Shown: positions 1 through 47,461, numbered from the stretch's first letter. The stretch is 47,461 nucleotides of DNA from Atopobium sp. (GCA_018378955.1 JAGZWL010000001.1:1-47461), one strand, 5' to 3'. Notes: generated from the sequence alone by a model not told the origin. Numbers and translations: made by a program.

Positions 1-631
1 TGTAACCAAATAAGAAACGCTCTCCTATCTCGCCTTGAGCATCAGAAGCACATACGATTCCATGTTCATCTGAAGTAAGAAAAGCTTCATCAAATTCGGC
101 GGTTCCATCAAATACCTGGGCAATAACGTCTGGATTAAACTCTGTTGGCTCATGAAGAGTCTGTGCCATGTCTAACACTAAACTTGTGACTCCCGATCGA
201 ACGCTTTCTTCCGAGACGCCCGCAATAAGCTTTCCGTCTTTTACCAGCCAAAGCACCTCTGGTGCACAATGAGTTTGCTGCTCTTCTCGCTGTGAAATCC
301 TTGCGCGTCCCGCAAGAGACAGAACAGAATACTCTTCCAAAGACTGGTAAGGTCCGACAGTCATAGCAGCCTGTCCATTGCTCTCAAGCAAAATCATAAG
401 AACACCATCTGGAAACTCTTGTGATCCTTCTTTAAGCGTTCCTTCGATGTGCTGCTTAGCCCAGGCAATCAAGTGCGGAGAAACCTCTTTTTGCGCAACA
501 ACTCGCTTGCTCAGCGCACGTAAGTGCCTGTTATCAAGAGGGAGGACACCTCCAGATAATCTCCAACGACAAACAAGTTCTAGATTATCAAGCTCAAACT
601 TCTGAGCTGCTTCTAACTCTTCCTGGTCCAC
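1..631 (-). CDS. Partial (runs off the window) hypothetical protein, aminotransferase class IV (D-amino-acid aminotransferase/ADC lyase)-like fold
   Basis: Not in the ORF track; translated by hand from GTG at 631 (RBS GGGGGAGG): MDQEELEAAQKFELDNLELVCRWRL...SGVTSLVLDMAQTL...EFDEAFLTSDEHGIV. The DEAFLTS and GVT..VL segments resemble fold-type IV PLP enzymes. Confidence 0.6.
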   Translation of the reverse strand, partial: MDQEELEAAQKFELDNLELVCRWRLSGGVLPLDNRHLRALSKRVVAQKEVSPHLIAWAKQHIEGTLKEGSQEFPDGVLMILLESNGQAAMTVGPYQSLEEYSVLSLAGRARISQREEQQTHCAPEVLWLVKDGKLIAGVSEESVRSGVTSLVLDMAQTLHEPTEFNPDVIAQVFDGTAEFDEAFLTSDEHGIVCASDAQGEIGERFLFGY

Positions 632-684
632 AGTGTCCTCCCCCAACTTTTTTTAAAATGAACTGCTAATCCCGAATTAGCAGA

Positions 685-2274
685 TTAGTGCCTAAAGTGA
701 CGCTTGCCTGTAAACACCATTGCAATGCCGTATTCATCACAAGCAGCAATAGACTCATCATCTCTGACTGATCCGCCTGGCTGAATAATGGCTGTTACGC
801 CATGGGCCGCCAAGGTGTCAACGTTATCTCGGAATGGGAAGAAGGCATCAGATGCTGCCACAAGATTCTTTGAATCAATTCCCATGCGCTCACAAGCTGC
901 CTCTGCACGCTCACACGCGAGAAGAGCGGCGTCAACACGATTAGGCTGACCTGGCCCCATACCAATTCCAGCCTGATCTTTTGCAACCAAAATTGCATTT
1001 GACTTAACGGTCTTGCAAACTTTCCAAGCAAATACCAAATCGTTCAGCTCTTCTGGAGTCGGCTGGCGCTTGGTAACAACCTCAAAGCTCTCTGCGGTTT
1101 CATCTGCATGATCAAGGTCTTGCACCAACAATCCGCCGTCAACAGTTCTCATTTCAAGCTCACGGCTTCTATCGATTCCGCCTGTAGCTAAGACGCGGAG
1201 ATTTGTTCTCTTTGATAGACGCTCAAGAGCCTCTCCTGTGAAGCTTGGTGCAATAAGAACCTCAACAAACTGCTTATTGATGTCTGCAAAGTGCTCAACA
1301 AACTCCAGCGGAACCTCTCTATTAACTGCAATAATTCCACCAAATGCAGAGATTGGATCGCAAGCAAATGCTCGATCGTATGCCTCAACAACATTTTCCG
1401 CCGTAGCAGATCCACAAGGATTCTGGTGCTTCAAAATGATGACTGATGGGTCATCAAACTCACGAACAGCAGCCCAAGCTGCATCAGTATCAAGCAAATT
1501 GTTGTAAGACAAGGGCTTACCCTGAAGTTGCTGAGCGTTTGCCAGAGAGTGTGCAGGAGCTCCAGGCATCTTATAAAACGCTGCGGACTGCTGAGGATTT
1601 TCTCCGTAACGAAGATCTTGTTCTTTTGTTGCCTTTACCAGCAAAGTCTCTGGGAATTTACTTTGCTCTGCTTCAACAACACCAGAAAGGTATGCGGCAA
1701 TAGCGCCATCGTATGCAGCCGTTGTCTTAAATACCTTCAAAGCTAGCTGCTGGCGAGAAGCTCTTGTAGTTGCACCGTCATGGGCACGCATCTCATCAAG
1801 AACACGACCATAATCTGCCGGATCAACAACAACCGTAACAAAATCATTATTCTTTGCAGCAGAGCGGAGCATTGAAGGTCCACCGATATCGATATGCTCA
1901 ATTGCATTTTCAAGAGTTACTGATGGATCAGCTACAGTCTTCTCAAACTCATAGAGATTAACGCAGACCAGGTCAATCATGCCAATACCATTATTCTCTG
2001 CGTCTGCGACATGACCGGGATTATCTCTACGGCATAAAAGACCACCATGAACACGAGGATGCAGCGTCTTAACGCGGCCGTCCATCATCTCTGGAAATCC
2101 GGTATAAGACTCAATAGGAACTACAGGCACACCAGCCTCTTCGAGGATTTTTGCGGTTCCGCCTGTTGAAATTACCTCAACGCCAAACTCTTTAGTAAGC
2201 GTTTGTGCAAATTCAACAATACCTGTTTTGTCTGTTACCGAAATTAGCGCACGTTTGATAGGGGCCTCAGCCAT
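685..2274 (-). CDS. purH: Bifunctional AICAR transformylase/IMP cyclohydrolase
   Basis: RALISVTDK, STGGT, GRVKTLHP, IDIGGP, LRYGENPQQ, SDAFFPF, QPGGS, RHFRH motifs. Start moved to ATG 2274, which follows an AAAGGAG RBS. Confidence 0.97.
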   Translation of the reverse strand: MAEAPIKRALISVTDKTGIVEFAQTLTKEFGVEVISTGGTAKILEEAGVPVVPIESYTGFPEMMDGRVKTLHPRVHGGLLCRRDNPGHVADAENNGIGMIDLVCVNLYEFEKTVADPSVTLENAIEHIDIGGPSMLRSAAKNNDFVTVVVDPADYGRVLDEMRAHDGATTRASRQQLALKVFKTTAAYDGAIAAYLSGVVEAEQSKFPETLLVKATKEQDLRYGENPQQSAAFYKMPGAPAHSLANAQQLQGKPLSYNNLLDTDAAWAAVREFDDPSVIILKHQNPCGSATAENVVEAYDRAFACDPISAFGGIIAVNREVPLEFVEHFADINKQFVEVLIAPSFTGEALERLSKRTNLRVLATGGIDRSRELEMRTVDGGLLVQDLDHADETAESFEVVTKRQPTPEELNDLVFAWKVCKTVKSNAILVAKDQAGIGMGPGQPNRVDAALLACERAEAACERMGIDSKNLVAASDAFFPFRDNVDTLAAHGVTAIIQPGGSVRDDESIAACDEYGIAMVFTGKRHFRH

Positions 2275-2414
2275 TGCCGCTCCTTTGTGTTCGACACTTG
2301 CTATCAGAAACACTTACAGCCTATCAGCTGCGAAACACTACGTACTAGATGTAAACAAACTTGAAACTATTCTATAATCTTCCGCTGTAAAACACCTGAA
2401 AGGAACTATTTCAT

Positions 2415-3044
2415 ATGTCTGCCGATGCTCCAATCATAGTCCCCTTCGAAGATACTGACTTATCAGAACTTATATCAATCGTTGAACGTGTCTGGTACTT
2501 GGATGGCGGTGAATCAAAAGATGAAAGTCGCTCACTTGCAACTATTGATATCGCCCATTTTATTGGCGTTTCTACTCATCGCTTTGTAGCAAAGCAAAAT
2601 GGCCAAATACTTGGTCTTATTTTCTGCTCAAACGGAGAAATCCCAGCAGATTTTGAAAAATGGCAGAAGTTAGAAAACGAAACAACAGCAAAAGCTAAGA
2701 AACTATTGAGTGAAGCTCGCTTTAAGGACTACGAGATCTTTGGTGATGTCGAATCTCATCTTGTTCATGATTATTGGAACACAAACACTAACGATGCCAA
2801 ATGGGAAATTACTCTGTTCTGCGTTAACCCCGCTATAAAGAGCCAAGGTATTGGGGGCATGCTCTTCTCCTACGTTCTGGACTTTATGAAAGAGCAAGGA
2901 GCTAAGCATTACTTCCTTGCAACTGATGACGATTGCGACTTTGGTTTCTATCAGCACAAAGGCCTCACCTGTAAAGATAAGGCAGCTATTAAGTCATCAA
3001 CAAAAGACTATGGATTTGCCTATATCTATGCGGGAGATCTCTAA
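2415..3044 (+). CDS. GNAT family N-acetyltransferase
   Basis: Acetyl-CoA motif V.P..KSQGIG..L and C-terminal FYQHKG; AAGGA RBS. Confidence 0.85.
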   Translation: MSADAPIIVPFEDTDLSELISIVERVWYLDGGESKDESRSLATIDIAHFIGVSTHRFVAKQNGQILGLIFCSNGEIPADFEKWQKLENETTAKAKKLLSEARFKDYEIFGDVESHLVHDYWNTNTNDAKWEITLFCVNPAIKSQGIGGMLFSYVLDFMKEQGAKHYFLATDDDCDFGFYQHKGLTCKDKAAIKSSTKDYGFAYIYAGDL

Positions 3045-3046
3045 GA

Positions 3047-3982
3047 ATGAGTTCTTACATTGGAAGATTTGCGCCAACTCCTTCTGGAAGGATGCACCTA
3101 GGCAACGTTTTCTCAGCGCTTATGGCTTGGGCCAGCGTTCGCTCCCAAAATGGCAGCTTTATTCTTCGCATCGAAGACTTGGATATTCGTGCTCATAATC
3201 CTCAATACACCTCCCTTCTCCTGGATGATTTACAGTGGTTGGGACTAACTTGGGACAGAGGGCCGTTTTTCCAAAGCAAGCGTTCGGAACTCTATCAGGA
3301 CGCTCTATTGAAATTGAAACAACAGAAACTTTTGTATCCTTGCTTTTGTTCCCGAGCAGACTTACACGCTGCACAAGCTCCTCATGCCAGCGATGGTGCA
3401 TATGTCTATGCGGGAACCTGCCGCGACCTGAGCAAATCCAAGCGTGAAGAGCTTTCCAAACATAAAATTCCAGCAAATCGCATACGAGTTCCTAATAAGA
3501 CCTACGCGTTTGAAGACAAAGTCTATGGTCAAACATCTCAAAATCTTTCTAAATTATGTGGAGACTTTATTGTCCAGCGTGCAGACGAAGTCTTTGCATA
3601 TCAGCTTGCTGTAGTAGTTGACGATGCTGACATGGGCGTAACTGAAGTAGTTAGAGGATCAGACCTTCTCTCGTCTACTCCTCGACAGCTTTATTTACAA
3701 GATGTGCTTGGCTTTTCTCATCCCATCTATGCTCACCTCCCGCTACTTGTTGCGCCAGATGGCAGGAGACTTTCTAAACGCAATCACGATCTAGACCTTG
3801 GTGTTCTGAGAGACCAAGGAAAAACACCAGAAGAGATTCTTGGCTTTCTGGCTTATTGCGTAGGTCTTGCAGAAAAAGAAGAACCTCTTTCTGCAGTACA
3901 AGTTGCCAATCGCTTTTCATGGGATGTACTTCGCGCTCACCGAAAAAACGTGGTTGTTGAGCATTTTTCACATGTTTTGTAA
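3047..3982 (+). CDS. gluQ: Glutamyl-Q tRNA(Asp) synthetase
   Basis: GRFAPTPSGRMHLGN (HIGH-like), LRIEDLD, YPCFCSR, YQLAVVVDD, RLSKR; 311 aa with no anticodon-binding domain. Confidence 0.92.
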   Translation: MSSYIGRFAPTPSGRMHLGNVFSALMAWASVRSQNGSFILRIEDLDIRAHNPQYTSLLLDDLQWLGLTWDRGPFFQSKRSELYQDALLKLKQQKLLYPCFCSRADLHAAQAPHASDGAYVYAGTCRDLSKSKREELSKHKIPANRIRVPNKTYAFEDKVYGQTSQNLSKLCGDFIVQRADEVFAYQLAVVVDDADMGVTEVVRGSDLLSSTPRQLYLQDVLGFSHPIYAHLPLLVAPDGRRLSKRNHDLDLGVLRDQGKTPEEILGFLAYCVGLAEKEEPLSAVQVANRFSWDVLRAHRKNVVVEHFSHVL

Positions 3983-4037
3983 AATGTCTTATTGTGAGTG
4001 ACGCCAGTTCGGGGTATCATTCTCAAGCACCCATTTT

Positions 4038-4128
4038 GGAGAGCTGACCGAGAGGCCGAAGGTGCTCGCCTGCTAAGCGAGTATGGGCCCCAAGCCCATC
4101 TGGGGTTCGAATCCCCAGCTCTCCGCCA
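4038..4128 (+). tRNA. tRNA-Ser(GCT)
   Basis: GGAGAGC/GCTCTCC acceptor stem, anticodon arm CTCGC-CTGCTAA-GCGAG, long variable arm, GTTCGAATC, encoded CCA. Confidence 0.97.
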
Positions 4129-4240
4129 GAATTTTCTGCTCGTTGCATCTCTGCAACGAGCTTTTTTCTTACCAGAAAGAACTTTTTCTAAGATTAGTCT
4201 TGCATTTTCAACTGGAAAATGGCATTCTATCTACTTGCAC

Positions 4241-4317
4241 GCGGCGTTACCTCAGCTGGATAGAGGACCTGACTACGAATCAGGGCGTCATAGGTTCGAA
4301 TCCTATACGCCGCACCA
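4241..4317 (+). tRNA. tRNA-Arg(ACG)
   Basis: GCGGCGT/ACGCCGC acceptor stem, anticodon arm CCTGA-CTACGAA-TCAGG, GTTCGAATC, CCA. Confidence 0.97.
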
Positions 4318-4326
4318 CTTGAACTT

Positions 4327-4352
4327 AAGAGCTCCTTCGGGAGCTCTTTTTT
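4327..4352. terminator. Intrinsic terminator after the tRNAs, between convergent genes
   Basis: AAGAGCTCC-TTCG-GGAGCTCTT followed by a T run. Confidence 0.85.
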
Positions 4353-4353
4353 A

Positions 4354-4674
4354 TTATCTACCTGGTCTTAAAGCTACTTCACCGGAAGAGTTTGCATACA
4401 AATACTGATAAGAAATGCCGGCTTCATCAAGCTCATCCATTACCTCAGCCATGCATGTTTCCGCCATGATGACCTCCAGATACTCTTGTGGGCTTAGATC
4501 TTTTAAACCCACTCTACCTTGGCCTGAAATCCACTTTCTTAAAGTTGTAAGTTGCTCTGATGCAATATGGATCTCTGAATAAAACTCCTTGTGGCCGAAT
4601 CCAATTTTTGCCGCACTGCCCTGAACAAACTGCCTTAATACAATTTCTTTCTGTACCTCTACCAGACCTTTCAT
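4354..4674 (-). CDS. Small hypothetical protein (106 aa), probably LexA-controlled
   Basis: ATG 4674 with GAGGTGG RBS, an upstream extended -10 and a downstream terminator; no recognisable family. Confidence 0.75.
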   Translation of the reverse strand: MKGLVEVQKEIVLRQFVQGSAAKIGFGHKEFYSEIHIASEQLTTLRKWISGQGRVGLKDLSPQEYLEVIMAETCMAEVMDELDEAGISYQYLYANSSGEVALRPGR

Positions 4675-4703
4675 AGCCACCTCTTTCTTCCTTTGCTGAT
4701 CTC

Positions 4704-4739
4704 AGTATAGCAAATTTATAGAACATATGTTCTATAAAT
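4704..4739 (-). promoter_or_regulatory. Promoter (TG-C-TATACT) with a LexA-type SOS box GAAC-N4-GTTC inside a perfect 26-bp palindrome
   Basis: ATTTATAGAACATATGTTCTATAAAT at 4714-4739; GAACATATGTTC at 4721-4732 covers the expected -35 position; extended -10 at 4712-4704. Confidence 0.8.
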
Positions 4740-4747
4740 CAGCAAAA

Positions 4748-4782
4748 GAAATGGTCTTCACAATTCACTAGAAGACCATTTC
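4748..4782 (-). terminator. serS terminator
   Basis: GAAATGGTCTTC...GAAGACCATTTC 12-bp stem followed by TTTT on the minus strand. Confidence 0.75.
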
Positions 4783-4815
4783 AGAGATTGAATCAATTTT
4801 GATTAAAAAGAGAAA

Positions 4816-6099
4816 CTATTCTGGTCGAATAACCTCGATGCCACCCATGTAAGGACGGAGCGCCTCGGGCACGGTAACGGAGCCATCTGCGTTCTGATAA
4901 TTCTCCATAATTGCAGCCATTGTACGGCCAACTGCCAGACCGGAGCCGTTAAGCGTGTGAACTAGACGGGTGCCCTTGAACTCTGCTGGATCCTTATAGC
5001 GGATATTTGCACGACGGGCCTGGAAATCCCAGCAGTTAGAGCAAGAAGAAATCTCCTTGTATGCGTTATAGCTTGGGAGCCAAACTTCAATGTCATAGCA
5101 CTTGCATGCAGAGAAGCCAATGTCACCAGTGCAGAGAGTAACCACGTGATAAGGAAGACCCAGAAGCTGAAGGATCTTCTCGGCTTCTTGAACCATGGAC
5201 TCAAGCTGATTCATGGAGTCTTCGGGCTTTGCAAACTTGACCATCTCTACCTTGTCAAACTGGTGAACGCGGATGATGCCACGGGTGTCTCGACCAGCTG
5301 AACCTGCCTCCTCGCGGAAGCATGGGGTGAATGCGGTATAGAGCAGAGGGAGCTGAGATGCGTCCAGAATCTCGTCACGATGGATGTTTGTGAGCTGGAC
5401 CTCAGCAGTTGGAATGAGGTAGAGGTCAGGCTGTACGTGATAGAGGTCCTCTTCAAACTTAGGAAGCTGACCAGTGCCAAACAGAGAATCCTGATTTGTG
5501 ATAACTGGTGGCCACCACTCTTTGAAGCCTGCCTGGTTATGTGTATCAATCATGAAGTTGATAAGCGCACGCTCCATGCGAGCGCCCATGCCGCCAAGAA
5601 GATAGAAGCGAGTTCCTGCAAGCTTTACGCCACGGTCAAAATCAATCATGCCCAGCTCGGGTCCAAGATCCCAGTGCGCCTTTGGCTCAAAATCAAACTG
5701 AGTTGGCTCTCCCCACTTGCGAACCTCAGGGTTATCAGAGTCATCCTTGCCATAAGGAACGGATGCGTCAGGAATGTTTGGAATAGCTGCAACAAGGGCG
5801 GTGAGCTCTTCCTCAACCTCTCCGCGGCGCTGATCAAGCTCTGCGATGCGGTCTTTGTTAGCTGCTACCTGCTCTTTAGCTGCCTCAGCCTCTTCCTTCT
5901 TGCCCTCACGCATAAGAAGGCCAATCTGCTTAGAAACAGCGTTACGCTCTGCCTGAAGAGACTCAACCTCGGCAATTACGCTTCTGCGTTCCTCGTCAAG
6001 CTCAAAGAATTTCTCGCGATCCCAATGAGCATTTTGCCTGGACTCGCAAGACTTATCTACGAGGTCAGGATTCTCGCGCACAAATTTGATATCAAGCAT
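4816..6099 (-). CDS. serS: Serine--tRNA ligase
   Basis: MLDIKFVREN start, coiled coil, LIPTAEV, FREEAG, RVHQFDKVE, EISSCSN, HTLNGSGLAVGR. Confidence 0.98.
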   Translation of the reverse strand: MLDIKFVRENPDLVDKSCESRQNAHWDREKFFELDEERRSVIAEVESLQAERNAVSKQIGLLMREGKKEEAEAAKEQVAANKDRIAELDQRRGEVEEELTALVAAIPNIPDASVPYGKDDSDNPEVRKWGEPTQFDFEPKAHWDLGPELGMIDFDRGVKLAGTRFYLLGGMGARMERALINFMIDTHNQAGFKEWWPPVITNQDSLFGTGQLPKFEEDLYHVQPDLYLIPTAEVQLTNIHRDEILDASQLPLLYTAFTPCFREEAGSAGRDTRGIIRVHQFDKVEMVKFAKPEDSMNQLESMVQEAEKILQLLGLPYHVVTLCTGDIGFSACKCYDIEVWLPSYNAYKEISSCSNCWDFQARRANIRYKDPAEFKGTRLVHTLNGSGLAVGRTMAAIMENYQNADGSVTVPEALRPYMGGIEVIRPE

Positions 6100-6192
6100 G
6101 CAGCTTCTCCTTGAATCAACACTTTTTTGGCAGTGCATTTTTTCTTATAGCTTACCAAGTATATACTTGTATTCAGATTCTTAACCCTTCAC

Positions 6193-6429
6193 ATGTTCTG
6201 GAGCTGGATTATGGACGCAATTAACTCATTTGTCGGCTGGCTTTTTGGCGATAAAACCGGTGTGTTGTTCCTCGTACTTGGTGGAATTCTGCTCTTTTTG
6301 GTTATTTCTTTTGTGTTAGAGCGCAAAACTAAGAAGATGTATTTCAACCACAAAAAGACTGAAGACGACTGGGACCTCTTTGGTGACGACCAAGAGGGTT
6401 GGTCTGACTTTGAATCAGATAACAAATAG
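6193..6429 (+). CDS. Small single-TM membrane protein with an acidic C-terminal tail (start may be ATG 6211)
   Basis: Hydrophobic helix GVLFLVLGGILLFLVISFVL, then a basic patch and an acidic tail; fills the intergenic gap and is followed by a terminator. Confidence 0.7.
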   Translation: MFWSWIMDAINSFVGWLFGDKTGVLFLVLGGILLFLVISFVLERKTKKMYFNHKKTEDDWDLFGDDQEGWSDFESDNK

Positions 6430-6434
6430 GTAAC

Positions 6435-6460
6435 AAAAAAGCCCCGTGAAGGGGCTTTTT
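6435..6460. terminator. Bidirectional intrinsic terminator
   Basis: AAAAAAGCCCC-GTGAA-GGGGCTTTTT. Confidence 0.85.
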
Positions 6461-6469
6461 AAATACAAA

Positions 6470-6556
6470 TGGTGCGGGCGAAGGGACTTGAACCCCCATG
6501 AACTTGCGTTCATACGGACCTGAACCGTACGCGTCTGCCAATTCCGCCACACCCGC
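6470..6556 (-). tRNA. tRNA-Leu(CAG)
   Basis: Reverse complement GCGGGTGTGGCGGAATTGGCAGACGCG-TACGG-TTCAGGT-CCGTA...GTTCAAGTC...CCCGCACCA; long variable arm. Confidence 0.97.
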
Positions 6557-6689
6557 GTGCTAGGGAATAATACTACAACATTTTGTTTTCTTCTAATGGA
6601 AAAACAATAGATATATAAGAAAATTCTTTTCAGCGGTAGAATATAGACAGTCACGGCCAACAAACACACTTTAAACACAGGAGGTTGCC

Positions 6690-8486
6690 GTGAGTGACTC
6701 GCGGTCACAGACCACGCAGACTACATATCTACATTCACCTTCTGCTCAGCAGGCATCTCCTGCAGCTGAGCCAGAGATTTTGCTGGATCGATATCGCGTT
6801 CTTGCCCGTAGGGGTAATGGAGGCTTTGGCACCGTCTGTACCTGCTGGGATACTCGTTTGCAGAGGCGCGTAGCAATCAAACGTATGCCGCTTTTAGGTG
6901 CTTCCGAAACACCTGGTGTGCTTGCTTCTACTGTTGACGAGGCTCTTTCAGAGGCAAGAACAGCCTGTTTGCTGGCGCATCCCAACATTGTGACCGTTCA
7001 CGATTTTGAGATTGAAGGCGACTACGCTTACCTGGTCATGGAGTTTGTTGACGGCCTTAATCTGTCAGAGCTTCTAGCTCGTGTTGAAGGCGGTTATCTC
7101 ACCTATGCCGAAGCAGCTCACATGGTTTCTTCACTTGCAAAGGCGCTTCAATATGCCCATGAAAATGGCGTGCTCCATCTGGACATTAAGCCAACAAACA
7201 TCATGATCGACCGCCAAGGCACCGTAAAACTTGCTGACTTTGGTATGGCAACACTTGCCTCAGCTGCTGGTTATGGCGGTGCTCGAGGTGGCACGGTTGG
7301 CTACATGCCTCCTGAGCAGGTTGAAGGCATGCTTGTTGACGAGCGCGCTGATATTTTCTCGCTTGCTGTTGTTTTGAGGCAGGCGCTAACAGGCACAAAC
7401 ATATTTGCAGGTAGAACAGCTAAAGAGTCCCTTGATCGCATGTACAAGGGCCCAAAGATTCCTCTTCTTAAGGAGGATCCCGAGGTTCCGTTTGCTGTAG
7501 ACGCCGCCCTGACGCAGGCACTTTCTCCTGAGCCATCAATGAGACAGGGAAGCGTCTTAGAGTTTGCCCAAGATATTGTTGCTCCTCTTGGCAGCGAAAA
7601 ACAGGGCGAGAAAAGCCTCAAGGCCCTCGTAGAACAGTCAGAAGAAGAGGAAACCGAGACGTGGGACGTCAAGCATCTTCCCCTCTCAATCCGCTTCCCC
7701 TGGCTGCCCTCGGCTGCCGTGCGTGGCACAACCGCCTTGGTCACCGGCGTTCTTCTCGCCCAATTGTTCCAGCTCATTGCCCCAGAATCGCTTACGTTTA
7801 TTGTGGTTGGCTCTCTTGTGGGGGCTGCAGCTGCCGCTCTTTGGACGCCCTTAGGATCTGCGCTTGTCATCGCGTGCGCGGTGTACGCTTTGGCAAGTAT
7901 TAGTCCTACCAGCACTTCGTTTCCGTTTGCGACGCTCGTAACCTTGGTGAGCGTTATCTGGTGGGCGTTTGCGGGAAGAGTCTCAAAATTCAGCAGCATT
8001 AACTGCCTCTTAGGCGCCTTGTTGCCTGCTCCGGTTTCAGCTCCAGCACTAGTTTCTACAACAATGAGACCTCTTCCTGCAGCTTTAACAGGAGCCTTTA
8101 GCTTTCTCTTTGGAACACTGCTTGTCAAAGGCTTGTCTTTTGGCTTTGCTGCAACACCCCTTGCCTATGACTACACCTCACTGGCCTCGGGCCTTCCGTT
8201 TTGGACTCGTTTGGGAGCATGCGCTCTATCTGCTCTTTTGGGATCGCTGATAAGCCAAAAAAGACGACGCGGATGGGCGGTTTTTGGACAAATTGTCTGC
8301 GCCTCATTGCTTTCAGGTGGCTTTATATGGGCAGCTTGGATGGAGAATCCCAATTTTTGGGTAGTTGAAAGTATAGTTTCTGTACTAATTACGTTATTCT
8401 TATGTGTACTTGTATGTATTGCAATTGTCCTGATAGGTCCACTTCAAGCGGATCAGGAAGGCGAGGAATTAGATGAGCTTTCTTAG
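6690..8486 (+). CDS. Hanks-type Ser/Thr protein kinase with a polytopic membrane C-terminal domain
   Basis: GNGGFG, VAIK, HLDIKPTN, DFG, GTVGYMPPE, DIFS; many hydrophobic helices after residue ~340; GTG start with AGGAGG RBS. Confidence 0.92.
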   Translation: MSDSRSQTTQTTYLHSPSAQQASPAAEPEILLDRYRVLARRGNGGFGTVCTCWDTRLQRRVAIKRMPLLGASETPGVLASTVDEALSEARTACLLAHPNIVTVHDFEIEGDYAYLVMEFVDGLNLSELLARVEGGYLTYAEAAHMVSSLAKALQYAHENGVLHLDIKPTNIMIDRQGTVKLADFGMATLASAAGYGGARGGTVGYMPPEQVEGMLVDERADIFSLAVVLRQALTGTNIFAGRTAKESLDRMYKGPKIPLLKEDPEVPFAVDAALTQALSPEPSMRQGSVLEFAQDIVAPLGSEKQGEKSLKALVEQSEEEETETWDVKHLPLSIRFPWLPSAAVRGTTALVTGVLLAQLFQLIAPESLTFIVVGSLVGAAAAALWTPLGSALVIACAVYALASISPTSTSFPFATLVTLVSVIWWAFAGRVSKFSSINCLLGALLPAPVSAPALVSTTMRPLPAALTGAFSFLFGTLLVKGLSFGFAATPLAYDYTSLASGLPFWTRLGACALSALLGSLISQKRRRGWAVFGQIVCASLLSGGFIWAAWMENPNFWVVESIVSVLITLFLCVLVCIAIVLIGPLQADQEGEELDELS

Positions 8487-9603
8487 TGACTTTGAAAACC
8501 GTATTGGTTCGGTCTTTGGCGCCGCACCTCAGGGATACGCAGAGCCCTTCTCTTTTAAGAAGCTTGCCAAACGCGCAGCTAAAGAGATGGAACGTGAGAC
8601 GTATGAAATCGACGGTGTAGACACTGCACCTGCCCTGTATACCGTTTTAGTTGCTCCTCAAGACGATTCACTGATGCGTCCTCTTTATGCTGATCTAACT
8701 GCAGAGGTTTCTGACTTTGTGGCTGCTCAGGCTCAGCAAAAAGATTATGTATTTGTAGGCCAGCCACTTGTTCGTTTTATGGTTGACCCTTCTTTGAAGC
8801 CTGGAAAATTTGCTGTCTTTGCAGAAAATGTTGACGGCAATACGCTTGACCAGCTGCGCAATGAAGAGCGCGCGTTCTTGGGCGGAAACTCCAGCGTTGG
8901 AGGAGCTGCAGCTCAAATGCCTCAGCAGCGCAATTCTCACGCCGCTGTTCAGCCAGAACCACAGCCAGAGCCAGACCCAGACCCTCTGTCCGTGGTCCGT
9001 CCTGTTGCCGCAGAAAATGCAACTCCAGAGGTTTTAGGAGACCTTGCTGGTACAGACGCTGGTCTTGCGGTAATGCCACCAGATTTTGTTGAGGCTCAAG
9101 GCGCAATTCCTGTTGTTTCCGCAGCTGAGTCCACTCCTATGCCTGTTCTTCCTAGCTCAAACGGACTTCCAGACCTGCCCGTAAACGGAGCTATCCCAAC
9201 AGCAGCTCCTGTTCCTATGACTCAGCGTCGTATCACGCCTTCCCTTGATGCCCAATTAAACGGCGTGGGCGGTCGTTCTTCTCGCAATCTGCAGGGCACG
9301 CCACGCGCAAACATGGATGCTACCTGCATTTTGATTGATCGCCAGAGCGGTCGTTCGTATCGCGTCGAGGCTCCTCGTGCCATTATTGGTCGCGAGCGCT
9401 CTCAGGCAGACGTTGTTTTGCGCGATCCTAACGTTTCAAGACGTCACGCCGAGATGACCTATGACGGTCACGATTGGCATATTGCTGATTTGCACTCCAC
9501 TAACGGAACGCTTGTCAACGATATCGACGTAGATGAGGTAATTCTGCGCGACGGAGACCTCATTACCATTGGTCTTATGGACCTTCAGTTCCGGGAGAAC
9601 TAA
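8473..9603 (+). CDS. fhaA: FhaA-type protein (N-terminal DUF3662-like domain, Pro-rich linker, C-terminal FHA)
   Basis: FHA motifs IIGR...VSRRHA...STNGT; position in the actinobacterial fhaA-fhaB-pstP cluster. Confidence 0.88.
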   Translation: MSFLSDFENRIGSVFGAAPQGYAEPFSFKKLAKRAAKEMERETYEIDGVDTAPALYTVLVAPQDDSLMRPLYADLTAEVSDFVAAQAQQKDYVFVGQPLVRFMVDPSLKPGKFAVFAENVDGNTLDQLRNEERAFLGGNSSVGGAAAQMPQQRNSHAAVQPEPQPEPDPDPLSVVRPVAAENATPEVLGDLAGTDAGLAVMPPDFVEAQGAIPVVSAAESTPMPVLPSSNGLPDLPVNGAIPTAAPVPMTQRRITPSLDAQLNGVGGRSSRNLQGTPRANMDATCILIDRQSGRSYRVEAPRAIIGRERSQADVVLRDPNVSRRHAEMTYDGHDWHIADLHSTNGTLVNDIDVDEVILRDGDLITIGLMDLQFREN

Positions 9604-10016
9604 TGATTGATCTGATTCTCTTTGCAGGACGCGTTCTGCTTGTTGTCCTGCTGTACATCTTCCTGTTCTCAGTCATGCGTACGGGCATTGGTCTTGTCCG
9701 CGGACAGCGCAAAGACGGAGCTATTTGGTCCGTTGATGTCGAGAAGGGCGTCAAGTCCTTACGTGGTCTGCACGTAGATATCTTGGGACCCGTTGTTATT
9801 GGACGCTCCCCTTCTTCTGACATTGTGATTGACGAACCTTACGTTTCTGCATCACATGCCCGCTTTACCATCCAGGGACCCGCTCTGGTGCTTGAAGACC
9901 TTGGTTCCACAAACGGAACTATGGTTAATGGTCACATCATCGAACAGCCTGTTACGCTTCGCGACACAGACGAAGTCCAGGTCGGCGATGTGATTATGCG
10001 TGTTGGACGTCGATAA
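9603..10016 (+). CDS. fhaB: FhaB/FipA-type membrane-anchored FHA protein
   Basis: N-terminal TM, IGRS...VSASHA...GSTNGT; 1-nt overlap with fhaA. Confidence 0.88.
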   Translation: MIDLILFAGRVLLVVLLYIFLFSVMRTGIGLVRGQRKDGAIWSVDVEKGVKSLRGLHVDILGPVVIGRSPSSDIVIDEPYVSASHARFTIQGPALVLEDLGSTNGTMVNGHIIEQPVTLRDTDEVQVGDVIMRVGRR

Positions 10017-10023
10017 GAGGCTC

Positions 10024-11283
10024 ATGGTTTCTTCTGATACAACACATATTTCTGATACACCTGCACAAGAGCCCATCAGCGCTCCTGGTCGTTGCGAGCT
10101 GCCACTTGATGGCCGAGGCGACGCAGAAGCAGTTTCAGGTTCTAACACCTTTATTTCTTGGGGCGCCCGCTCTGACGTGGGATTAGTTCGCGAGCACAAC
10201 GAAGACTCATTCCTTTTGCGTACCCCTCTCTTTGCTATCTGTGACGGTATGGGTGGTCATGCTGCTGGTGAGGTAGCAAGCTCTATTGCCGTTAAGGTCA
10301 TTGCTGAGCAGGCGCCAAGTACCGCAGACGATGTTCGTCTTGGCGCTGCAATTGAGGCTGCTAACCAGGAAGTTATTGACGCTCCTGCCAAGGGCATTGG
10401 CAAACCAGGCATGGGTTCTACCGCCTCAGCCGTTCTCATTGAGGGCAATCAGATGGCTGTTGCCCATGTTGGCGACTCTCGTATTTACCTGCTTCATCAC
10501 GGAACTTTGGTCCGCATTACTCACGACCACAGCTACGTTGAGGAACTCATTGATTCTGGCCAGATTACCGCTGATGAGGCGCGTACACACCCTTCTCGCT
10601 CCGTAGTTACGCGAGCTCTTGGCTCTGATCCAGACATGTATGCAGATCATTTCTCGCTTGAAGTATCTGATGGTGACCGCATCATCTTGTGTTCTGATGG
10701 CCTTTCTGGCATGGTGCCCGACGACGAGATTGAATCCATTGCGGTCTCTAACGTCACGCCGCAAAAGGCCGCAGATAATCTTGTTTCTGCAGCTCTTACT
10801 TATGGCGGATCTGACAATATCACCGTTATTGTCATTGATGTCTTAGACGACGGTATAGCCGATCAAACCAGACGTCACCTTACCCGTGGCGTCATTGCAA
10901 CGTTTATCTCGTTTCTTGCGCTCTTTGCTGCCACTGTTGCCGTGTTCTTCCTGTTTGTAAGTAGCGAGTGGTACTTAGGAATTAACGGAACTACCGTTGG
11001 CGTTTATCGAGGTATTCCTACAACAATCGCCGGCATAAACATGTCTTCGCTTGTTGAGACTACGTCTATTGAAATAAAAGATTTGCCTGACGCAGTTCAA
11101 GACTCACTAGCCGAAGGAATCCGCGTCAAAAACGAGGATGAAGCGCATAGTACCGTCGAGAATTACCGCAAACAAATTGATGACGCCAACACTAAAGCGG
11201 TCAAAAAGAAAGAAGACGCTCAGTCTGGCGGAACGCCCACAACAGAAACAACAACGTCAACAACAAGTTCGGGAGGTGAGTAG
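10024..11283 (+). CDS. PP2C-family Ser/Thr phosphatase with a TM anchor (PstP/Stp1)
   Basis: REHNED, DGMGGH, HVGDSR, LCSDGL, GGSDNIT; C-terminal TM; ATG 10024 after AAGAGG. Confidence 0.93.
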
Positions 11284-11285
11284 GA

Positions 11286-14150
11286 ATGGAAAAAGCAGGT
11301 GGACTAAGGCGTAATACAGAGCTCTTCTTACTATTTGCAGGAGCAATTCCCGTATTTCTCCTGTACGCCATGTACATGATTACTGCTCGCTCAACACTCA
11401 GCCTTGAGACTATGGCCGTTCCTATTGGTCTCTTTGCAGCATTTACTGTGGCTCACATTGCTATTAGGTTCCTTGCTCCCGCAGCAGACCCCGCCATTCT
11501 CCCCATTGTGTTTGTACTTTCGGGAATTGGCATCACCATGGTCACCAGACTTGCGCCAAATCTTGCAGTTAATCAGACCATTTGGCTCTTCATCTCTGTT
11601 GTTGTGATGATTGTGGTGCTGGCAGTCATTAGAAACCTTGACGCGTTAGCGCGCTACAAATACTCCATTGGTATTCTCGGCGTCATACTGCTTCTTCTGC
11701 CAATTGTTATTGGCCAGGATCGCTACGGCGCAAAACTCTGGATTTCTTTTGGCGCATTTACCTTCCAGCCTGGCGAGCTTGCAAAGATTGCCATTACGCT
11801 CTTCCTGGCGTTTTATCTTGCACTGAATCGAGAAGCCCTATCGGTCTCCATGCGTTCTTTTGGACCTTTCCGCATTCCTCGTTTCAAAATGCTGCTGCCC
11901 TTGTTTGTCATGTGGGGCATTAGCCTGATTGTTGTTATTTTTGAACGCGACCTTGGTAGTGCACTGCTCTTCTTCGTGTTCTTTGTCATCATGCTCTATG
12001 TAGCAACAGGTCGCGCCAGCTACGTTTTTGTCAGTATTGCGCTCTTGGCTATTGGCGGCGTGGTGCTTTACCACTTCTTTGGTCACGTTCAGACTCGTGT
12101 CAACATTTGGCTTGATCCGTTCAAAGATCCCGCTGGAGACGGCTACCAAATTGTCCAGTCCCTCTATTCCATCGCAGATGGAGGTCTTGCTGGCACCGGA
12201 ATTGATAAGGGAATGCCTACGCTGATCCCTATTGTTGAGTCTGACTTTATTTTCTCGGCCATTGCAGAAGAGATGGGACTCTTTGGCGGAGCAGCAATCA
12301 TTACCTTGTTCCTGCTCCTTACCGTGCGCGGCCTCGCAACAGCCGCTCGTGCAAAGTCCGATTCATCTGCTTTTGCGGCTGCTGGTCTTACCAGTGTTTT
12401 GGCGTTCCAAACCTTCCTTATTGTTGCAGGCGTTACTAAGCTGATGCCTCTAACTGGTGTCACCTTGCCTTTTATGAGTCAGGGCGGCAGCTCTCTTCTT
12501 TCCAGCTTTATCATTGTTGCCCTGCTGCTCAGAGCAGGTGACGAGGGAACTGGTCGCGAAACAGAGCTTGAGCCAAGTAAAAAGGTACTCGATTCCCAAA
12601 GACTCGAAATTTCTTCTGGAGGAGCTCACGCCTCCTCTGTCCTACATGGCAGCCACATCCGTGGAGGCTTTGGTCTGCAGTCTGAGGAGTCCGGTGTTCT
12701 GGGACGTGTTGCTCTCGGAAAACGTCTGACCAATTTGGTTACCGTATTTACCCTCTTCTTCACCGTTCTTCTCGGCAACTTGACCTTCTTGATGGTCATT
12801 GACGCTCCTAGACTTCAGGCGCTTCCTACCAACAACCACACCATTGCTAGGAGTGCGTACGTTCAGCGCGGCGCCATCATGACTTCTGACGGCGTCACCC
12901 TGGCAGAGAGCGTCAAGCAAGACGACGGCACCTACGTGCGCAACTATCCACACGACGGCATGGCTTCTCACACTGTTGGCTACATCTCTACCCAGTACGG
13001 AACTGCGGGTATCGAGTCCTCTATGAACGAGACACTCACCGGACACGCAGATCATTCCGACTGGAGAAGCGCTCTGTACTCGATGGCTGGTGTCAATACC
13101 GCTGGTTCAAGCGTTGTCCTGACCATCAATTCCCAGATGCAGGCCGTGGCAGAAGCTGCGCTCCAGGGCTACTCGGGCTCTATTGTTGTCATGGACCCTG
13201 CTACCGGAGCTGTACTTGCAAAGGCTTCTAGCCCTTCGTATACCCACGCTGAACTGGGCACCATTATCGAATCCGGCACTGGCAGTCAGCTGGTCGACAG
13301 AACTACCCAGGCGCTCTACTCCCCTGGTTCGTCGTTTAAGACCATTACGCTTTCTGCTGGAATTGACACGCATACTACCACGCTGGACACCACCTATTCA
13401 GCTCCAGGAACTATGGAGCTTGGCGGTGGAACCATCCACAACTACGCCAACGAGGACATGGGCACTATTCCTCTACGTGAGGCATTTGCTCGCTCTTCTA
13501 ACACGGCGTTGGCGCAGCTTGGCGTAGCACTTGGCGCAGACAACCTAGTCAGCTATGCACGTGCCTTTGGTTATGGCACCGCACTTGGTCAGGACTTCTC
13601 CACTACACCATCGTTGATGCCAAATCCTGCCGAGATGACCACCTGGGAGCTTGGCTGGGCATCCTGCGGTCTTCCTGTTGGAGAGCATGCAAGCCCTGCA
13701 GGTCCTCAGACCACCGTCATGCAAAACGCTGTTGTTGCGGCTGCAATTGCTAACGGCGGCGTGGTCATGAACCCTTACATCGTTGATCGCGTTCTCTCGC
13801 CAGAGGGAGCTGTTGTTTCTACAACGTCACCAAAATCGCTTGGACAGGCAGTGTCTGCGGATACCGCTGCACAGGTCCGAGAGGCAATGTTGGGCGTTGT
13901 TGAATCCGGCACTGGTATGGGAGCTCGCGTTCCGGGTGTCAAGATTGCAGGTAAAACAGGTACGGCAGACGTCGAGAACGGCAACTTTAACTCGTTCTTC
14001 ATCGGTTTTGCGCCTTACGACCACCCAACCCTTGTTGTTTCTGTTGTCATCGAAGGCAACGGCGAGAACGTTTTAGGTTACGGTGCTCAAGTTGGCGGAC
14101 GTGTTCTTGCGCAGTGCCTGAACATCCAGGCTTTGGGAGCTGCTTCGTAG
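11286..14150 (+). CDS. Fused RodA/FtsW (SEDS glycosyltransferase) - class B PBP transpeptidase (PbpA)
   Basis: SEDS motifs [33 protein letters not shown]; then a TM and transpeptidase motifs SSFK, SSN, KTG; one uninterrupted 954-aa ORF. Confidence 0.93.
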
Positions 14151-14250
14151 CGCCTAAAACACCGCACGGTCTTCTCCCCAAGTAGTTGGGTGTGTTCTAA
14201 GATAGTAAGTGACGTGGCGAGAAAATCGCACGCTTGATAGGAGTTGAGTT

Positions 14251-16176
14251 ATGCCAGGTAGAATGCTCAGTGGGCGTTACCAGGTTCAAGACAAAATTGG
14301 TACCGGTGGAATGGCCACCGTTTACCGCGGACAGGACCAGGTTCTTGGTCGTACTGTTGCCATCAAGATGATGCTGCCGCAGTACGCAAACGATCCTTCC
14401 TTTGCTGCCCGTTTTAAGCAGGAGGCTCAGGCTGCAGCGGCGCTCTCCAGTCCTTATATTGTCTCGATATACGACTGGGGTAAGGATGGCGAGTCCTACT
14501 ACATTGTCATGGAGTATCTGCGTGGTACAGACCTTAAGAGTGGCATCCGCAAACATGGAGCCCTTGATTCCCGTAAGGTGGCTCAGATTGGCTCTCAGAT
14601 TGCTCAGGCGTTGTCTGTAGCACACCGTCACGACATCATTCACCGTGACATCAAGCCACAGAACATCATGGTCCAGCCAGATGGCAACATCAAGGTCATG
14701 GACTTTGGCATTGCTCGTGCAAAGAACAGCAGTCTAACCACCGATAACTCTGTTCTTGGCACCGCCCATTACGTTTCTCCAGAGCAGAGTACGGGCAAGC
14801 CTTTGGGACCAACCACCGATATCTATTCCCTAGGCATTGTCATGTACGAGGCTGCAACTGGCCGCGTTCCCTTTGTTGGTGACGACGCTATCAGCGTTGC
14901 TATGAAGCAGGTCAACGAAGCTCCTCAGCCACCATCGCTGATCAACCCCAACGTTGACCCCGCACTCGAGGCAATCATTCTTCGTTGCATGGAGAAAAAC
15001 CCGGCTGACCGTTATCAGAGTGCTGATGAGCTTGCTCGTGCGCTGCGCGATTTCATTGCTGGCCGCGCCACTATTCCAAGCAACACCACCGTGAGCCCCC
15101 GCATTGTGACACCACCTCAGCCAACTTCCAGACTTGATCGCCGTGGCATTGACGGCTCCAACACCTACATCACGCGCGGTGGCGACACTGGTCGCTTGAA
15201 CCGCGTCCATTCTCGCGAAGAGGCTGATGAGCTGGACAAGCGCGAGAATAAGCGTCACAAGCGCAACGTTATTCTCGGCGTTTTAGGCGCTTTAGTTGTC
15301 CTGGCTCTTGCGGGCTTTGCTATTGCACAGATGCTCGGCAACTCTTCCCAGCAGTATCTGGTTCCACAGTTTGTTGGTCAGACAAAAGACCAGGCAACTC
15401 AGGTGCTAAATGCTTCTGGCAGCCACTTTAAGCTGGGAACTGTTACAGAAAGCTATAGCGATTCTGCTCCTGAAGGTCAGGTCATTGACCAGACTCCAAG
15501 TGCTAATAGACAGGCCGCTGAAGGAACTGCTATCAATCTTGTTGTTTCTAAGGGCGCCAAACCTGCTGCGGCAGTTAAGGTACCTGACCTCACTAATAAG
15601 AGTCCATCAGAGGCTGAGTCCGCTCTTGCTGCTGTTGGCCTCAAGGCAAGAAATGGCGATTCAGTTGAGTCGGACGACGTTACCGTTGGTTACGTTGCAA
15701 CTCAAGAACCAGCTGCAGGTAGCGATGCCAAAGCTGGCGATACCATCACCTATCACCTGTCTTCTGGCAAGGGTAAGGCAGATGTTCCAGACGTCACGGA
15801 GATGACTGCCGAGCGTGCATCTGATGTCCTGAAAGATGCAGGCTTCAAGGTAGATACTCAGCAGCAGCCTTCGTCGAGCGTGCCTGAGGGCCGCGTTATC
15901 TCCCAGTCTCCAGCTAACGGCAAGGCAGATAAGGGCTCTACCGTAACGATCGTTGTTTCGTCTGGCGCCCAAAGCGGATCTGTTCCAAGTGTTGTTGGCA
16001 AGGACTTTGAGACGGCTCAAACCACGCTTGAGAACGCGGGCTTCCAGGTCAATACCGTCTGGGTATACGACGACAATGTCGCAACCGGTAACGTAGTTGG
16101 ACAGACGCCATCAAGCGCTGCACCTGGTGCTACGATCACCATCCGCGTCTCCAGCGGACCTCGCCCATCAGCGTAA
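14251..16176 (+). CDS. pknB: PASTA-domain Ser/Thr kinase
   Basis: GTGGMATVY, HRDIKPQN, DFGIAR, GTAHYVSPEQ, TM and four PASTA repeats (VPQFVG, VPDLTN, VPDVTE, VPSVVG). Confidence 0.95.
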   Translation: MPGRMLSGRYQVQDKIGTGGMATVYRGQDQVLGRTVAIKMMLPQYANDPSFAARFKQEAQAAAALSSPYIVSIYDWGKDGESYYIVMEYLRGTDLKSGIRKHGALDSRKVAQIGSQIAQALSVAHRHDIIHRDIKPQNIMVQPDGNIKVMDFGIARAKNSSLTTDNSVLGTAHYVSPEQSTGKPLGPTTDIYSLGIVMYEAATGRVPFVGDDAISVAMKQVNEAPQPPSLINPNVDPALEAIILRCMEKNPADRYQSADELARALRDFIAGRATIPSNTTVSPRIVTPPQPTSRLDRRGIDGSNTYITRGGDTGRLNRVHSREEADELDKRENKRHKRNVILGVLGALVVLALAGFAIAQMLGNSSQQYLVPQFVGQTKDQATQVLNASGSHFKLGTVTESYSDSAPEGQVIDQTPSANRQAAEGTAINLVVSKGAKPAAAVKVPDLTNKSPSEAESALAAVGLKARNGDSVESDDVTVGYVATQEPAAGSDAKAGDTITYHLSSGKGKADVPDVTEMTAERASDVLKDAGFKVDTQQQPSSSVPEGRVISQSPANGKADKGSTVTIVVSSGAQSGSVPSVVGKDFETAQTTLENAGFQVNTVWVYDDNVATGNVVGQTPSSAAPGATITIRVSSGPRPSA

Positions 16177-16233
16177 TCGCTGCGGCGTGCAATGTGCGGC
16201 TCCAAGCGCGCAATGAGCACAACTAGTACGTTC

Positions 16234-16268
16234 AAGCCCTGCAACCGTGTTTGGTTGCAGGGCTTTTT
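16234..16268 (+). terminator. Terminator of the kinase/fha operon
   Basis: AAGCCCTGCAACC-GTGTTT-GGTTGCAGGGCTT followed by TTT. Confidence 0.88.
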
Positions 16269-16459
16269 GCTGCCACAGAAATCGTTCGACAGCGGCACGT
16301 GGCGTCGCCGGAACCGGCGAAGCAAGCGCTTCAGCGCTGCGAGCGTTTTATTGCCGCGATTATCACGAGTGTCTCCAGCAACAAAACATCTTCGAATGAC
16401 CAAGGCTTACTTGCATCATTTTTCGGAATACAGCCGATCGGATGCATTTGCTGATGGCC

Positions 16460-16592
16460 GAACACACCTATGTCGGATAATCTGTCAAAAAGACGTATAC
16501 ATGACGCTAAAAATAGCTAAAGCATGCAGATTATCTTCATTAGGTGTGTAATATGTCCGCAATTGAGCAGAATATCTGACATAGGTGTGTTC
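16460..16592. repeat. 133-bp element bounded by ~29-bp imperfect inverted repeats, with a third internal copy
   Basis: GAACACACCTATGTCGGATAATCTGTCAA (16460-16488) versus TTGAGCAGAATATCTGACATAGGTGTGTTC (16563-16592); internal CAGATTATC...TAGGTGTGT at 16527-16549. Confidence 0.75.
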
Positions 16593-16835
16593 CTTAGGTG
16601 CGGAATTTACCTATAGTTAAATCTTTTATACGACGCTATTCATTTTCTAGCATATTAGGTTAAGTTTATGCATAGAAATGTATATCAAGTAGCGAGGCTT
16701 TCTAATTGTCAGACATTGAGTCCAGTCGTCCGATTATCTTGAGTAGAAACATGACAGTTCTTCAGCGAGGCGCGGCTAAGCTGCGCTATTTTGTACGCCA
16801 AACCTAAAAGCCGACGCTGACACGCCGTAACAAAG

Positions 16836-16864
16836 AAAAACCGGCAGCGCAAAGCTGCCGGTTT
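16836..16864 (-). terminator. Terminator downstream of tRNA-Arg(CCT)
   Basis: AAACCGGCAGC-GCAAA-GCTGCCGGTTT with an A run on the left (U run on the minus strand). Confidence 0.8.
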
Positions 16865-16872
16865 GAAATCAA

Positions 16873-16948
16873 TGGTGCCCCCGGGCCGATTCGAACGGCC
16901 GACACCCGCTTTAGGAGAGCGGTGCTCTATCCCCTGAGCTACGAAGGC
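16873..16948 (-). tRNA. tRNA-Arg(CCT)
   Basis: Reverse complement GCCTTCGTAGCTCAGGGGATAGAGCA-CCGCT-CTCCTAA-AGCGG...GTTCGAATC...GGGGGCACCA. Confidence 0.96.
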
Positions 16949-17068
16949 ATGTGGGATATTCTACTCACGTAGGCTCGCGTACGCAAATCTTGCTAGCAAG
17001 CTAGCAACTGCGTGACGAGAAGTGCTGTGCGCTCGGCATCGCTTGCGGCGCCAGCAGCAGAGCTGCTG

Positions 17069-17695
17069 CTACTTACGACGAGCCTTGCGCTCGGCCCTCT
17101 TTCTGTCATACTCAGCCTGACGCTCGAGGTAGAAGTCATTGAGCTTCTTATCGGTCATGCCAGCAACCTTAGCCTCGATCTTCTTACGAAGAGGACGCAT
17201 CTTAAAGAAGCTATAGACGACCGAACCAAAGATGCAGAAGTAAGCAAAGACCAGCATGATGGCAGAAATCATACCAACGCCAGTGTTCAAATCCCTAGAC
17301 TCAGGAACCATATAAGAAAGCACCAGCGTAATGATGGTTGCCACAAAGCCAAGGCCCAGGAAGACCCACCAAACGCGCTCGGCACGATGGTAGTCTGGAT
17401 CTGCGCGCAGCATTGCTTCAAATCCGCGACTACGAATATCCTCGCGCTCGCGCTGGCGAGCACGTGCAGCACGCTTCTCCTCTTTGCTCTTTGGAGCACT
17501 GGAGCCAGAGCCGGAGCCACTCACACGTACAGACGCAGCTGCCTCTCTCACTGGTTTAGCAGTAGCAGCAGATTTGCGACCAAAAGCGGAATACGAAGGA
17601 CGCTCAGTCTCCTCAGAGGTTTCTTTCTTTGAAAGGCTTGCGGTAGCCTCACGCGCTTCTTTGGTTGCGCCTGTAATGGTGTCACGCAGTGACAT
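17069..17695 (-). CDS. Hypothetical two-TM membrane protein with basic cytoplasmic ends
   Basis: Two hydrophobic helices; AAGGAG RBS inside the purC 3' end (14-bp overlap). Confidence 0.8.
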   Translation of the reverse strand: MSLRDTITGATKEAREATASLSKKETSEETERPSYSAFGRKSAATAKPVREAAASVRVSGSGSGSSAPKSKEEKRAARARQREREDIRSRGFEAMLRADPDYHRAERVWWVFLGLGFVATIITLVLSYMVPESRDLNTGVGMISAIMLVFAYFCIFGSVVYSFFKMRPLRKKIEAKVAGMTDKKLNDFYLERQAEYDRKRAERKARRK

Positions 17696-18578
17696 TGGTC
17701 TCCTTCAGTGGTACAAACTCAGTTCCCGTAATAATCTGGAATGCCGTACGATAACGCTCGGACGTGCCCTCAATGACCTCTTCTGGAAGATGAGGTGGCT
17801 CTCCTTGCATGTCCCAGTGGGCTTTCAGCCAATCGCGTACATACTGTTTGTCGTAGCTTGGCTGAACGTGTCCCTCAGAATAACCCTCAGCAGGCCAAAA
17901 ACGACTTGAATCAGGTGTAAGGCACTCATCAATAAGTGTAAGTTTTCCGTCGATAAAACCAAACTCAAATTTGGTATCCGCAATAATAATTCCACGAGTT
18001 GCAGCATATTCTGCAGCAGCCTTATAAATTGCAAGCGAGGCTTCCTTCAGCTGAGTAGCAACATCCTCACCAACAATCTCGCAGCAACGCTCAAAGGAGA
18101 TATTCTCGTCATGATCGCCAAGCTCAGCCTTAGTAGAAGGAGTGAAGATTGGCTCAGGAAGTTTAGAGGCCTCAGTCAGACCATCAGGCAGCTTAATGCC
18201 GCAGACGGTACCGTCCTGGTCATAAGTCTTTTTGCCAGAACCAGTAAGGTAACCACGGACAATGCACTCGATTGGCACAGTCTGTGCTTTCTTTACCAGC
18301 ATTGCGCGACCAGCAAGATACTCAGTGTAATCTGTAAACTGCTCAGGAGTCTGATCTGGAAGAACAGAAATCATGTGGTTAGGCAGAAGGTCCTTGAAGC
18401 GATTAAACCAGAAAGCGCTGATACGTGTCAGAATTTCTCCCTTAAAAGGAATCTCGTCAGGGAGAATAAAGTCGAAAGCACTAATGCGATCGCTCGCAAC
18501 CATCAAAAGTTTGTCGCCACAATCGTAGATATCGCGAACCTTACCGTGCGAATCGGGACGAAGCTCAGCTCCAGCCAC
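17682..18578 (-). CDS. purC: SAICAR synthetase
   Basis: GKVRDIY, SDRISAFD, ECIVRGYLTGSG, FTPSTKA, DTKFEFG, DECLTPDSSRFW, DKQYVRDWL; probable GTG start at 18578 after GAGG. Confidence 0.96.
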   Translation of the reverse strand: MAGAELRPDSHGKVRDIYDCGDKLLMVASDRISAFDFILPDEIPFKGEILTRISAFWFNRFKDLLPNHMISVLPDQTPEQFTDYTEYLAGRAMLVKKAQTVPIECIVRGYLTGSGKKTYDQDGTVCGIKLPDGLTEASKLPEPIFTPSTKAELGDHDENISFERCCEIVGEDVATQLKEASLAIYKAAAEYAATRGIIIADTKFEFGFIDGKLTLIDECLTPDSSRFWPAEGYSEGHVQPSYDKQYVRDWLKAHWDMQGEPPHLPEEVIEGTSERYRTAFQIITGTEFVPLKETNVTA

Positions 18579-18653
18579 AATGACCTCACTTCTGCGCAAA
18601 GCGCGTTGTATTGCAGGACCTTTGATTGTACGGCAAAATGCCCAAAAATCGAC

Positions 18654-20159
18654 CTACAACAAAGTATCTGTTACAGAGATATTATTTTGGGCAAGCAGAG
18701 GAAGGTGCAGCGAGAAGGTCGTGCCCTTTCCAAGCTCGGATTCTACCGAGATAGTGCCGTTATGACGGTCCATAATCTCTTTTGTAATTGCCAATCCAAC
18801 GCCAAGACCGCCCGAAGCGCGCTCGCGGCTTTCTTCTGCACGCCAGAATCGCGATAAGGTCTGTGGAATGTCCTCAGGAGCAATTCCCATACCATCATCA
18901 GTCACGGAGATAACCGCATCGGTATCATCAATTGATACGGTTATAACAACATGACCCCCGTCGTCGGTATAGCGAATGGCATTGCTCAGCAAATTGGTCA
19001 GGGCTTCTCGAATCATGTCCGAATCAATATCAACAAAACAATTACCCTCGGGTGTCTTATCCACAAAGGTCAACGTGCGGTTATTCTCCTTAAAGAGTGT
19101 TTCTTGTACCGCAACGAGACTCGCCACCATAGCAACCACATTGACGCTTTCTGGGTTGAACTTTGTCTTTCCGTTCTCAAGCCTTGAGAGGTGGAGCATG
19201 GCGTCTACCAGGCGAGAAAGACGTCTACTCTCAGACACAATGTTTTCCAAGCGCTCTTCATCTGCGGGCAAGATACCGTCTTGGATTGCTTCAACGGTGG
19301 CCATGATAGCCATAAGTGGAGTTCTGAGCTCATGTGCAACATCACTGGTCAGACGGCGTTCAAGCTTAATGTCTCTTTCGAGTGAAGATGCCATGTCGTC
19401 GAAGGTTTCTCCCAGACGCCCCAGTTCATTCTCGCCACGGATACCTGAACGAGCCGCAAGATTGCCGCTTCTGATCTGAACAGCCGTCTCGGTAATACGA
19501 CGTACGGGCTTGGTAAGCGAGCGTGAAGCCAAAATACCAATCAGTCCAGAAAGCGAAATTGCAATGGCTGCAGCAAGACTAATTGCCTGGTAAGAGCCAT
19601 TACGGAACGCAATGTCTCGCTGGGTCAGGAACGGCTCAGAACCAAACGTCCAAATTCTAATGCTGCCCACAGGCTCACCTTGCAGGTTTTGGACAACTGC
19701 ATAAACCACGGCGTCACCCGTCTGAGGGCCAGATAATGCACTATTTCCACCAGGTCGGCGAGCATTTGGTGCCGAGTCGTCATACAGAACCACGCCAGAA
19801 ACATCTAAGACCTGGATACCAATATCGGAATTAGTTGCAGAGGCCTGACGTGCAATAGAGAGAACGTCGGCATTCCAGCCGTCTGCGCGCGCGTACGCCT
19901 GAGACATATTGAGCGCGGTAGTATCAACGGTGTTTTGTAGGTTCTCCCTGGTATAAGTAGTAAAACGGTTTTCCCACACAATGCCCAAAACAGAAATGAG
20001 CACCAATACCGTCATGACGGCAGTCAGCGCAAAGAACGCCGCCATACGGGTGGTAAAGCTTTGAGTGCCAACGGGATCGGGCTTAATAGTTTTATAAGAA
20101 CCCTCAGTTTCCGGAGGGTTCTTAAGAGAATTTGAGTGATGTTTCTTGAAGAGCGCCAA
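18654..20159 (-). CDS. Membrane sensor histidine kinase (HAMP-HisKA-HATPase)
   Basis: Two TMs, HAMP, AHELRTPL, NLLSNAIRY, DDGMGI, GGLGVGLAI, GKGTTF. Confidence 0.93.
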   Translation of the reverse strand: MALFKKHHSNSLKNPPETEGSYKTIKPDPVGTQSFTTRMAAFFALTAVMTVLVLISVLGIVWENRFTTYTRENLQNTVDTTALNMSQAYARADGWNADVLSIARQASATNSDIGIQVLDVSGVVLYDDSAPNARRPGGNSALSGPQTGDAVVYAVVQNLQGEPVGSIRIWTFGSEPFLTQRDIAFRNGSYQAISLAAAIAISLSGLIGILASRSLTKPVRRITETAVQIRSGNLAARSGIRGENELGRLGETFDDMASSLERDIKLERRLTSDVAHELRTPLMAIMATVEAIQDGILPADEERLENIVSESRRLSRLVDAMLHLSRLENGKTKFNPESVNVVAMVASLVAVQETLFKENNRTLTFVDKTPEGNCFVDIDSDMIREALTNLLSNAIRYTDDGGHVVITVSIDDTDAVISVTDDGMGIAPEDIPQTLSRFWRAEESRERASGGLGVGLAITKEIMDRHNGTISVESELGKGTTFSLHLPLLAQNNISVTDTLL

Positions 20160-20170
20160 AGCTCTAAAGC

Positions 20171-20884
20171 TTAGGACTCGTGGCTAGCGTTGCCAGCCTC
20201 AAAGCGATAGCCAACACCGTGAACAGTGAACAGCCAGCGAGGATTACGAGGATCATCGCCGAGCTTTGCGCGCAAGTTCTTGACATGCGAATCAATAGTG
20301 CGCTCATAGCCCTCAAAATCATAACCCAGGACCTTCTCGACAAGCTCCATACGTGTGTACACGCGGCCAGGATAGCGAGCAAGGGTGGTGAGCAGCTTAA
20401 ACTCTGAAGCGGTCAGGTCGACTTCCTCGTTGTTGATGAGAATCTTATGACCAGAAATATCAATAGTAAGGGTGCCGTAATCAAGCACGTCAACAGCAGT
20501 ATCTGGCTCAGAATACGTACGACGGAACAGCGCGCGAACGCGTGCCACCAGCTCACGTGGCGAGAAAGGCTTAACAAGATAGTCGTCAGCACCAAGCTCA
20601 AGACCAATAATTCTGTCTTCTACCTCACCTTTTGCGGTAAGCATGATGATAGGCACGTTAGAGGTATCTCTAATTGCACGGCAAACGCGCTCTCCAGAAA
20701 GCTTTGGGAGCATAAGATCGAGAATCACCAGGTCAAATGCATGCTTTTCAAACTCTTCAACTGCACTTTGACCGTCGCCAACGCCCTTAACAACGTAATT
20801 TTCGCGCTCAAGATATGCTGAGACGGCGTCACGGATGACTTTCTCATCTTCGACAATCAGAATTTTCTTCTCGTCGGAAGCCAT
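20171..20884 (-). CDS. OmpR/PhoB-family response regulator
   Basis: ILIVEDE, LDLMLP, MLTAK, GADDYLVKPF, RTIDSHVKNLRAK, VHGVGYRF; ATG 20884 after GGGGAG. Confidence 0.95.
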   Translation of the reverse strand: MASDEKKILIVEDEKVIRDAVSAYLERENYVVKGVGDGQSAVEEFEKHAFDLVILDLMLPKLSGERVCRAIRDTSNVPIIMLTAKGEVEDRIIGLELGADDYLVKPFSPRELVARVRALFRRTYSEPDTAVDVLDYGTLTIDISGHKILINNEEVDLTASEFKLLTTLARYPGRVYTRMELVEKVLGYDFEGYERTIDSHVKNLRAKLGDDPRNPRWLFTVHGVGYRFEAGNASHES

Positions 20885-20984
20885 TGTCTCCCCTTTTCTT
20901 TTGCCCTGCATGTATGTGCGTATGGCACATTACGATTATTCATTAATTATTTGTATTCATTCTATCTCTATACCTACAAATAAT

Positions 20985-22196
20985 CTACAAAGAAAAAACA
21001 CGAACTGTCACGGAAGCCGGATATCCGCTGGTAGGATCCTTAACAGTTGAGTAGGTTACAAAAGAATCACAGTTGCCTTCTCGAGCAGGAAACTCTCCGT
21101 AATCAACGCTTCTATCCATTGAATAGAGCCAGTTTGCCGTTTGATTTTGTGTATCAACAAGCACGTAAGAGGCGCGGCTCTTAACTATGTAAAGACTACC
21201 TTTACCTGCTGATATTGCATAAGGTTCACGCTCTATGACGTAAGGGTTTTCGCCTGAAGCAGGCAGGATATATGTTCCCATCTTGCCCAACAGACCGCCC
21301 GAGTCATAACTTGCTTCAACCGACACAATAAACTTATCGTCTACGCGACTTGCTGCAAAAGGTTTGACAGATTGAGGCATAACAAGCTGGTCAACCTTGG
21401 TTTTAAGGTTATCCCCCAGCAGGTATGCTGTAACGCCATAGAAAGTACCTTCGGAGGCGCGAACTCGAGGAGTAAGGGTAACTACACCCTTTGAGACAGA
21501 CGGTGCAGTAGCAAATCTACCTGGAGATTCAACGGCATCCGTTCCCTCAGAATCCCCCACACGCCACACGTAGCAGTGCGAAGATTCACGGGTTTTCTCG
21601 CCAGAAGAAGCTGGTTGGACTAGCCAAACCACCTTATCGTCTCCACAGGCGAACGGAGCCGGATCCCAGTTTTTATCGGCCTTGTAGAGGACCTTTGCAT
21701 CTCCAGTAAGCTTGCCGTCAGAAAATGGTGCGGCAAGAAGCTCCCAGTCAAAGGTTGTGGTGTCCACCTCAACCCATGCATAAACGGAGTCGGAGCAGCG
21801 AACGTCGTAAATTACGGCGGTGGTATTGTTCATCTGAGCCGCAGGAACAACGTCAACAACCTGGCCAGACGTCAGCGAAAGAGCAGAGCCCTTTACCATT
21901 GGCGTAGCAGATGCGCCGGCCGTGGTGACGGGAATCCAATTTCCATCGGCTGGATGCAACACGCTTCCCAAAGGAAGACTCCAGGTCTGGCTAGGTTGGG
22001 CAGAATACTCCGCTGAGCTATAGGAGTCCAGCACATTTGTGCCAGAGGACTCGTCAAGTACCAGCGGTTTTCCTGCATCTCCCGAGCCTTCTTGATGAGA
22101 GCAGCCAGCCGCAATGCTAATTGCGCCTGCAACTACGACACCAGCCGCTCCCGTCTTAAAGAAATTTCGACGAGAAATGTTCCCAAACAGTGACAC
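20985..22196 (-). CDS. Tat-exported lipoprotein of unknown function
   Basis: Twin-arginine SRRNFFK, hydrophobic stretch and lipobox AAG-C; beta-rich mature region. Confidence 0.82.
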   Translation of the reverse strand: MSLFGNISRRNFFKTGAAGVVVAGAISIAAGCSHQEGSGDAGKPLVLDESSGTNVLDSYSSAEYSAQPSQTWSLPLGSVLHPADGNWIPVTTAGASATPMVKGSALSLTSGQVVDVVPAAQMNNTTAVIYDVRCSDSVYAWVEVDTTTFDWELLAAPFSDGKLTGDAKVLYKADKNWDPAPFACGDDKVVWLVQPASSGEKTRESSHCYVWRVGDSEGTDAVESPGRFATAPSVSKGVVTLTPRVRASEGTFYGVTAYLLGDNLKTKVDQLVMPQSVKPFAASRVDDKFIVSVEASYDSGGLLGKMGTYILPASGENPYVIEREPYAISAGKGSLYIVKSRASYVLVDTQNQTANWLYSMDRSVDYGEFPAREGNCDSFVTYSTVKDPTSGYPASVTVRVFSL

Positions 22197-22199
22197 GAT

Positions 22200-23546
22200 T
22201 TAGTCCAATTCAAGATGCTCAAGACGGTCAAACAAAACGTTTGAACGGGTAAGGAATGCGCGAGGATCAAAGATTTTCTCAAGCTCCTCATGGCTTAGCG
22301 TACAGGCTGGATCTGCCTCAAGAAGCTCCTGGTAGGATGGTCCTTCCTTGCACTGCTGAATATCTGCCCAAACCTTCATAGCGTTGGACTGAACAATCTT
22401 GTATGCCTCTTCGCGAGTAATACCAGTGTTAACCAGGGCAAGAAGAACCTTTGACGAGAAAAGCATGCCACGGGTCTTATTGAGGTTGGCCATCATCTGC
22501 TCTGGATACAGGACCATGCCATCAAGCAGGAACTCAAGCTTTGACAGCATGTGGTCAAGAGCAATAAAGCTGTCTGCCTGGGCAACGCGCTCAGCGGAAG
22601 AGTGGCTGATATCGCGCTCGTGCCAAAGAGCAACGTTATCAAAAGCAACCTGTGCGTTTGCCTTAACTACGCGGGACAAACCACAGATCTTCTCGGCAGT
22701 AATGGGGTTGCGCTTGTGAGGCATAGCGGAAGAGCCCTTCTGGCCCTTGCGGAATGGCTCCTCAGCCTCGAGGGTATCGGTCTTCTGCAGCGCACGCATC
22801 TCAGTTGCAATACGCTCGCAGGTAGCAGCAACGGTTGCCAGAACGCCAGCAAGGTACGCGTGGTGGTCGCGAGAAATTACCTGGGTTGAAAGTGGATCGT
22901 GGACAAGACCGAGTTTCTCGCAAACATACTCCTCTACAAAAGGATCAATGGAAGAGTAAGTTCCAACAGCACCAGAAATAGCACCATAGGCAACGTTTTT
23001 ACGAGCATCCTTCAAGCGGTCAAGGTCGCGCTTAAACTCCCAAGCCCAGCTACCAAATTTCATGCCAAAGGTCATAGGCTCAGCATGAATGCCATGAGTA
23101 CGACCAACGCACAGAGTATCGCGCTCCTCAAATGCGCGACGCTTGCAGATAGCAGCGCAGCGACGAACCGCAGCAATAAGCAGGTCACATGCCTGGGTGA
23201 GCTGATAGCAAAGGGCGGTATCGCCCAGGTCCGTTGAGGTCATACCGTAGTGAACCCAGCGGCTTGGCTTGAGCTCACCCTCTGGAACCTTAGCATCGAT
23301 GTAGGAGCCCATATTGGTCAGAAAGGCAATGACGTCGTGGTTGGTAACGGCCTCAATCTCGTCTACCTCAGCGCGATTAAACGCAGCGTGCTCGCGAATC
23401 CAAGCTGCCTCTTCGCGAGAAATGCCAATAACACCAAGCTCAGCCTGTGCTTCGCACGCAAGGACTTCAATCTCCTGCCAAACGGCGTACTTGTTCTCCA
23501 AAGAAAAGATGTGGCCCATTTCTTTGCCGGTGTAGCGATCTACCAC
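22200..23546 (-). CDS. purB: Adenylosuccinate lyase
   Basis: MVDRY, HDVIAF, HYGMTSTD, GRTHGIHAEP, GSSAMPHKRNP, WHERDISHSS. Confidence 0.97.
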   Translation of the reverse strand: MVDRYTGKEMGHIFSLENKYAVWQEIEVLACEAQAELGVIGISREEAAWIREHAAFNRAEVDEIEAVTNHDVIAFLTNMGSYIDAKVPEGELKPSRWVHYGMTSTDLGDTALCYQLTQACDLLIAAVRRCAAICKRRAFEERDTLCVGRTHGIHAEPMTFGMKFGSWAWEFKRDLDRLKDARKNVAYGAISGAVGTYSSIDPFVEEYVCEKLGLVHDPLSTQVISRDHHAYLAGVLATVAATCERIATEMRALQKTDTLEAEEPFRKGQKGSSAMPHKRNPITAEKICGLSRVVKANAQVAFDNVALWHERDISHSSAERVAQADSFIALDHMLSKLEFLLDGMVLYPEQMMANLNKTRGMLFSSKVLLALVNTGITREEAYKIVQSNAMKVWADIQQCKEGPSYQELLEADPACTLSHEELEKIFDPRAFLTRSNVLFDRLEHLELD

Positions 23547-23573
23547 GATGAGACTCCTTCTGCTCGTAAAAGA

Positions 23574-23606
23574 AAAGGTCGAGTACCACTATGGTACCCG
23601 ACCTTT
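23574..23606 (-). terminator. Terminator after tRNA-Lys
   Basis: AAAGGTCGAGTACCA-CTA-TGGTACCCGACCTTT hairpin with a U run on the minus strand. Confidence 0.75.
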
Positions 23607-23614
23607 GAATTACC

Positions 23615-23690
23615 TGGTGGGCCGTTAGGGGTTCGAACCCTAGACCTTGGGATTAAAAGTCCCCTGCTCTACCAACTGAGCTAACGGCCC
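23615..23690 (-). tRNA. tRNA-Lys(TTT)
   Basis: Reverse complement GGGCCGTTAGCTCAGTTGGTAGAGCAGGGGACTTTTAATCCC...GTTCGAACC...ACGGCCCACCA. Confidence 0.97.
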
Positions 23691-23738
23691 ATTATCGGGC
23701 GTGGCAATTTTACCACGCAACTAGGATAGTGTAGCAGT

Positions 23739-25016
23739 TTACTCCCATGCCCATTGGCCATTTACGAAAATTGGTGTTTCTTTTCCATCGGCAGAAATTC
23801 CCCAAATGTTCAAATCGTCTGCACCAATCATAAAATCAACGTGTGTAGTGCTCTGATTAACACCGTTGGCCAAAAGCTCTTCTGGACTCATCTCAAGGCC
23901 GCCCTTCAGGCACTCTGGGAAGCCCATTCCAAGCGCTAAATGGCAGCTAGCATTCTCGTCATACAGGGTATCGTAGAACAGAATGCCGCTCTGGCGAATA
24001 GGCGTGTTCTTGGAGATAAGCGCACATTCTCCCAGGTACTTGCCGCCCTTTTGAGAAACAATAGAAGTCAGAACGTCTTTGCCCTGCTCAGCGCCGTAGT
24101 CAACAACCTCGCCGTCTTTGAAGGTAAACCAGAAGTTTTTAACAATCTGGCCGGCATGAATCAGAGGCAACGCAGAGTGAACAGTGCCGTTTACCTTGCG
24201 ATAGTTTGGCGTGGTAAAGACTTCCTCAGTAGGAATGTTAGGGAAGAACAACGTTCCATCCTGAGTCTTTCCAGCGCCGCCCTCCCAAAGATGCCCTGGG
24301 TTCATACCAATAGTCAGATCAGTTCCATTTGAAGATTCATAGCGAAGCTCTTCAAACTGGTGAGAATTCATGAAGCGCTTGGTCTTCTCAAATGTTGCAT
24401 TGTGGGTCTCCCAAGCACTCTGAGGATCTTCTCCACTTGCATGAGCAACGTCCAAAATTGCAATCCAAAGCCTGTAGGTTGCCTCAGCCTCAGAAAGCTC
24501 TGGGAAAATTACCTTTGCCCATTCAGCTGCAGGAACACCAGCAATACACCAAACGTTTTTTCCAAAGTCCATGCCGTTTCTAAAGACGTCGCACTCTAGG
24601 TTTCTTGCGCGAGAAACAGCAGCTGGCTTTTCTGGATCAATTCCCTTTAGACCATTTGGATCATCAGACGAGAGGAACAAAAATGCTGCACCCTGCTCTG
24701 CAAGGGAGTTAAGCTGCTCAATCTTCCAGCTTGGTGTCTTAGAGAGACGCGCTAGGTCAACGTTTTCGTACATAATTCTTGAGGATTCTTGATCGCCCCA
24801 AATAACTGTGACAAATTCTGCGCCAGCCGCATAAGCTGCTCGCTGAGCCCTACGGGCAAAATCAGCAATCTCAATTGAAGCGTTAATTACCAGCTGACTT
24901 CCCTCAGAAATTGCGCATCCCTTCTTAACAAGAAGCTCTGCGTATTTATCAATCTGATCAGACAGCGCATCAAGGGCAATCTTTACCTCTTGATCTGTCA
25001 TAGGAATTTGTGCCAT
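23739..25016 (-). CDS. M29 (AmpS/PepS, thermophilic metalloprotease family) aminopeptidase
   Basis: NIPTEEVFTTP, LGECAL, LYDENASCHLALG, NQSTTHVDFMIG; ATG 25016 after GAAGGGA. Confidence 0.93.
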   Translation of the reverse strand: MAQIPMTDQEVKIALDALSDQIDKYAELLVKKGCAISEGSQLVINASIEIADFARRAQRAAYAAGAEFVTVIWGDQESSRIMYENVDLARLSKTPSWKIEQLNSLAEQGAAFLFLSSDDPNGLKGIDPEKPAAVSRARNLECDVFRNGMDFGKNVWCIAGVPAAEWAKVIFPELSEAEATYRLWIAILDVAHASGEDPQSAWETHNATFEKTKRFMNSHQFEELRYESSNGTDLTIGMNPGHLWEGGAGKTQDGTLFFPNIPTEEVFTTPNYRKVNGTVHSALPLIHAGQIVKNFWFTFKDGEVVDYGAEQGKDVLTSIVSQKGGKYLGECALISKNTPIRQSGILFYDTLYDENASCHLALGMGFPECLKGGLEMSPEELLANGVNQSTTHVDFMIGADDLNIWGISADGKETPIFVNGQWAWE

Positions 25017-25150
25017 GTTGTTCCCTTCAACCATCAGTCCGCGTAATTCGAGTAATTAAGCACGCTCTATCAAAGATATATCCAAAATATTTCCGCTCAA
25101 CTTCTACCCGAACAACCTTCTTCACAACGCCAAATTTCAATCTTGTCCAT

Positions 25151-25173
25151 AAAAAGAGCCCCGAAGGGCTCTT
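25151..25173 (-). terminator. Terminator after tRNA-Gly
   Basis: AAAAAGAGCCC-CGAA-GGGCTCTT. Confidence 0.85.
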
Positions 25174-25182
25174 GTATGTCTT

Positions 25183-25257
25183 TGGAGCGGGCAACGGGAT
25201 TCGAACCCGCGGATGATGGCTTGGGAAGCCATTGCCTTACCACTTGGCGATACCCGC
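25183..25257 (-). tRNA. tRNA-Gly(CCC)
   Basis: Reverse complement GCGGGTATCGCCAAGTGGTAAGGCA-ATGGC-TTCCCAA-GCCAT...GTTCGAATC...GCCCGCTCCA. Confidence 0.95.
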
Positions 25258-25439
25258 AATTGTGTAGATTTTATCACAGTATTTTTTGCCTTTTGATTGC
25301 TTGCTTAGCAACTAGATAAAAGTTTGATGAGTTGCTTTCTGCCTAGCTGCGCATATACAACAAATATGCGCCTACACAAATTTTCTCCGTCAGAAACTGG
25401 ACAGGCGCTGGTCAGAATAGGCACAAAGTCACTCTTTAG

Positions 25440-25675
25440 CATGCTCTCCAACGAAAGGAGCGCTATGCAAAAGTACTTCTGGCGAGAGACCCCCGCACAC
25501 CACTATCCCACCTCTTATAGGCGCCTGCTCTCCACCCGACAACTCCGCCTTCCTCGGGCAAAGCTGCTTGGCGGAGACCCCGTCATGCCAAGCAGCTTCC
25601 CTTCTGTAGGACATGCGGGTCTGCGGGCACGTCTAGCAGACAGGTTTTCTCGCAAACCTGAGGCTCCCCCATAAA
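25440..25675. ncRNA. Candidate structured non-coding RNA (family not recognised)
   Basis: GC-rich intergenic block with several stems, e.g. AAGCTGCTTGGC/GCCAAGCAGCTT (25561-25598) and CAGGTTT/AAACCTG (25641-25660). Confidence 0.35.
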
Positions 25676-25702
25676 GAAAAAGACCGGTGAAGCACCGGTC
25701 TT
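25676..25702 (-). terminator. Terminator of the Fur-family gene
   Basis: AAGACCGGTG-AAG-CACCGGTCTT with an A run on the left (U run on the minus strand). Confidence 0.8.
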
Positions 25703-25728
25703 AAAGAAAGCTGTTTTGTTGCAACATA

Positions 25729-26130
25729 TTAGTTAACGCTATGATGGAGCGCTGGGTTCTTAGCTAGGCACTCGTTACAAATACCCGTAAAGCACAGAGC
25801 GTAAGAGTCAACCTCGCCGCAAGAATCCTTGGTGAGGCTGGTAAGGTCCCTCAGAACTGGTCCGTCAACATCAAAGACACGGCCACACTCATGACACTGG
25901 AAGTGTGCATGCTCGGTTGTTGTCGGATCAAAACGAGAGATATTATCGCCGGTATTAACAACCTGGAGCTCGCCTGCGTCAACAAGCTGCATAAGGTTAC
26001 GGTAAACAGTTCCAAGAGAGATGTTTGGTAACTCCTCTCTTACTGCTGCATACACACTATCTGCTGTTGGATGGTCATGGCGACCTTCCATATAAGTACG
26101 AATTGCCTCACGTTGCTTGCTGTACCGCAC
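25729..26130 (-). CDS. Fur-family transcriptional regulator (PerR-like)
   Basis: YSKQREAI, HPTA, ISLGTVYRNL, HAHFQCHECG, CNEC; GTG start after GAGG. Confidence 0.93.
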   Translation of the reverse strand: MRYSKQREAIRTYMEGRHDHPTADSVYAAVREELPNISLGTVYRNLMQLVDAGELQVVNTGDNISRFDPTTTEHAHFQCHECGRVFDVDGPVLRDLTSLTKDSCGEVDSYALCFTGICNECLAKNPALHHSVN

Positions 26131-26141
26131 GATAACCTCAT

Positions 26142-26164
26142 TAATTAGTAAGTGTTACTGATTA
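26142..26164. promoter_or_regulatory. AT-rich inverted repeat, candidate Fur/PerR operator
   Basis: TAATTAGTAA-GTG-TTACTGATTA (one mismatch), immediately upstream of the fur-like RBS. Confidence 0.45.
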
Positions 26165-26277
26165 CTGAATACGTTAACACTAATTGTCTATATGTTGCAA
26201 CAAAAGCTCACGTTTATGCATTACCAATTATCTCTATATACGCAATCTACCTCTGATTTTTCAGTTTGGAGGCACGC

Positions 26278-28533
26278 ATGTTTATCACAAAATCCTCAAA
26301 ACCTAAGGAAGAAAGAACTGCACGGAAGCGCTCCTTTGCTTCTGTCTGTCACTTTTGGTTTATCCCTCTGTTGATTGGAGCTCTTCTCCTTAGTCACTTT
26401 TTCCTAAAGCCTGCTCATAGACTTGCTTTTGCACAAGAGCCCTCTTTTACTGTTGCACAAAGAGAAGATTTTCCTGGTGGACAACAAATTCCTATGTGGA
26501 CCGCTAGCGACGGTACGTATCTCTACTGTGGAGATGAGTTCAATCACTATGGCGCCTGGCCAGGAGCAACTGGAAGTGTAATTGATCCGCAGTCTTATAC
26601 AAACCTCACCTCAGCTAATGGCGCTCGCGGTGGAACGTATACCGCCGAGCAGCTTAGAGCTATTGACTACATCATTTATCACGGAGCTACTGCGTCCCAA
26701 GAAAAAGACGTGTATGGCTATACAGGTTGGAAGGCGCGAGCCATCACGCAGTTTGCGCTGTGGGCAGTTATGCGCGGAGAAGCCCATGCTCTTGCGGTAA
26801 GTGTTCCTCAGACGGAGCTTCATCAACCTATTGAGCAGTTCTACTCCGATGCTATAAACTATGCTCAAACCAACGGTGGTGGTCCGGAGAGTGGAGTTGC
26901 CAAGCTGTTTGTGCCTACAGGAGACAAACAGGTTCTGTTTTTCTTTGGGCAGCGATCTGGCTCTCTCAAAATCACCAAAGGCTCCCTATTACCCGATGTC
27001 ACTTCAAATAACGAGCACTACTCCCTAGAAGGCGCAGTTTACGGAGTATATTCCGATGAGGGTTGCACCAATCTTCTTGGCAGCCTCACTCTTGACGAAT
27101 CTGGGTCTGCAACGCTCGATGAGCTTCCTGTTGGAACGGTATACGTAAAAGAAACCACTGCACCAAAAGGCTTTCTTCTTGATCAAACAATTCATGCTGT
27201 AGAGATAAAAAACCAGGAAGAGAGCGCTCTCACGGTTACCGACACTCCTGTCGGAGACTTTAATCTACGCATTTCAAAGCAAGACTTTGACCACAGTACG
27301 AGCCTCAGCGAAAACAATCATTCCGAGCAACAAAGTGCTTCTCCCCAAGGTAACGCAACACTGCAAGGCGCGCTTTTTAAGGTGACCTACAGCAGCTCCT
27401 CTGAAACAACACTTAGAACATGGGTTTTCTCGACCGACGAACAAGGTTTTGTCTCTTTTGATGCAGACCATAAGGTTTCTGGAGATGACCTTTTTACTCT
27501 TGGCGAGAAACCCTGGCTTCCTCTGGGGTATTACCAAATCGAAGAAATTCAAGCACCTGAAGGCTATAAACTTCCAGAACATTCGCTTCAAACTTGGAAG
27601 CTATCAAGCCAAGACGGAAATCTATTCTGGACAAATATCTCTAGCGGAAAAGTAAATCCTTCCTCTGGACACCTCTTCACCTTTAAAGACGAGGTAATAA
27701 AAGGAAATCTTAAGATCAAGAAAATTGGACACACTTCCCTAAATTCGTCCGATGGTTATTCTGAAGCAGAAGAGATGCCAAGTTTAAAGGGCGCCAAAAT
27801 CGAACTTACTAATAACTCCACTCAGCCCATTTTCTACCAAGGCAACTGGATTGCCCCGCACGAAGTTGTCACCACAGTAGAAACAGACGATTCTGGAGAG
27901 GCTGCTGTTAAAGACCTTCCCTTTGGCTCCTACTCGCTTAAAGAGGTGCTGGCTCCAGCAGGTTACTCCCTCAACAAAGAATGGAACCCTACGGTTACCC
28001 TTACTTCTGAAGGGACTATAGAGGCTACCGAACTTATTGATGAAAGAATTTCTCTACAAACGATGCTTGTAGATGCCGCAGGATCAAAAAATCCTGAATA
28101 TACCGAGAAACTCAATCTTGTTGATCACATTAAATACGAGGGTCTTACCCCAGGAGAAGAGTACGAAATTACCGGAGAGCTCTATGAGACAAAACAGCTC
28201 CAAGAAGGTACAGCGGAACCCATCGCTCGTGGAACTATTCGCTTCAAAGCTCCTACCTCATCAGGAGAAGCTGCAGTTCCTTTTTCTGTAAGGACCGCTT
28301 CACTTGAAGGTAAAGAAGTTACTGCCTACGAAACAATCTCAAAAGATGGTGAGAAAGTTGCTTCGCACACGGACAGTCACTCCAAAGCGCAAACTATTCG
28401 TGTGACCCCTAAGCCCCATCTTCCTGGAACAGCAGATAATGCCTACTCAGTTCCCCTTTTACTCGCCCTGGCAGGATCGGTACTTATTGGATGTGTCCAC
28501 TTATTTGCAGCAAAAATTAGACGTTCTTTTTAG
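26278..28533 (+). CDS. Sortase-anchored adhesin: thioester domain, SpaA/CnaB isopeptide repeats and a T-Q ester (VaFE-type) domain
   Basis: Signal peptide; YLYC and ITQFALW...KQVL; repeats LEGAVY/LQGALF/LKGAKI with E..AP.G(F/Y); VDHIKYEGL...HTDSHSKAQT; LPGTA followed by a TM and KIRR; ATG 26278 after GGAGG. Confidence 0.85.
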   Translation: MFITKSSKPKEERTARKRSFASVCHFWFIPLLIGALLLSHFFLKPAHRLAFAQEPSFTVAQREDFPGGQQIPMWTASDGTYLYCGDEFNHYGAWPGATGSVIDPQSYTNLTSANGARGGTYTAEQLRAIDYIIYHGATASQEKDVYGYTGWKARAITQFALWAVMRGEAHALAVSVPQTELHQPIEQFYSDAINYAQTNGGGPESGVAKLFVPTGDKQVLFFFGQRSGSLKITKGSLLPDVTSNNEHYSLEGAVYGVYSDEGCTNLLGSLTLDESGSATLDELPVGTVYVKETTAPKGFLLDQTIHAVEIKNQEESALTVTDTPVGDFNLRISKQDFDHSTSLSENNHSEQQSASPQGNATLQGALFKVTYSSSSETTLRTWVFSTDEQGFVSFDADHKVSGDDLFTLGEKPWLPLGYYQIEEIQAPEGYKLPEHSLQTWKLSSQDGNLFWTNISSGKVNPSSGHLFTFKDEVIKGNLKIKKIGHTSLNSSDGYSEAEEMPSLKGAKIELTNNSTQPIFYQGNWIAPHEVVTTVETDDSGEAAVKDLPFGSYSLKEVLAPAGYSLNKEWNPTVTLTSEGTIEATELIDERISLQTMLVDAAGSKNPEYTEKLNLVDHIKYEGLTPGEEYEITGELYETKQLQEGTAEPIARGTIRFKAPTSSGEAAVPFSVRTASLEGKEVTAYETISKDGEKVASHTDSHSKAQTIRVTPKPHLPGTADNAYSVPLLLALAGSVLIGCVHLFAAKIRRSF

Positions 28534-28560
28534 TTGAGTAACCTTGCCTTTGCGCTAAAA

Positions 28561-28590
28561 AAGAAAGGGCAGAAACCTCTGCCCTTTCTT
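28561..28590. terminator. Bidirectional terminator
   Basis: AAGAAAGGGCAGA-AACC-TCTGCCCTTTCTT between convergent genes. Confidence 0.85.
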
Positions 28591-28621
28591 AAAAACTTAC
28601 TCTAGCTAGTAACTTATTCGT

Positions 28622-30544
28622 TTATGAGCGTCTAATAAGCTCAGTAACAAGAGCTGCTGCGTCAGCGCACTGACCAGCGTTGACATTCTCGCGAACATCA
28701 GCGGCGGTACGGCTGAGTGCAGGAAGTCCATCCTCGTTTAAGCCCATTAAGGTAACGGAACGAACTGAATTCTGCATTGCAGGAGTTGCGTCAGTGGTTC
28801 CCCAGTCAAATGCGCTCTGCTCAACATCGATATGAAGATCAGTTGCAATGGTAGAAAGGAGTCGAGTCATTCTACGGTCAGCGCGGCGAACGTTGCCAAT
28901 TCCCTCGTTCTTAAGAATAGAGAGCGAGCCAGCGCCAACGCAATCAAGGTTAATCAGGAAAGCACCGCGAATATCAGTTCTGTGCTTTGAGAGGAACTCT
29001 CTCATGCCTGCGTGATCAAAGTCAGATGCTCCAAGCGCAACAAACCAAATGTCATGTGCAATGAGTTCGTCATCAGAGAGAGACAGAACGGCGTTACGAA
29101 GATCATCCTCAGAAATAGCAGCTGCATCTTCAGAGTCGGTCTCTTCACGATTCTCAGCAGATGGAGCTGCGCCACCCTTCCAGTCATCCGATGGACCATC
29201 GTTGCGACCGAAGAGTCTAAAGGAACGACGCTTTGCCTCAGGAGTCTTTGCGTCTTGCGCCTCTGTTAGGCCCTCATCGGCTGAAATGGTATCGAATGGA
29301 CTCTCTGCATCCTCTGCCTCTGGAGTTGGTGTAGCTGTCTGAGCTGGGACATAGTGAGGAGCTGGCTCGGAAGATGGAGCCAGAGGATCAACGGCATCGC
29401 CAGAAGGATCAGGAAGATCAAAGAGGGACGCACGACGAGCAAAATCGTTCTTAGCATGGAGCTCATGTGTTGCATCAGGCTGTACCTGCGTTGTGTCTGC
29501 ATCTGCGGACTCATGAACCTGCTTCATGGTTGCATTAAGCTCATCGTCAACAGAATCATAAGCAACGGTGTTGTCAGCAGCATCCCCAGCCTGCTCATCT
29601 TCTGTTGTTGCATTTACAGCCTCTGCAACATCCTCAAGAGATGCTGTCTGGCTTGCACCAGTAGTGTCATAAGCAACGTAGCTTACTTCGCAGTCCTCAG
29701 GAAGAATACCCAACGAATTAAGGACTTCCTCACCGTGGCGGACGCCCTCAACCTCATCAGGCTCTGGGATAAGTGCAGCAGCATCGCCTGCAAAGTGATG
29801 AACGACCTCAGGACGATGGCCGGTAGGACGGACATTCTCGAGAATACCAAGAAGAGCTGCAACTGAAGACTTGTTATTGTTTGCGCCAATGGTACAAGGT
29901 GCAAAACGCTCTGCAATAGTTGCAACAGAAAGGGCGACAAGTGGAAGAGCTGCAAGAATACCAACAATCCAGAAAAGGACACGAACTGGATCAGGAAGGA
30001 AGCGAAGAATCTGAACAAATGTAGCAACAAATACTGCAACTACACACCAACGCGAATACTTCTGTGCAAGAGGTACATACTTTGCTACAGGAGACTCAAC
30101 AAGGAAGTTTGTATGTGGGGAGTCATAGTGAGCAACGATGACGATTGGACGGTTGCCCTTTGCAACAAGCTCGCCAGTGGCCTCGTGCTTAGCAACAACG
30201 TTCTGGCTTCTGATGGAAGATCCGAATGAACCGAGAATGTCATTACCAAAGTACTTGAGGCACGTAAGTGCGCCAAAGCCGACAACAAGCAGAACGCCAA
30301 AAGCAATAAGTGCTGCATTGCCAGTGCCTGCAAAAATAACGCCAATGAAGAGGAGGATTAAATAGATTGAATAACCAAGACTCTTAATAGACTTAGCATC
30401 AAATTCTTCAATGGTTGCCTCAAGCCCGTGAAGTTTCATTTCTTCAGCAATGGTTTGAGCAGCCTGAAGCTCCTCTTGGCTACCGGCAGGAGCAATATCA
30501 ATCTGCTCGTCTAGATAGTCAACATAGTCATGTGTGATGGCCAT
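28622..30544 (-). CDS. Membrane M28-peptidase-like protein with a long acidic insertion; probably degenerate
   Basis: QNVVA...IVIVAHYDS, GANNNKSSVAALL, INLDCVG, TTDA; four TMs; ATG 30544 after GAAGGA. Confidence 0.75.
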   Translation of the reverse strand: MAITHDYVDYLDEQIDIAPAGSQEELQAAQTIAEEMKLHGLEATIEEFDAKSIKSLGYSIYLILLFIGVIFAGTGNAALIAFGVLLVVGFGALTCLKYFGNDILGSFGSSIRSQNVVAKHEATGELVAKGNRPIVIVAHYDSPHTNFLVESPVAKYVPLAQKYSRWCVVAVFVATFVQILRFLPDPVRVLFWIVGILAALPLVALSVATIAERFAPCTIGANNNKSSVAALLGILENVRPTGHRPEVVHHFAGDAAALIPEPDEVEGVRHGEEVLNSLGILPEDCEVSYVAYDTTGASQTASLEDVAEAVNATTEDEQAGDAADNTVAYDSVDDELNATMKQVHESADADTTQVQPDATHELHAKNDFARRASLFDLPDPSGDAVDPLAPSSEPAPHYVPAQTATPTPEAEDAESPFDTISADEGLTEAQDAKTPEAKRRSFRLFGRNDGPSDDWKGGAAPSAENREETDSEDAAAISEDDLRNAVLSLSDDELIAHDIWFVALGASDFDHAGMREFLSKHRTDIRGAFLINLDCVGAGSLSILKNEGIGNVRRADRRMTRLLSTIATDLHIDVEQSAFDWGTTDATPAMQNSVRSVTLMGLNEDGLPALSRTAADVRENVNAGQCADAAALVTELIRRS

Positions 30545-30733
30545 ACTGCGTCCTTCGTTGGCATGTCTTCTGACAGGTTTCATATATACGTCATTAGTAT
30601 ACGTCTTATATCGAAATATAGCGGTTAAAGTGTATTTTTACGTCCAAATTTAGAAATTCTGCACTAAATATCAAAAACTTTCGTATATGTTTAGAGAGAT
30701 TTGAGTTCAACTAGCAAAAAGCGGGAGGTGGAT

Positions 30734-31714
30734 ATGGCTCCAAACGATCAATCTCTAGGCAACAACGAGCTAGGTGCCTGGAGGATTTTCTCGCTATTTA
30801 TGCTGCTACTTCAAAAAGGGCCTTTGCCTTCGGCAGAGATTTATACGACGATTTACTCGGATTTGTCTACTGATTCAGCTTCAAGAACGTTTTCAAGAGA
30901 CCGAGCTGTTCTAAAATCACTCGGATTTGCAATTACTGAGGTAAAAACAGGAAAAGAAAAGTCGTTCTATCTTTCGGACTCAAATTTCTTTGATTCCTCG
31001 TATGACTTAAGCCCTGAAGATGCCAATCAACTGCTTGTTATCTGCAGCGCAGTTCTCACTGATACAACTTTTGTGTACCAGGAGGAACTAAGAAACGCGC
31101 TATCTAAAATTGTGGGTAATTTTTATTCCTCAGATTCAGACAAGCCAGGGAGCCAAAAACTCAGTGCTTCTTCTCAAAGCAAAGTCTTTCCTGTTCTATA
31201 CGAATCACTCAGCTCTAAACAACTGGTAAACGTCACCTATACAAATTCACAGGACCAGATTAAACAAAAGCGTCTGGGCGTTCTGGACTTCTTTGTTTCA
31301 CAGGGACTTCTGTACTTTGTGGGGCAAGATTTTTCGTCCGGTACTGAGAGCGCTTCAATCAAAACTTTTCGCATTGACCGTGTCTTAGATGCTGCAATTC
31401 TTAAAGATGAGCACTTCTCCATTCCGGAAGATTTTGATTCAAATGACTACAACCTGCTTGATTTCCAGATCGGATCACAGGCTGGCACTCTTGTTGCGTT
31501 TGTCCCCAAAAACATACTCGCGGCTTTTGAGCATTTCTCGCAAGGTCAAGGCGATATTGAGCTTCTTCCTAATGGAGCTTTATGGACCGTTGCTTACGCC
31601 CATGAGAACACTGCTTTATCTTGGATTCTTGCTCATGGACTAATTCCAAGGTCTCCAGAGTCTCTTCTCGCAAAATGGAAAGAGTCTTTAAGCGAGGTTG
31701 TCAATGGCCGTTAA
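30734..31714 (+). CDS. HTH-WYL transcriptional regulator, PafB-like
   Basis: RTFSRDRAVLKSLGF (PafB-type HTH), LYFVGQD...KTFRIDRV (WYL); ATG 30734 after GGAGGTG. Confidence 0.85.
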   Translation: MAPNDQSLGNNELGAWRIFSLFMLLLQKGPLPSAEIYTTIYSDLSTDSASRTFSRDRAVLKSLGFAITEVKTGKEKSFYLSDSNFFDSSYDLSPEDANQLLVICSAVLTDTTFVYQEELRNALSKIVGNFYSSDSDKPGSQKLSASSQSKVFPVLYESLSSKQLVNVTYTNSQDQIKQKRLGVLDFFVSQGLLYFVGQDFSSGTESASIKTFRIDRVLDAAILKDEHFSIPEDFDSNDYNLLDFQIGSQAGTLVAFVPKNILAAFEHFSQGQGDIELLPNGALWTVAYAHENTALSWILAHGLIPRSPESLLAKWKESLSEVVNGR

Positions 31715-32690
31715 AAACACCTCTTTTGGAAGAAAAAACATTTCTTCGGCCGTCTACAAACTCGTGTTGCTTGCTTCTGCATTTAGAGATTCCTTTGACG
31801 CGGTCGAGTTGAGTGCGGTCCAGTCGCGGTTTGGCATCTCCTCAGAAGAGGCTGCTATTCTGATGGAGCTTTTGCAGCTCACGGACGAGAATGGCTATCT
31901 TCCCCTCCCGCTTACTGGAGACCAAGATACTTTGACGCTCGTTGGAGAGTCTCCGTTTAGAACTCGAAGGCTTGTCTTAACAGACGAAGAAACGTTAGCG
32001 CTTAAAGAGGCGTTTACAACACTTGCTTTACCCCAAGAAAGTGTTTTTTGGAAACTTCTGAAGTCTCCGTATACGGCAGACTCTTCATCAGATGATGCTT
32101 CAGCTTCACGTGTCTCTAAAAGCCATACTAAAGACGTAGACGCATTCCTCACCTGCTCAAATGCAATTTCAGAATCACAGGTTATTTCATTTGAGTATCG
32201 TTCTGAGATGGCGTTTGTGGAAACTCAAAGCAATAAAGAAGCTGTAGTCAGCCAAAGAGATGTACTTCCCTATCAATTGTCATACGGGGAGAACGGCTGG
32301 CTTATCGAGGGAATAGATTTAGACCTCGAGCAGCAAAGAGTCTTTAGAGTCAATCGCATGAGCCGTATTGAAGCGCAATCCGCTTCGTTTGATCAGTTAA
32401 AGCTCGCAGAACACGTGAGAGATTCTGCTGCAGAAAAAAGATCTCAGTTAGTAGAGCTTGTATTCCTTGATAAAAGTGCTCTTACGCACTATTCGTGGCC
32501 TGGCCTCAAAACGGTTGGCGGTCAGCGCAATGCCACAGAGATTAAAGCAACTATCCCCTATTACGGCGGAACGTGGCTTTTACAACGCTTACTTGCCCTT
32601 AAGGGAAAAGTAACAACCAAAGACCATGCCGTGACGCAGGCAATGCGCGCCTATGCTGCATCTCTTCTTGCTGCAGAAGAGCAACTTTAA
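31704..32690 (+). CDS. WYL-domain regulator, PafC-like
   Basis: LT.EE..AL motif, PYQL...GWLIEGID...RVFRVNRM, WCX-like C-terminus (WLLQRLLAL); overlaps the upstream WYL gene by 11 bp. Confidence 0.83.
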   Translation: MAVKNTSFGRKNISSAVYKLVLLASAFRDSFDAVELSAVQSRFGISSEEAAILMELLQLTDENGYLPLPLTGDQDTLTLVGESPFRTRRLVLTDEETLALKEAFTTLALPQESVFWKLLKSPYTADSSSDDASASRVSKSHTKDVDAFLTCSNAISESQVISFEYRSEMAFVETQSNKEAVVSQRDVLPYQLSYGENGWLIEGIDLDLEQQRVFRVNRMSRIEAQSASFDQLKLAEHVRDSAAEKRSQLVELVFLDKSALTHYSWPGLKTVGGQRNATEIKATIPYYGGTWLLQRLLALKGKVTTKDHAVTQAMRAYAASLLAAEEQL

Positions 32691-32715
32691 GCCAATTTGG
32701 TAGCTGTTAGTGCTG

Positions 32716-35700
32716 CTACGCGTCGTGTTCTTCTCGCCACTTGGCAATTTGCTCGGAGATATCCTTTGTCGAGACGCACTGGTAGTTCTTGTTGGGCAAT
32801 GACTTCAAGAACGAGCTGCCATATCGCTTGGACACAAGCCTGGAATCGGCAAGCACCAAAACGCCTTTGTCCTCAGCACTCCTGATAAGGCGACCAGCAG
32901 CCTGTTTGGTTGCAATTACCGCCTCTGGCAGAGAATAGCGCCACCACGCACGGTCTTCTCGCGCTTCACGCTCTTTGACCAGCGGTTCATTAGGGCTTGC
33001 AAACGGAAGCTTAGGGATTACCACGCACCTCAGCGTATCTCCCGCAGCGTCAAAGCCTTCCCAGAACGATTTAAGAGCAAACAGCGAGAGGTTCTTCTCG
33101 GCCAGGAACTTTTCGCGAACGCGTCGCGCGGAAGAAGATCGCTCCTGGCAGGCAAGGTTAAGGCCACGCTCACTCAAGCGAGGCTCTAGCGCTTCAAAGA
33201 GGCGCTCCATATCACGTCTGTTGGTAAAGAGCGTCAGCACCGAGCCGCCCATCTGAACATGAACGTCGTACAGCAGCTTTTCCAGTGCGTCCAAGTAACC
33301 CGGGTCTGTTGGCGCAGGCATATCCTCAGCCACAAAGACGCCCATATGATTCTCGTAGTCAAAACTGGAGTCTAAGTGCAGGCTCTTGTGCTCAAAGGAG
33401 CCTCTATCCAAGCCAACAGCGTGCTCAAAATGCGAGAAGTCATCTCCAACAGCAATGGTTGCTGAGGTAAACACAACAGAATGCGTCTCCGGCAGCCACT
33501 TCTCTGCCAGCTCTGCTCCAATATCAAGCTTCTCGGCCATAAGGGCCTCAGAGCCAATGTCGCGTTTTAGTCGGGTTAACTTGGCTGAATAGACGTAGCT
33601 CTTGTCCGTTCCCTCACAGATGAGCTTCAGTGAATCCAGAAGGGTACTCAAGAACACCCCAGCCTCGCTCAAGTTGCTTGCGAGGTTTGGTGCCGACGCG
33701 ACAAGTGCATCGGTAGCTTTGCCTATACGAAGCGTCGCTTCTTCAAGAGCAGAAAGAGCAACGGAAGCGGTCCCCAAGACCTCTTTCCATTCCTCTGTCT
33801 CTCTTACCTCGTCATTGATCCAAAGCTGAAGGGAGTTATAACCACCATCACTTTTAGCCAACGGAGCCAGCTCATGCACAGTGGCCATAAGGTTGCCCAT
33901 TGCTGCCATGGCTCGCTGAACTGCGGCGGCAGAGCGCGTGAGAAGCCCCGTGAGCAGCGTAGAGTCCTCAAGGTTGGCAGCGCCCACCATAGCGGCGTGA
34001 ATAGCGCCAGACTTGATGCCTCCAAGCAGCTCAAAACCGTTTCGCATTTCTTTGGCAGAGATTTCTACTGCCCACTGACGGCGAGCTTCAGCTTCAAAAC
34101 CATGAGCCTCATCGATTACCCAATGCCTGATAGGAGGCAGAATTTTACCGTCAGCAGCAACGTTTCTGAGCAACAGAGAGTGGTTGGACACCACAACATC
34201 TGAAGACCCTGCGCGTTTACGAGCTCCATGAACAAAGCACTCGTGAGGGTAATATGGGCACTTGGAGCGCAGACACTCTGCAGCCTTGATGGTTACCATC
34301 TCGCGTGGAACTGAACGCCAACGAATACCCAGCGCATCCAAGTCGCCATCAGCCGACTGGCATGCGTATGCATAAATCACCGCAATTGCGGTCAGCATGT
34401 CAGACGCAACGCTATTGCTCGAGCGACCTTCTTGGTCGATGAGCGTCAGTGGAAGCTCTTCAAGGGCAGCTCTATCAACACGATGCAGGCACGGATAGTG
34501 CTCGTACCCTTTTAAGCTGCAAAAACTCAACCCGCTAGGAAGCGCCTTCGCAAGCGCTGGAAGGTCATGAGCAACTAGCTGGTCAGTCAAGGCGTTTGTC
34601 TTTGTAGCAATGCCTACGGTAACATCGTTTTTCTGCGCAAAAAGCACCTCAGGCAGCAGGTATGCAATTGACTTGCCAATGCCAGTCCCCGCCTCAAGCT
34701 CTCTATGCGAAGAGGTGACCAGCGCATTCCTGACCTCAACGGACATGCTGACTTGCTCGCTGCGCGTCTCAAATTTGTCATACATCTGTGAGACAACACC
34801 CGGCTTAGCAAACGCTCTGTGAATCTCGTCTTTAGAAATCGGCAGCATGGCAGGCGTCTCTGGGTCGTCCGCGTCTCTTCTCGCCTTTGCTTTTATGTCG
34901 GCGACAAGCTGGGCGCGAATATCCTTGAGCGAGAAAAACGTGCCCGAGATCTCTGCATCTGCAAGTTCGGCACCTGTTGCATTTTTCTTTGCGACACCGC
35001 GCTGAACTGCTTCTTCTTCCTTCATTTGCGACAAATACGAGAAGATTGGCCTAAACGTCCACTCCACTCCGTCGTGCATTGACGCCAGTTTGGCGAGAAG
35101 ACCGCGGGGCAGATTCATAAGTCCCAAAAGCAAGATGCGCCACATCCCACAAAGAGCATCTACGTCATCGCTTGCGCGATGCGTAACCTTCATGGTGCCA
35201 AACGCTTCAGCCATGCTGGAAAGCTTGTGTGAAGAAAGTCGAGGTAGCGCTATGCGTGAGAGCGACAGCGTATCAATCCAGGTGTCGGAGACAGAAGTGC
35301 CACCAGGAATGCGCTCAATAAACGTACGGTCAAACGTGGCGTTGTGAGCCAAAACCGGAAGACCGCCAACAAATTCTGCAAGTGCAGCAACTGCTTCCTT
35401 TGCGCTTGGCGCACCTTTAACGTCTTCATCGGTAATTGAAGTGAGGGCCGTAATCTCTTCTGGAATTGGACACCCTGGATCAACAAAAGTCTGAAAGCGC
35501 TCCACAATCTCTCTACCACTCAATTTAGCAGCAGAAATCTCAATAAGGGAACACTTCTTAAAGGACAGACCTGTTGTCTCGGTATCCAAAACAACAATGT
35601 CATCCTCTAAGACATCAAATGACTCATGCTCAGCCCTCTCTGCAAGTTCTAAATACTTCTTGCAAACCGCAGAGGGGGTACCTGGAAGAATGAGTTCTTC

Positions 35701-35733
35701 TAGTTTTTGCGTAGCGCTTTTAGTGCTGGTCAT
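32716..35733 (-). CDS. dinG: DEDDh 3'-5' exonuclease fused to a DinG-family helicase
   Basis: VLDTETTG, HNATFD, HRASDD; AGTGIGKS, IDEAH, TSAT, FWEGFD, KQAAGRLIRS; Cys cluster. Confidence 0.92.
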   Translation of the reverse strand: MTSTKSATQKLEELILPGTPSAVCKKYLELAERAEHESFDVLEDDIVVLDTETTGLSFKKCSLIEISAAKLSGREIVERFQTFVDPGCPIPEEITALTSITDEDVKGAPSAKEAVAALAEFVGGLPVLAHNATFDRTFIERIPGGTSVSDTWIDTLSLSRIALPRLSSHKLSSMAEAFGTMKVTHRASDDVDALCGMWRILLLGLMNLPRGLLAKLASMHDGVEWTFRPIFSYLSQMKEEEAVQRGVAKKNATGAELADAEISGTFFSLKDIRAQLVADIKAKARRDADDPETPAMLPISKDEIHRAFAKPGVVSQMYDKFETRSEQVSMSVEVRNALVTSSHRELEAGTGIGKSIAYLLPEVLFAQKNDVTVGIATKTNALTDQLVAHDLPALAKALPSGLSFCSLKGYEHYPCLHRVDRAALEELPLTLIDQEGRSSNSVASDMLTAIAVIYAYACQSADGDLDALGIRWRSVPREMVTIKAAECLRSKCPYYPHECFVHGARKRAGSSDVVVSNHSLLLRNVAADGKILPPIRHWVIDEAHGFEAEARRQWAVEISAKEMRNGFELLGGIKSGAIHAAMVGAANLEDSTLLTGLLTRSAAAVQRAMAAMGNLMATVHELAPLAKSDGGYNSLQLWINDEVRETEEWKEVLGTASVALSALEEATLRIGKATDALVASAPNLASNLSEAGVFLSTLLDSLKLICEGTDKSYVYSAKLTRLKRDIGSEALMAEKLDIGAELAEKWLPETHSVVFTSATIAVGDDFSHFEHAVGLDRGSFEHKSLHLDSSFDYENHMGVFVAEDMPAPTDPGYLDALEKLLYDVHVQMGGSVLTLFTNRRDMERLFEALEPRLSERGLNLACQERSSSARRVREKFLAEKNLSLFALKSFWEGFDAAGDTLRCVVIPKLPFASPNEPLVKEREAREDRAWWRYSLPEAVIATKQAAGRLIRSAEDKGVLVLADSRLVSKRYGSSFLKSLPNKNYQCVSTKDISEQIAKWREEHDA

Positions 35734-35744
35734 AACCTACAAAT

Positions 35745-36704
35745 CTACTGACGATCCTCAAGCGCAAACTCAATAAAGCGAGTGCAGAGCTCAGGGAAAT
35801 CAATGCCGCCGGTACGTGCAGAATCAGGCAGCAAAGAACGTGCGGTCATACCAGGAATGGTATTTGTCTCCAGCACCACTGGGACGCCGTCCTTCGTAAC
35901 AATAAAGTCACTACGAGAAACGCCGCGGCAGCCAAGTGCATTGTGAGCCTTAATTGCCAGCTCCTGGGCGCGTGCGTACACTGCAGGCTCAAGACGAGCT
36001 GGAATCACATGGTGAAGGGATGCTGGCTCATATTTTGTTTTAATGCTGTAGAACTCATCGCCGGTAACAATCTCAACGATTGGTAGAGCGGTTGGGTTCT
36101 CGTTGCCAATGACAGGAACGGTAATCTCCGTTCCCTCAATGCTCTCCTCGATTAGGATGCGCTCGCCCTGCTCACCCGCAAGTTCAAGTGCAGCGGGAAG
36201 CTCTTCTCGCGAAGTGACGCGTGTGACACCATAGCTGGAGCCGTTGCCAGAAGGCTTTACAAACATAGGGAGTCCGAGGTCCTCAATAAGCTTGTCTACC
36301 TGCTCATCTGTAAAGACGGTACCTGCAGGAACGTCAATTCCCTTAGGCGTTGGAACTCCTGCCTGCCTATACATAAGCTTTGACAGCTCTTTTTCGGTTC
36401 CCATAGCAGACGCAAGAACGCCAGAAAACGTGTAAGGAATGTGCAGAATCTCGAGAAGACCCTGGATGCAGCCATCCTCGCCAAAACGACCGTGCATAGC
36501 AACGTATACGACATCATAACCACCCTGAGCAAGGGTAACTACAAAGTCTTTTTCTGCAACATCAAGCAGGTCAACACTGGTAAAGCCAGCCTCTTTAAGT
36601 GCTGCTGCACACTGCTTGCCAGACTCCATGGCAATCTCGTGCTCGTCTGACCAACCGCCTGAAACAACTGCTACATGAAGCTTTTTGAGCTCTTCACGTG
36701 TCAT
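35745..36704 (-). CDS. ddl: D-alanine--D-alanine ligase
   Basis: GGWSDEH, HGRFGEDGCIQG, VKPSGNGSSYGV, FYSIKTKY, LETNTIPGMT; ATG 36704 after GAAGGAG. Confidence 0.95.
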   Translation of the reverse strand: MTREELKKLHVAVVSGGWSDEHEIAMESGKQCAAALKEAGFTSVDLLDVAEKDFVVTLAQGGYDVVYVAMHGRFGEDGCIQGLLEILHIPYTFSGVLASAMGTEKELSKLMYRQAGVPTPKGIDVPAGTVFTDEQVDKLIEDLGLPMFVKPSGNGSSYGVTRVTSREELPAALELAGEQGERILIEESIEGTEITVPVIGNENPTALPIVEIVTGDEFYSIKTKYEPASLHHVIPARLEPAVYARAQELAIKAHNALGCRGVSRSDFIVTKDGVPVVLETNTIPGMTARSLLPDSARTGGIDFPELCTRFIEFALEDRQ

Positions 36705-36803
36705 TTCCGCTCCTTCAGATAAGTCTCCCATAGGGTAAACTCTAGTAAACGTATTTCTTCTAAGATACCGCAGATAGCTTAGAAGAGTTGGAGAAGGACA
36801 AAA

Positions 36804-37922
36804 ATGCAATCAAATAATACTCTTGACGGCACAAACACCACGGCTGACGGCGCAGACCTCTCCGCGCTTGATTCTCGCCCACAGAAGGCTGCCGCCAAAT
36901 CTGACCTCAGAAGCCTCTCATCAGAGCAAATTCTTGAGCTTGTGACGTCCCTTGGCCAGCCAAAATTCCGTGCAAAGCAGATTGAGGAGTGGATCTGGTC
37001 TAAGGGCGCTACCTCTTTTGATCAGATGAGTAATCTTCCAAAAACGCTGCGAGAAGAACTATCTAAGCAGGTAACGCTTGCTGGTGCTGAGCAGATTGTT
37101 CGCCAGGTCTCTGAGGATGGAAGTCGTAAATACCTGCTTCGCTACCCAGATGGCACTTCTGTCGAGTGCGTTGGCATGCCAACTGGCAACAAGCTTTCGG
37201 TCTGCGCTTCTACACAGGCTGGCTGCGCCATGGGCTGTGCTTTCTGTGCAACAGGCGCTGCTGGTCTCACGCGTTCTCTTTCTGCAAGCGAGATTTACGA
37301 GCAGGTTATGCACGTCCGCGACGATTTTGACGCGCGCGTTACCAGCGTTGTTCTTATGGGCCAGGGCGAGCCCTTCATGAACTACGACGCTACTCTTGCG
37401 GCTATGAGACGTCTCAACTCCCCTGACGGGGCCGGCATTGGTGCGCGCCATATTACGGTTTCTACCTGTGGCGTTATTCCTATGATTAAACGTTTTGCCT
37501 CAGAGCCCGAGCAATTTACGCTTGCTGTTTCGCTTCACTCTGCGGTGCAAAAGACGCGAGACACCCTCATGCCAGGAGTTCGTAAATACTCACTGATTCA
37601 CCTGTACGACATTATGGGTGAGTATGTCGATAAGACCGGTCGTCGTCCAACGTATGAATATGCGCTGATCAAAGGCGTTAACGATTCCGACAATGAGCTT
37701 GGAGCTTTGAGAGACTTCTGTCGAGGAACGCTCTGCCACGTTAACATCATTCAGCTTAACGAGATTGAGGGTTCTAAGTTCCATCCAACATCCCCTGCCC
37801 GCGCACAGGAGTTTGTAAACAGCCTCAACTCTGTTGGCGTTGAAGCAACTATTCGTCTTTCTCGTGGATCTGACATTGATGCAGCTTGCGGACAGCTCTT
37901 CCAGAAGAGAAACGCACGTTAA
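36804..37922 (+). CDS. rlmN: 23S rRNA/tRNA m2A radical-SAM methyltransferase
   Basis: STQAGCAMGCAFC, MGQGEP, LAVSLHS, EYALIKGVND, DIDAACGQL. Confidence 0.95.
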   Translation: MQSNNTLDGTNTTADGADLSALDSRPQKAAAKSDLRSLSSEQILELVTSLGQPKFRAKQIEEWIWSKGATSFDQMSNLPKTLREELSKQVTLAGAEQIVRQVSEDGSRKYLLRYPDGTSVECVGMPTGNKLSVCASTQAGCAMGCAFCATGAAGLTRSLSASEIYEQVMHVRDDFDARVTSVVLMGQGEPFMNYDATLAAMRRLNSPDGAGIGARHITVSTCGVIPMIKRFASEPEQFTLAVSLHSAVQKTRDTLMPGVRKYSLIHLYDIMGEYVDKTGRRPTYEYALIKGVNDSDNELGALRDFCRGTLCHVNIIQLNEIEGSKFHPTSPARAQEFVNSLNSVGVEATIRLSRGSDIDAACGQLFQKRNAR

Positions 37923-37949
37923 GGGCAGCATACCCTACACACTACAGGT

Positions 37950-37982
37950 AAAGAAGGGACCCTCTCGAGTTCCTTCTTTTTT
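37950..37982. terminator. Terminator between convergent rlmN and the par operon
   Basis: AAAGAAGGGAC...GTTCCTTCTTTTTT. Confidence 0.75.
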
Positions 37983-38005
37983 AGTTCATATGTAGAACAT
38001 TTGTT

Positions 38006-38245
38006 CTAGTTAATTGCTTTGAGCCATTCTTTATCTACTCTCGCTTGATGAGAGACAATGTTTTTTGAAGTTTTTCTATCAATACCACCTGAATAATCGT
38101 CGAGAATTGCATCAAGTGCCCTTCTCGACCTTCTCATTGCGTGGAAAAAACTTCTTTGTGCTTCTTTAGTCAACAAGGTGTGCTTAGCGAGAAAAGCTAT
38201 TCCAATCAATGAAACTGTGGATATAATTGCAAATTTTATCTTCAT
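38006..38245 (-). CDS. Small hypothetical protein with an N-terminal hydrophobic anchor, coupled to parB
   Basis: TAATG stop/start overlap with parB; KIK followed by a hydrophobic stretch. Confidence 0.65.
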   Translation of the reverse strand: MKIKFAIISTVSLIGIAFLAKHTLLTKEAQRSFFHAMRRSRRALDAILDDYSGGIDRKTSKNIVSHQARVDKEWLKAIN

Positions 38246-39105
38246 TATGCTTCTTTACCGTTTGATAGTTTTTCAACTAAAGCAGCAAGCTCTTCTTCAT
38301 CATTGAATTCGATTTCAATTTTATTCTTGCCACGAATATTTCGCACTTTGACTGGAGTATCCAAAGCAATTCTTAATTGCCTTGCCGCACGCTTATATGC
38401 CTGTGGAGTTGGTTGTCTTTTTGGTTTCTCTACATTAGTGACAGAAAATAGTGGAGCAAGGTTTTCTGTCTGGCGGACAGACAAGTTTTCTTCAATTACT
38501 TTCTGAGCAAGTTTAATTCTTCCTTCTTTACCACTAACGGAAAGAATTGCACGAGCGTGTCCTGCACTAATACGTCCTTCTACCATCAAAGTCTGTACCT
38601 CTGTTGGAAGGTCAAGAAGGCGTAGGGTATTTGTGATTGCAGATCTTGATTTTGAGAGGACCTTGGCCAAATCGTCTTGGGTTAAGTTTTCCTGTTTAAT
38701 GAGCTGCTTATAACCTTGTGCTTCTTCGATTGGGCTTAAGTCAGATCTCTGCAAATTCTCGATAAGAGCAAGCTTGAATACTTCCTCGTCAGAAATTGCT
38801 TTGATTACAACAGGTACTTCCTCTAATTTTGCAAGTTTCGCAGCCTGAAAACGTCTCTCACCAGCAACAATTTCGTAGTGGTCGCCCTTCTCGCGAACAA
38901 GAAGTGGCTGAAGAATACCGTTTTGCTTAATAGAATCACTGAGTTCAGTGAGCTCAGCTTCGTCAAAACGCTTGCGAGGCTGGTCTTTGTTTGGCTTAAT
39001 CTTCTTTAAGGGCAGTGTAGTGGTTTCTTTTTTATTGCCGACCTCTGCATCCACCTCGCTAAAGAGCGAATTAAGGCCTTTGCCAAGTCCTGATTTTTTA
39101 ACCAC
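38245..39105 (-). CDS. parB: Chromosome partitioning protein ParB
   Basis: GLGKGL, QPRKRF, GILQP, AGERR, ENLQRSDL, HTH KSRSAITN, GHARA. Confidence 0.97.
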   Translation of the reverse strand: MVKKSGLGKGLNSLFSEVDAEVGNKKETTTLPLKKIKPNKDQPRKRFDEAELTELSDSIKQNGILQPLLVREKGDHYEIVAGERRFQAAKLAKLEEVPVVIKAISDEEVFKLALIENLQRSDLSPIEEAQGYKQLIKQENLTQDDLAKVLSKSRSAITNTLRLLDLPTEVQTLMVEGRISAGHARAILSVSGKEGRIKLAQKVIEENLSVRQTENLAPLFSVTNVEKPKRQPTPQAYKRAARQLRIALDTPVKVRNIRGKNKIEIEFNDEEELAALVEKLSNGKEA

Positions 39106-39898
39106 GACGATTCACTTCCTTTGCAAGTTTGTTATATGCAAGTGCGCCCATGCTTATTCGTGCGTACATGGTTACTGGCAAACCATGACTTGGTGCCTCA
39201 GCAATTTTGACGTTTCTTGGAATAAGTGTCTTGAATACCTTGTTACCAAAGTAATTAGATACTTCATTGACTACCTGCTTAGATAGGGAAGTTCTACTAT
39301 CAAACATGGTCATTACTACGCCAAAGATTTCAAGATCTGGATTAAGCTGTTTTTGCACCATCTTCATTGATTCAACAATTTTAGTAACGCCTTCTAGTGC
39401 ATAATACTCGCACTGAATTGGGATAAGTATGCTATTTGCTGCAACTAAGGCGTTAATTGTTAGAAGCCCTAATGATGGTGGGCAATCAATCAAAATATAG
39501 TCAAAATACTCTTTAACCTGGTCGATTACTCTTTTTAAAATATTTTCTCTTGATTCAACGGAGACAAGTTCAATTTCAGCACCGGCAAGTTGAATAGTTG
39601 CTGGTGCAATAGTTACGTATTTCTGAACTGTTTGCTGCAATACCTCTTCGATTGGCGTTTCATTGAGAATTACGTCATAAATATCAGCTTCAAGTTCCTC
39701 TTTATCAATTCCAAAACCACTTGTCGCATTTCCTTGTGGATCGAAATCAATAATGAGAACTTTCTTCTTTGTTTCACCTAATGCGGCGGCAAGATTAATT
39801 ACGGTAGTTGATTTTCCAACTCCGCCTTTTTGATTAATTACTGCCAGAACTTTAGGATCTCTATCCTGAAATCCCCTCAAAAGGTCTTTGTAGCTCAT
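39098..39898 (-). CDS. parA: ParA/Soj ATPase
   Basis: NQKGGVGKST, DFDPQGNAT, IDCPPSLG, QCEYYALEG, AEAPSHG. Confidence 0.97.
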   Translation of the reverse strand: MSYKDLLRGFQDRDPKVLAVINQKGGVGKSTTVINLAAALGETKKKVLIIDFDPQGNATSGFGIDKEELEADIYDVILNETPIEEVLQQTVQKYVTIAPATIQLAGAEIELVSVESRENILKRVIDQVKEYFDYILIDCPPSLGLLTINALVAANSILIPIQCEYYALEGVTKIVESMKMVQKQLNPDLEIFGVVMTMFDSRTSLSKQVVNEVSNYFGNKVFKTLIPRNVKIAEAPSHGLPVTMYARISMGALAYNKLAKEVNRRG

Positions 39899-39937
39899 TT
39901 ATCCTCCGTTTGACCAAGTTTATTTAATAATACAGAA

Positions 39938-39953
39938 TGTTTCACGTGAAACA
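39938..39953. promoter_or_regulatory. parS site
   Basis: Perfect TGTTTCACGTGAAACA between rsmG and parA (palindrome extends 39935-39956). Confidence 0.95.
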
Positions 39954-39961
39954 TTCCACAA

Positions 39962-40720
39962 TTACCCTCTTCTTGCAACAAACGGATTTGATTTAGCCAT
40001 TCCAGTTTTTCTTGGTAATTTGACTTTGCTCTTTGCAACTTTTTTGTATAAAAGAATTTCTCGATGGCCAAGATTGTTTGGTAAGTCAAATGTTTCACGT
40101 GAAACATTTTTATACCCAAAAATTTTGGCTGCCTGAGAGGCGTCCTGCAGCTCTATCTCATCAACATTGGCCTTCATTACTATAAGAGTGCCCTGTGGGG
40201 CTAAGAAAGGCTCTGCGTACTCCAAAAGAATATTTGCCTTCGCAACAGCTCTAAATGTTACAAAATCAAACTTCTGTTTATAAGCATTTGGAATTTCTTC
40301 TGCACGAAGCTTCTCAGCCCTAACTCTCTCATTTAGACCAATCTCATCAATCATTGACTGAACCGCATTGATCTTTTTTCCAATAGAGTCAACCAATAGT
40401 GTTTTATTGTCACTCATGATTGCAAGAGGCAGTCCAGGAAAGCCGCCACCGGTACCAATATCAATATAGTTGTGAGTACCAGATAAAAACTCGTTACACA
40501 CTTTGAGTGGTAACAAAGAATCAAGAATATGGAGCACTAGCGCGTCATCAACCGAAGTAATTCTTGTAAGGTTCAGATTCTTATTTATCTCAATTAGTAG
40601 TTCAATATGTTTCAGAAGCTGTCTTCTTAGGTGCTCTGTTGAATCGATTCCATAGGTAAGGAGAAGTTCCTTAAGTACATTCTCTTTTGAATCGAATAAC
40701 GACTTCTCTGATTCAGACAT
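39962..40720 (-). CDS. rsmG: 16S rRNA m7G527 methyltransferase
   Basis: NLTRI, HILDSL, DIGTGGGFPGLPLAI, RAEE, RAVA; ATG 40720 after AGGAG. Confidence 0.95.
   Translation of the reverse strand: MSESEKSLFDSKENVLKELLLTYGIDSTEHLRRQLLKHIELLIEINKNLNLTRITSVDDALVLHILDSLLPLKVCNEFLSGTHNYIDIGTGGGFPGLPLAIMSDNKTLLVDSIGKKINAVQSMIDEIGLNERVRAEKLRAEEIPNAYKQKFDFVTFRAVAKANILLEYAEPFLAPQGTLIVMKANVDEIELQDASQAAKIFGYKNVSRETFDLPNNLGHREILLYKKVAKSKVKLPRKTGMAKSNPFVARRG
40091..40106. promoter_or_regulatory. parS site inside rsmG
   Basis: Perfect TGTTTCACGTGAAACA (encodes ..VSRET.. in RsmG). Confidence 0.93.
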
Positions 40721-40766
40721 TGCTTCTCCTGTGACAAAACTTCTTGTAACAAGAAGAATTGTCACA

Positions 40767-40794
40767 AAAAAAGAGGAAGGCGTAAACCTTCCTC
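40767..40794 (-). terminator. Terminator after jag
   Basis: GAGGAAGG-CGTAAA-CCTTCCTC with an A run on the left. Confidence 0.78.
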
Positions 40795-40823
40795 ATCAAA
40801 TTAGTAAAGCTTGTTGAAAATTC

Positions 40824-41408
40824 TTAGCCGTTAATAGCTGTAACAACAACGCGGCGGTATGGATCATCGCCCTCAGAGTGTGTTGTAACTTCAAGATTAT
40901 CTCGAAGTGCGATGTGAATGATACGGCGCTCATAACCACTCATTGGAGCAAGAGAAACCTTACCAGTCTTCTTAGCACGAGAAGCAGCAGAGAGTGCCAT
41001 CTCCTGAAGCTTATTGCGACGACGGCTCTTATAGCTTTCAACATCAACAGATACTGGATAGTGGAAGTGAAGCTTAGCGCTCATCAAAGACGAAAGAACC
41101 ATCTGAAGAGCCTCAAGCGTATTGCCGTGACGACCAATAAGAATTGCAAGATCTCCACCGGTTACGTCAAGAATGAGCTCACCGTCTTCTCCATCGTACT
41201 CATCAATTGCACAGCTATTCTCGCCAAAGAACGAGAGGAGCTCTCTTAGATAGAAGACAGCAGTATCAGCAATCTTATTCATCTCAGCATCAGTAAGCTG
41301 AATTCCAGCTTCAAAGTGCTCTCGAATTGAAGCAAACTCGTCTTGTGAATCAACGACAGGAGACTCATTAAGAGCGTTTGGCTCAGAAACGAAAGTCTCA
41401 TCCTCCAT
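40824..41408 (-). CDS. jag: Jag/KhpB/EloR RNA-binding protein (KH + R3H)
   Basis: LIGRHGNTLEALQ (KH), ERRIIH (R3H), SEG.DPYRRVVV; conserved position after yidC. Confidence 0.92.
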   Translation of the reverse strand: MEDETFVSEPNALNESPVVDSQDEFASIREHFEAGIQLTDAEMNKIADTAVFYLRELLSFFGENSCAIDEYDGEDGELILDVTGGDLAILIGRHGNTLEALQMVLSSLMSAKLHFHYPVSVDVESYKSRRRNKLQEMALSAASRAKKTGKVSLAPMSGYERRIIHIALRDNLEVTTHSEGDDPYRRVVVTAING

Positions 41409-41496
41409 GTCGTCCTCCAGTCAATATAAAAAGTTTAACTATTAATCTACTGTAACAAATTCTGTAAACAAAAGTTATTTTGTTTAACCCCAGCTC

Positions 41497-42255
41497 TTAG
41501 GCCTTTTTGTGAGGGCGTGGCTTCTTTTCTTTTCTCACCACGTCTACCTCGATTGGCTTATTAGCCATCTGAGCCTGTGCCTTGAGCTTCTCTTTTTCCA
41601 TAATACGCTTGGTAATAAGCTGCTGCTGAGCAAGCTGCCAAATACCAGAAGTTACGTAGTAGAGAAGAACAGCTGCTGGCACAGTCCAACCAAACCAGAG
41701 CATCATGAGGGTCATCATGCCGCCCATCATGTACTGCTGGGTACGCTGCTCACCGGAGCTTGTACGAGCGTTTACTGCCATGGAAAGGAAAGTAGTAAGG
41801 CCAAACAGAAGAACAAAAATCATGTAAGGGATAGCGGTAACAAAGCCATCAACAGCAAAGATGTCGGATGTTGCACGCGCAATAGAAGGAAGAATGTTGT
41901 AGAAGCGGGAGTCTACTGGAACCATCTTTGCAACGGTAAAGAGTGCAATAAAGATAGGGGACTGTAAAAGCAGTGGTAGACAACCACCAAGAGGATTGAA
42001 GTTGATTTCAGCGTAAAGTTTACGCATCTCTTCATTCTGCCTTACAGGATCATCGGCATAGCGCTCCTGGATTTCTTTGAGCTTAGGCTGAACAACACTC
42101 ATACGAGCCATAGAGGCCGTCTGCTTGTTGGTCATTGGAACCAGGATAATACGGATGATGATGGTAAGCAGGATAACTGCCATACCCCAGTCTCCCGAGA
42201 ATGATTGAAGTCCCGCTAAGACTGTGTATAGAAAGTTAACAATCCAATCCCACAT
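41497..42255 (-). CDS. yidC: Membrane protein insertase YidC
   Basis: WGMAVILLTIIIR, QPKLKEIQERY, NPLGGCLPLLLQ.PIF, LYY. Confidence 0.95.
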   Translation of the reverse strand: MWDWIVNFLYTVLAGLQSFSGDWGMAVILLTIIIRIILVPMTNKQTASMARMSVVQPKLKEIQERYADDPVRQNEEMRKLYAEINFNPLGGCLPLLLQSPIFIALFTVAKMVPVDSRFYNILPSIARATSDIFAVDGFVTAIPYMIFVLLFGLTTFLSMAVNARTSSGEQRTQQYMMGGMMTLMMLWFGWTVPAAVLLYYVTSGIWQLAQQQLITKRIMEKEKLKAQAQMANKPIEVDVVRKEKKPRPHKKA

Positions 42256-42275
42256 ATTTCCTCCGGTGCGTTCCT

Positions 42276-42512
42276 TTACGGAACGGGATCGTATCCTCCC
42301 TTATGAAAAGGGTGACAGCGAGCAATACGCTTAAGAGCAAGCCAACTTCCCTTTTTAACACCATACTTTTGTATGGCCTGAACTGCATATTCGGAGCAAG
42401 TGGGCCGATAAATACAGTGAGGCTTAAAAAGGGGAGAAATGTTTCTTTGATAGAAACGAATAGCACCCAGGAACAAGTTTGCGAGAAAAGATTTTTGTCT
42501 TTTCTCGCTCAT
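42276..42512 (-). CDS. yidD: Membrane protein insertion efficiency factor
   Basis: [32 protein letters not shown]. Confidence 0.95.
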
Positions 42513-42832
42513 TTGACCCCTGTCTTTCTTAACAAAGCATCCAAAGAAACGCTTATATCAGCAGGATTAGTGCTGTGTGTATCTTTAGTCGCAAAGAGAA
42601 TAATGCCGTATCCCTCAACAGGTAAACCGCTCTTTCGAGCTGCTTCGCGTAAAACGCGTTTACACCTGTTTCTAAATACGGCGTTACCTAGTCTTTTTGG
42701 AGCTACAAAGGCTACCTCGGAAGGATGTGCCTCAGTGGATGGTGCTACTCGTATACGAAGAACAGAACTTTGAGCCCTCTTCCCCGCGGAGAAGACCCTT
42801 TCAAACTCTGAACGAGATTTAATGGTCTTCAC
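42509..42832 (-). CDS. rnpA: RNase P protein component
   Basis: [18 protein letters not shown] (RNR motif); between rpmH and yidD. Confidence 0.93.
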
Positions 42833-42843
42833 AGAAACATTCC

Positions 42844-42978
42844 TTAGACAGTGAGGCGCTTACGGCCCTTAAGGCGACGACGAGCGAGAACGGCACGACC
42901 ATTCTTAGTTGCCATACGTGCACGGAAACCGTGGGTAGTTGCGCGCTTGCGCTTATTTGGCTGGTAGGTACGCTTCAT
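42844..42978 (-). CDS. rpmH: 50S ribosomal protein L34
   Basis: Translated by hand: [52 protein letters not shown]. Confidence 0.97.
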
Positions 42979-43340
42979 AGCTATTTCCTCCCGAACGGGT
43001 ACAGTATCGATTAAAAAGCCTACAGATTGTACTCGCGTTTATGGGTACCTGTCAAATTTTCTACGCAAATACCTCAACTTTTTCTCTTTTTTATTCAAAA
43101 GCCTAGCGAGAAAACCTTTCATTTTGAAAATTTCACTTGTGATACATGAAGAAATTTGTTGAAAGGAATATTTCTGTAAGCTGAAATATGTCCGGTAAAT
43201 GCTACTATCATTCAGTACGTCTTTCACAAAGATACAAAGTTATCTACAGATGTTTAACACTTGTTGAAAACTTTCATTCACTGTGAAAGGAAACGAAAAG
43301 TTTTCTTCATTTGTTTAACAATTGTTGAAAAGGAGGTGTC

Positions 43341-44219
43341 ATGGCAAGAGATTTCTTTCCTTTTGTTGAGGAAAACACCAACCAGGATGAAAAAGATGCT
43401 GGTTCTGATAACTCTCTCACCGTCCGCTATGCTGCACGTATTGCAGTGTATGACGATAAAGCCGCAGCACCTCGCGTTGTTCTTGTAGAACCTAAAGATG
43501 CTCGTTCTTATCTTGACGAGATTGCAGCAACCGTTAACCAGCTTGCTCACGAGCAGGGTGGAAAAATTCCTTTTATGGTTATGCGCGAGATTGTGGAGAA
43601 TTTCATTCATGCTCGCTTTGTAGCACCCACAATCTCAATTATGGACAACGGAAATACCATTAGGTTTTCAGATCAAGGACCTGGTATTAAAGAAAAAAAC
43701 CGAGCTCTTGAGTTTGGTACCTCTTCTGCAACGGAAGAAATGAAATCGTTTATTAGAGGCGTTGGTTTTGGTCTTCCTTATGCTCAGCAATATATGGTTG
43801 AGAAGGGTGGAAGCCTTACCCTTGAAGACAATATCTCTGGCGGAACAATTGTTACCTTGTCAACACGCCGCTCTAAAGATGCTCATATTCAGACACTTCC
43901 AACTCAAGAAGAAGCTGAAGAATTGCCTGTTAATCAAAATCAGCAGGCAATTTCACATGCCCCACAAGCAGTATCTCAACAGGTATCTGCACAACCAGCT
44001 GCACAACTTCCTAATCTGGTGTTAACAGATCGAGCAAAACAAGTTCTTCAATATCTCTCTGAACATGAATGGGTTGGAGCAACAGAACTCACTAGTGCCT
44101 TTGGCCTTTCTACACCAACCTGGTCAAGAGAATTAAAATCGCTGGTAAACATAGGAATAATTGGAAAAGTTGGGCAAAAATATAAGCTTACTACTATTGG
44201 AGAAACCCTCCTTTCATAG
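43341..44219 (+). CDS. GHKL/HATPase-fold ATP-binding protein with a C-terminal winged HTH
   Basis: REIVENFIHA (N box), DQGPGI (G1), GVGFGL (G2), GGTIVTL (G3); Q/A/P linker; LTDRAKQVL...ELTSAFGLS.PTWSRELKSL..GII...Y.LT (wHTH); AGGAGG RBS. Confidence 0.82.
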   Translation: MARDFFPFVEENTNQDEKDAGSDNSLTVRYAARIAVYDDKAAAPRVVLVEPKDARSYLDEIAATVNQLAHEQGGKIPFMVMREIVENFIHARFVAPTISIMDNGNTIRFSDQGPGIKEKNRALEFGTSSATEEMKSFIRGVGFGLPYAQQYMVEKGGSLTLEDNISGGTIVTLSTRRSKDAHIQTLPTQEEAEELPVNQNQQAISHAPQAVSQQVSAQPAAQLPNLVLTDRAKQVLQYLSEHEWVGATELTSAFGLSTPTWSRELKSLVNIGIIGKVGQKYKLTTIGETLLS

Positions 44220-44302
44220 AGTTTCTCAACATTATTCGCTGAAAGTTATCAACATTCCTCTATACTAGGTGTCCCAATTTTCAACATTTTGATTGGACAC
44301 GT

Positions 44303-45832
44303 ATGGATGCATCAATTGATTCAGACGCAGTAGCTCTGTGGCAAGACGCAATTGACCTTTTGGTTGAAGAGAATCAGCCAGAGGCTTTTATCGCCATGTT
44401 GAGAACCTGCACTCCAATTAAAGTTGAAGATAATACGCTCTATGCTGAGACTCCAATGCGCTTGGCATATAACCGTATCCTTAAGAATCTGCCAATTGTT
44501 GAGAGATGTCTCTCGGCTGCGGCCTTTGAAGATATTATCTTAAGTCTTACGCTTACAAAGTCTTCTACTCCTGTTACAACTACTTCTACGATGACTCCTC
44601 AAGAGTTCAACGCTTGGAAGCAGAAAACCGCTCCTATACAGGCTGTTGTTCCAGAACAGATTCAAGATTTTGAATCCCAGGAACAGAGTCTTGAAGAATT
44701 AAAACAACAGACGTTAAAGAGACGTAAGAGTAATCCTCTTTATGAGGAGACATCCTTCAATTCAAATCTCACGTTTGATCGCTTTGTTGTTGGTGACGAG
44801 AATGAGCTTGCTCATCAACATGCTTTAAATGTTGCAAACGACGCAAAAGGTAAGGCAAACCCACTCTTTATTTACGGTGCAAGTGGACTTGGAAAAACTC
44901 ACCTTCTGCGAGCCGTTCAGAACTACATCAACGCTGAAGATATCGAGCGCGTTTGTGTTTACAAAGACGCAGATGCCTTTGTTGATGACTACGTAAATGC
45001 AGTTCGTAAAAACGCTTCAGGAAACGCAGCAACAGAACTGAGTAATAACTACCAAAACATTGACGTTCTTATCATCGATGATGTCCAAAAACTTGCTGGT
45101 AAAGCGGGTACCATCAACTTCTTCTTCAATATTTTTAACTCTCTTATTGATAGAGGTAAGCAGATTATTCTTGCAGCCGATAGAACTCCAGCTCAGCTCG
45201 GTATGGGCTCTGACGGTTTTGATGATCGTATTACTTCTCGTATGAGTGGTGGCATTGTTATTGGCATTGAGTCTCCAAGTTACGAGATGAAGCTCAATCT
45301 TATTCACGTCTTCTGCGACCGAGCTTTTAAAGAGAGAAATTCTTCTCTTTCTGCAGATGATATGCCAGAAGATATTCGTCGCTATATGGCTGATAAGGCC
45401 GGTCAAAGTATTAGAACTCTTGAAGGCTTCTGTAATCGTTGCGTCACTGGACAAATCAAAGCAAAAGAGTCCGGTAAAAACATTAAGCAAGAAGAGATTG
45501 ATAAGATTGCAGATACTCTTTGGCGACGCGTTTCAAAGACCGTAAATATCGAGAAGGTCCAAGAAGTCGTAGAGAACGTCTATGGCATTAGCCATCGCGA
45601 TATTGTTGGTAACAAGAGAAATAAAGAAATTGCAGAGCCTCGTCATGTTGCACTTTATCTTGCTCATGACCTTTGCCAATACACGCTGGTAAATATTGGT
45701 AAGCATTTTGGAGGAAGAAAACACGCAACAATTTTGCACAGTATTGAGGTAATTGAAGAGAGAATCAAAGAAGACAAAAGCTTCTATGATCAAATTTCTC
45801 AACTCAAGAAGACTATCCTTGAACAAAGTTAG
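44303..45832 (+). CDS. dnaA: Chromosomal replication initiator DnaA
   Basis: TFDRFVVG, NPLFIYGASGLGKTHL, IIDDVQ, RTLEG, PRHVALYL, HFGGRKHATI. Confidence 0.97.
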   Translation: MDASIDSDAVALWQDAIDLLVEENQPEAFIAMLRTCTPIKVEDNTLYAETPMRLAYNRILKNLPIVERCLSAAAFEDIILSLTLTKSSTPVTTTSTMTPQEFNAWKQKTAPIQAVVPEQIQDFESQEQSLEELKQQTLKRRKSNPLYEETSFNSNLTFDRFVVGDENELAHQHALNVANDAKGKANPLFIYGASGLGKTHLLRAVQNYINAEDIERVCVYKDADAFVDDYVNAVRKNASGNAATELSNNYQNIDVLIIDDVQKLAGKAGTINFFFNIFNSLIDRGKQIILAADRTPAQLGMGSDGFDDRITSRMSGGIVIGIESPSYEMKLNLIHVFCDRAFKERNSSLSADDMPEDIRRYMADKAGQSIRTLEGFCNRCVTGQIKAKESGKNIKQEEIDKIADTLWRRVSKTVNIEKVQEVVENVYGISHRDIVGNKRNKEIAEPRHVALYLAHDLCQYTLVNIGKHFGGRKHATILHSIEVIEERIKEDKSFYDQISQLKKTILEQS

Positions 45833-46065
45833 TGTTTAAAACCTGTTCGTAAGATGTCAATTGGTGAAGAGAAGTACTGGTTTGGTGTTGAGAGTTTAAG
45901 AGAGGGAGTTTTACTTTGTTTATGAATGTCAAAAATAAGCAAACAAATCTGACCTCTAGAAACATATTTCTACCTCTAGAAATGTAAAGCTTTCTTCTTT
46001 TCAACATAGCTTATTATTACTACGATATTTTTATTCTTATCTAAGAAATAATAGAAAGGGTCGTC
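45833..46065. other. oriC unwinding region (dnaA-dnaN intergenic)
   Basis: TTTTCAACA box (45998-46006), short spacer, DnaA-trio-like TAT-TAT-TAC-TAC (46012-46023), then an AT-rich tract before dnaN. Confidence 0.8.
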
Positions 46066-47166
46066 ATGAAATTTACCGTAAGTCAATCCGCTCTCCAGAC
46101 GGCGCTTGATATTGTTTCTAAGGGTATTGGTTCTAATACAACACTTCCAATTCTCTCCGGTATTTATCTCAAAGCTTTTAATGGCATGCTTGAGCTACAG
46201 TCCAGTGACTTAACTATCTCTATTAAGCATCAGATTGCAGCAAACGTAGAAGAAGAAGGAGAGACAGTTGTTTCTGGAAAGGTTATCCAGAACATTGTTA
46301 AAAATCTTCCTGATGCAGCAATTACTTTTGAAGGTGGAGAGCGTACGCTTTCTGTAACTTGCCAGCGTTCATCTTTTAGGCTTAATACTCTTTCTGCACA
46401 CGATTGGGCACAGTTCCCAGAGTTTGATCTTGAGAAGACCTGCGAGCTTCCAAGTCAACTTCTATCAACTATGGTTGATAAAGTTTATCGTGTAACTTCA
46501 AAGGAAGCTTCTCGTCCTATTCTTCAGGGAATTTCTCTCACCGTTGAGGACAATACTATTCGCCTTGTTGCAACTGACTCATTCCGTCTTGCTGTTTGTG
46601 ATTCCAATACAGATACGCCAGCAGGTGAATCTTTTAGTGCAATTATTTCTGGTGAAGTTTTCCACGACGTTCTTTCCATGCGTAGCATGACTGAGAAGGT
46701 TTTAATTGGTACTACAGACAACCAGGTAGTCTTCCAGTTTGGAAATACCACTCACATTTCGCGAAAGATTGAAGGTCATTTCCCAGATTATAAGCAGCTA
46801 CTTCCAACGTCTTGTACTGCATCTGTTGATATTAATGTTGAGGATTTCTCTGCAGCTCTCAAGCGTGTATCTGTTATTGCTCTGGCAAATCCATCAGTAC
46901 GTTTTGATGTTGATGCTGATGGAAAAGAAGTTAAGCTGTCTGCATCCTCACCAGATCAAGGTGAATCTTCTGAGCACATTGAGGCACAAATTGAAGGAGA
47001 CTCTCTTTCAATCGCTTTGAACTACCACTACGTTTTTGATTGTGTAAACGCTGCTCCTTCTAAGGACCTTTTGCGTCTTGAACTCCAGGGTCCTTCTCAG
47101 CCTGCAATCTTTAAATCAAATGGTAAAGTCAATTATTTGTATCTTCTGATGCCTGTTCGCCTCTAA
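46066..47166 (+). CDS. dnaN: DNA polymerase III beta clamp
   Basis: MKFTV, PILSGI, VATDSFRLA, IEGHFPDYKQLLP, YLLMPVR. Confidence 0.97.
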   Translation: MKFTVSQSALQTALDIVSKGIGSNTTLPILSGIYLKAFNGMLELQSSDLTISIKHQIAANVEEEGETVVSGKVIQNIVKNLPDAAITFEGGERTLSVTCQRSSFRLNTLSAHDWAQFPEFDLEKTCELPSQLLSTMVDKVYRVTSKEASRPILQGISLTVEDNTIRLVATDSFRLAVCDSNTDTPAGESFSAIISGEVFHDVLSMRSMTEKVLIGTTDNQVVFQFGNTTHISRKIEGHFPDYKQLLPTSCTASVDINVEDFSAALKRVSVIALANPSVRFDVDADGKEVKLSASSPDQGESSEHIEAQIEGDSLSIALNYHYVFDCVNAAPSKDLLRLELQGPSQPAIFKSNGKVNYLYLLMPVRL

Positions 47167-47181
47167 TTTGATAGGGGTTGT

Positions 47182-47461
47182 GTGGGACTTAAAGTTGAAC
47201 ATGTTTCGCTGTATAACTTTCGTTGTTTTGCTTCGAAAGAAATAGATTTATCTGCGCAAACTACTATCTTTGTAGGAAAAAATGCCGCAGGTAAGACAAA
47301 TACTGTAGAGGCATTACAACTCCTTACCGCTGGATATTCTTTTAGAAAACCAACACCTTCACAGCTCCTTCTCACAGGTACTTCTGAGGCAAAGATAGAG
47401 ATTTCTCTTACAGGAGATGGAAGAAAGCTAGAAAATACCTGTACCATCACAGAACGTCGTC
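47182..47461 (+). CDS. recF: DNA replication/repair protein RecF (5' part, truncated by the window)
   Basis: Translated by hand: MGLKVEHVSLYNFRCF...TIFVGKNAAGKTNTVEAL.LL..G.SFR; follows dnaN. Confidence 0.92.
   Translation, partial: MGLKVEHVSLYNFRCFASKEIDLSAQTTIFVGKNAAGKTNTVEALQLLTAGYSFRKPTPSQLLLTGTSEAKIEISLTGDGRKLENTCTITERR

Follow-up and report, generated by a model that had tools for sequence, protein, structure and literature searches.

The window analysed here, the whole 47,461-nucleotide stretch of Atopobium sp. DNA (GCA_018378955.1 JAGZWL010000001.1:1-47461), comes from a genome that we placed in Lancefieldella, family Atopobiaceae; its DnaA is 98-99% identical to records named Lancefieldella parvula or Atopobium sp. 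The region of interest carries, in this order, rpmH, a gene for a protein with ATPase and helix-turn-helix (HTH) domains, dnaA and dnaN, together with a series of putative variant DnaA boxes. The features, including one cluster on another contig of the genome, are as follows.

40812..40820, minus strand: isolated TTTTCAACA just downstream of jag (exact match; jag domains found)
42844..42978, minus strand: left boundary of the origin region, presumably rpmH (open reading frame; identity read off the translation)
43157..43165, minus strand: putative variant DnaA box CTTTCAACA (exact match; one position varies in 1/39 close loci)
43240-43248, plus strand, TTATCTACA, and 43262-43270, minus strand, TTTTCAACA: oppositely oriented pair of putative boxes, offset 22 (exact match)
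43323..43331, minus strand: TTTTCAACA, putative variant box immediately beside the ATPase-HTH gene's ribosome-binding site (invariant in 41/41 loci)
43341..44219, plus strand: HATPase_c and winged-HTH gene in the rpmH-dnaA interval (Pfam PF02518 above its cut-off; HTH matches below theirs)
44223..44286, plus strand: three putative boxes in the dnaA upstream spacer, TTCTCAACA at 44223, TTATCAACA at 44246 and TTTTCAACA at 44278 (invariant in 42/42 loci)
44303..45832, plus strand: dnaA, 509 aa, single copy (TIGR00362, 355.5 bits against a cut-off of 343.9; PF00308 and PF08299)
45689..45727, plus strand: base-reading residues of DnaA, V463 at 45689-91 (E. coli P423), K473 at 45719-21 (D433), H474, and A475 at 45725-27 (T435)
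45886..45894, minus strand: putative variant box CTCTCAACA in the dnaA-dnaN spacer (exact match and close-locus comparison)
45990-45998 and 45998-46006, plus strand: putative tandem basal-unwinding boxes, the distal CTTTCTTCT overlapping the proximal TTTTCAACA (trio-anchored search; invariant in 43/43 loci)
46011..46060, plus strand: DnaA-trio-like repeats (46011-46022), then an AT-rich tract, the predicted unwinding element (from sequence; layout as in PMC8287927)
46066..47166, plus strand: dnaN, right boundary (three DNA_pol3_beta domains)
Contig C150 of this genome (G000), 10761-11050 (L327:2262-2550): box cluster in the rplI-dnaB spacer of roughly 450-500 bp

We predict that this region is the bipartite replication origin of a Lancefieldella, with clusters of putative boxes flanking dnaA on both sides in the rpmH-dnaA-dnaN context. 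The dnaA product is the one match in the genome, scores above the curated TIGR00362 cut-off over its full length and has both an AAA+ domain and a C-terminal HTH. On this one contig, the cumulative GC skew reaches a minimum of -2.05 at 44-45 kb and climbs by 0.43 within the 13 kb that follow. An earlier note on this DNA had taken the 45998 box as the basal-unwinding box, lying directly before trio-like repeats; its trio-proximal position holds, although four nucleotides (TAGC) intervene, and it is the proximal member of a tandem pair with a degenerate distal partner. Basal-unwinding regions have been described as a box no more than 16 bp from three or more NAN trios, usually within a tandem pair (PMC8287927); here the tandem boxes are followed by a 4-nt spacer and four trios, a layout common to 58 of the 70 Atopobiaceae loci that we compared. 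In 128 of 130 loci across the Coriobacteriia, dnaA is preceded by the HATPase_c and winged-HTH gene; a search of curated families returned no match for this gene, and it may be a bystander or a candidate class-specific regulator of initiation or of dnaA. The boxes between this gene and dnaA are likely to serve autoregulation of dnaA; a promoter-like 9/12 match across the 44246 box is weak and at chance level. Elsewhere in the window, repeated 'MFHVKH'-type reading frames occur at 39895-40120 near parA/rsmG, and we take these to suggest parS-like palindromes beside parAB. With regard to the isolated site downstream of jag, a DnaA-bound site has been reported at thdF-jag in B. subtilis (PMC2533591).

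All ten variant 9-mers listed in the earlier note are present where, and on the strands, it had claimed, and its statement that the spacers around dnaA lack TTWTNCACA was borne out by exact search: the four copies in the window lie at 3964, 19057, 26427 and, within dnaA itself, 45732. The eight copies of TTHTCAACA in the window all fall within 40812 to 46006, and the densest 3-kb cluster of this motif in the genome (seven sites, starting at 43262) is the one found here, clusters on other contigs having three sites at most. The motif is also enriched near oriC: the three origin spacers, 678 bp together, contain six sites where 0.025 would be expected from the rest of the non-coding DNA, in which six TTHTCAACA occur over 164,628 bp as delimited with a crude ORF mask. 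Among exact TTNTCNACA spacer sites at this origin, position 6 is A in 6/7 and C, the mark of the canonical box, in 0/7. In 45 close loci, positions within the boxes are variable in 5/89 cases versus 101/589 elsewhere in the spacers (Fisher p=0.004, with non-independent kin), and where position 6 differs within the species, the change is A to G (2/40) or T to A (1/40), with none to C.

The base-reading residues of DnaA domain IV are R399, P423, D433, H434, T435 and H439 in E. coli numbering (PMC2533591, PMC7561715). Alignment to 1J1V upheld the observation that three of four E. coli reading residues are substituted here (P423 by V463, D433 by K473 and T435 by A475); R399, H434, T436, L438 and H439 are retained, leaving three of the six base-reading residues (R399, H434 and H439). 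The reading residues are fixed in 44/44 close loci. Secondary literature gives D433 simply as base-specific (PMC2533591, PMC7561715), and PMC8235120 assigns it to box position 7, not 6.

We surveyed position 6 at 130 dnaA loci of the Coriobacteriia, counting exact TTNTCNACA sites in spacers with position 6 left free. Seventy loci were taken from 115 matches of an Atopobiaceae family search (the 30 best-scoring and 40 hand-picked to span genera) and 60 from other families, chosen among the class-search matches listed, with 46 weaker matches lying outside these; some upstream spacers are incomplete because the first 30 loci had just 1.5 kb of upstream flank. Residue 433 in the Atopobiaceae is S in 52 loci, T in 10, K in seven and V in one, never D (0/70), and A435 is present in 67; position 6 of their boxes is A209, G85, T72 and C15 (C in 15/381). 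At the 57 Coriobacteriia loci that keep D433 it is C167, A86, T6 and G5, with C and A making up 96%. The C share is graded, from 81% in canonical lineages (other orders with canonical P/D/T, 28 loci: C121, A25, T2, G1) through 52% and 24% in two intermediate families (f2, 16 loci: C27, A22, G2, T1; the sister family f3, 14 loci, D11 and N3: A46, C16, T3, G1, about 70% A) to 4% in Atopobiaceae; two loci of another family, f4, have C5, A3 and G2. By guess, we take f2 and f3 to be Eggerthellaceae and Coriobacteriaceae. At least one site with G or T occurs in 60/70 Atopobiaceae versus 11/57 D433-keeping loci, and the share of G and T is 41% versus 4%. From these family-wise counts, drift from C to A starts with Asp present, and G and T occur in bulk only without it. 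Origins devoid of any C box number 58/70 in Atopobiaceae versus 5/57 where D433 is kept. When each genus is represented by a single locus, Atopobiaceae give A85, G42, T29 and C13, with shuffle expectations of 1-2 each; the C boxes are about tenfold over expectation (13 versus 1.26), so that C is disfavoured at position 6 rather than forbidden. The locus with the most divergent Atopobiaceae recognition helix (L094, genome G087: V433, P435, Y439) has boxes with A2, G2 and T2. At neighbouring positions, T at position 7 makes up 17% in Atopobiaceae versus 15% in a D433-keeping family, and position 5 is C in 381/475 sites when positions 5 and 6 are both left free. A phylum outgroup (29/30 loci parsed, all D433) gave C121, A3 and T1, a weak comparison because 111 of the C sites stem from seven loci of one family.

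Several candidate determinants were rejected. AT-driven drift was ruled out because C is deficient in all three GC3 bins (at GC3>0.8, C in 12/241 Atopobiaceae sites versus 55/96 where D433 is kept), and over 33 genus rows none of the base fractions was correlated with GC3 (all p>0.29). A general avoidance of C-form boxes throughout the genome was ruled out, as the genome has 35 copies of TTWTCCACA versus 47 of TTWTCAACA. P423 was rejected since lineages without P423 but with D433 and T435 keep 52% C, and K433 as a specifier of A since the K433 genomes L093 and L101 use G and T. In four loci with P423, D433 and S435, C makes up just 29%. Loss of D433 and T435A coincide in 67/70 Atopobiaceae loci, and thus the effects of the two residues are inseparable; at two loci that combine D433 with A435 the origin is devoid of C (A8, T1), although dnaB has two C boxes in one of these cases. 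In a DnaA tree built without domain IV (90 rows, quick method), Atopobiaceae form one clade (SH-aLRT 96), and the main position-6 contrast is therefore a single evolutionary event.

The variant sites may be taken as DnaA boxes by their positional homology with canonical boxes. A trio-anchored search, in which boxes were located from the trios and position 6 was left unused, found the trio-adjacent tandem pair in 58/70 Atopobiaceae, 44/57 D433 and 2/3 N433 loci; the trio-proximal box has C in 1/58 Atopobiaceae (A21, G21, T15), 36/44 D433 and 0/2 N433 loci. The oppositely oriented upstream pair, offset 22-23, is conserved in each of the four groups compared, with an offset of 22 in 57/70 Atopobiaceae and of 23 in 20/28 canonical lineages. 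Both the inverted pair and the trio-adjacent tandem carry C boxes in the lineages with canonical boxes.

A genome scan with the variant motif also exposed a second cluster, unlinked to the origin, in the spacer that separates rplI from the helicase gene dnaB. This cluster, which is likely to be a DnaA-regulated dnaB promoter or a titration site, is conserved in 29/31 Atopobiaceae and 8/9 sister-family genomes. Across the 31 Atopobiaceae genomes (29 with sites) its position 6 is A38, G14, T11 and C1 (C in 1/64), and across 30 other genomes (14 with sites) C18, A8, G1 and T1 (C in 18/28). The same shift at two unlinked loci points to an altered shared reader. The box-initiator co-evolution that the earlier note had proposed is supported in part: box and initiator co-vary across Coriobacteriia, both at boxes in homologous positions and at dnaB, and loss of C6 tracks the domain IV changes. 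Those changes track the boxes as regards D433 and T435 but not P423, which is also lost where about 50% C is kept. Origins with K433, as in RKHAT, were found to lack C boxes (C in 0/7 origins; A35, T10, G3). However, most relatives have S433, and G and T make up 41% of position 6 in the family, so that the code is neither private to RKHAT nor specific for A; 'C disfavoured at position 6' describes the variant better.

Outside this contrast, metagenomes were searched for DnaA in which residue 433 is N, K or T, and 80 loci among more than 120 matches were examined, of which 26/80 have a long open frame with dnaN downstream. A K/T433 clade of five such loci, which comes without a D433 sister control, has C in 1/19 sites. 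This clade (L176, L232, L238, L240, L248; K or T433, S435) has TTWTGAACA, two changes away from consensus, in 12/19 sites. A low-GC N433 clade of five loci, likewise without a D433 sister control, has C in 9/71 sites; a high-GC N433 clade of 13 loci has C in 9/12, often with G at position 5; L253 (D to N) has C in 8/8; and the remaining two loci have A4. Genome G253 (D to N) keeps C at both the origin and dnaB. As N433 lineages keep C, Asn does not force the change, and a change at residue 433 is not sufficient for it; C with N433 would fit Asn retaining an acceptor oxygen. In the dnaA-dnaN spacer of L253, N433 goes with G at position 5 (TTATGCACA in 8/8 sites), and in the high-GC clade, L208, L218, L222, L226 and L243 combine N433 (T in L243) with G at position 5, which suggests that residue 433 also affects that position. 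Viral contigs, searched as a D433 control outside Actinomycetota, yielded a full-length dnaA with downstream dnaN in 0/80 loci (of more than 120 matches). In these loci (L390-L469) the motif of the recognition helix lies for the most part in short frames (median 196 aa), none with dnaN downstream, which might be stand-alone domain IV-like proteins that bind host origins.

The comparison supports well the view that a variant DnaA/DnaA-box system is real and Atopobiaceae-wide, and an essential initiator and its binding sites have likely been re-tuned together. At the predicted bipartite origin, DnaA probably reads a re-tuned TTWTC[A/G/T]ACA with the textbook C6 disfavoured. Domain IV would bind the variant sites, and DnaA would assemble at the tandem boxes and open the trios as in B. 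subtilis. In the major groove, an amino donor is presented by C and A and an acceptor by A, G and T; A has both. On the assumption that D433 contacts base 6, the ancestral Asp433, a hydrogen-bond acceptor, would tolerate only the amino-bearing bases C and A, which matches their 96% share where Asp is kept. Sites could then have drifted to A with Asp still present, as in the sister family, before Asp gave way on the Atopobiaceae stem to Ser, which can act as a donor (Thr or Lys later on), along with T435A; these residues would favour the acceptor-bearing A, G and T over C. Adenine, both donor and acceptor, would be the bridge base on which the origin stayed working. A bolder and more tentative proposal, which we regard as possible though short of an even chance, is that residue 433 is a donor/acceptor switch for position 6 (C/A with Asp; A/G/T with Ser, Thr or Lys), that Coriobacteriia keep the complete recoding walk through A at origin and regulon, and that independent switches occurred in other phyla.

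The strongest rival holds that DnaA has stopped reading position 6 altogether and that sites wander neutrally from an ancestor that already had A. The presence of A, G and T with free turnover between genera, the predominance of A in the sister family, the persistence of C boxes at about ten times background and the ease of A-to-G transitions all fit such relaxation. However, T and C both require a transversion from A, and yet T outnumbers C by 72:15 (42:12 in genomes with GC3>0.8), and the dnaB sites independently show the same deficit (T11:C1). We therefore consider relaxation unlikely, although it deserves to be taken seriously. A strict recoding to A along the lines of the earlier note, under which TTHTCAACA is preferred and sites with G or T would be weak, is considerably less probable. 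A is indeed the commonest base (55% Atopobiaceae-wide, 42/48 in this genus and 6/7 at this origin), but the trio-proximal box is G as often as A, genus g5 has G in 15/17 sites, the K433 genomes L093 and L101 use G and T, and this genome's own dnaB cluster reads T, T, G, A. It is still more improbable that the canonical C box (TTTTCCACA) remains preferred over TTTTCAACA in an origin built from low-affinity sites: such boxes are normal in E. coli and B. subtilis origins (PMC13220808), but the absence of any C box from most Atopobiaceae origins and few D433-keeping ones, the extension of the shift to dnaB and its coincidence with the loss of reading residues argue against this. Least credible of all are operators of another protein, for example the adjacent HATPase-wHTH protein, whose HTH-bearing gene lies among the sites, one box abutting its ribosome-binding site, and the conserved inverted pair would suit an operator; yet that gene also accompanies canonical boxes, the inverted pair and the tandem are C boxes in the lineages with canonical boxes, and this origin offers no other DnaA-box candidate.

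It has long been asked how specificity can shift in an essential protein and in its many sites, themselves essential, without passing through a lethal intermediate, and Coriobacteriia provide a graded series that is approachable by single substitutions in a small domain. If the switch at residue 433 is true, DnaA-box identity would be predictable from domain IV sequence, and an essential initiator with all its sites would have been recoded through adenine, accepted by both states. For Atopobiaceae, we advise that origin finders and oriC-plasmid designs use TTWTC[AGT]ACA.

Lineage- and species-specific DnaA boxes are already established in the literature, and the literature covered also included PMC4285127, PMC10225481, PMC5742627 and PMC9825612; a search that covered few subscription journals, with DoriC outside its scope, returned no account of Atopobiaceae DnaA boxes. 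An identical TTTTCAACA is given, on the basis of DoriC, as a non-perfect DnaA box of Lawsonia intracellularis (PMC2671203); that box was defined in silico in an unrelated phylum, and the passage in question draws no link to domain IV. The Epsilonproteobacterial boxes (TTCAC core) are likewise lineage-specific and tied by their authors to substitutions in domain IV helix 5 (PMC5043019); there, however, position 5 is fixed as T and C6 and Asp-His are kept, whereas here Asp is lost and position 6 is changed. In H. pylori-type boxes, rare C-to-A changes at position 6 are tolerated, and one box that has G there, with A at position 5, does not bind DnaA (PMC5043019). With the B. subtilis oriC the present origin shares tandem boxes, a short spacer and trios in the dnaA-dnaN gap and an upstream cluster (PMC8287927), but here an extra ATPase-HTH gene splits that cluster, and the proximal tandem box is the better one and the distal degenerate, whereas the upstream box tends to be closer to consensus in that study. 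Compared with canonical DnaA (E. coli 1J1V; B. subtilis 8BTG), the family, the domain IV fold as judged by sequence and R399, H434 and H439 are the same, as are the 9-mer and its conserved positions 1, 2, 4, 7, 8 and 9; in contrast, P423, D433 and T435 are replaced here, position 6 is A, G or T, and position 5 is held at C.
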